32,000 nucleotides of DNA from Pyrodictium abyssi (GTDB taxonomy: Archaea; Thermoproteota; Thermoprotei_A; Sulfolobales; Pyrodictiaceae): contig NZ_AP028907.1 in the NCBI RefSeq assembly GCF_036323395.1, forward strand, positions 1,740,001 through 1,772,000. The letters run 5' to 3'. The position numbers were made by a program, and so were the translations under genes. The notes under the pieces are model-generated. The model ran no database searches and was not told the origin of the DNA. It saw nothing but the letters and a program-made list of their open reading frames with translations. Below, piece by piece: positions 1 to 32,000 of the stretch (its first letter is position 1; each line of letters opens with the position of its first letter).

Positions 1-60
1 GGTGCCCATCGCACCCCGGGTGACAGCAGCCTCAAAAACAAGCCTACGCCGCTGCTTCAT
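1..60 (-). CDS. 5' end (first 20 codons, MKQRRRLVFEAAVTRGAMGT...) of an unidentified gene running off the left edge
   Basis: Minus-strand ATG at 58-60 with an open frame to position 1. A TATA-like TTATAATAA (minus strand, 81-89) lies about 25 nt upstream, which is leaderless-transcript geometry. Too little sequence to name a product. Confidence 0.3.
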   Translation of the reverse strand, partial: MKQRRRLVFEAAVTRGAMGT

Positions 61-80
61 CCACCAATTGCCCTGATAGA

Positions 81-89
81 TTATTATAA
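81..89 (-). promoter_or_regulatory. TATA-like box (TTATAATAA on minus strand)
   Basis: Isolated A/T block in G+C-rich DNA, centred about 25 nt upstream of the minus-strand ATG at 58-60. Confidence 0.3.
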
Positions 90-495
90 GAGTCTCATTG
101 GCCCTCGGATTCTAAGGATCCCACTACCGTGCTAAGAGTAGGCGCGCAGCCATGCCCAACGATGACGCAGCGAGGGGCCGAAGGCTAAGACCCGGCAAGA
201 GGCCATATAGTTGCATACCCGCCTACAGCACCCAAAGAGGGGGTTGCTAGGCTAGTAGCCCTGGGGCCAGTGGAGCCCCGAGAGGTGGAGGCGGCAGAGC
301 CCCATACTCTATGGCCCTCTGGCTGCGGGGAGGGGATGAGGATCTTTTCGGGGAGAGCGACCCGGGGGGCCCTCTTCTCCCGCCCCGGGGATGGCCTAGC
401 GGTTACCCAGCCGACCCCCAGCACACACGTCTTCCTAGAGCACTTGCAGCGGAGGCCAGGAGCGTAGGAGGAGCCCCGGGGACTCCTCGGGGCCG

Positions 496-500
496 AAAAA
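496..500 (-). terminator. Oligo-T tract (TTTTT on minus strand) downstream of the Roadblock gene
   Basis: T5 run about 25 nt after the stop at 524, next to a GCCCCG/CGGGGC inverted repeat. Archaeal termination typically uses oligo-T. Confidence 0.4.
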
Positions 501-523
501 CCATGGAAGAACAGGAGGGCGGG

Positions 524-892
524 CTAGAGTACGCTCCGGATGCGCTCTCTCTGCTTCCTGAGCTCGTAGCGTAGACGGCCGAGTATAGCGCGGCGATCCG
601 CCACGATTACGACGAGCGCCTCGCCGACGTCGTCGAACAGGATGTAGTTGTTACGGTACTCGATTATAACGCCGGTTATGTCCCCGAGGTTTAGCTCGTC
701 TCCTAGACGGGTAGCTGCACCGTAGAGCGTCGTGACCATAGCCGCGAGCGAGTCCGGGTCGAAGCTCGTCTCCCCGATGAACACGTGGTCGATTATGAAG
801 CCGTCCTTGGAGACTATGGCTGCTGCCTGGACGCCCTCTATCCTCGTGAAGTCTGTGAGTACTACTCTCATGGGGGATGACACTCTAGCCAC
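524..892 (-). CDS. Roadblock/LC7 (MglB-like) domain protein
   Basis: 122-aa ORF. The blocks IEGVQAAAIVSKDGFIIDH, DPDSLAAMVTTLYGAATRLGDEL, ITGVIIEYRNNYILFDDVGE and ALVVIVADRRAILGRLRYEL match the Roadblock/LC7 family pattern as I know it. Confidence 0.85.
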   Translation of the reverse strand: MARVSSPMRVVLTDFTRIEGVQAAAIVSKDGFIIDHVFIGETSFDPDSLAAMVTTLYGAATRLGDELNLGDITGVIIEYRNNYILFDDVGEALVVIVADRRAILGRLRYELRKQRERIRSVL

Positions 893-917
893 CAGCCTAG
901 CTATATCCAGTTAGTGG

Positions 918-928
918 AAATAAAAATT
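918..928 (-). promoter_or_regulatory. TATA-like box (AATTTTTATTT on minus strand) for the Roadblock gene
   Basis: A/T-rich block 26-36 nt upstream of the start at 892, consistent with a leaderless or near-leaderless mRNA. Confidence 0.45.
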
Positions 929-1049
929 ACTATCCACGCAAGTCTTTCTTTTAGCTACTATCTTCGATTAGCCGTAGAAGCGCCGGGATAGCGGCTATCC
1001 CGCATAAGCACCCTAGGCACTGGTGCGCTACGCGCCCGGGGCCATGGGG

Positions 1050-1880
1050 CTACTCGTTCTCCCGGCTGCGCTGCCGCTCCAGAGCGCCCGCCCCGGCTAG
1101 GCCGAGCGCTGCTGCCGTAGCGCCCTCGGCCCCGAGCCCTAGCGGGTAGAATACGAGCATGTTCTTCTCCTTCGCTACCTCTATGAGTGTCTGCAGCTCC
1201 CTCAGCCGGAGCGCTGCCGGGTGCCTCTCGTAGAGCTCCGCAGCCTCTGCTAGTATCCTGGCCGCCTGGCGCTCACCCTCAGCCTCTATTATCTTGGCCC
1301 TCCTCCACCTCTCAGCCTCCGCCTGCCTCGCCATAGCCCGCACCATGCCCTCGGGCAGCAGCACCTCCTTGATAGTGACCGCCGTGACCTTGATGCCCCA
1401 GGGGTCGGTGAGCTCGTCGAGTATCTTCTGTATCTCCTTGTTCAGCTCCTCCCGCTTCGTCAGGAGGTCGTCTAGCTCGCTCCTACCTATCACGTCCCTT
1501 AGCACGGTCTGGGCGAGCATCGTGACCGCGAGGTGGTAGTTGCGGACCGATAGCACGGCCTTGAGCGGGTCCTGGACACGGTAGTACACCACAGCGTCTA
1601 CCGAGACCTCCACGTTGTCCCGGGTTATGATTCGCTGGCGTGGCACGTCAACGGTGTGTATACGCAGGTCTATTATCATTATCCTGTCTATCACAGGTAT
1701 TATGACCACGAGGCCGGGGCCCTTCACGCCTATAACGCGGCCCAGCCTGAAGACCACGGCGCGCTCGTACTCGCGTATAACCCTGATACTATAGGCGAGT
1801 ATCACTAGGACCACGAGAAGGCCCAGAGCCAAGGCTACGAAGCTTTCGAGTCCGGCTGGCACAGCTTGGCTTGTAGGCAA
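1050..1880 (-). CDS. Stomatin / SPFH (band 7) family membrane protein
   Basis: 276-aa ORF with an N-terminal TM helix followed by an SPFH core (REYERAVVFRLGR, TRDNVEVSVDAVVYYRV, LRDVIGRSELDDLL, DPWGIKVTAVTIKEV, AMARQAEAERWRRAKIIEAEGERQAA). The TTG start at 1880 is uncertain; an in-frame GTG at 1862 is possible. Confidence 0.9.
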   Translation of the reverse strand: MPTSQAVPAGLESFVALALGLLVVLVILAYSIRVIREYERAVVFRLGRVIGVKGPGLVVIIPVIDRIMIIDLRIHTVDVPRQRIITRDNVEVSVDAVVYYRVQDPLKAVLSVRNYHLAVTMLAQTVLRDVIGRSELDDLLTKREELNKEIQKILDELTDPWGIKVTAVTIKEVLLPEGMVRAMARQAEAERWRRAKIIEAEGERQAARILAEAAELYERHPAALRLRELQTLIEVAKEKNMLVFYPLGLGAEGATAAALGLAGAGALERQRSRENE

Positions 1881-2180
1881 GGCTTCTAGCCACCTACCGG
1901 CCTGTACACTCCACTGTTGTACGGCATCAGCAGGCTAATGTATTGCTTGCCCCTTCGGCTCCCGATAGGACTGCCATGGCGCTCGGCAACCGGCTACAGG
2001 ACCCGGTCATGATGGCGCATGTTGTAACTGCTTATAGCTAGGTTTTAAAGGGGTGGTATAGCTAGTTCACCCGCCTAGGCCCCGAGGGGCCCGGGGGTAA
2101 CGCAGCAGGCCCCCCAGGCCAGTTGGCCTCTGTAGCAGCTGCTACGGGGTGGAGGCTGTGGAGTTGGATTCGCGGAGGCT

Positions 2181-3098
2181 GTGAGGAGAAGAGGCCCCCT
2201 GGACCCGCTGGGCTGCGTGTTCTGCCTAGTGTATGGTAGGCTCCAGCCCCTGGCCGGCGACCGTGGAAAGCAGGCCAGGATACTGGCTAAGGCTGCGGAG
2301 CTCGTCGCGCGGTGGCCTAGCCGCACCACAGTGTTCGTCGAGAGCTACGACTACCTCGAGAAGCTAGTAGGGGTCTACAACCTGTACCGTGAGCGTAAGG
2401 AGGCCCTGAACAAGGCCGCGCTGGAGACGCTCGAGGCCCTAGACCCCAGCTCCATGTCTGTGGCCGAGCTGTTCTCGTTCATGGCTGCTGCTAACGGCGT
2501 GGACATACCTATGCCCGGCTACACCCCGGGGATAGAGAAGCTGATACGCGGGCTACGGGATAAGCCGGTTTGGCTCGGCCTGTCGGAGGAGGCTGCGGAG
2601 AGGCTCCTCGGCGCCGCTGAGAGAATTGTGGTTGTGCTGGATAACGCTGGCGAGGCTGTGTTCGACATAGCTGCCGCGGCCGAGCTGTCTAGGAGGAGTG
2701 GTAAGCCGCTCTACATCGTGGCTAGGGGCGAGCCCTACGAGGTCGATGTGACCCTCGAGGAGGCTGTGGGCCTTGCCGCGAAGCTTGCGCCGAGGGCGCG
2801 GGTGGTTAGCACTGGCGGCAGGTACCCCGTGTTCCACCCGAGGGCCCCTGCGGAGGCTCGGAGGCTGCTAGGGCGTGGCTCACTAGTCCTCGTCAAGGGT
2901 ATTGCTAACCTCGAGGCGTTCCTAGACTACCCGGAGTCCGTGGAGGGGAATGGAGCCGTGGTGTTCCTGCTGAGGGCCAAGTGCGAGCCGCTAGCAAGGC
3001 TGTTCGGTGTGGGCCGCGCCGAGCCGGTGGTGGCGGCGCCCGCGTGGCTGCTGAGGAGGGTCCAAGAGCTGGCGGCCAGCAGGGCTGCCAGCCCCTAG
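2181..3098 (+). CDS. DUF89 / ARMT1-like metal-dependent damage-control phosphatase
   Basis: 305-aa ORF with the family signature blocks VLDNAGEAVFD and LVKGIANLEAF. GTG start; an in-frame stop 45 nt upstream limits any extension. Confidence 0.75.
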   Translation: MRRRGPLDPLGCVFCLVYGRLQPLAGDRGKQARILAKAAELVARWPSRTTVFVESYDYLEKLVGVYNLYRERKEALNKAALETLEALDPSSMSVAELFSFMAAANGVDIPMPGYTPGIEKLIRGLRDKPVWLGLSEEAAERLLGAAERIVVVLDNAGEAVFDIAAAAELSRRSGKPLYIVARGEPYEVDVTLEEAVGLAAKLAPRARVVSTGGRYPVFHPRAPAEARRLLGRGSLVLVKGIANLEAFLDYPESVEGNGAVVFLLRAKCEPLARLFGVGRAEPVVAAPAWLLRRVQELAASRAASP

Positions 3099-3150
3099 CC
3101 CCCGTGGGGCTAGCTCTTTAGACCCCCGGCCCGGCTCTTGCAGCAGTCAT

Positions 3151-4002
3151 GTGGTGGAGTGGGCCCTGGCTGTGCTGCGTATAGCCCATACTCCTGACCC
3201 GGACGACGCCTACATGTTCTATGGCCTGGTCTCCGGGGCTGTCAGGGTCCAGGGGTTCGACAGGGTAGAGGACATAGTAGAGGACATCGAGACTCTTAAC
3301 CGCCGTATTGTCGAGGAGGGCTGGGACATCGAGGTTAGCGCTGCTAGTGCCCACGCCTACGCGTACATGGCTGACCGCTACTACGTGATGGTGGCCGGGG
3401 CTAGTATGGGCGAGGGCTACGGCCCGGTAGTGGTCTCGCGGAGGCACATGAGCAGCCTGGAGGGCGCGAGGGTCGCTGTGCCCGGCAGGTATACGACGGC
3501 GCGGCTCCTCCTAAGGCTGGCGACGGGTGGGGGCTACCGGGAGGTGTTCGCGAGGTTCGACAGGATACCCGACATGGTTCTCCGGGGCGAGGTCGACGCC
3601 GGGCTGCTTATCCACGAGGCCCAGCTCACCTACCACGAGATGGGGCTTGTGAAGGTCCTCGACCTCTGGGAGTGGTGGAGCAGTGTGGCCCCCGGGCTCC
3701 CTATGCCGCTGGGCGTAGACGTTGTCTCCAAGAGGCTCGGCGCCGAGGCTGCTAGGGCCGTGAGGGAGGCCCTGCAGGAGAGCATAAGGTACGCGTGGAG
3801 CCACCACGAGGAGGCACTGCGCTATGCTAGTAGGTTTGCGCGCAGCGGCAGCATGGAGCAGCTCAGCAGGTTCGTGAGGATGTACGTCAACGAGCGCACG
3901 CTAGACATGGGGCCGGAGGGGCGCCGGGCGCACAGGCTCCTCTACGAGATGGCGTGGGACGAGAAGCTCATACCTGAGCTTGTTGAGCCCGAGTTCGTCT
4001 AG
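3151..4002 (+). CDS. MqnA/MqnD-family protein (futalosine-route menaquinone biosynthesis, VitK2_biosynth family)
   Basis: 283-aa ORF with N-terminal RIAHTPDPDDAYMFYGL and a binding-protein-like layout typical of this family. I cannot separate MqnA from MqnD by eye. The in-frame GTG at 3172 gives the family-typical N-terminus MLRIAH and may be the true start. Confidence 0.7.
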   Translation: MVEWALAVLRIAHTPDPDDAYMFYGLVSGAVRVQGFDRVEDIVEDIETLNRRIVEEGWDIEVSAASAHAYAYMADRYYVMVAGASMGEGYGPVVVSRRHMSSLEGARVAVPGRYTTARLLLRLATGGGYREVFARFDRIPDMVLRGEVDAGLLIHEAQLTYHEMGLVKVLDLWEWWSSVAPGLPMPLGVDVVSKRLGAEAARAVREALQESIRYAWSHHEEALRYASRFARSGSMEQLSRFVRMYVNERTLDMGPEGRRAHRLLYEMAWDEKLIPELVEPEFV

Positions 4003-4130
4003 CCCCGTGGCTGGTCTTCCGCCCCACAGTGGCTCTCTTCTCCCCTGGGGGCTCTTTCCAGGAGCCCGTGTAGACCCCTGGGTGCGGGTTTCGCTCCCGG
4101 CTCTTCCGTAGATTCTTTCACCCCAGCACC

Positions 4131-5681
4131 TTGAATCAGCACCTTCGGGTCTATAGCCCCGCACCGGTAACGGGGGCGCGCAGAGCCTTGAGCGAGCAGA
4201 ACGGGTGCAGCAACGGTATAGCATGCCTAGGCGGCGTGGGAGGCCCGTGGCCGCGCCGGCTACGGGTAGGCCTGCTGGACTCTACGCTGCGCGAGGGTGA
4301 GCAGACTCCCGGCGTGAGTTTCACTGTGGAGCAGAAGCTCGAGATAGCCAGGCTGCTAGACGAGGCAGGCGTCTCGATGATAGAGGCGGGCCACCCGAAC
4401 GTGGCCCCAGACGTGTACGAGGCGGTGAAGCGCATCATAGGGCTGAAGAGGGAGGGTGTGATAAGGCGCGCAGAGATAGTGGCCCACAGCAGGGCTGTGA
4501 AGAAGGACATAGAGGTGGCGGCTGAGCTCGAGCCGGACCGTATAGCGATATTCTACGGTGTCAGCGACATCCACCTCAGGTACAAGCACCGGGTCTCCCG
4601 CGAGGAGGCCCTATCGATCATAGGGGAGGTCATCGAGTACGCTCGCCAGTACGGGGTAAAGGTACGCTTCACAGCCGAGGACGCCACACGGGCCGACTAC
4701 GGCTTCCTCCTGGAGGCTGTCCGCACAGCCCGCGAAGCGGGGGCAGACCGCGTGTCCATAGCCGACACCGTGGGCATCGCTACGCCCTACGCTATACGCA
4801 GGCTCTTCGAGAGGCTCACCTCCGACGAGCCCGGGGTAGAGTACGATATCCACGCGCACAACGACCTCGGGATGGCGGTGGCGAATAGCTTAGCGGCCGT
4901 AGAGGGCGGCGCCACGATAATACACGTTACCGTGAACGGGCTCGGCGAGAGGGCTGGCATAGCCCCGCTCGAGCAGGTAGCAGTGGCCCTCAAGCGCCAC
5001 TACGGGGTAGACGTTGTCGACCTCCGCCGCGTGGTCCGCCTCTCTAGGCTAGTCGAGAGGTACAGCGGCATACCAGTGCCGCCTACCGCTCCCGTGGTGG
5101 GCGAGAACGCCTTCGTGCACAAGGCCGGTGTCCACGTGGCCGGTGTGCTCGCTAACCCCGAGACCTACGAGCCTTATCCCCCGGAGTGGGTGGGTAGGAG
5201 CCGCGACTACACTATAGACAAGTACACGGGGCGCCGCGCGCTACAGGCCCGGCTCGAGAGGCTGGGCGTAAGGGTCTCCGACGAGGAGCTAGTAGAGATA
5301 CTCAAGAGGGTTAAGCAGCGTGCCAGTGCCCGGTGGCTACGGGACGAGGACCTCCTTGAGATCGCGGAGGAGGTTACGGGCCGCGCCCTGAGGCCGAGGC
5401 CCCCGGAGGAGATAGAGGCTCTTGTCACCGTGAAGTGCGAGGCTAACATCTACACGACTAGCGTGGCTAGGCGGCTCAGCATCATACCCGGCGTAGAGGA
5501 GGTCGCCGAGGTCACGGGCGAGAACGATATCCTGCTCCGCGTGAGGGCTAAGAGCCCGGTAGAGCTCAACCAGGTGGTTGAGGCGATACGCAGTACACGG
5601 GGCGTACGGGAGACCTATACCATGCTAGTCCTACGCCGTATACCCATGAGCGGCGGGAATGGCGGCCAGCGGCAGCAGTAG
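4131..5681 (+). CDS. Homocitrate synthase / 2-isopropylmalate synthase family enzyme with a C-terminal RAM (AsnC/Lrp ligand-domain-like) extension
   Basis: 516-aa ORF with HMGL-like barrel motifs LLDSTLREGEQTPGVSF, HAHNDLGMAVANSLAAVEGGA and TVNGLGERAGIAPLE. An extra 80 residues (nt 5406-5645) have a beta-alpha-beta-beta-alpha-beta-looking pattern. The start is uncertain: TTG 4131 (track), TTG 4188 (about 34 nt after TATA-like TCTATAGCC at 4150-4158) or GTG 4236. Confidence 0.85.
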   Translation: MNQHLRVYSPAPVTGARRALSEQNGCSNGIACLGGVGGPWPRRLRVGLLDSTLREGEQTPGVSFTVEQKLEIARLLDEAGVSMIEAGHPNVAPDVYEAVKRIIGLKREGVIRRAEIVAHSRAVKKDIEVAAELEPDRIAIFYGVSDIHLRYKHRVSREEALSIIGEVIEYARQYGVKVRFTAEDATRADYGFLLEAVRTAREAGADRVSIADTVGIATPYAIRRLFERLTSDEPGVEYDIHAHNDLGMAVANSLAAVEGGATIIHVTVNGLGERAGIAPLEQVAVALKRHYGVDVVDLRRVVRLSRLVERYSGIPVPPTAPVVGENAFVHKAGVHVAGVLANPETYEPYPPEWVGRSRDYTIDKYTGRRALQARLERLGVRVSDEELVEILKRVKQRASARWLRDEDLLEIAEEVTGRALRPRPPEEIEALVTVKCEANIYTTSVARRLSIIPGVEEVAEVTGENDILLRVRAKSPVELNQVVEAIRSTRGVRETYTMLVLRRIPMSGGNGGQRQQ

Positions 5682-5867
5682 CCGCCCCCACGGTATGGAG
5701 CCGCGCCGTCTACCCTCCTGTTTCTCGGCTGCGTGCCCCCCCCGGCTTCTACGCCCGTGGAAGAGTTTATGAGGAGCCGTAGCCCTATTAGCCTCTGTAG
5801 GGCCTGGGGCGTCTCTGTGTCCTCTAGAGCCCCGGGGGCAGCGGTGCTCTTCTAAAGCACGGAGAGG

Positions 5868-5880
5868 TAATATAGTATAA
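5868..5880 (+). promoter_or_regulatory. TATA-like box TAATATAGTATAA
   Basis: A/T block centred about 22 nt upstream of the GTG at 5896, which is leaderless geometry. Confidence 0.5.
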
Positions 5881-5895
5881 GAGGGGAGTAGGGCT

Positions 5896-6339
5896 GTGAG
5901 CAGACCAGGTGAGGTACGCGTGATAGACTACGCTTTCCTCAAGCAGCTTGACGAGTGGGTTCGTATGCAGAAGAAGCTGCTGGAGACGTTTAAGGAGACT
6001 GCTGAGAAGGTAGAGCAGGGCGACCGGCTGGACCTTATAGTGGCCACGAGGGCGGCGTTCCAGCACATGATAAGGACCATCAAGGCGTTCGACAACTGGC
6101 TGCAGGACCCGGTCATAATAGCGCACGTACCCAGGGAGATGCTGCTAGAGGTCTGGAAGGTTATGTATGATGTGCTACAGCAGCTCCTCGAGATAGACAT
6201 CAAGCACACGAGCGACGTGAGGAACCTCCTGGAGGAGCTAGCCCGGGAGGGTAAGCTCAACCCGCTCGTAGCAACGGTGAAGCAGACGGGTGATGAGGAC
6301 GAGTCTGCGAGCAGGAGGCCGCCAACAATGATGATATAA
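5896..6339 (+). CDS. Hypothetical helical protein, family not recognised
   Basis: 147-aa ORF with its own TATA box, an acidic C-terminus and a heptad-like helical sequence. No motif I can name. Confidence 0.6.
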   Translation: MSRPGEVRVIDYAFLKQLDEWVRMQKKLLETFKETAEKVEQGDRLDLIVATRAAFQHMIRTIKAFDNWLQDPVIIAHVPREMLLEVWKVMYDVLQQLLEIDIKHTSDVRNLLEELAREGKLNPLVATVKQTGDEDESASRRPPTMMI

Positions 6340-6387
6340 TGTGGCCCCTGTGCCGCCTCTCTCCTCCCTCTCTTTGCGCGCGCCTAG

Positions 6388-7020
6388 CTACGCTGGTTCT
6401 AGGCGCTCCCCCGTCGCCACGTAGTAGGCAGCAGACGCTATGTAGACTGCGTGGTCGGCTATCCTCTCTAGGTGGCGGAGGAGTAGTAGTCTGGCCACCT
6501 CGCAGCGGTCTAGGCTCTCGCTCCCGGAGAGGCTGTCGAGAGCCTCTATGTAGGCCCGGTCTATCTCCTCGTCTAGTGCTAGCACCGAGCGGGCCCGGCT
6601 GGAGTCCTCGCTCTGGAGCGCCATGTAGGCCATGGAGAGCATCTCCTCGACCTTCTCGCGCAGCCTAGAGGCCTCCCCCGCCGTTGAGGAGCAGCCGCGG
6701 GGCATGCGCTCGTACAGCCTGGCTATCTCTAGCGCGTAGCGCGATACCCGGAAGAGGTCGTAGGAGGCCTCCATGTAGGCTGTTATCCTCCGGAGGTCGC
6801 TGGCCATAGGCTGGAACCTTGCTAGGGCCTCCACGGACTTCTCTACTATCCTCTGGCGTAGCCTCCCAGCCTCCCTGCTGTGCTCTACTACTCCGCCAGC
6901 GTCCCTCTCGTCGCCGGATACCAGCTTCATCGCCTTGTCGAGCGCTGCTAGGGCCTCGTCGAACAGCCTATCGAGCAGCCCGGCTATATCCGATAGGACT
7001 ACCTCTATCGGCCTAGTCAA
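6388..7020 (-). CDS. phoU: PhoU-family protein (phosphate-signalling accessory protein homologue)
   Basis: 210-aa ORF with two PhoU-type helical repeats. The hallmark LLLRHLERIADHAVYIA lies in the second repeat. No pst transporter genes are in the window. Confidence 0.8.
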   Translation of the reverse strand: MTRPIEVVLSDIAGLLDRLFDEALAALDKAMKLVSGDERDAGGVVEHSREAGRLRQRIVEKSVEALARFQPMASDLRRITAYMEASYDLFRVSRYALEIARLYERMPRGCSSTAGEASRLREKVEEMLSMAYMALQSEDSSRARSVLALDEEIDRAYIEALDSLSGSESLDRCEVARLLLLRHLERIADHAVYIASAAYYVATGERLEPA

Positions 7021-7174
7021 GGCTACCTCCCCGAGGTGCCCTCTAGCGAGCTGTGGAATGTAGCGTAGGCGCGGCCGTCCTTACATAGCTTGTCTCCCCA
7101 GGGCTACACTATATACGTTAGCCTAGAGGTGTACCCGGAGGAGGGGTGGCCGCTCCACGGCGAAGCCAGGCGCT

Positions 7175-7657
7175 GTGTTGAGGCTCCCGCCGCGGGTGAA
7201 GGTTCTTGAAGCCCTGGGCGCTGTCGCCGACGGCCGTGTCGTGGAGCTCCGGGAGAGGCTCTACCGGGTGGCTAGCAGCGAGGGGGACCGCTGGTACCTA
7301 GTGTACGTCGACCCGGAGCAGCGGCTGGCGTACAGCGATGACAACGGGACGCGGTACAGGGGCTACGTAGGGTACCCGATAATAGCCGTGCTTATGCTCC
7401 AGGGCCGTCTGCCGTTCGACGACAGGGTGGCTAGGGCTCTACGGAACATCCCCTGGAGGAGGCTCAACGAGAGGTACCGGAGGTACGCTCTGGTCGAGCA
7501 GCACGTCAAGAGGCTAGCCGCCGAGAGGGGCGTAGAGCCCAGCGAGCTGGATGGGCTCGTTTCGCGGGTCCTCCAGGCTCTACGCGGGCTAGGGCTACGC
7601 TACACCGGTTCACCACCACTAGTCCCCGGAGGCGGCCACAGTGCCGGCAGAGAGTAG
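7175..7657 (+). CDS. Hypothetical protein
   Basis: 160-aa GTG-initiated ORF that overlaps the next ORF by 17 nt. Family not recognised. Confidence 0.55.
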   Translation: MLRLPPRVKVLEALGAVADGRVVELRERLYRVASSEGDRWYLVYVDPEQRLAYSDDNGTRYRGYVGYPIIAVLMLQGRLPFDDRVARALRNIPWRRLNERYRRYALVEQHVKRLAAERGVEPSELDGLVSRVLQALRGLGLRYTGSPPLVPGGGHSAGRE

Positions 7658-7937
7658 CGACGTCTGCAGGGTGGTAAGGGCGCTAGCGAGCCGGGGCATA
7701 GCGTCCGCCGAGTACCTGGCTGCTGTTACGGGTCTCCCCCGCCACCGGGTGGAGATGGTGCTAGCGCTGCTTGAGGCTAGCCGGCTAGTAGAGAGGGTAG
7801 ACCCCGCCGGCGGGAGCCCGTGTAGTAGGTGCCCCCTGGCCGGGCTCTGCGGCGCAGGGCCCGGAGCCGGAGCGGGGAGGAGGACCAGTTTCTACCGGCT
7901 GGCCCGGCTCGCGCTAGAAGCCTGCAAGGAGGAGTAG
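7641..7937 (+). CDS. Small putative winged-helix DNA-binding protein with a Cys cluster
   Basis: 98-aa ORF. VRALASRGIASAEYLAAVTGLPRHRVEMVLALLEASRLVERV resembles a MarR/TrmB/ArsR-type wHTH and is followed by CSRCPLAGLC. The start is ambiguous. Confidence 0.5.
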   Translation: MPAESSDVCRVVRALASRGIASAEYLAAVTGLPRHRVEMVLALLEASRLVERVDPAGGSPCSRCPLAGLCGAGPGAGAGRRTSFYRLARLALEACKEE

Positions 7938-8861
7938 CCTGTCCACCACCACCCCGGTGCCCGCTACCACGCCTACTGCTAGGTTGAGGTTGAAGGCCCT
8001 GGGCACCGCGTCTACGCCGTGCCTCGCTAGTAGCAGGTGCTGGTAGGCTATCAGCAGCGAGGCTAGTAGGAGCGAGGCTAGCGCGACTGGGCCTAGCCCG
8101 TAGGCGGGGACTGAGGCTAGTAGCAGGGCTATGCTGGCGGCGTGCATGAGCCTGGAGGCCCAGAGGGCGTCCCTGAGCCCTAGCCGCGCGGGTATACTCC
8201 CCAGGCCCATCCTCCGGTCGAACTCCATGTCCATTACGGCGTAGAACGTGTCGAAGCCGGCCACCCAGAGGGAGACAGCCGCGACGTAGAGCCAGGGTAC
8301 GCGGCCCAGTACGTCGCCGAGGCTGGCTGCATGGGCTCCGTAGGCTGCTACCGCGCCGCCTAGGACTACTGTGCCGAGCACTAGGCCTAGGTGTAGGTGG
8401 GGGAGCCAGTGCAGCCTCTTAGCGTGCGGGTAGCTGAGGGCAGCAGCCCAGAGCACCGGGGCCAGCATCAGCGCGTACCTGTTGAGCAGCGCGGCCGAGG
8501 CGTAGTAGAGGGCGGAGCCGGCCGCTACCGCTGCCCAGGCGTCGCGGAGGCTCACAGCCCCGGTGACTAGCGGCCTGCCCCGGGTGCGCGGGTTAGCCCT
8601 GTCTATGTCCAGGTCCGCGATGTTGTTGTACGCCATGGCCGCTGTGCGTAGGCCTAGCAGGGCCAGCGCTATCAGGATGGAGGTGCGGGCGTCGAGGCAC
8701 TCTAGACACGCTAGGACCGCGCCCGCGTAGGCGAAGGGTAGGCTGAACAGCGTGTGCTCTATCCGGACTAGCCTCATAACGGCGTGTAGGCGCGAGCCCC
8801 TGCTGGTCCTCCCCGGGTCCCAGCCGCCGCTCTGCACAGCCCCTGCAGCCCCCGCGTACAC
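7914..8861 (-). CDS. UbiA-superfamily aromatic prenyltransferase (4-hydroxybenzoate / MqnP-like subgroup)
   Basis: Polytopic membrane ORF with the Asp-rich motifs NNIADLDIDRANPRTRGRPLVTG and FYAVMDMEFD. RLVRIEHTLFSLPFAYAG is typical of the archaeal UbiA-other subgroup. The likely true start is the ATG at 8777 (MRLVRIEH). Confidence 0.85.
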   Translation of the reverse strand: MYAGAAGAVQSGGWDPGRTSRGSRLHAVMRLVRIEHTLFSLPFAYAGAVLACLECLDARTSILIALALLGLRTAAMAYNNIADLDIDRANPRTRGRPLVTGAVSLRDAWAAVAAGSALYYASAALLNRYALMLAPVLWAAALSYPHAKRLHWLPHLHLGLVLGTVVLGGAVAAYGAHAASLGDVLGRVPWLYVAAVSLWVAGFDTFYAVMDMEFDRRMGLGSIPARLGLRDALWASRLMHAASIALLLASVPAYGLGPVALASLLLASLLIAYQHLLLARHGVDAVPRAFNLNLAVGVVAGTGVVVDRLLLLAGF

Positions 8862-9146
8862 CCTGGCCGATGAGAGGTGCCTGGGGCGCGTGGAGCCAAA
8901 TAGAAGCCTCTGCCTTTGTCGTTCGGAAGGAATTAGAGCCGCGTCTGCCGTGCTTAGAGCCTACGCGTTTCCTCAGGGGCTTCTCACGACACCTTCAGAG
9001 CCCTGCAATCGCTGGGGTCAGTCCCAGACGCGCTAAGTAGCACTAAGCCCGGCCAGCTGAGCTCTCCCGGGGGTATAAGGAGCAGAGACTGTGAGTGCAT
9101 GGGCTAGCTGCTGTGCTGCTGAGCGTGTTCACGGCGACCAGCTTTC

Positions 9147-9551
9147 TCAACGGCTAGTAGCTCGTACAGCTTGTCTATTCTCTTGTTTGTCTCCTCTGGC
9201 TAGCTGCTCGCGCGCCTCGTCTATGTGGCGGGAAAGCTCTTTGTATGCTACGTCTATCCTCTGGGATAGCTCCCTATGCATCATGTCCATCCCCTTATTG
9301 GTTTCATCGATACGCTTGTTAGTACCATCTATCCTTCCTTCTAGCGTCCCCATCCTCTCTAGTAGTTCTCTCCTCGTAGCTTCTATCCTCTCTCCTAGCT
9401 CTCTCCGGGTCTCGCGCAGCTCGTTGCACAGGAGGTCCAGGTAGAGCAGCAGTATTTCCTCCGTGGAGAGCTTCTTGCCCTTCTCGAGCTTCTTCACTAT
9501 CGCCTGTGATATCTGGCTCAACAGCGTCTGGAGGATAGTCTGCTCAGCCAA
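9147..9551 (-). CDS. Coiled-coil protein of unknown function
   Basis: 134-aa ORF with charged R/E/L-rich repeats (RETRRELGERIEATRRELLERM, RIDGTNKRIDETNKGMD, ELSQRIDVAYKELSRHIDEAREQL). No TM segment. Confidence 0.6.
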   Translation of the reverse strand: MAEQTILQTLLSQISQAIVKKLEKGKKLSTEEILLLYLDLLCNELRETRRELGERIEATRRELLERMGTLEGRIDGTNKRIDETNKGMDMMHRELSQRIDVAYKELSRHIDEAREQLARGDKQENRQAVRATSR

Positions 9552-9676
9552 GCGTCCAGGCCCCGCGTACCGTATACAGCGTCTCTACTGTCTTTAAGAT
9601 ACACTCTACCACGAGCACGAACAGCCGGGGAAAGAACCACGGAGAGACCGGTTCTCTAACAGAGGTACGGTAAGCC

Positions 9677-11137
9677 CTATTCTATGCCGAGGCTAGGCCA
9701 TATCTCGTCTATCCGCCTAGCCACCTCGGGGTCCGGTTCGACCTCCTGAGGCCAGGGGCGGCCCTGGTTCTCCTCCGGCAGCTTCCGGGTAGCATCTATG
9801 CCCAGCTTGCTCCCGTAGCCGGGCACCGGGGCTGCTGGGTCAAGGTGGTCGGTGTGGGTGTTGGGTACTACTAGTACGTCGCGCTGGGGGTCTACGTTGG
9901 CCGAGACCGCCCAGATCACCTGGTTCAGGTCGTGCACGTCTATGTCGTGGTCCACCACGATTATTGTCTTCGTGAGCGCCATCTGGCCGAGGCCCCACAG
10001 GGCCATCATGACCTTCTTAGCGTGGCCGGGGTAGCGCTTCCTTATCGAGACTATCGCCATGCCCTGGAAGACGCCGTACTCTGGCAGGTTGATGTCCACT
10101 ATCTCGGGGAGGAGCATCCGGAGCACGGGGAGGAAGACCCTCTCGACAGCCTTGCCTATAGCCGCGTCCTCCATCGGCGGCTTCCCGACCACGGTGCCGA
10201 CGTAGATGGGGTCGCGGCGCATCCAGATACGCTCCACGGTCATGACGGGGAACCGGTGGACTGGCTCGTCGTAGTAGCCCCAGTGGTCCCCGAAGGGGCC
10301 CTCTGGGGCCTCCCGGCCGGGCTCCACGTAGCCCTCCACCACTACCTCGGCAGATGCCGGGACGTGTATCCCGGAGGGGAGCCGGTAGACCTCGACCCCC
10401 CGGCCGGCCATGAAGCCCGCGAAGAGCAGCTTGTCCATGGGGTAGGGCACCGGCATGACCCCGGTGAGCATTGTGGCCGGGTCGGAGCCTATCACTATCG
10501 CTACTGGTAGCCTCTCCTCCCCCTGCTCGGCCGCAGACAGGTAGGCGTGGCGGCCCCGCTTGTGGAGCTGCCAGTGCACCACCGCCTCACGGGGCCCCCG
10601 GAGCATGACGCGGTACACGCCTATGTTGGTGACACCCCTCTCAGGGTCCACCGTGTAGACCTGGCCGAAGGTTATGTAGCGGCCCCCGTCCCGAGGCCAC
10701 GTCTTGAACACCGGGAGCTTCTCGAGGCTAGCCTCCCCGCCCTCGAGCACAATGTCCTCAAACGCCGCCCTCCTAGCCCGGCGGGGCGTATAACGGCCCA
10801 CGTCTAGCACGTCGCGGAGGCTGCGGAGCTTCTCCCCCAGGGTGAGGGGCGGGGCGCGGGCCGTGAGCGAGACTAGGCGCTCCCCGATGTCCTCGAGCCG
10901 GTCAACGCCGAGCGCCAGCCTTATCCTGTCCAGTGTGCCGAAGAGGTTCCCAGCCACCCGCCAGCCGGGGTACCCCTTCACGTTCTCGAAGAGGAGCGCG
11001 GGGCCCCGGCGCTGCATCACGCGGCGGAGTACCTCGGGTATCTCGAGCACCGGGCTCAGCTCGGCCCGGACGCGGCGGAGCTGGCCCCTCTCCTCCAGGG
11101 CTTCTAGGAAGCCTCGTAGGTCCTGGAAGGCTGCCAC
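9677..11137 (-). CDS. ubiD: UbiD-family (prenyl-FMN-dependent) decarboxylase
   Basis: 486-aa ORF with the family-typical N-terminus DLRGFLEALEERGQLRRV and full-length UbiD-like organisation. The start overlaps the upstream K+ channel gene by 34 nt. Confidence 0.9.
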   Translation of the reverse strand: MAAFQDLRGFLEALEERGQLRRVRAELSPVLEIPEVLRRVMQRRGPALLFENVKGYPGWRVAGNLFGTLDRIRLALGVDRLEDIGERLVSLTARAPPLTLGEKLRSLRDVLDVGRYTPRRARRAAFEDIVLEGGEASLEKLPVFKTWPRDGGRYITFGQVYTVDPERGVTNIGVYRVMLRGPREAVVHWQLHKRGRHAYLSAAEQGEERLPVAIVIGSDPATMLTGVMPVPYPMDKLLFAGFMAGRGVEVYRLPSGIHVPASAEVVVEGYVEPGREAPEGPFGDHWGYYDEPVHRFPVMTVERIWMRRDPIYVGTVVGKPPMEDAAIGKAVERVFLPVLRMLLPEIVDINLPEYGVFQGMAIVSIRKRYPGHAKKVMMALWGLGQMALTKTIIVVDHDIDVHDLNQVIWAVSANVDPQRDVLVVPNTHTDHLDPAAPVPGYGSKLGIDATRKLPEENQGRPWPQEVEPDPEVARRIDEIWPSLGIE

Positions 11138-12201
11138 TGCTCCCGAGCCCCCTGCTCTGACCCGCTGGGCTGCTGGGCCTCCTGCGCGGCCGGCGTGCTG
11201 GGGACCACGACTACCAGTACGTCGTCGCGCTCTATTACCATGTCGTCGTCCGGGTTGGCTATGAGGCGGCCCTGCCTCCGGAGAGCCACCGGGGTCATCC
11301 CCTTGCGCCGTAGCTCCAGCAGTACGTCGATGTAGCGTCTCCCGGCGTAGGGGCCGGCCGGCATCTCGTGCAGCTCTATGGGCCTCTCCTCGGCCCTCGA
11401 TATGTTCTCGACGAACATAGCCGCGCCGGGCTCTAGGAGGCTAGCCGCCAGCATCCTGCCGCCGAGGTCCCGGGTCGGCACCACTATGTCCGCGCCGGCC
11501 TTGTGTAGTAGCTCGACGTTCTCTGGGTGCAGGGCCTCGGCAACTATCCTCGCGCTCGCGTTCAGCCCGCGCACAGCGAGGACAACCAGCACGGTCTTGG
11601 CGTCGTCGTTGGTGCTCACCATCACCATGTTCGCGCGGGGCACGTTGGCCCGTAGCAGCGTGTCGCGGCGCGTCGGGTCGCCGCGGACGATGGTTATGCC
11701 CCCGATGTCTATCTGCCTCATGACCGCCGCCGGCTTCTCGGTGACGAGTACTATGTCGCCGCTGTAGCCGCGGCCCCGTAGCTCCCTTATCGCCGCCTCG
11801 CTGGCCGGAGTCCAGCCTATCACGACTACGTGGCGGACGCCACGGTACCTTATGTAGCCCTGCCTCCTCCTCTCAGCAGCCTCCACTATCGTGCCGGCCG
11901 CGACCGACACTAGGGCCGTGTACACGGCTATACCCGAGACTATGGTGAGCATCGCTATTGCTCTCCCAGCCCCCGTGGAGGGCACTATGTCCCCGTAGCC
12001 CACAGTAGTCATCGTGACCAGAGCCCAGTAGAGCCCCGTGACCGGGTCGACCCCCTCCACGAGGGAGAACGAGAGCCCGGAGATGAACCAGACGACCACG
12101 GCTATCAGGGCTATGTCGAATATTACGTTGCGCTGGAGCTGCCTAGCGATACGGTGCACTAGCCTCCTAGCCAGGCTAAGCACGGCTGCTAGTAGCGACA
12201 A
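11104..12201 (-). CDS. RCK-domain-gated potassium channel (MthK/Kch-like)
   Basis: 365-aa ORF. Two TM helices flank a pore helix carrying the selectivity filter TTVGYGD. A Rossmann-type RCK/TrkA-N domain (HVVVIGWTPASEAAIREL) and a TrkA-C-like domain follow. Confidence 0.9.
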   Translation of the reverse strand: MSLLAAVLSLARRLVHRIARQLQRNVIFDIALIAVVVWFISGLSFSLVEGVDPVTGLYWALVTMTTVGYGDIVPSTGAGRAIAMLTIVSGIAVYTALVSVAAGTIVEAAERRRQGYIRYRGVRHVVVIGWTPASEAAIRELRGRGYSGDIVLVTEKPAAVMRQIDIGGITIVRGDPTRRDTLLRANVPRANMVMVSTNDDAKTVLVVLAVRGLNASARIVAEALHPENVELLHKAGADIVVPTRDLGGRMLAASLLEPGAAMFVENISRAEERPIELHEMPAGPYAGRRYIDVLLELRRKGMTPVALRRQGRLIANPDDDMVIERDDVLVVVVPSTPAAQEAQQPSGSEQGAREQWQPSRTYEAS

Positions 12202-12294
12202 GGCCTCCAGAAACCCCGGCCAAGACGCTATACCAGCAGCCCCCGGGGGCCCATTAAGGGTTAGCGCCCCTCCCCCGGGGCCCCTGGGGGCGCG

Positions 12295-13728
12295 CTAGCC
12301 GGCCCCCAGACGTTCTAGCCAGCGGCCATAGACCCGTAGCGCCCAGAGGGCGCGGGCCGCCCGGGCCTCGCTGGGGTAGACGGGTACCCCCGCTACCTGC
12401 TCTAGCCTCCGGGCTATGCTCCAGGCCCGGGCGCCGCCCGTCACCGAGGCTACTACCGGTATCCCGGGGTTCTCGCGGATCACCTCGGCTATCTTCTCGG
12501 GCAGCTCCCCGGTTATCCCGGAGAGGTTGAAGTAGGGTATGAGGAGCACCGCGTCGGCCTCACCGCTCTCGAGGACTACGCGCAGGCTCTCGACCATGTG
12601 CTCGTCGACCGCCGAGCCGGTCACGTCTACCGGGTTCCGGGGGCTGGCTATCGGGAGGAGGACGCGGCGCAGCCGGGCCTGTGTACGCTCGCTGAGCTCC
12701 GGCACCTGGAGCCCCAGCTCGCTGAGCTCGTCGGAGGCCATAACGCCGCTCCCGCCGCCCACGGTTATCACGGCCACCCGGTCGCCCCTCATAGGGGGCT
12801 GGAGGGCCAGCGCCAGGGCGAGGTCGAACATCTCCTCCGGGCTACGGGCAGGCACCACCCCGGTCTGGCGGAACACGGCCTGGTAGACCTGGTAGCTGCC
12901 CGCCAGGCTCCCCGTGTGGCTCGCCGCAGCCCGGGCCCCGGCCTCGCTACGCCCCGCCTTCAGCGCCACCACCGGCTTCACCGGCGTAGTCTCCTCGAGC
13001 GCCCGGCGCAGCCGCCGCCCGTCCTCCACCCCCTCTATGTAGAGGGCTATGCTGCGGGTCTCCGGGTCCCGGCGGAGGAACGCTAGCAGGTCCGCCTCGT
13101 CCACGTCGGCCTTGTTCCCGACGCTCACGAAGCGGCTGACACCCAGGCCCCGGGCCTCGGCCCAGTCGAGCACAGCCGCGCCCAGCGCCCCGCTCTGGCT
13201 GATGAACGCGATGGGCCCCGGCCCCGGCAGCCCCTGCCTCTCGGGGTCGAAGAAGGTCGCGTTCACGCCCGTCGAGGGCGAGTACACGCCTATACAGTTG
13301 GGGCCCACCAGGCGCAGCCCGTAGCGCCGCGCAGTCTCTACCAGCCTCTTCTCCAGCTCGGCCCCCGCCGGCCCCACCTCCCGGAACCCAGCGCTGAGCA
13401 CGACCACGCCGCGCAGCCCGCGGCGCCCAGCCTCCTCCACCACCCGGGGCACCGCCCGCGCCGGGACCGCGACCACTGCGAGGTCCACGGGGTCCGGTAC
13501 CTCTAGGAGGCTAGGGTAGGCCGGCAGCCCGAGGATCTCCCTGGCACGGGGGTTGACAGGGTAGACCGGGCCCTGGTACATCGACTTGAGGTTCCGCAGC
13601 ACCGTGTAGCCAACCTTCCCCGGGACACGGGACGCGCCCACAACGGCTACGCCCCGGGGCCGGAAGAACACCTCAACGCCCTCGCCGACAGGTGGACGGC
13701 TAGACTGCAAGACCAGTACACTCCCCAT
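12295..13728 (-). CDS. ADP-forming acetyl/acyl-CoA synthetase, alpha subunit (CoA-binding plus succinyl-CoA-ligase-like domains)
   Basis: 477-aa ORF containing FFRPRGVAVVGASRVPGKVGYTVLRNL, VYPVNPRAREILGLPAYPSL, ISQSGALGAAVLDWA and AASHTGSLAG (phosphohistidine loop). A TATA-like CTATAG lies only 5-12 nt before the ATG at 13728, so an in-frame TTG at 13710 may be the real leaderless start. Confidence 0.9.
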   Translation of the reverse strand: MGSVLVLQSSRPPVGEGVEVFFRPRGVAVVGASRVPGKVGYTVLRNLKSMYQGPVYPVNPRAREILGLPAYPSLLEVPDPVDLAVVAVPARAVPRVVEEAGRRGLRGVVVLSAGFREVGPAGAELEKRLVETARRYGLRLVGPNCIGVYSPSTGVNATFFDPERQGLPGPGPIAFISQSGALGAAVLDWAEARGLGVSRFVSVGNKADVDEADLLAFLRRDPETRSIALYIEGVEDGRRLRRALEETTPVKPVVALKAGRSEAGARAAASHTGSLAGSYQVYQAVFRQTGVVPARSPEEMFDLALALALQPPMRGDRVAVITVGGGSGVMASDELSELGLQVPELSERTQARLRRVLLPIASPRNPVDVTGSAVDEHMVESLRVVLESGEADAVLLIPYFNLSGITGELPEKIAEVIRENPGIPVVASVTGGARAWSIARRLEQVAGVPVYPSEARAARALWALRVYGRWLERLGAG

Positions 13729-14066
13729 ACACTATAGCCGCCTCCATAGGGGAAAAGAGGGCTCCGCCGCCGACCCGTAGAGAAGCAGGCTCCAGGACCG
13801 GGCTGCCGGGGGCCAGGCGCGCCCGCTAGCTCCTTGGAGTGGCAAGGCCCCCGGGGGCTGTCTGGTGCCATCTACATGCCGTCCCCTCGGGCTGTAGCCC
13901 CCGGGGGACCGTGAGCCTGGTGTAGGTGCTCTAGCAGCTCTACTGGCTCCTATACCGGGTGCCGCCGGGCCTCCTCCGCCAAGGCCTTCTACGAGGGCGC
14001 CCCACGGGGCCCGGGGATACCTATGTTTCGGTATATTCGCTACGCTACCTCCGGGTGGCGGCTCGG

Positions 14067-14342
14067 GTGGTTAGGGTTAAGACAACAAGTATCTACGTGG
14101 ACCGCGACTTGTGGAAGAGGTTTAGAGACTATGCTAGGAGGAAGGGTATAGAGGCCTCTAGGCTACTAGAGGAGCTCATGCTAGAGGCTATGCTGGAAGA
14201 GGAGGTTCTAAGAGCCCTAGAGGCCCTGGAGGAAAAACCACTCCTAGAGCTCGACTTCGAGCCCGTAGAGCCCCGAGGAGGCACAGTGAGCGAGCTGGTC
14301 AGGGAGACGAGGGATGAGCAGGCCAATAGTATATCTCGATAG
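14067..14342 (+). CDS. vapB: Ribbon-helix-helix (CopG/VapB-type) antitoxin
   Basis: The track ORF 13959-14342 is trimmed to the in-frame GTG at 14067, about 30 nt after TATA-like GGTATATTCG. TSIYVDRDLWKRFRDYARRKGIEASRLLEELM is an RHH pattern. The 3' end overlaps the following PIN reading frame by 29 nt. Confidence 0.7.
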   Translation: MVRVKTTSIYVDRDLWKRFRDYARRKGIEASRLLEELMLEAMLEEEVLRALEALEEKPLLELDFEPVEPRGGTVSELVRETRDEQANSISR

Positions 14343-14844
14343 CAGCGCTATAGTCGGGAGGCACGTCCTCGAGCCCGGTAGCCGGTACGTCAGAAGCATA
14401 TACGCACGAGCCTACGGGGGCGAGGCCAAAATCTCGTTCAGCGTATGGAACATCGGAAAGGTGCTGGGAGCCCCGGGACCGGGCTAGAGGGCCAGGGCAG
14501 ACTAGACGAGGAGGCGTGTAGAACTGCTAGGAGGAGGTTCATCGGCGAAACCCGGAGGATGGCGAGAACCGGAACACTCATCCTGGTCCCAGTCACCCCC
14601 AAGGATCCTCCGAGAAGCCTGGAGTGTAACCGAGGAGCACCACGTCTACGCCGCAGACGCCCTACAGGTAGCCTCGGCCAAGCACATCGGGGCAGCAGGG
14701 CTCGCCACCAGGGACCAGAGGCTCCACGAGGCAGCATCAGCCGAGGGCCTCAGAAGCACGCCCCCTCCCCCTAGCCGGGGCAAACGGACCGGCACAGCCC
14801 CCGGGCAGCCTCCTCCCGGGTGGCCACCGCTGCTAGGCTCATAG
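14314..14844 (+). pseudogene. vapC: PIN-domain vapC toxin gene disrupted by two compensating frameshifts
   Basis: The frame-1 N-terminus MSRPIVYLDSSAIV...WNIGKVLGA runs into a TAG at 14485-14487. The middle part GRLDEEACRTARRRFIGETRRMARTGTLILVPVTPK is readable only in frame 0. The C-terminal part ILREAWSVTEEHHVYAADALQVASAKHIGAAGLATRDQRL is back in frame 1. The shifts map to about 14480-14484 and 14596-14605, both at short homopolymer runs. Confidence 0.7.
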
Positions 14845-15073
14845 CCACGCTATCATCCGCCAGCGCCATCGGCCCTGGTAGCCGGTGCGCGCCGTGTATG
14901 CTTACGGGCCGGCTTGGCGCCTGCTGTACGGTGAACGCCCACGTTGGGGCCCCATGGGGGTTTGGCGAGACGCCTCAGAGGCGCCCGGGGGCCGGGTAGC
15001 CGGGCATGGTAGACCCGGGGGCTGAGCTTAACTAGGTGTACCGTGCAGTACTACCGGTGGGTGCTACCTGGGC

Positions 15074-15307
15074 TTGTCTGTCGTCGTGAGCTTCAAGGTT
15101 AGGAGAGAAGTAAAGGAGCTTATGGACAAGTACCGTGACAGGGTCAACTGGGCTGAGGAGCTCCGGAGGTTCGTCGAGGAGAAGATCCGGCAGCTCCGGG
15201 CCGAGGAGAACCTGGCCGAGATACTAGAGGAGCTCAGGAAAGCCGGGTGGAGCGTACCCAAGGGCTTCTCAGTGAAGAGTGTGAGGGAGGACCGTGATAG
15301 CCGTTGA
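15074..15307 (+). CDS. vapB: VapB-type antitoxin (small archaeal type)
   Basis: 77-aa ORF. VSFKVRREVKELMDKYRDRVNWAEELRRFVEEKI resembles the small archaeal antitoxins found upstream of PIN genes. It overlaps the downstream PIN ORF by 14 nt. Confidence 0.7.
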   Translation: MSVVVSFKVRREVKELMDKYRDRVNWAEELRRFVEEKIRQLRAEENLAEILEELRKAGWSVPKGFSVKSVREDRDSR

Positions 15308-15692
15308 TGCCTCCGCCATCGTGGCCTTCTTCCTACGCGAAGAGGGCTGGGAGAAGCTAGCAGAGTACATGCGTGAGACAGTATCCCTAGACCTCGTCGT
15401 GAAGGAGTTCTACAACGCTGTCTGGAAGGCGGTACGCCTCCACAGGCTAGGCCCCGACGACGCCGAGAAAGCTCTAGCACTCTTCAGGAAGTACGTCGAC
15501 GGGAACATGGTCCTGAGGAACGAGCTAGACTACGTGGACAAGGGGTTCAGGATAGCCCTCGAAGAGGGCATAACCGTCTACGACGCCCTATACATAGCCC
15601 TAGCCCTTGAAGAGTCCACACCCCTACTAACACTAGACAGCAGGCAGAGGCACATAGCACAGAAATACGGCATAGCAGTACTCCCGCCCTAG
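15294..15692 (+). CDS. vapC: PIN-domain ribonuclease toxin VapC
   Basis: 132-aa ORF with the PIN acidic residues in the expected contexts: IAVDASAIVAF, VYDALYIALAL and LLTLDSRQ. Confidence 0.85.
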   Translation: MIAVDASAIVAFFLREEGWEKLAEYMRETVSLDLVVKEFYNAVWKAVRLHRLGPDDAEKALALFRKYVDGNMVLRNELDYVDKGFRIALEEGITVYDALYIALALEESTPLLTLDSRQRHIAQKYGIAVLPP

Positions 15693-16019
15693 ACCCCGCC
15701 AAGACAGAACCCGGAGCCCCAGACAGAGCACAGGCACGATACAGCCACCACCTCTAGCCCCGCTTCCGGGCCCCCAGGGCAGCCTCCCGGCTACAGCCGC
15801 CCGGGGGGCAGGCAGCAGCTCGGCGCCACCGGGGCCACCCGGGCCCGCCGGAGCCACCGCCGCACACACCGGTAACGTTCCCGGCGCCCCTGGCAGCTCC
15901 GAGAAGCCCCGAGCAACCCCCTGCCTAGAGCCAGAACCCATGCAGGAATCCTCCTGGGAGAAGAGTGTCTGCCCCCAGGGCGGTGCTCTCCGGCTGTGCC
16001 ATGGGCCGGGGCCCGGGAG

Positions 16020-16043
16020 ACACGTAGACATGTATACACGTAG
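16020..16043 (+). promoter_or_regulatory. Direct repeat ACACGTAG x2 (16020-16027 and 16036-16043) overlapping a TATA-like GTATAC; candidate promoter/operator of the third vapBC pair
   Basis: Two exact 8-mers 16 nt apart, ending 3 nt before the ATG at 16046. RHH antitoxins commonly autoregulate through repeats in their own promoters. Confidence 0.35.
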
Positions 16044-16045
16044 TA

Positions 16046-16339
16046 ATGTTTATCGCCGGGATGCGCTCCAAGGCCCCCTCCCGGGGGACCCTGTTGCCTA
16101 GGTACACGACTATCCGGGTCTCTGTCGAGGACAAGAAGAGACTCGAGAGGCTAGCCAGGCTCATGGGGTGGAGCCTTAGCGAGGCCCTAAGACACGCCAT
16201 AGAGGTGGCCGAGAGGGAGCTTCTAGAGAAGCACCGGAGCGACCTCAACGCCGTACTAGACTCGCTACGGCATGCCCGGGACCTGGGGGAGACCAGCGCC
16301 GAGGAGCTAGATAGGCTCCTCTACGGTGAAGCTGAGTGA
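16046..16339 (+). CDS. vapB: Ribbon-helix-helix (CopG-family) antitoxin
   Basis: 97-aa ORF. TTIRVSVEDKKRLERLARLMGWSLSEALRHAIEVAE is an RHH pattern. The stop overlaps the next start in the sequence GTGA. The start may instead be the ATG at 16061. Confidence 0.8.
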   Translation: MFIAGMRSKAPSRGTLLPRYTTIRVSVEDKKRLERLARLMGWSLSEALRHAIEVAERELLEKHRSDLNAVLDSLRHARDLGETSAEELDRLLYGEAE

Positions 16340-16830
16340 CAGTCTTAGTAGACACCGGCGTCTTCTTCGCATACTATAGCCTGAGAGACAAGTACCACAT
16401 GGACTCCGTGGCACTGGTAATCCACATGGCGGAGGGGAGGTGGGGGAGAGCGTACATCACGAGCCACGTACTCGACGAGACGCTCAACATCCTAAAGTAC
16501 AGGGTGTCGAGCAGCACCGCCCAGGCGTTCATAGAGGCCTTCATAGACCGGGGCATAGTACGCGTAATCCACGCCGACAGGGAGACCGAGGAGGAGGCGC
16601 TGAAGCTGTTCCGGGAGAACATCGGCAGGAGGGGCTTCAGCTACACCGACGCAGTGACAGTAGCCACCGCTAGGAGGTACGGCATAACACACCTCCTATC
16701 CTACGACGTCAGGTCGTTCACCGGCCTAGTAGAGAAAATCACCGGCCCAGGCTACTGGGACACCCTGCCAAGCCAGGAGAAAGACAGGATACTCGGGCTA
16801 CTAAGACAGCGCAGAAAGAGGCACACCTAG
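16336..16830 (+). CDS. vapC: PIN-domain ribonuclease toxin VapC
   Basis: 164-aa ORF with VLVDTGVFFAYY, SHVLDETLN, SYTDAVTVATA and LLSYDVRSF in PIN-typical order. Confidence 0.85.
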   Translation: MTVLVDTGVFFAYYSLRDKYHMDSVALVIHMAEGRWGRAYITSHVLDETLNILKYRVSSSTAQAFIEAFIDRGIVRVIHADRETEEEALKLFRENIGRRGFSYTDAVTVATARRYGITHLLSYDVRSFTGLVEKITGPGYWDTLPSQEKDRILGLLRQRRKRHT

Positions 16831-16962
16831 AGCCCAAACCCGCCCCCGCGCGGCAGCCCAGCCCGGTCAGCGTCTTGCCCTCACGCCGCGGAGCCGGGGC
16901 CGGTGCCAGGCTCCCGGGGACGATTGCGGCCCGTGGCTGATGCAAGGTTGTCTAGGGCCGCG

Positions 16963-17417
16963 GATGAAGCCCCCTACGGGGCAGGCTCGTCCTCGACGCT
17001 AGCGTGCTGATAGAGATCCTAGCCGGGAGCAAGCCCGCCGCAGCACTCGTAGACTCCATAGTATCCGGCGAAGCCGAGGCATACGCTACGAGGCTCGGGC
17101 TCACAGAGGCGCTCCACGTGACGTGCAGGCTCTGGGGCTAGGAGAAGGCGCAGGAGAGGATACAGGCCCTCATAGACTCCGGGATGGCCACGATAATCGA
17201 GGACGAGGAGGTATGGAGCCTCGCGGCGAGCTGCAAGTGCAGAATACCCATAAGCCTAGGAGACTGCTACACGCTCGCAGCAGCCAAGAGGTACAGGCTC
17301 AGACCCCTCTTCCTAAAACCCGAGAAAGAGCTGCTAGAGAGCGCCGAGAGGATAAGACAGTGGCTAGACGGGGACCCCGAGTACCTCACCCCACCGCCCC
17401 CACGTAGCTCCGGCTGA
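16963..17417 (+). pseudogene. vapC: Decayed PIN-domain vapC gene (two frameshifts plus an in-frame TAG), with no cognate antitoxin ORF
   Basis: ATG at 16963 (frame 1, MKPPTG), then RLVLDASVLIEILAGSKPAA in frame 2, then ALVDSIVSGEAEAYATRLGLTEALHVTCRLWG-TAG(17139-17141)-EKAQERIQALIDSGMATIIEDEEVWSLAASCKCRIPISLGDCYTLAAAKRY in frame 0, ending at the TGA at 17415-17417. Confidence 0.65.
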
Positions 17418-17471
17418 CAGAACCCAGGCCAGAGAGTATTGAAGCAGCGCCACAACGGTAGAAGAGCGCAC

Positions 17472-17482
17472 AGGAGGAGGGG
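17472..17482 (+). promoter_or_regulatory. Shine-Dalgarno-like AGGAGGAGGGG
   Basis: Purine-rich GGAGG-containing block ending 3 nt before the TTG at 17485. Confidence 0.45.
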
Positions 17483-17484
17483 CC

Positions 17485-19095
17485 TTGCCACAGCGCTCCC
17501 CAGAGCACGAGAAACAGGACCCTTTTGAACTCCTGATCAAGTCCTACGCCCTCGTACCCTTATCCGGCGAGAGAGACTCCAGGGGGCAGCCCGGGCGCTG
17601 GAGCCAGGAGCTCAGCGAACTAATCATGAAGGTTACAGGAGCGCGTAGCAAGCAAAGCCTGTGGAACGAGATCGAGAAGCACCTGGAGAGAATAGACGCG
17701 GCTGTAGAGGCCAGGGCCCCGAGTATAGGGGATATGAGGCTCCTACACTGCAGCACGGTAGTACTGGCACTCCAGACGCTCGTCGCCTACCGGCCAGGGG
17801 TGAGGCTATGGGTAGGCCTAGCAGCCTACGCCGCCGCCCAGACCCTCCACCACGCGCTCCAAGCCCGAAGCCAGCAGCTGCCAGGGGTCAAAGAGCTAGC
17901 AGAAGCACTGAAAGCCGAAGTACTAAGGATCACCGGTAGACGCGTAGAGCCAAAGGCAGGCACCGGGGCACCCGCATCCTTCTACGAGGCGCTCGCAGAA
18001 GCCACGTGGAGGGTAGTACAGGCTGAGCAAGAGTTCGCCGACAGCCTCGGAGCAGCCCTCCTCACGCCAGCGCCCACCCGGGCCCGGGCACTCACCAGGA
18101 ACATAGACAGGGCGTACCGGGAGCTAGCCAGGCTAGTCGACGGCTATAGGCAGGGCCGCGGCGGGGACAGCATCAGCCCACACGCCAGGATAAAGTGCAG
18201 AGTTAGACTGGCGAGCCTCACGAGGTACGCCAACACATGCAGGAAGCTACACAGCCAGCTAGCAAGGCTAGTAGAAGCACTCAGCCACGAAGACACACTA
18301 GAAGCAGTAAACCTAGCCGACCAGCTCACATCCCAGGGCTACGGCCTCCTAGCCCCACAGCTCGGAAGGCTGCTCGAGACAATCCGCCACACCGAGGCAG
18401 CGGCCCTAGAATACGCGGTTACGGCAGCCCTCATAGCCCAGGGCTACAGGCCACTGCCACACCACCGGGGCAAAGGAGCCCAGAGGGAAGAGATAGACTT
18501 CCTAGGCTGCAAAGCCACGGAGACACACAAGTGCGCCGAAGCACTAGCCCTAGAGGCAAAGCTAACACTCAAACAGGGACATGACCCCTGCAAGATAGCA
18601 GCCGAAACCCTCCAGAAGCTACAAAACCACAGCGCCCTAGACCCGAAGCCAGAGAAGCTAAGACTAGTAGTCACATGGCTCGGAGCCCAGAAAGAACAAC
18701 CCAAAACACAGACGCTAACAGTGAGATGCACCAGCCCCACCCAGGACAACACCATAGAATGCAGCCAAGACGACGGCAAAAACCGGGAAGAACTACTAGA
18801 CGCCGTCACGGAGCTATGCAGGCAACACAGCCTCAAAGAAGTAACCATAGAGCTCGTGCACGCCTATAGCCTGGTAAGCAGCTACTGCAGCCAAGCAATG
18901 ATACTAAAACACAACGACTGCAACAAGTGGAAGAAAACAATACAGAAACAAGCCCCCAAGACAAAGCGCCGAAACACCCGCAAAACCCTCCAGGACCAGC
19001 AGGAGAGCCCCGCTAGCACACCCCCGGGGGCAGGCAGCAGAGAGGCCCCGCCAACAGCACAAAGGGACACCAGGCATCAGAAGAAGCAGCAATAG
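17485..19095 (+). CDS. Orphan 536-aa protein: helical N-terminal region, PD-(D/E)xK-like nuclease motif, Cys-rich segment, basic low-complexity tail
   Basis: A 1.6-kb open frame with an SD-like element. E309, D338 (EEIDFLG) and E357-A-K359 (ALALEAKL) are arranged as in Hjc/NucS/Mrr-type nucleases. No family recognised by eye. Confidence 0.65.
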   Translation: MPQRSPEHEKQDPFELLIKSYALVPLSGERDSRGQPGRWSQELSELIMKVTGARSKQSLWNEIEKHLERIDAAVEARAPSIGDMRLLHCSTVVLALQTLVAYRPGVRLWVGLAAYAAAQTLHHALQARSQQLPGVKELAEALKAEVLRITGRRVEPKAGTGAPASFYEALAEATWRVVQAEQEFADSLGAALLTPAPTRARALTRNIDRAYRELARLVDGYRQGRGGDSISPHARIKCRVRLASLTRYANTCRKLHSQLARLVEALSHEDTLEAVNLADQLTSQGYGLLAPQLGRLLETIRHTEAAALEYAVTAALIAQGYRPLPHHRGKGAQREEIDFLGCKATETHKCAEALALEAKLTLKQGHDPCKIAAETLQKLQNHSALDPKPEKLRLVVTWLGAQKEQPKTQTLTVRCTSPTQDNTIECSQDDGKNREELLDAVTELCRQHSLKEVTIELVHAYSLVSSYCSQAMILKHNDCNKWKKTIQKQAPKTKRRNTRKTLQDQQESPASTPPGAGSREAPPTAQRDTRHQKKQQ

Positions 19096-19442
19096 CGTTA
19101 CATGCCCCGGGTACAGTCCCGAGGATACGCTGCGTCTCCCCAGGCACCCCCTGCCTCAAACAGCACGATGCAGCACGCCAGTACCAGGTAAAGACCCCCC
19201 GGGCCAGCGGCCAAGGCTGTGGCTGCGCCTCACCCCCTCCAGCCTCCCCGGGGCTCCCCGGAGCCGGCAGCCCAGTACACCCCCGGCTCTAGAGGAGAGA
19301 AGGCCGCGTGCAGGCCCCCGGAAGCCCTCCGGGTACAGAAGAGGAGCAGGAGCCCACGGGGAAGAGGCCGGAGACGAGGACAGGTGCTCGGCGCCGAGTA
19401 GTGGGCGGAGAGAGCTCCGGGATAGAAGTGGCTCGGAGGGGG

Positions 19443-19447
19443 AAAAA
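19443..19447 (-). terminator. Oligo-T tract (CTCTTTTTCCCCC on minus strand) after the stalk gene
   Basis: T5 run about 40 nt downstream of the stop at 19488-19490. Confidence 0.45.
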
Positions 19448-19487
19448 GAGTCCGTGCATGGGGCTCTGCGGGCCTGGGCCCTGGGGC

Positions 19488-20891
19488 TTAGCTGGCTATC
19501 TTCCTGTAGACCAGTACGGCGGCGACCACGGCTATTATCATGCCTATGATGCCGGCTGCTACGCCTATCATCGCTAGCCTGGAGGCGCCGCCAGCCTTGT
19601 CAGCAGCGTTCTGCACCTGCGTCTGCAGCTGCGCCGCGGTAGCCTGGAAGCTGTCCACGCTGCTCTTCAGCTGGTTGATAGCGTCCTGTAGCTGGCCGAT
19701 GCTCTGCGTAGCCGCCTCCAGCGTGTTGACGCGCTTCTCCAGCGTGTCCACGCGCTCGCCCAGCTTGCCTAGGTCGGCCTGCAGCTTGGCCAGCTTGTCG
19801 CCCAGCTCGTTTATCTTAGCGGACATGTCGTTGAGCTTCGCGGCTAGCTGGTTGATAGCGGCCTGGTCGGCCTTGCCAGCCAGCTGGGCCTGTAGCCCGC
19901 TTATCTGGTCCTGGAGGTCGCTTAGCGCTGCCTGGAGGTCGCCGAGCTGGGCTGCGAGCTTCTCCAGCTCCGCCCGGGCGGCCTTGGTGTCCAGCTGGGA
20001 GGCCAGCGTCTTCACCTGCTCGGCTAGGCTGGCCACGAGGCTGTTCAGCTGGGCTATCTCCTGGTCCACGTACTCCTTGCTAGCAGCCGCCGCGAGCTTA
20101 GCGTCAACCATGCTGGCTATCTCCTGCCTAGCCTGCTCCAGCTGCTGCTGCACGTCCTGGCTGAGCGCAGCTAGCTGCGCCGCGACCTGCTCGGTCACAG
20201 TAGCGTTGAGCTGCTCCAGGGCCTGCTGTAGGCCGGCCACCTGGGCCTCTAGGCTCTTTATCAGGGACTCTAGGCTGGTTATCTTTATCGTGCCCACGTT
20301 GACGCGCTCAGCAGTGCCCACGGTTATGTCGGCTATCCTGGCGGTCGTGTAGCCGGGCTTCTCTACGCGTAGACGGTAGGTGCCAGCGCTCACCTGCACA
20401 GCGAAGCTGCCGCCGCTGCCAGTGGTAGCCTCCTTCACCACCGCGCCGGTGGCGGCGTCGCAGACGTACACTGTGGCGCCAGCCACTGGGTTGCCGTTCT
20501 CGTCAACCACTGTGCCGGTTATCTCGCCGCCGCTCTGCAGGGTGAACGACACGGTCTGCTGCTCGCCGGTGTTAGCGTTCTTGACCAGTATCTGGTAGGC
20601 GCCGCTCGGCCAGTCAGAGGGCAGCTTGATGCTCCAGGAGAAGCTGCCGTCAGCACCAGCGCTTATCTGGTCGAAGACCCTGGTCTCGCCGTTCGGGTCC
20701 ACGAGCTTTATCGTTATCAGGGCGTTAGCGTCCGCCTGGCCGCTCAGCACCAGCGTGTCGCCGGGGAAGTAGACAGCCTTATCCGTCGAAGCGCTCAGCG
20801 CGGCAAGCGCGACCATCGCCTGTGAGGCGGCGAGCAGCACTAGGGCCGCAGCTAGTAGGCCCGTTACCCTTCCTGCACTTATACCCGTCAT
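19488..20891 (-). CDS. S-layer stalk/anchor protein (SlaB-like architecture): signal peptide, two beta-sandwich domains, long coiled coil, C-terminal TM anchor
   Basis: 467-aa ORF with a hydrophobic N-terminal signal (GLLAAALVLLAASQAMVALAALSAS) and an Ig-like domain. A carboxypeptidase-regulatory-like domain follows (GEITGTVVDENGNPVAGATVYVCDAATGAVVKEATTGSGGSFAVQVSAGTYRLRVEKPGY). After it come about 240 residues of A/Q/L-rich heptads and a terminal TM helix MIGVAAGIIGMIIAVVAAVLVY plus RKIAS. Confidence 0.7.
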   Translation of the reverse strand: MTGISAGRVTGLLAAALVLLAASQAMVALAALSASTDKAVYFPGDTLVLSGQADANALITIKLVDPNGETRVFDQISAGADGSFSWSIKLPSDWPSGAYQILVKNANTGEQQTVSFTLQSGGEITGTVVDENGNPVAGATVYVCDAATGAVVKEATTGSGGSFAVQVSAGTYRLRVEKPGYTTARIADITVGTAERVNVGTIKITSLESLIKSLEAQVAGLQQALEQLNATVTEQVAAQLAALSQDVQQQLEQARQEIASMVDAKLAAAASKEYVDQEIAQLNSLVASLAEQVKTLASQLDTKAARAELEKLAAQLGDLQAALSDLQDQISGLQAQLAGKADQAAINQLAAKLNDMSAKINELGDKLAKLQADLGKLGERVDTLEKRVNTLEAATQSIGQLQDAINQLKSSVDSFQATAAQLQTQVQNAADKAGGASRLAMIGVAAGIIGMIIAVVAAVLVYRKIAS

Positions 20892-20945
20892 GGCCTATCC
20901 CACCTACTCACCATTTCCTCTACTCTCTACACCACACGCCCATAC

Positions 20946-20953
20946 TATATATA
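20946..20953 (-). promoter_or_regulatory. TATATATA box upstream of the stalk gene
   Basis: Lies 55-62 nt upstream of the ATG at 20891. GGTGAGTAGGTGGG (SD-like) sits between the box and the start codon. Confidence 0.45.
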
Positions 20954-21064
20954 GGGGTTTACCCCCAACACACAACTCTATACACATGCATCCGAAAACA
21001 ATCACACACTAAGCCAGAGGCTAAAAAGCAGAAACGCCCCGAGAAGCGCGGAGACACGGTTGTA

Positions 21065-21069
21065 AAAAG
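21065..21069 (-). terminator. Oligo-T tract (CCCTTTTTAC on minus strand) after the canopy gene; a second T5 lies at 21023-21027
   Basis: T5 runs 55 and 95 nt downstream of the stop at 21123-21125. A short AACCCTC/GAGGGTT inverted repeat directly follows the stop. Confidence 0.4.
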
Positions 21070-21122
21070 GGTGTGGGGCAACCCGCTCTAGCCCCCACGC
21101 GTCCTGGGAAACCCTCGGAGGG

Positions 21123-24100
21123 TTACTGGCCTACCTCGATTGACAGCTCTACAGTCTTCTCGGCTAGAGGCTCCATCGTTGTCAGGTCCTTCCACAGCAG
21201 CACCTTCACCGTGTAGGTGCCGGGCTCAGTCAGCACCGGCGTCATCGCAGGCACGTTCACTACGCTGCCAGCCTTCACCACGGACACGCCAGCGTTGAAG
21301 GCCACCGGCACACCGTCCTTGTACACCTGCACTATCACGTACACCTGCACGTCCTCAGCAGCAGTGTTCTCCACCGGTATCACTATCATGGCCTGCTTGC
21401 CAGGCTTCACCTTGCTTATGGTCTCGCCGGTCATCGGGTCCTTCACAGCCACCTTGGTTGTGTCGGGCATCAGCGGCCTACCAGCCACAGCAGCGCCGGT
21501 CACCTTGAAGCTGCCCTTCACCTCGACGTTCTCCTCGCCGTTGGCGCCCAGCTTGTCCACGTACTCTACGTAGACTGTGCTGCCGGCGGGCGCGTATATG
21601 GTGTTGGTCTTACCTATGTCGGCTGGGTTGTCGCTCAGCCTTATCAGGTTGCTGAACACACCAGTGTCTGGGCCGGTCTCTACTAGGGTTATGTTCTTCC
21701 TTATGTTGAGGGCGTCGCTGTACACTATTACCCATATGGTGTCTACGCTGTTGGAGTCCTTGTTGGCGTCGAAGTCCTTCACCTTTATCTCTACTACGCT
21801 GTTGGGCTGTGCCTGCTCTGGCACCTCTATGCTACCGGTCTCGGTGTAGACGTTGACTATCTTGCTTATCACCTTCTCCTGGCCGTTAGCGTCTACCAGG
21901 TCCTTGTAGACTATTACTACGCTGTCTACCGGGTTCACTAGTGTGTCGCTGAGCTGTAGCTCGAAGACGAATGTGCCGTTGTCGCTTGTGCCGGTCGCGC
22001 TGCCTGGGTAGACGTAGGCTATTGCCTTGGTTAGTGTGTCCTGTGCAGCCTTGCTGCTGGATGCTAGTAGCCTGGAGTCAGCTATGGATGTCTTGTTGAG
22101 CACGTAGCCAGCTGCTACACCCGCTAGGTCTGGGTCGTAGACTACTATCTTTATCTTGCCGTATGGGCTGACCTTCTCAGGTGTCACAGTCACCTCAGCA
22201 GTGTGGCTGGATACCTTGAAGCTGTCGCTGCTGCTTACTGTCACTATGGAGCCGCGTACGCTGCCCTTCGCTACTGGGTCGGTGTAGCCTATGGTTATCA
22301 GCTTGCCTATGCCCTCAGAGGCCTTGCCGGAGCCGTATATTAGCTCGAGCAGAGCCTTGGCAGGTATCTCTAGCTTGAACTTGCCGGACTCTACCTCCTT
22401 GAACTTGTAGCCAGCGTCGGTTATCTCCTTGACTGTTAGGCTGGTCTTGGTGCTGCCCTCAGCGCTTAGGCTGAAGGTTAGCCCGCTGGGTAGTGCATCG
22501 TTGCCAGCGCCAGGTATTGTGTCTAGGTCTGGCTCGTACAGCACTATCGTCACGTTGTCGGTCAGCTTGTCTACTATGGTGGGCTCTATTGCTAGTGTCG
22601 CGGACTCTGGGGACTTGACCTGCAGCTCTATTGTCACGTTCTTGTTCACGCTTGTGTCGTTGTACATTATCACTAGCTTGCCGTAAGGCATGTCGCTCCT
22701 AGTTAGTGTTATGTTCTTGCCCTCAATGGTTATGTTCACTGTGCCATCGCTGAAGTATGTTATGTTCAGCGTGCCCTCGAACACGCCAGTGTTTATGTCG
22801 GTCTCAGCTATGGTTACCTTCTGTGGTGTTGCACTGCTCTCGCCCTGCCTTAGGAAGTAGAAGAACAGCGTCACGGTGTCCGGCTTGGAAGCGTAAGTGT
22901 TCGCGTCGCTGTCGTCCACCTCCACCTTGTAGACCACGCTCACGTCTGCACCGTTGGCTGCCGCTATTGGTATGCTGTCAACCGGTATCTTGTTACCGTT
23001 AGCGTCTTCAGCATAGACCTTCACAGTGCCCTGGACAGCAGTTATCTCGATGGTGTTGTTATACCACTGATCATTCAGCGTGTCGTATACGTCTACCTCT
23101 ATCTTGTTGCCGTTAGCTAGGCCTAGCTGGTTCAGGTATAGCTGTATGTTGTAAGTGCCGGTGTTCACGTCGCTCTCGTAGAAGCTCCTCACTATGAATA
23201 CCTTCTCTAGGTCGGTGCTAGTTATCAGTGCGTCGTTCTTCTTTATGTACACCTTGGCTACTGTTAGACCATTGGTACCACCGTAGCGTATCTCGGCATA
23301 GTTCTGCCCACTAGGTATCTCTATGTATAGGAACTCCTTAGCCGCGGCATCTAGGTTGAGGTTGCCGGAGCTTAGTGTCATTGTTACTACCGCGTCCTTG
23401 CCAGCAGTGTTGGGCAGGCTCACCGATACTGGGTGGAACTTGACTGATGTTGCTGCAGACCTCTCTACCTGTGTACTGTCTACAGCATACTTGTCTGTGT
23501 ATGTTGACACTATCTTAGCGACGCTACCATTTACGTATATTATGCCGTTGGTTGTGTCTATGCTAGCAGCGCTGCTGGTCTTCGGTAGTAGTATCTTTAG
23601 GGTCTTACTGAACTGGCCAGCTGTGCTGCCAGAGTCTAGGGTTACTAGCTCGCTTGCAAGCTTGTTGTCATTCTTGTCGTAGAGTGTCACATTCACAGTC
23701 ACAGCTGCAGCGTCTATGTCCTCCACGCTTATTGTGAAGCTGTCACCAGGCTTTACTGTGGACGGTACAGTTATTGTACCGGTCTGTAGCCTTATGAATG
23801 CATCTACCTCTACGCTGCCCTCGCCAGCACCAGCGCCCTCAGTCATCCTCAGCACTACTGGAGCACCGCTTACAGCCACGTTGTCCTGTACTAGGAAGTC
23901 GTAGCTGGGCACCTCGTCCCTACCAGGCATGTACAGCTTAGCTACTAGCACGCCGCTATCCTCGCTCACGGAGTCTATGAACGCATACTGCTCTGGCGTG
24001 TAGGTCACGTTTATTGCGCCAAGCTCTGTCTTGTACTTCACAGCGTTCTCGAAGCCGTTAATGTTAGCAGCTACTTTGGCTGGAATGAATGTTACCTTCA

Positions 24101-25289
24101 CACTGTTAATGGTTACGTTTATCCAGCTGCTGCCCGTTAGAGTGCTGGTCCAGTTGAATACCTTGAACTCGTTAGTACTGTTTGTCAGCACTACGTATAC
24201 TGTACGGTTGTACCACGTACCAGCAGTACCATTTATAGCACTTATGCCTAGCTTCACGAATATTGTAGCGTTCTCTGGCACTTTAGTTGCATTGACGTAT
24301 AGCGCAGCCCACGTGGTAACGTTTATCAGCTGTACCGTTATGTTTATGTCATTTAGGCCATTGGCTAGGTCGCCGGCACCCGCCTCCATGGCTGCCGCCT
24401 TCATGGCAGCACTGCCATCAGCTGTCATGTTGAATATTGGTGTAACTTTAGTGCCAGCAGTCGATATTGTTACACCTACGCTACTGTTAGTGTAAGTTAG
24501 GCTGTCGGTCGCTGTTGGATCAGCTAACAGGGTTGGATCAGACATCTTGAATTCTACTGACTTCTCCGGAGCTATGTCTAGGTATCCGGTGGTCTGTAGC
24601 TCTGCAGCACTCGGACCTAGGTCTATTGTCACTGTTTGGCTGCCTAGGTCGCCTGCGTCTACTGTTACCTTTATGCTGTCTGCGCCGCTCACGTAGAGGG
24701 CGTTTACCAGTGGCCATGCCTTAGTTATGTTGCTCGTGTCGAAGAAGTTGTTGCTGCCACCTCCCACCTCGTATATATTTGTTATGTTTATTACCTTCTT
24801 GCCGTCTATTGCCAGTATTGGGCTTGTCCTCGATAGGCTGTCAGTCAGGTTGCTGGTTATGTAGAACGCTACCTTGCCTACCTTGTTCATGTCATAGTCG
24901 TAGTAGTTTGTGCCGTCAGTGGCGTTTATCTTGGTGCTGCTTGTGTTGGCATAGTCGAAGCCGAATACGCCATACTTGAATGTCTCGTTGAGCGCTATGA
25001 ATACGTGCCACTCGTTGCCGCCTACATAGCCCGCTATTAGTGTGTAGGGCTCGTTTGTGAGCGGGTTGCCGCTGGCGTCGTAGGGTGTTACGAGCACGGC
25101 TGGATACTTGTCGCTAGGCAGGTTCTTAATCTTCAAGAGTATGATGTTGTAGTTGAGCTTTGTCGCTGATACTTCTACTGCTATTGTCTCTGCTGCTGCC
25201 TTGGTTGCTGTTAGTGGGGCTATTATGGGGGCTAGTAGCAGGGCTAGGGTGATTATCGAGGCTATGCGCGTGTTCATGGCTTCTTGCAC
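21123..25289 (-). CDS. Large secreted, heavily N-glycosylatable surface protein; probable S-layer outer (SlaA-like) subunit
   Basis: 1388-aa ORF. The ATG at 25277, preceded by GAAAGGAAGGG, is the more likely start and gives a signal-like MNTRIASIITLALLLAPIIAPLTATKAAAE. There is no other TM segment and no C-terminal anchor. The sequence is T/V/N/S-rich and beta-type, with 30 N-x-S/T sequons by my manual count. It lies directly upstream of the coiled-coil anchor gene. No motif proves homology to SlaA. Confidence 0.7.
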   Translation of the reverse strand: MQEAMNTRIASIITLALLLAPIIAPLTATKAAAETIAVEVSATKLNYNIILLKIKNLPSDKYPAVLVTPYDASGNPLTNEPYTLIAGYVGGNEWHVFIALNETFKYGVFGFDYANTSSTKINATDGTNYYDYDMNKVGKVAFYITSNLTDSLSRTSPILAIDGKKVINITNIYEVGGGSNNFFDTSNITKAWPLVNALYVSGADSIKVTVDAGDLGSQTVTIDLGPSAAELQTTGYLDIAPEKSVEFKMSDPTLLADPTATDSLTYTNSSVGVTISTAGTKVTPIFNMTADGSAAMKAAAMEAGAGDLANGLNDINITVQLINVTTWAALYVNATKVPENATIFVKLGISAINGTAGTWYNRTVYVVLTNSTNEFKVFNWTSTLTGSSWINVTINSVKVTFIPAKVAANINGFENAVKYKTELGAINVTYTPEQYAFIDSVSEDSGVLVAKLYMPGRDEVPSYDFLVQDNVAVSGAPVVLRMTEGAGAGEGSVEVDAFIRLQTGTITVPSTVKPGDSFTISVEDIDAAAVTVNVTLYDKNDNKLASELVTLDSGSTAGQFSKTLKILLPKTSSAASIDTTNGIIYVNGSVAKIVSTYTDKYAVDSTQVERSAATSVKFHPVSVSLPNTAGKDAVVTMTLSSGNLNLDAAAKEFLYIEIPSGQNYAEIRYGGTNGLTVAKVYIKKNDALITSTDLEKVFIVRSFYESDVNTGTYNIQLYLNQLGLANGNKIEVDVYDTLNDQWYNNTIEITAVQGTVKVYAEDANGNKIPVDSIPIAAANGADVSVVYKVEVDDSDANTYASKPDTVTLFFYFLRQGESSATPQKVTIAETDINTGVFEGTLNITYFSDGTVNITIEGKNITLTRSDMPYGKLVIMYNDTSVNKNVTIELQVKSPESATLAIEPTIVDKLTDNVTIVLYEPDLDTIPGAGNDALPSGLTFSLSAEGSTKTSLTVKEITDAGYKFKEVESGKFKLEIPAKALLELIYGSGKASEGIGKLITIGYTDPVAKGSVRGSIVTVSSSDSFKVSSHTAEVTVTPEKVSPYGKIKIVVYDPDLAGVAAGYVLNKTSIADSRLLASSSKAAQDTLTKAIAYVYPGSATGTSDNGTFVFELQLSDTLVNPVDSVVIVYKDLVDANGQEKVISKIVNVYTETGSIEVPEQAQPNSVVEIKVKDFDANKDSNSVDTIWVIVYSDALNIRKNITLVETGPDTGVFSNLIRLSDNPADIGKTNTIYAPAGSTVYVEYVDKLGANGEENVEVKGSFKVTGAAVAGRPLMPDTTKVAVKDPMTGETISKVKPGKQAMIVIPVENTAAEDVQVYVIVQVYKDGVPVAFNAGVSVVKAGSVVNVPAMTPVLTEPGTYTVKVLLWKDLTTMEPLAEKTVELSIEVGQ

Positions 25290-25359
25290 CCTTCCTTTCT
25301 CGTGTGCACGTTACCTCTTCTTGGGCCGGTGTGTCTGGTTTGCCTCTCGGGGTTTTTGG

Positions 25360-25395
25360 GGTGTATGACAGCAGGTGTATACACTGGTATACACC
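25360..25395. repeat. GGTGTAT(A)C motif cluster: GGTGTATgAC (from 25360), GGTGTATAC (25374-25382) and its inverted copy GTATACACC (25387-25395)
   Basis: Read directly. A perfect 9-bp inverted repeat with a 4-nt spacer plus a third imperfect direct copy, about 85-120 nt upstream of the canopy gene start. Confidence 0.6.
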
Positions 25396-25538
25396 CGTGT
25401 GCTATGGAGCCCTAAGGCTTTTAGAGCGACCATGATCACGGTTGATGTCGTGCCTCTTCCGATACTGTCGCCTCCATGTACTATACAGAGTCGAATATCC
25501 AACACACCGGCAGAGCCGAGGGCCTAGACAGAGTTTAA

Positions 25539-25975
25539 GCCTGGGAGGGACCTGCTGGTTATGCTGCTGCCCGTGTCCTGGAGGCTTTGCTGGCTCTGAG
25601 GTTCCTCGAGGAGGGCTATACCAGGAACACTGCTGGCAAGGCGTTCTAGGCCTAGAAGGCCCTGACAGCAGCACTCCTAGCCCTCGAGAGGGACAAGATA
25701 GCAGAGAAGCTAGAGAGGGAATAAGAGGAGGAATGACTACTAGAGAGCGGTGCCCGGGCATTATCTTCCGGCTCAAGCCCCTCGGCAGGCTAGTGGAGGA
25801 CACGGGGGCTACATGGGCTACTACGGCTATACAGCAGTAGCTCTAGGCTTCCACGATTACCAATACCACGGCTTCTAGCCACAGCCCGTGACAAGCTTGG
25901 TCTCTTTGAGAAATTCACGACGAATATACCGCTACTGTAGAGCTGGTAGAGTTCGACTCTAGCCGCCCCTCTAGC
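25539..25975 (+). pseudogene. Remnant of a PaREP1-like family gene (in-frame stops and frameshifts)
   Basis: Frame 0 reads AAARVLEALLALRFLEEGYTRNTAGKAF-TAG-A-TAG-KALTAALLALERDKIAEKLERE. Later pieces (IIFRLKPLGRLVEDTG, AVALGFHDYQYHGF-TAG, EIHDEYTATVELVEFDS) lie in other frames. NxAGKAFQAWKAL and H-x-YQY-x-G blocks are what I remember for PaREP1. The family name is from memory. Confidence 0.5.
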
Positions 25976-26402
25976 CTGCTAGCAGTTTCAACGCAGCTAG
26001 AGCTGTTACCACTACAGTGCCCCAGATGGCGGCGAGCAGACCCATCATCCACTTCATGAGGCCCTATCCGGTCGTACACCTTGTCCATCCGGTCCTCTAG
26101 CCCCTACAAGTCTCCTCCCGCAGCTCCTCCCTCGTTCTGTGCAACTCCTCTCTAGTGGTCATTAGTGGCCATCCTCCTCAGCCTCTCCCTACTTCTTCTA
26201 TCCTCTCCTCCACCCTCTCGCCGAGCTTCTCCAGGTTGTCTCTGGTGGCCACCTCCCGCACCGGTACCCCCGGGAGCAGCGCGCAGAGCCTCCTCGGAGG
26301 CAAGGTCAAAGGCGCGCCGGCGGGCAAGACGCTTGGCGGCATCAAGCCTCTCATCAAGCTCCTCCAGGAGTCGCTCTACCGGAGACGCTCCAGACCCTCC
26401 AC
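25971..26402 (-). pseudogene. Remnant of a coiled-coil protein gene with a C-terminal TM anchor (several frameshifts/stops)
   Basis: The minus-strand pieces lie in three frames: VEGLERLR-stop, VERLLEELDERLDAAKRLARRRAFDLASEEALRAAPG, VREVATRDNLEKLGERVEERIEEVGRG-stop, MTTREELHRTREELREE, LEDRMDKVYDRIGP. An intact terminal mini-ORF MKWMMGLLAAIWGTVVVTALAALKLLAG occupies 25971-26057. Confidence 0.45.
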
Positions 26403-26528
26403 AAGAACAACGGGACAGCCCCGTGTAGGCCCTTCTCAGACACTGGGACCCGAAACGCTAGTATACCGGCGGCATGAAACAAGTCACTGGTATAGCATCC
26501 TTTACACCCGTACAAGGGGCGGAATCCG

Positions 26529-27419
26529 TTGCACCGCTGGCTACAGAGGCTCAGACACTTACTGGATTACATCATATACTACAAGGACTGGCACAAGGTG
26601 GCGGCGGTTAGGCTAGGCCTGCTCCAAGAGGCCCAGGTGAGGCTAAGAGGCCACGAATACTGCCCCCTCCGACTCACCAGAGAGCTGTACCCCACGCTGA
26701 GCGCTATAACGTACCTCCTCACACACGGCGCCAGCTTCGACCCTTGCCACAAAACGCTTGTACTAGAATACCACGGCCGCAGAGCAATCTTCACAAACAT
26801 ATATATATACGACGCAGCCTATCCGAGCAACCTCTTCGTCGTATACATAGAGGGCGAGTACGCCTTCCTAGACGTAGACGACAAAACCGTTGTAGACATT
26901 GGCGCATCAGCCGGCGATACAGCCATATACTTCGCGCTAAACGGGGCCCGCAAAGTAGTGGCATTCGAGGCCAACCCCTACCTCTGCCGGATACTCAAGA
27001 AAAACATAGAGGCAAACAACCTCAGCAGCAGAGTTGAGGCAGTCTGCGCCGCCGCAGCACTACGAGCAACAGAGACTAGCACCACTTTCTGCGTGAACCG
27101 GAGGTGGAGCACCGGCTCGAGGATAGCAGGGCAGAGCGGCTGCCGTCCCGAAGAGGAGCCGATAACAGTCCCGGTAGCTAAGCCTCCTCCGGCCGACACA
27201 GCCAAGCTCGACTGTGAGGGATGTGAATATGACATAATACTCAACATGGATGAACCCATGTACGGCGAGATAGGCCTAGAATACCACGGCCCTCCACAAC
27301 CGCTAATAGAGCACCTAGAGAGTCTAGGCTACAAAGTAAGGATACTAAGAGAAAGCAATGTTAAGGGATGGCAGGAGTGGCACAAACAGGGAGTACTACA
27401 TGCAATACTTAGACGATAA
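26529..27419 (+). CDS. FkbM-family SAM-dependent methyltransferase
   Basis: 296-aa ORF with VVDIGASAGDTAIYFALNGARKVVAFEANP (SAM motif I), NIEANNLSSRVEAV and the family block KLDCEGCEYDII. The TTG start lies about 30 nt after TATA-like GGTATAGCATCC. Confidence 0.8.
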   Translation: MHRWLQRLRHLLDYIIYYKDWHKVAAVRLGLLQEAQVRLRGHEYCPLRLTRELYPTLSAITYLLTHGASFDPCHKTLVLEYHGRRAIFTNIYIYDAAYPSNLFVVYIEGEYAFLDVDDKTVVDIGASAGDTAIYFALNGARKVVAFEANPYLCRILKKNIEANNLSSRVEAVCAAAALRATETSTTFCVNRRWSTGSRIAGQSGCRPEEEPITVPVAKPPPADTAKLDCEGCEYDIILNMDEPMYGEIGLEYHGPPQPLIEHLESLGYKVRILRESNVKGWQEWHKQGVLHAILRR

Positions 27420-27433
27420 CAACATTCTACCTG

Positions 27434-28387
27434 TCAATCAGGTTTCCTCTTTGCCATGTAATACTCCAGGGTCCTCCGGAGCCCCTTTTCGAGGCTTATC
27501 CTTGGTTGCCAGCCCAGAGCCTCCCGGGCCCTATCTATCGCTGCCCGGCTGCGCCTCACGTCCCCAGGCCTCGGGGGCAGACGGCGGGGCTCCGGGCACC
27601 GGCCCACGAGGCCACAGATGAGCTTGTAGAGCTGGTTTATGCTGGTCTCAGTACCCGTGCCTATGTTCACGGCACCCACATACCCGGTTTCTAGTGCTTT
27701 CCAGTTGGCCTCGGCCACGTCCCCTACGTAGACGAAGTCGCGGGTCTGCTCCCCATCACCGTAGATGGCCGGCGTGCCGCCCTCCAGGAGCGTTGTTATG
27801 AACTTGTGTACCACGCCAGCGTAGGGACCGCCACGCATACCAGGCCCGTAGACGTTGAAGTACCGGAGGGCTATGGGCTTGAGCCCGTAGTCCCGCTGGT
27901 AGCGCCAGAGAAGCCTCTCACCCATCAACTTCGTCTCCCCGTAGAGGTTCGCCGGCTCTAGCGGATGCTCCTCGTCTATCGGCAGGTACTTTGGCTCTCC
28001 ATACACCGCGACACTACTCGCAAACACAACCCTCTCGACGTCGAGGCGGCGAGCAAGCTCCAACACGTTCAGTGTACCCTTAACGTTTACGTCTATACCG
28101 AGCCACGGCTTCTCCATAACCTCCACAATACTCACCAAAGCAGCCAGGTGCACAATCCCAGCAATATCGCCGGGTCTCGCTATCCGGGAGACCCTCTCCC
28201 AGAACCCCCTCCAGTCCGAGACGTCAGCCTCAACCAGGACCAATCTCTCCCTAGGGATACTGGACAACCTTTCCGGAGAGCCAGCGTAGTAGTTGTCCAC
28301 CACTATTACCGTGTAACCCTGCTCAACAAGCCTCTCTACGGTGTGGCTACCGATAAACCCAGAACCACCAGTGACCAACACCAACAC
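27434..28387 (-). CDS. NAD-dependent nucleotide-sugar epimerase/dehydratase (extended SDR, GalE-like)
   Basis: 317-aa ORF with VLVTGGSGFIGSHTVERLVEQGYTVIVVDN (Rossmann GxxGxxG) and the catalytic YGETK (YxxxK). Confidence 0.9.
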   Translation of the reverse strand: MLVLVTGGSGFIGSHTVERLVEQGYTVIVVDNYYAGSPERLSSIPRERLVLVEADVSDWRGFWERVSRIARPGDIAGIVHLAALVSIVEVMEKPWLGIDVNVKGTLNVLELARRLDVERVVFASSVAVYGEPKYLPIDEEHPLEPANLYGETKLMGERLLWRYQRDYGLKPIALRYFNVYGPGMRGGPYAGVVHKFITTLLEGGTPAIYGDGEQTRDFVYVGDVAEANWKALETGYVGAVNIGTGTETSINQLYKLICGLVGRCPEPRRLPPRPGDVRRSRAAIDRAREALGWQPRISLEKGLRRTLEYYMAKRKPD

Positions 28388-28651
28388 ACTTCATCATCCA
28401 CTTATTCGCCAACAGAATAGCGCCGAACAAGAGACTTACGCGGCCATGAAACAACGAACAGACTAGTTCTTACACCTTTAAATTTCATCTTTGTTTCAAA
28501 TATACCTATAACATCCGACAATTAGGTACTTTATTACTTAACTCTATTAATAGTGAGCTAACAATCATCAAACCATAGTAACTATAATATATAATATTAG
28601 GACAATATAGCGACCTATTGATGGCTAACACTAAAACACTAGTAGGCAAGA

Positions 28652-29713
28652 TTGGACAAAATGCTTCAACTTAAACTTAGAGGACTAACGGGAAGAGCCG
28701 TGAGAGTAGCTATCACAGCTTCTGGCGGCGGCCATACGGGTTACGCGATAGCAATCGCAGAACAGCTCTTAACACGGGGCATAGACGTTGTAATAATAGT
28801 AGACCCCGCCGACACCTGGAGCCTAGAAAAGATCAGACACCGCCTGGGAGACCGGGTAGAGATAGCATTCGCGCGACAACTACGAGGCGCACAGGAGAGC
28901 CTCGTAGCCCTGTTACGGCGTCTGCCTACCCGTCTCGCGGACCTTGTCAAAATCCACCAAGTACTAGCAGATACCGACATACTGATATGCACTGGCTCTA
29001 ATCATAGTCTCCTCCCAGCTCTCTATGCCCGTGCACTCGGCAAGCCAGTACTATGCATAGAAGCCGTAGACCGGATAGCGACACGCTCCAAAACCGTAGC
29101 CCTTCTCCACGACTTGGCTGCCGTCCCGGTAGCCCTCCACTGGCCAGCCCAGCGGAAACTCTACAGACGAGCAGCCGTAGTCGGCCCGATCTACGAAAAG
29201 CCTCTCTACAAACCAGCCCAGGGAGACTACATACTCGTAATAACCGGGACAGAGGGGAACCCAGCCCTAGTAAAGAAGCTGGTAAAGACAAGCCTCCAGA
29301 ACATAGTACTCCAGACCGGCAGGACAGTAGATCCACAACTTATAGCAAGACATAAACCTACGTGGAAGGTCTTCCGCTACCACCCAGACATAGCAGCGCT
29401 AATGGCTCGGGCCAAGCTGGTAGTAGCCCACCAAGGCCTCTCCCTAGTAGAAGCGGCATTAGCATATCAGAAACCTGTACTACTAGCACTCAACCCAGAT
29501 CTCCCCCGTACAAGCGGTCTTGAAGATGCAGTTCACTTGGCTCGTTACCTTAATACTAAAGCAGTAAACCCTGCTGAGCTTACACCGAGGCAACTTGAAG
29601 AAAATATATTTGCTGCAACGCAGAGAAGGCCTCCTAGATACCTGCCGGGAGCACATATACTGGCAACACATCTAACATATTTAATGAAATCAATATTAAA
29701 TAAGGAACGTTGA
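28652..29713 (+). CDS. GT-B glycosyltransferase of the MurG / Alg14-Alg13 (GT28-like, Agl24-like) type
   Basis: 353-aa ORF with the N-terminal ITASGGGHTGYAIAIAEQL (GGH loop of MurG/Alg14-type enzymes) and the C-terminal VVAHQGLSLVEAALAYQKPVLLALNP (Glyco_tran_28_C/Alg13-like). The ATG at 28661 is a likely start. Confidence 0.65.
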   Translation: MDKMLQLKLRGLTGRAVRVAITASGGGHTGYAIAIAEQLLTRGIDVVIIVDPADTWSLEKIRHRLGDRVEIAFARQLRGAQESLVALLRRLPTRLADLVKIHQVLADTDILICTGSNHSLLPALYARALGKPVLCIEAVDRIATRSKTVALLHDLAAVPVALHWPAQRKLYRRAAVVGPIYEKPLYKPAQGDYILVITGTEGNPALVKKLVKTSLQNIVLQTGRTVDPQLIARHKPTWKVFRYHPDIAALMARAKLVVAHQGLSLVEAALAYQKPVLLALNPDLPRTSGLEDAVHLARYLNTKAVNPAELTPRQLEENIFAATQRRPPRYLPGAHILATHLTYLMKSILNKER

Positions 29714-30120
29714 CGGCACAACTAGCTGAAGCCAGGTACATCACTAGGGCCAGCCGCTAGGTATCGAAAGAACTAGAGAAGTCAAAGACTAACAAATAGA
29801 GTCAATGAGCCCACAATAGAATTATAGTATTGACGACAAATCATAGAGTGCAGTCCTTTAAGTATTACAACATTGTCTAACAATCTGGCCAAAGACGCAC
29901 CTTCCTACTCGATGGTAATATCCATTGTGTTGTTCCGCTCCATAGTGTACTAGTTACTCTAGTATATCACAAGATAAGTGACGATGAGAAAACATAAAGT
30001 AATAGACATAAGACAAATACACACGCAGCAACACCACACCGTCATTCACTGCCACACAAGCCAGATATATTTCATTCATTTAAGCTAAATTAAATAATAG
30101 CACAAGGTTATTATAATGTT

Positions 30121-31209
30121 ATGGAGGTAGTTGAGATGATACAATGGGATTTATTCAATATCATGATGGACAAGTCTATTAGTGCACGATTACTCAGACT
30201 TGCACTCCTAACCAGGACATATGGACCGCATTATGTTATATTTAAACTTATTAAACGCTTTCTGACTAAGGAAAGAATTATCGGGCTTGATGAAATAGCA
30301 AATATAGTTAGGTACTATTCTGGTTTAAAAGTGGAGAAATATGGCGATAGTGAATACAGAATATATTGGCCTGAAGGTGACTACGTTACCGTAAAGAGTT
30401 ACGAAGAAGTTCTTTTAGTCGCAATTGCGCATAACTTATCCTACAAAGTCGTTGATTCTGAAAGTGCATATCTCTGTAAGAAGTTATTGAGCGAACGATG
30501 TATCGTATTCGATGAGAACTACGTTGAACATGAAGACATAAAAATCTCTAGAAGAACTATAGCTGGGTGTCCTACTTGTCTGGCAGAAACAATGATCCTT
30601 AAAACGCATGACGTTGTACGCCCCTTTGGTAAAAACGTACTAGACATCGGAGCCTGGGTAGGTGATAGTAGCCTTAGATTAGCAAAGCTAGGTGCAAGTA
30701 GAGTAGTCGCAGTAGAACCCAATCCTATGAACTATTCAGAACTTCTACACAACCTTGAGTTAAATCCTCATATAAAGGATGCGATAATTCCAGTACACGC
30801 AGCTGTAGATGAAGACGGCGAGGTAAAAATTTGCTATAATTCCGATTTTAGTGGCGGCAGTTCAATATTTCGTAATGGCAGATATTGCGATATAGTACCT
30901 TCAGTCTCATTCAAGACTCTTATAGAAAAATACGGACCATTTGATATCATTAAGCTTGATTGTAAATGATGTGAGCTTAAAGTGTTAGATGAAATCTCTA
31001 CTATTAAATATAGACCAAAAGTTATAAAATTAGAAATAGATTTAAACTCATGGGGGGCACTGATAGAAGATAACCCAGTAAGAGTCATTGAAAAACTTAA
31101 AGAAGCGGGATACAGTGTACAGACGTATCGTACATTCCCTAGTATACCATATATGAGCCTTATGCAAGTAATTGCTACACTAGAAGATGAAAACAACAAT
31201 GATATATAA
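30121..31209 (+). pseudogene. Second FkbM-family methyltransferase gene, split by an in-frame TGA at 30967-30969
   Basis: Track ORFs 30121-30969 and 30982-31209 are in the same frame. Read through, the junction gives IIKLDCK-TGA-CELKVL, aligned with KLDCEGCEYDII of the paralogue at 26529-27419. SAM motif VLDIGAWVGDSSLRLAKLGASRVVAVEPNP is present. Confidence 0.75.
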
Positions 31210-31222
31210 AATTTATTTATAA

Positions 31223-32000
31223 TTATATGATCTTATGTAGTATCTTTTTATTATAATGTTCTATTACTTTTTGAGGCAATGGGCCAAATTTTCTCTCATC
31301 ATAAGGCTCTAGCCTGGCAATTAAGGTCTTCATGTACTTTATACCTGCCTCATAGAGATCCGATGCGCCATACTCATCTTTTGCGACTTTTTTCGCGAAT
31401 TCAAAGGCTTTTTCTACATCCTCTTGTAGTAGTCTATCAACAATTCCCTTATACTTCCACCATACATGCTTAAAGAAGAGTCTTTCTGGTTTTCTTACAT
31501 CACAGAAGTGATAACCTAGCGGTTCTCTGATATATACTACTTTATACATGTGTACTGGAGCTATAAGACTTTCGGTATTTCTTATCTCAACATATTTTAG
31601 CTTCCTAGACCATGTATATAGCCAATGCTCTACATGCATGGGATTAGGACATAAATGATATATGTCTCCACAGAACCGTATAAACGGCCAGTATACCAAG
31701 TAGTATAGTTTCCTGTCCGTTACTTCTATAATTTCTCTAATAGTTTTTACAAGCTTTTCATCGGCAACAAAATCGGCATCCCAAATTAAAATCCATCTAT
31801 ATCTTGCTTCTCTTAGACCGAGGTTACGAGCCTTAACTAGATCACCAGGTGGCAACTTATAGAACCTTATAGGGAGTCCATGCTCATTTTCAATCTTTCT
31901 ATAATATGTGGCGTATTGTCAAAAGATGAGTCTATAACGATATATTCATCAACTATTTCTTTGATAGATAATAGAGATAACTCTATCCATTCCTCTTCGT
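31223..32000 (-). pseudogene. GT2-family glycosyltransferase gene, frameshifted near 31895-31899 and running off the right edge
   Basis: Downstream frame: IENEHGLPIRFYKLPPGDLVKARNLGLREARYRWILIWDADF (DxD). Upstream part in another frame: EEWIELSLLSIKEIVDEYIVIDSSFDNTPHIIE, ending at a TAA at 31867-31869. Restoring one A in GAAAG joins them as DNTPHIIEKIENEHG. Confidence 0.65.

What the first reader, a model, noticed from the sequence alone, without database searches (positions are those of the whole stretch)
17485..19095. Orphan 536-aa protein with a buried PD-(D/E)xK-like motif at the end of the VapBC array: candidate undescribed toxin or defence effector
The ORF is unlikely to be a chance open frame. 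It is 1.6 kb long and is preceded by AGGAGGAGGGG ending 3 nt before its TTG. I recognise no family for the first 300 or so residues, which are helical and A/L/R-rich. Residues 309-359 (nt 18409-18561) carry E309, then D338 at the head of a hydrophobic strand (EEIDFLG), then E357-A-K359 at the end of another (ALALEAKL). This E...D...ExK layout matches Hjc/NucS/Mrr-type PD-(D/E)xK nucleases. Eight Cys lie between residues 342 and 479, and the tail is K/Q/R-rich and probably disordered. The gene follows a dead vapC on the same strand after a 67-nt gap. A helical N-domain plus a nuclease-like core in a toxin-antitoxin neighbourhood resembles many defence effectors, but I cannot name this architecture.
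Basis: partly seen in the sequence, partly recalled or inferred. Interest (0 to 1): 0.75.

Follow-up and report, generated by a model that had tools for sequence, protein, structure and literature searches.

The report
Orphan archaeal protein, probable nuclease domain
This is a real, selectively maintained gene found in only two lineages of hyperthermophilic Pyrodictiaceae archaea; its C-terminal half most likely folds like a restriction-enzyme-type DNA nuclease, but that fold is not proven and its link to the neighbouring toxin-antitoxin genes is not conserved.

Summary
The ORF (17485-19095, +, 536 aa) is real: Pyrodictium abyssi PABY_19280. Its only homologue among billions of proteins is a 483-aa protein (34% identity, full length) from a Pyrodictiaceae MAG, which is under purifying selection (pN/pS about 0.09). 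No Pfam, NCBIfam, PADLOC, PHROGs or PDB sequence match. E309, D338, E357, K359 and all eight C-terminal Cys are invariant, and the putative active-site block is the best-conserved part (58% vs 29% for the N-domain). [quoted passage not shown] Its best Foldseek matches by probability are MspJI, BstEII and the RPB5 N-domain, but none is significant, so the fold is likely, not proven. The UniRef 'CHAD' label was not reproduced. In P. abyssi the TA array plus this gene is a 5.8-kb insertion relative to a Hyperthermus genome. In the other lineage the gene is a solitary cassette with no TA genes. Verdict: accessory, fast-evolving, stand-alone putative nuclease with a novel helical N-domain. A defence role is plausible but inferred; a TA toxin role is not supported.

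The parts
17472..17482 (+). Purine-rich Shine-Dalgarno-like run AGGAGGAGGGG, ending 2 nt before the TTG start
   Evidence: Read directly from the sequence
17485..19095 (+). Target gene, 536 aa (P. abyssi PABY_19280, WP_338249612.1)
   Evidence: full-length homologue P0002 at 34-36% identity; purifying selection on the homologue
17485..18360 (+). N-terminal all-alpha domain, residues 1-292; no known family; net charge +7; 29% identical to the homologue
   Evidence: DSSP on the AF2 model shows 13 helices in residues 1-292, pLDDT 67-86 over residues 60-190; no Pfam/PDB/Foldseek match
18361..18951 (+). C-terminal Cys-rich alpha/beta domain, residues 293-489; probable restriction-endonuclease-like (PD-(D/E)xK) fold
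   Evidence: AF2 domain model pLDDT 69.2, pTM 0.71, order H-E-E-E-H-E-E-H-E-H-H; Foldseek best prob/TM: MspJI 0.82/0.46, BstEII 0.51; BFVD RPB5 0.96, none significant
18388..18573 (+). Putative catalytic core alpha1-beta3, residues 302-363: E309 (18409-18411), D338 (18496-18498), E357 (18553-18555), K359 (18559-18561)
   Evidence: All four invariant; 58% identity, the best-conserved block of the protein; positions relative to predicted strands
18508..18921 (+). Span holding the eight invariant cysteines (C342, C350, C369, C415, C426, C445, C468, C479); disulfides or metal ligands
   Evidence: 10 of 11 Cys of the whole protein are invariant at 35% overall identity, binomial P = 1.8e-4
18952..19092 (+). 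K/Q/R/P-rich tail, residues 490-536; not conserved, predicted disordered
   Evidence: Absent from P0002; pLDDT below 50
16983..17417 (+). vapC (PIN) pseudogene: in-frame TAG at 17139-17141, no start codon
13729..19487 (+). Accessory island (RHH gene, two intact VapBC pairs, vapC pseudogene, target) inserted between the ACS gene and the surface-protein gene
   Evidence: In Hyperthermus MAG locus L026 the ACS and surf1 orthologues are 339 nt apart; in the window they are 5.76 kb apart. Island genes have GC3 0.62-0.79 against 0.77-0.88 for the core genes on the ACS side, 1-13.7 kb
15074..15692 (+). VapB-like gene (15074-15307) plus PIN/VapC (15294-15692)
   Evidence: Pfam PIN E 9.2e-12
16046..16830 (+). 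RHH antitoxin (16046-16339) plus PIN/VapC (16336-16830)
   Evidence: Pfam RHH_1 E 2.4e-5, PIN E 1.4e-12

Best explanation
The gene encodes a stand-alone, two-domain accessory protein restricted, as far as public data show, to two lineages of Pyrodictiaceae. The C-terminal domain (residues ~293-489) is most likely a very divergent, cysteine-stapled member of the PD-(D/E)xK (restriction-endonuclease-like) fold with an intact active site. E309 lies on helix alpha1, D338 at the start of strand beta2, and E357-x-K359 in strand beta3. Together they would bind Mg2+/Mn2+ and cleave phosphodiester bonds, most probably in DNA. The eight invariant cysteines would stabilise the domain at around 100 C, as disulfides or as a metal site. 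The ~290-residue basic helical N-domain, which matches nothing known, would provide substrate recognition, oligomerisation or regulation, as in solitary Mrr/MspJI-type enzymes that pair a recognition domain with a C-terminal nuclease. The gene behaves as a fast-evolving accessory cassette at variable genomic spots, so a role in genome conflict (restriction-like defence) is the most likely biology.

Shown: the gene is real and under selection; conservation is concentrated on the motif block; the distribution is patchy and the gene sits in an island or cassette.

Inferred: the fold (moderate support), nuclease activity, the roles of the Cys residues and of the N-domain, and the defence function.
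For: Real and constrained: full-length homologue at 34-36% identity; pN/pS about 0.09 among population variants, P = 0.002.

Motif: E309/D338/E357/K359 invariant; the 302-363 block is 58% identical against 29% for the N-domain; only 5 of 20 Asp are conserved, D338 among them.

[quoted passage not shown] The highest Foldseek probability/TM hits are PD-(D/E)xK proteins: MspJI prob 0.66-0.82 and TMq 0.43-0.46, BstEII 0.51, plus PaqCI, BspD6I and 1Y88 (Mrr_cat). In BFVD: RPB5 N-domain prob 0.96, MmcB-like 0.75, 'Restriction endonuclease', DUF2726, Mrr-like and PD-(D/E)XK-like.

Accessory behaviour: absent from 27 syntenic loci of related archaea. UbiD/UbiA are 77%/68% identical between the two hosts, the target only 35%. 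In the window it lies in a 5.8-kb insertion relative to L026. In the other lineage it is a single-gene cassette that sister genomes L012/L013 lack. Codon usage is atypical.
Against: No statistically significant match supports the fold. Foldseek found nothing at E <= 0.001 in PDB or BFVD. PAC2-type chaperones, peptidyl-tRNA hydrolase and HybD rank alongside the nucleases by E-value. Two of the five AF2 domain models failed (pLDDT about 33), and the full-length model is unconfident exactly over residues 265-364. The Pfam Mrr_cat, Hjc and other nuclease models give no hit even at E <= 10. hhalign against Hjc and Mrr profiles is at noise level, although the positive control failed too. With only two sequences, invariance of four residues is weak evidence. 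No defence HMM matches, no conserved partner gene exists, and nothing links the protein to phages or plasmids.
Confidence: 0.5

Rival explanations
1. The C-terminal domain is not a nuclease. It would be some other three-layer alpha/beta fold (for example PAC2/proteasome-chaperone-like), or an inactive restriction-endonuclease-like scaffold used for binding, and the E...D...ExK pattern would be coincidental. The protein would have a structural or regulatory role.
For: PAC2-family and other non-nuclease alpha/beta proteins are the top Foldseek hits by E-value (3gaa, 2p90, 4g4s at E 0.075-0.09). Nothing is significant in any search. E-x(n)-D-x(n)-ExK patterns arise easily by chance. Inactive members of this fold exist (RPB5_N; PMC3424549).
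Against: PAC2-type hits have clearly lower TM-scores (0.22-0.36) and probabilities (0.2-0.35) than MspJI (0.43-0.46; 0.66-0.82). The four residues lie at the canonical structural positions and in the most conserved block. Inactive derivatives usually lose these residues.
Confidence: 0.25
2. It is a selfish or mobile gene, such as a free-standing homing endonuclease or a PD-(D/E)xK-type transposase, that inserts itself between host genes.
For: It is a single-gene presence/absence polymorphism between close relatives. It occurs at two unrelated loci in two lineages. It is close to tRNA-Ser in the MAG. PD-(D/E)xK homing endonucleases are known (I-Ssp6803I; PMC3424549).
Against: There are no terminal inverted or direct repeats at the junctions. 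Homology with the empty sites runs through the shared promoter region to about 55 nt before the start codon, and a different gene (rubrerythrin-like) occupies the site in L013, so this is a cassette swap, not an insertion. There is one copy per genome and no other copies anywhere.
Confidence: 0.08
3. It is a CHAD-domain polyphosphate-binding protein, as the UniRef name says: the helical N-domain would bind polyP granules and the C-domain would act on or near polyP.
For: UniRef100_A0ABN6ZQ37 is named 'CHAD domain-containing protein'. The N-domain is helical, basic (+7; +9 in the homologue) and has roughly 8-9 long helices, which is compatible with two four-helix bundles (CHAD architecture in PMC6537752).
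Against: Pfam CHAD (PF05235) gives no hit at E <= 10 for either family member, while it finds YgiF at 2.9e-22. The profile search of PDB, which holds CHAD structures, finds nothing. No CHAD structure is among the top 50 Foldseek hits. BLAST and hhalign against the YgiF CHAD domain are at noise level, and there is no internal twofold repeat signal. Only 4 of 18 His are conserved. There are no polyP-metabolism genes nearby.
Confidence: 0.07
4. It is a housekeeping DNA-repair or recombination nuclease (Hjc/Hje-, NucS- or Mrr-family orthologue) that is simply too divergent to recognise.
For: There is a local resemblance to the Hjc and Mrr signatures (E...G[YF]...D...E/QxK), and hhalign's best local alignments place E309/GY on the alpha1 Glu/G[FY] of both families.
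Against: It is absent from nearly all Pyrodictiaceae and from every other archaeon. It evolves about twice as fast as neighbouring core genes. It lies in an island or cassette. There is no Pfam Hjc or Mrr_cat hit, and no Hjc structure is among the Foldseek hits.
Confidence: 0.05
5. It is the toxin, or an effector, of the adjacent VapBC-type toxin-antitoxin array, functionally coupled to the upstream genes.
For: It is on the same strand, 67 nt after the last (dead) vapC, with a Shine-Dalgarno-like site and no obvious promoter of its own. The whole block is one insertion.
Against: The only other family member has no TA gene beside it and uses a divergent promoter region shared with an ABC-transporter gene. 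It has no cognate small upstream antitoxin gene; the gene immediately upstream is a pseudogene.
Confidence: 0.05

Closest known systems
Mrr / MspJI-type solitary (Type IV) restriction endonucleases (Pfam Mrr_cat PF04471; PDB 4F0P/4F0Q, 1Y88)
   Same: Stand-alone gene with no adjacent DNA methyltransferase. The architecture is an N-terminal non-catalytic domain plus a C-terminal restriction-endonuclease-like domain. The motif layout is alpha1 Glu followed by 'GY', a Gly-rich loop before the beta2 Asp, and (E/Q)xK in beta3. MspJI is the best structural match by TM-score (0.46) and probability (0.82).
   Different: There is no significant sequence, profile or structural match. The N-domain is a ~290-aa helical domain, not a winged helix (Mrr_N) or an SRA-like domain. 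There are eight invariant Cys and a conserved C-terminal HAY...NDCNKWK element. Modification dependence is untested.
Archaeal Holliday junction resolvases Hjc/Hje (PF01870; PDB 1GEF, 2WCZ, 1OB8, 4TKD)
   Same: An archaeal PD-(D/E)xK enzyme with the E...D...ExK arrangement and similar spacing. Locally, LEAKLT resembles IEVKVT and E..L...GY resembles E..L...GF.
   Different: Hjc is a ~125-140-aa single-domain core gene present in essentially all archaea. This protein is 536 aa, has two domains and occurs in two lineages only. hhalign probability is 0.15%, and no Hjc appears among the Foldseek hits.
CHAD domain proteins (PF05235; YgiF, CtCHAD, SsCHAD)
   Same: A basic, all-helical domain of similar size. 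One database (UniRef) labels this protein CHAD.
   Different: The label was not reproduced by Pfam, a PDB profile search, Foldseek, BLAST or hhalign, and no internal symmetry signal was found. Known CHAD fusions are to N-terminal CYTH/TTM domains and sit in polyP operons (PMC6537752). Here the partner is a C-terminal nuclease-like domain and no polyP genes are nearby.
Single-protein defence nucleases with variable N-domains (e.g. Shedu/DUF4263) and iron-staple nucleases (Cas4/AddB)
   Same: The concept matches: a PD-(D/E)xK effector fused to a variable sensing domain, encoded in variable islands. In Cas4/AddB, conserved cysteines staple the nuclease fold.
   Different: No PADLOC model matches, Shedu included. 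The Cys spacing (342, 350, 369, 415, 426, 445, 468, 479) lacks the C...CX2CX5C pattern of Cas4/AddB (read from the sequence; the pattern itself is from general knowledge).

Membership tests
PD-(D/E)xK (restriction-endonuclease-like) superfamily | [quoted passage not shown] | tested here: met
   The AF2 model of residues 293-489 gives H2-26 / E29-36 / E47-52 / E58-66 / H76-88 / E99-106, followed by further elements; pLDDT 69.2, pTM 0.71. Caveat: confidence is moderate, 2 of 5 models failed, and the alignment has only two sequences.
PD-(D/E)xK (restriction-endonuclease-like) superfamily | Catalytic Asp at the start of beta2 and (D/E)xK in beta3, often with a Glu on alpha1 | tested here: met
   E309 lies in the first helix; D338 is the residue just before strand 2; E357 is in strand 3 and K359 immediately follows it. 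All are invariant in the homologue.
PD-(D/E)xK (restriction-endonuclease-like) superfamily | Statistically significant structural similarity to a known member | tested here: inconclusive
   Best matches: MspJI E 0.10-0.17, prob 0.66-0.82, TMq 0.43-0.46; BstEII E 0.096; BFVD RPB5 E 8.5e-3, prob 0.96. Nothing at E <= 0.001, and unrelated folds are interleaved.
PD-(D/E)xK (restriction-endonuclease-like) superfamily | Significant sequence or profile similarity to a member family | tested here: inconclusive
   No Pfam, NCBIfam, PHROGs or PDB hit. hhalign against Hjc gave prob 0.15% and against Mrr 0.9%, but the true-positive control (Hjc against Mrr) also failed (0.3%), and all scores fall within the shuffled range (z 0.2-0.5).
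PD-(D/E)xK (restriction-endonuclease-like) superfamily | Divalent-metal-dependent phosphodiesterase activity | not testable with these tools
   Needs biochemistry.
Mrr_cat (PF04471) | Match to the family HMM above the gathering score | tested here: not met
   No hit at E <= 10 for the full-length proteins or the isolated C-domains of both members. E. coli Mrr scores 1.5e-39 with the same tool.
Archaeal Hjc (PF01870) | Match to the family HMM; small single-domain protein universal in archaea | tested here: not met
   No Pfam hit; 536 aa with two domains; found in two lineages only.
CHAD (PF05235) | Match to the CHAD HMM | tested here: not met
   No hit at E <= 10; the control YgiF scores 2.9e-22. 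The source of the UniRef name (probably a PROSITE or SMART profile) could not be rerun.
CHAD (PF05235) | Two four-helix bundles related by pseudo-twofold symmetry, with a conserved basic surface (PMC6537752) | tested here: inconclusive
   The helix count and net charge are compatible. There is no internal repeat signal and no CHAD structure among the Foldseek hits, but the N-domain model is of only moderate or low confidence.
VapBC / type II toxin-antitoxin module | Toxin paired with an adjacent cognate antitoxin gene, a pairing conserved across homologues | tested here: not met
   The upstream neighbour is a vapC pseudogene. The homologue has no TA gene beside it. The protein is not a PIN domain.
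Known anti-phage defence systems (PADLOC-DB v2) | Match to any defence-protein HMM | tested here: not met
   0 families at E <= 10.
Transposon / IS element | Terminal inverted repeats or target-site duplications at the insertion boundaries; multiple copies | tested here: not met
   No terminal repeats; the junction shows a cassette swap behind a shared promoter region; single copy.

The most novel reading that the evidence does not exclude
PABY_19280 and its one homologue would found a previously undescribed family of stand-alone conflict or defence nucleases specific to hyperthermophilic Pyrodictiaceae. The family would combine a new ~290-residue helical sensor or recognition domain with an extremely divergent PD-(D/E)xK core stapled by four disulfides or a metal cluster, and it would be exchanged between genomes as a promoter-less cassette dropped behind resident promoters.
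Probability: 0.3. Interest if true: 0.55.

Novelty: new variant of a known kind. Interest (0 to 1): 0.38.

Why it matters
If the nuclease assignment holds, this is a new family-level branch of the PD-(D/E)xK superfamily with a new partner domain, from organisms growing near 100 C, whose defence repertoire is poorly charted and hard to predict by homology. Its invariant eight-cysteine framework could show how this very common nuclease fold is stabilised at extreme temperature. The practical lesson for annotation is narrower but solid. The UniRef 'CHAD' label for this protein is not reproducible. Adjacency to a TA array in one genome is not evidence of functional coupling. The family is so small (two lineages) that only structure determination or biochemistry can settle its function.

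Tried and rejected
1. Family libraries. Pfam, NCBIfam, PADLOC and PHROGs, on the full-length proteins and on isolated domains of both members, gave nothing.

2. PDB sequence searches. Single sequences, the full-length profile, the C-domain profile and the short core segments gave nothing or obviously spurious hits: transhydrogenase, BANP, NEMO coiled coil, summed TPR repeats.

3. Homologue searches. The exhaustive HMMER search of 1.84 billion representatives and the word-indexed search of 5.8 billion proteins found one homologue cluster only. Pattern plus tblastn scans of GTDB genomes, JGI metagenomes and IMG/VR, and tblastn of the phage and plasmid collections, found nothing.

4. The search for homologous proteins with the C-domain alignment returned nothing, not even the two family members. 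I treat this as uninformative, not as a negative.

5. The full-length AF2 model was too poor over residues 265-364, and its Foldseek hits were generic helical bundles.

6. hhalign of the C-domain against an Hjc profile (built from PDB sequences) and an Mrr_cat profile (120 sequences, but all at least 70% identical to E. coli Mrr). Scores were at noise level, the positive control Hjc-vs-Mrr failed equally, and column-shuffle tests gave z 0.2-0.5. The method has no power at these alignment depths.

7. CHAD. BLAST, hmmsearch --max and hhalign against the YgiF CHAD domain, and an internal-repeat test, found no signal.

8. A conserved UbiA-UbiD anchor first suggested vertical synteny between the two loci. 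I rejected this as the main explanation after 27 syntenic loci lacked the gene and both sites proved to be indels or cassettes.

9. Transposon hypothesis: no terminal repeats.

10. ORF 14445-14774 as a possible toxin partner of the RHH gene at 13959: its R/G/P-rich translation and lack of any family suggest it is not a gene.
Full report
**1. The observation**

The ORF at 17485-19095 (+) exists as described: TTG start, 536 codons. It is identical to the annotated Pyrodictium abyssi protein PABY_19280 (BES82361.1 / WP_338249612.1), which NCBI calls 'hypothetical' and UniRef calls 'CHAD domain-containing'.

The 'dead vapC' is real. One reading frame from about 16983 to 17417 encodes a PIN domain (Pfam E 2.8e-9 with the stop masked). 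It is broken by an in-frame TAG at 17139-17141 and has no start codon. The gap to the target is 67 nt. Two intact RHH+PIN pairs (15074-15692 and 16046-16830) and a further RHH gene (13959-14342) lie upstream.

The ORF is not a chance open frame.
- Even with the local T-poor composition, the probability of 536 open codons is about 3e-7.
- A homologue aligns over the full length.
- Population variants of that homologue differ at 6 synonymous and 2 non-synonymous sites (pN/pS about 0.09, binomial P = 0.002).

**2. How rare the family is**

Pfam, NCBIfam, PADLOC, PHROGs and PDB sequence searches give nothing for the whole protein or for either half.

A word-indexed search of 5.8 billion proteins and an exhaustive HMMER search of 1.84 billion cluster representatives find one homologue cluster: P0002/P0004/P0006, 483 aa, 34-36% identity over residues 12-488. 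Raw-DNA scans of GTDB genomes, JGI metagenomes, IMG/VR, GenBank phages and PLSDB plasmids add nothing.

The homologue's contigs (L001-L005) belong to the same organism as L007, a vent MAG labelled 'Pyrodictiaceae archaeon' (97.9% nucleotide identity over 6.7 kb). So both known members are in Pyrodictiaceae.

**3. Conservation pattern**

In the two-sequence alignment (A1):
- The N-domain (residues 1-292) is 29% identical and the C-domain (293-489) 43%.
- The block 302-363, which carries the proposed motif, is 58% identical and is the best-conserved stretch of the protein.
- E309, D338, E357 and K359 are invariant. Only 5 of 20 Asp are conserved, and D338 is one of them.
- Ten of eleven Cys are invariant, including all eight in the C-domain (P = 1.8e-4).
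- The K/Q/R/P-rich tail (490-536) is absent from the homologue and is predicted disordered.

Other invariant elements are RGKGAQ just before D338, LEAKLTLK, HAY, and NDCNKWK at the C-terminus. R295, H302 and E309 are spaced seven residues apart on one long helix.

**4. The fold**

The full-length AlphaFold model (two-sequence alignment) is poor, with mean pLDDT 52.6, and is below 35 across residues 265-364. Its Foldseek hits are generic helical bundles.

Modelled alone, the C-domain reaches pLDDT 69.2 and pTM 0.71. Three of the five models agree and two fail. The order of elements is helix (containing E309), strand, strand (D338 immediately before it), strand (E357 within it, K359 immediately after), helix, strand, followed by further beta/alpha elements. 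[quoted passage not shown]

Foldseek against PDB finds nothing at E <= 0.001.
- The best E-values (0.075-0.1) are shared by PAC2-type chaperones, BstEII and MspJI.
- By probability and TM-score the leaders are MspJI (prob 0.66-0.82, TMq 0.43-0.46) and BstEII (0.51).
- PaqCI, BspD6I and the Mrr_cat protein 1Y88 appear further down the list.

Against BFVD the second-best hit is a viral RPB5 (E 8.5e-3, prob 0.96). The RPB5 N-domain is classified in this fold (PMC3424549). The list also holds MmcB-like, 'Restriction endonuclease', DUF2726, Mrr-like and PD-(D/E)XK-like proteins.

Two libraries therefore lean the same way, but no match is significant. I rate the fold assignment at roughly 60-65%.

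**5. Sequence-profile tests had no power**

I built an Hjc profile from real PDB sequences and an Mrr_cat profile from E. coli Mrr homologues.
- hhalign of the C-domain gave prob 0.15% against Hjc and 0.9% against Mrr. The best local alignments put E309/GY on the alpha1 Glu/G[FY] of both families.
- The positive control, Hjc against Mrr, failed equally (0.3%).
- Column-shuffling placed every real score inside the null distribution (z 0.2-0.5).

These tests neither support nor weaken the assignment.

**6. The CHAD label**

Pfam's CHAD model finds E. coli YgiF at 2.9e-22 but gives no hit at E <= 10 for either family member. The PDB profile search, Foldseek, BLAST and hhalign against the YgiF CHAD domain, and an internal-repeat test are all negative.

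The N-domain is helical and basic, so a CHAD-like architecture (two four-helix bundles; PMC6537752) is not excluded, but nothing here supports it. No polyphosphate-metabolism genes are nearby.

**7. Genomic context**

Upstream of the island the window carries housekeeping genes: menaquinone synthesis, homocitrate synthase, UbiA, UbiD, a K+ channel and ADP-forming acetyl-CoA synthetase. Downstream are two convergent cell-surface protein genes and then glycosylation genes.

*In P. abyssi.* In a Hyperthermus MAG (L026) the ACS orthologue (80% identity) and the surface-protein orthologue are 339 nt apart in the same orientation. In the window they are 5.76 kb apart. So the TA array plus the target form an insertion. 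Island genes have lower GC3 (0.62-0.79) than the core genes on the ACS side (0.77-0.88). The target is extreme, with only 3% T at third codon positions.

*In the other lineage.* The gene is solitary. It lies between an ABC-transporter substrate-binding gene (divergent) and a PEBP gene (convergent, 20 nt away), with tRNA-Ser and a PaREP1 gene beyond and no TA genes. Sister genomes L012 and L013 (UbiD 92-93% identical) keep the flanking genes but lack the target. L013 has a rubrerythrin-like ORF in its place, and L012 has a decayed copy of that ORF.

Homology between occupied and unoccupied sites runs through the shared promoter region to about 55 nt before the start codon, and there are no terminal repeats. 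This is a cassette swap, not a transposition.

*Across relatives.* None of 27 syntenic loci from related archaea holds a homologue. Between the two hosts, UbiD is 77% identical, UbiA 68% and the target 35%.

The gene is therefore accessory, fast-evolving and independently placed. Its proximity to VapBC genes is a feature of one genome only.

**8. Most likely mechanism**

Shown:
- A real two-domain protein that is under selection.
- Accessory-gene behaviour.

Inferred:
- The C-domain is a metal-dependent endonuclease of the PD-(D/E)xK type, structurally closest to Mrr/MspJI-like enzymes.
- The eight invariant Cys stabilise it, as disulfides or as a metal site.
- The helical N-domain recognises the substrate or regulates or oligomerises the enzyme.
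- The biological role is restriction-like defence or another form of genome conflict.

The solitary arrangement, with no adjacent DNA methyltransferase, resembles Type IV enzymes. Modification dependence is pure conjecture.

The rivals are set out separately with their evidence: a non-nuclease alpha/beta domain, a selfish or homing gene, a CHAD/polyP protein, a housekeeping repair nuclease, and a TA toxin.

**9. Comparison and novelty**

It works most like a solitary Mrr/MspJI-type nuclease, but it is not a member of Mrr_cat, Hjc, CHAD, any PADLOC system or a TA module by the tests available. I file it as a new variant within a known kind: a probable new family of the PD-(D/E)xK superfamily with a novel N-domain and a cysteine framework.

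Interest is moderate. Orphan putative nucleases in accessory islands are common, the family is tiny and the fold is unproven. Against that, the hyperthermophilic setting, the invariant Cys framework and the cassette-swap mode are worth a structural and biochemical look.

Noticed in passing
window 29500-32000: GC content drops to 0.35-0.38, against about 0.6 in the rest of the window. The genes here (FkbM-type methyltransferase 30121-30969, GT2 glycosyltransferase 31223-31855) have GC3 of 0.32. This is probably a horizontally acquired glycosylation cluster next to the giant surface-protein genes.
   Followed up: partly
window 17485-19095: Extreme codon bias: T is only 3% of third codon positions (A 30%, C 39%, G 28%), and the coding-strand AT skew is 0.47. 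This is the highest in the window and exceeds that of the neighbouring TA genes. No explanation was tested.
   Followed up: partly
window 16983-17417: The vapC pseudogene is a complete PIN domain in one frame, with a single in-frame TAG (17139-17141) and no start codon. No cognate vapB is visible in 16831-16980.
   Followed up: yes
window 13959-14774: The RHH gene (13959-14342) is followed by ORF 14445-14774, whose R/G/P-rich translation matches no family and is probably not a gene. This RHH therefore appears to lack a toxin partner.
   Followed up: partly
L013 1085-1789 and L012 6365-7044: At the site occupied by the target's homologue in L002, L013 carries an intact rubrerythrin/ferritin-like ORF of about 166 aa (Pfam Rubrerythrin E 3.8e-5). 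L012 carries the same ORF riddled with stop codons. This spot between the PEBP and ABC-transporter genes turns genes over behind a shared promoter region.
   Followed up: partly
L026 3000-18500 compared with window 500-20900: The Hyperthermus MAG has the same housekeeping genes as the window (HCS, DUF2153, ARMT1-like, Band7, Roadblock, K+ channel, UbiD, UbiA, MarR, ACS, surface protein) but in a rearranged order. The UbiD-UbiA pair is conserved across most of the Thermoproteota loci fetched.
   Followed up: partly
window 18367-18411 (residues R295, H302, E309): Three invariant residues are spaced exactly seven apart on the long helix that leads into the putative active site. They would lie on one helical face, so R295 and H302 may be additional active-site or substrate-binding residues.
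   Followed up: no
L002 9398-10809 (also L001 2448-2534): The homologue's locus has a tRNA-Ser(TGA) and a PaREP1-family gene just beyond the convergent PEBP gene. The same arrangement is kept in L012, which lacks the target, so these genes are not linked to it.
   Followed up: partly
window 19488-25289: Two convergent surface-protein genes. One encodes a 467-aa protein with MG2 and CarboxypepD_reg domains, a long coiled coil and a hydrophobic C-terminal anchor. The other encodes a 1388-aa protein with lower GC (about 0.5). The 467-aa protein's Hyperthermus orthologue is only 26% identical.
   Followed up: no
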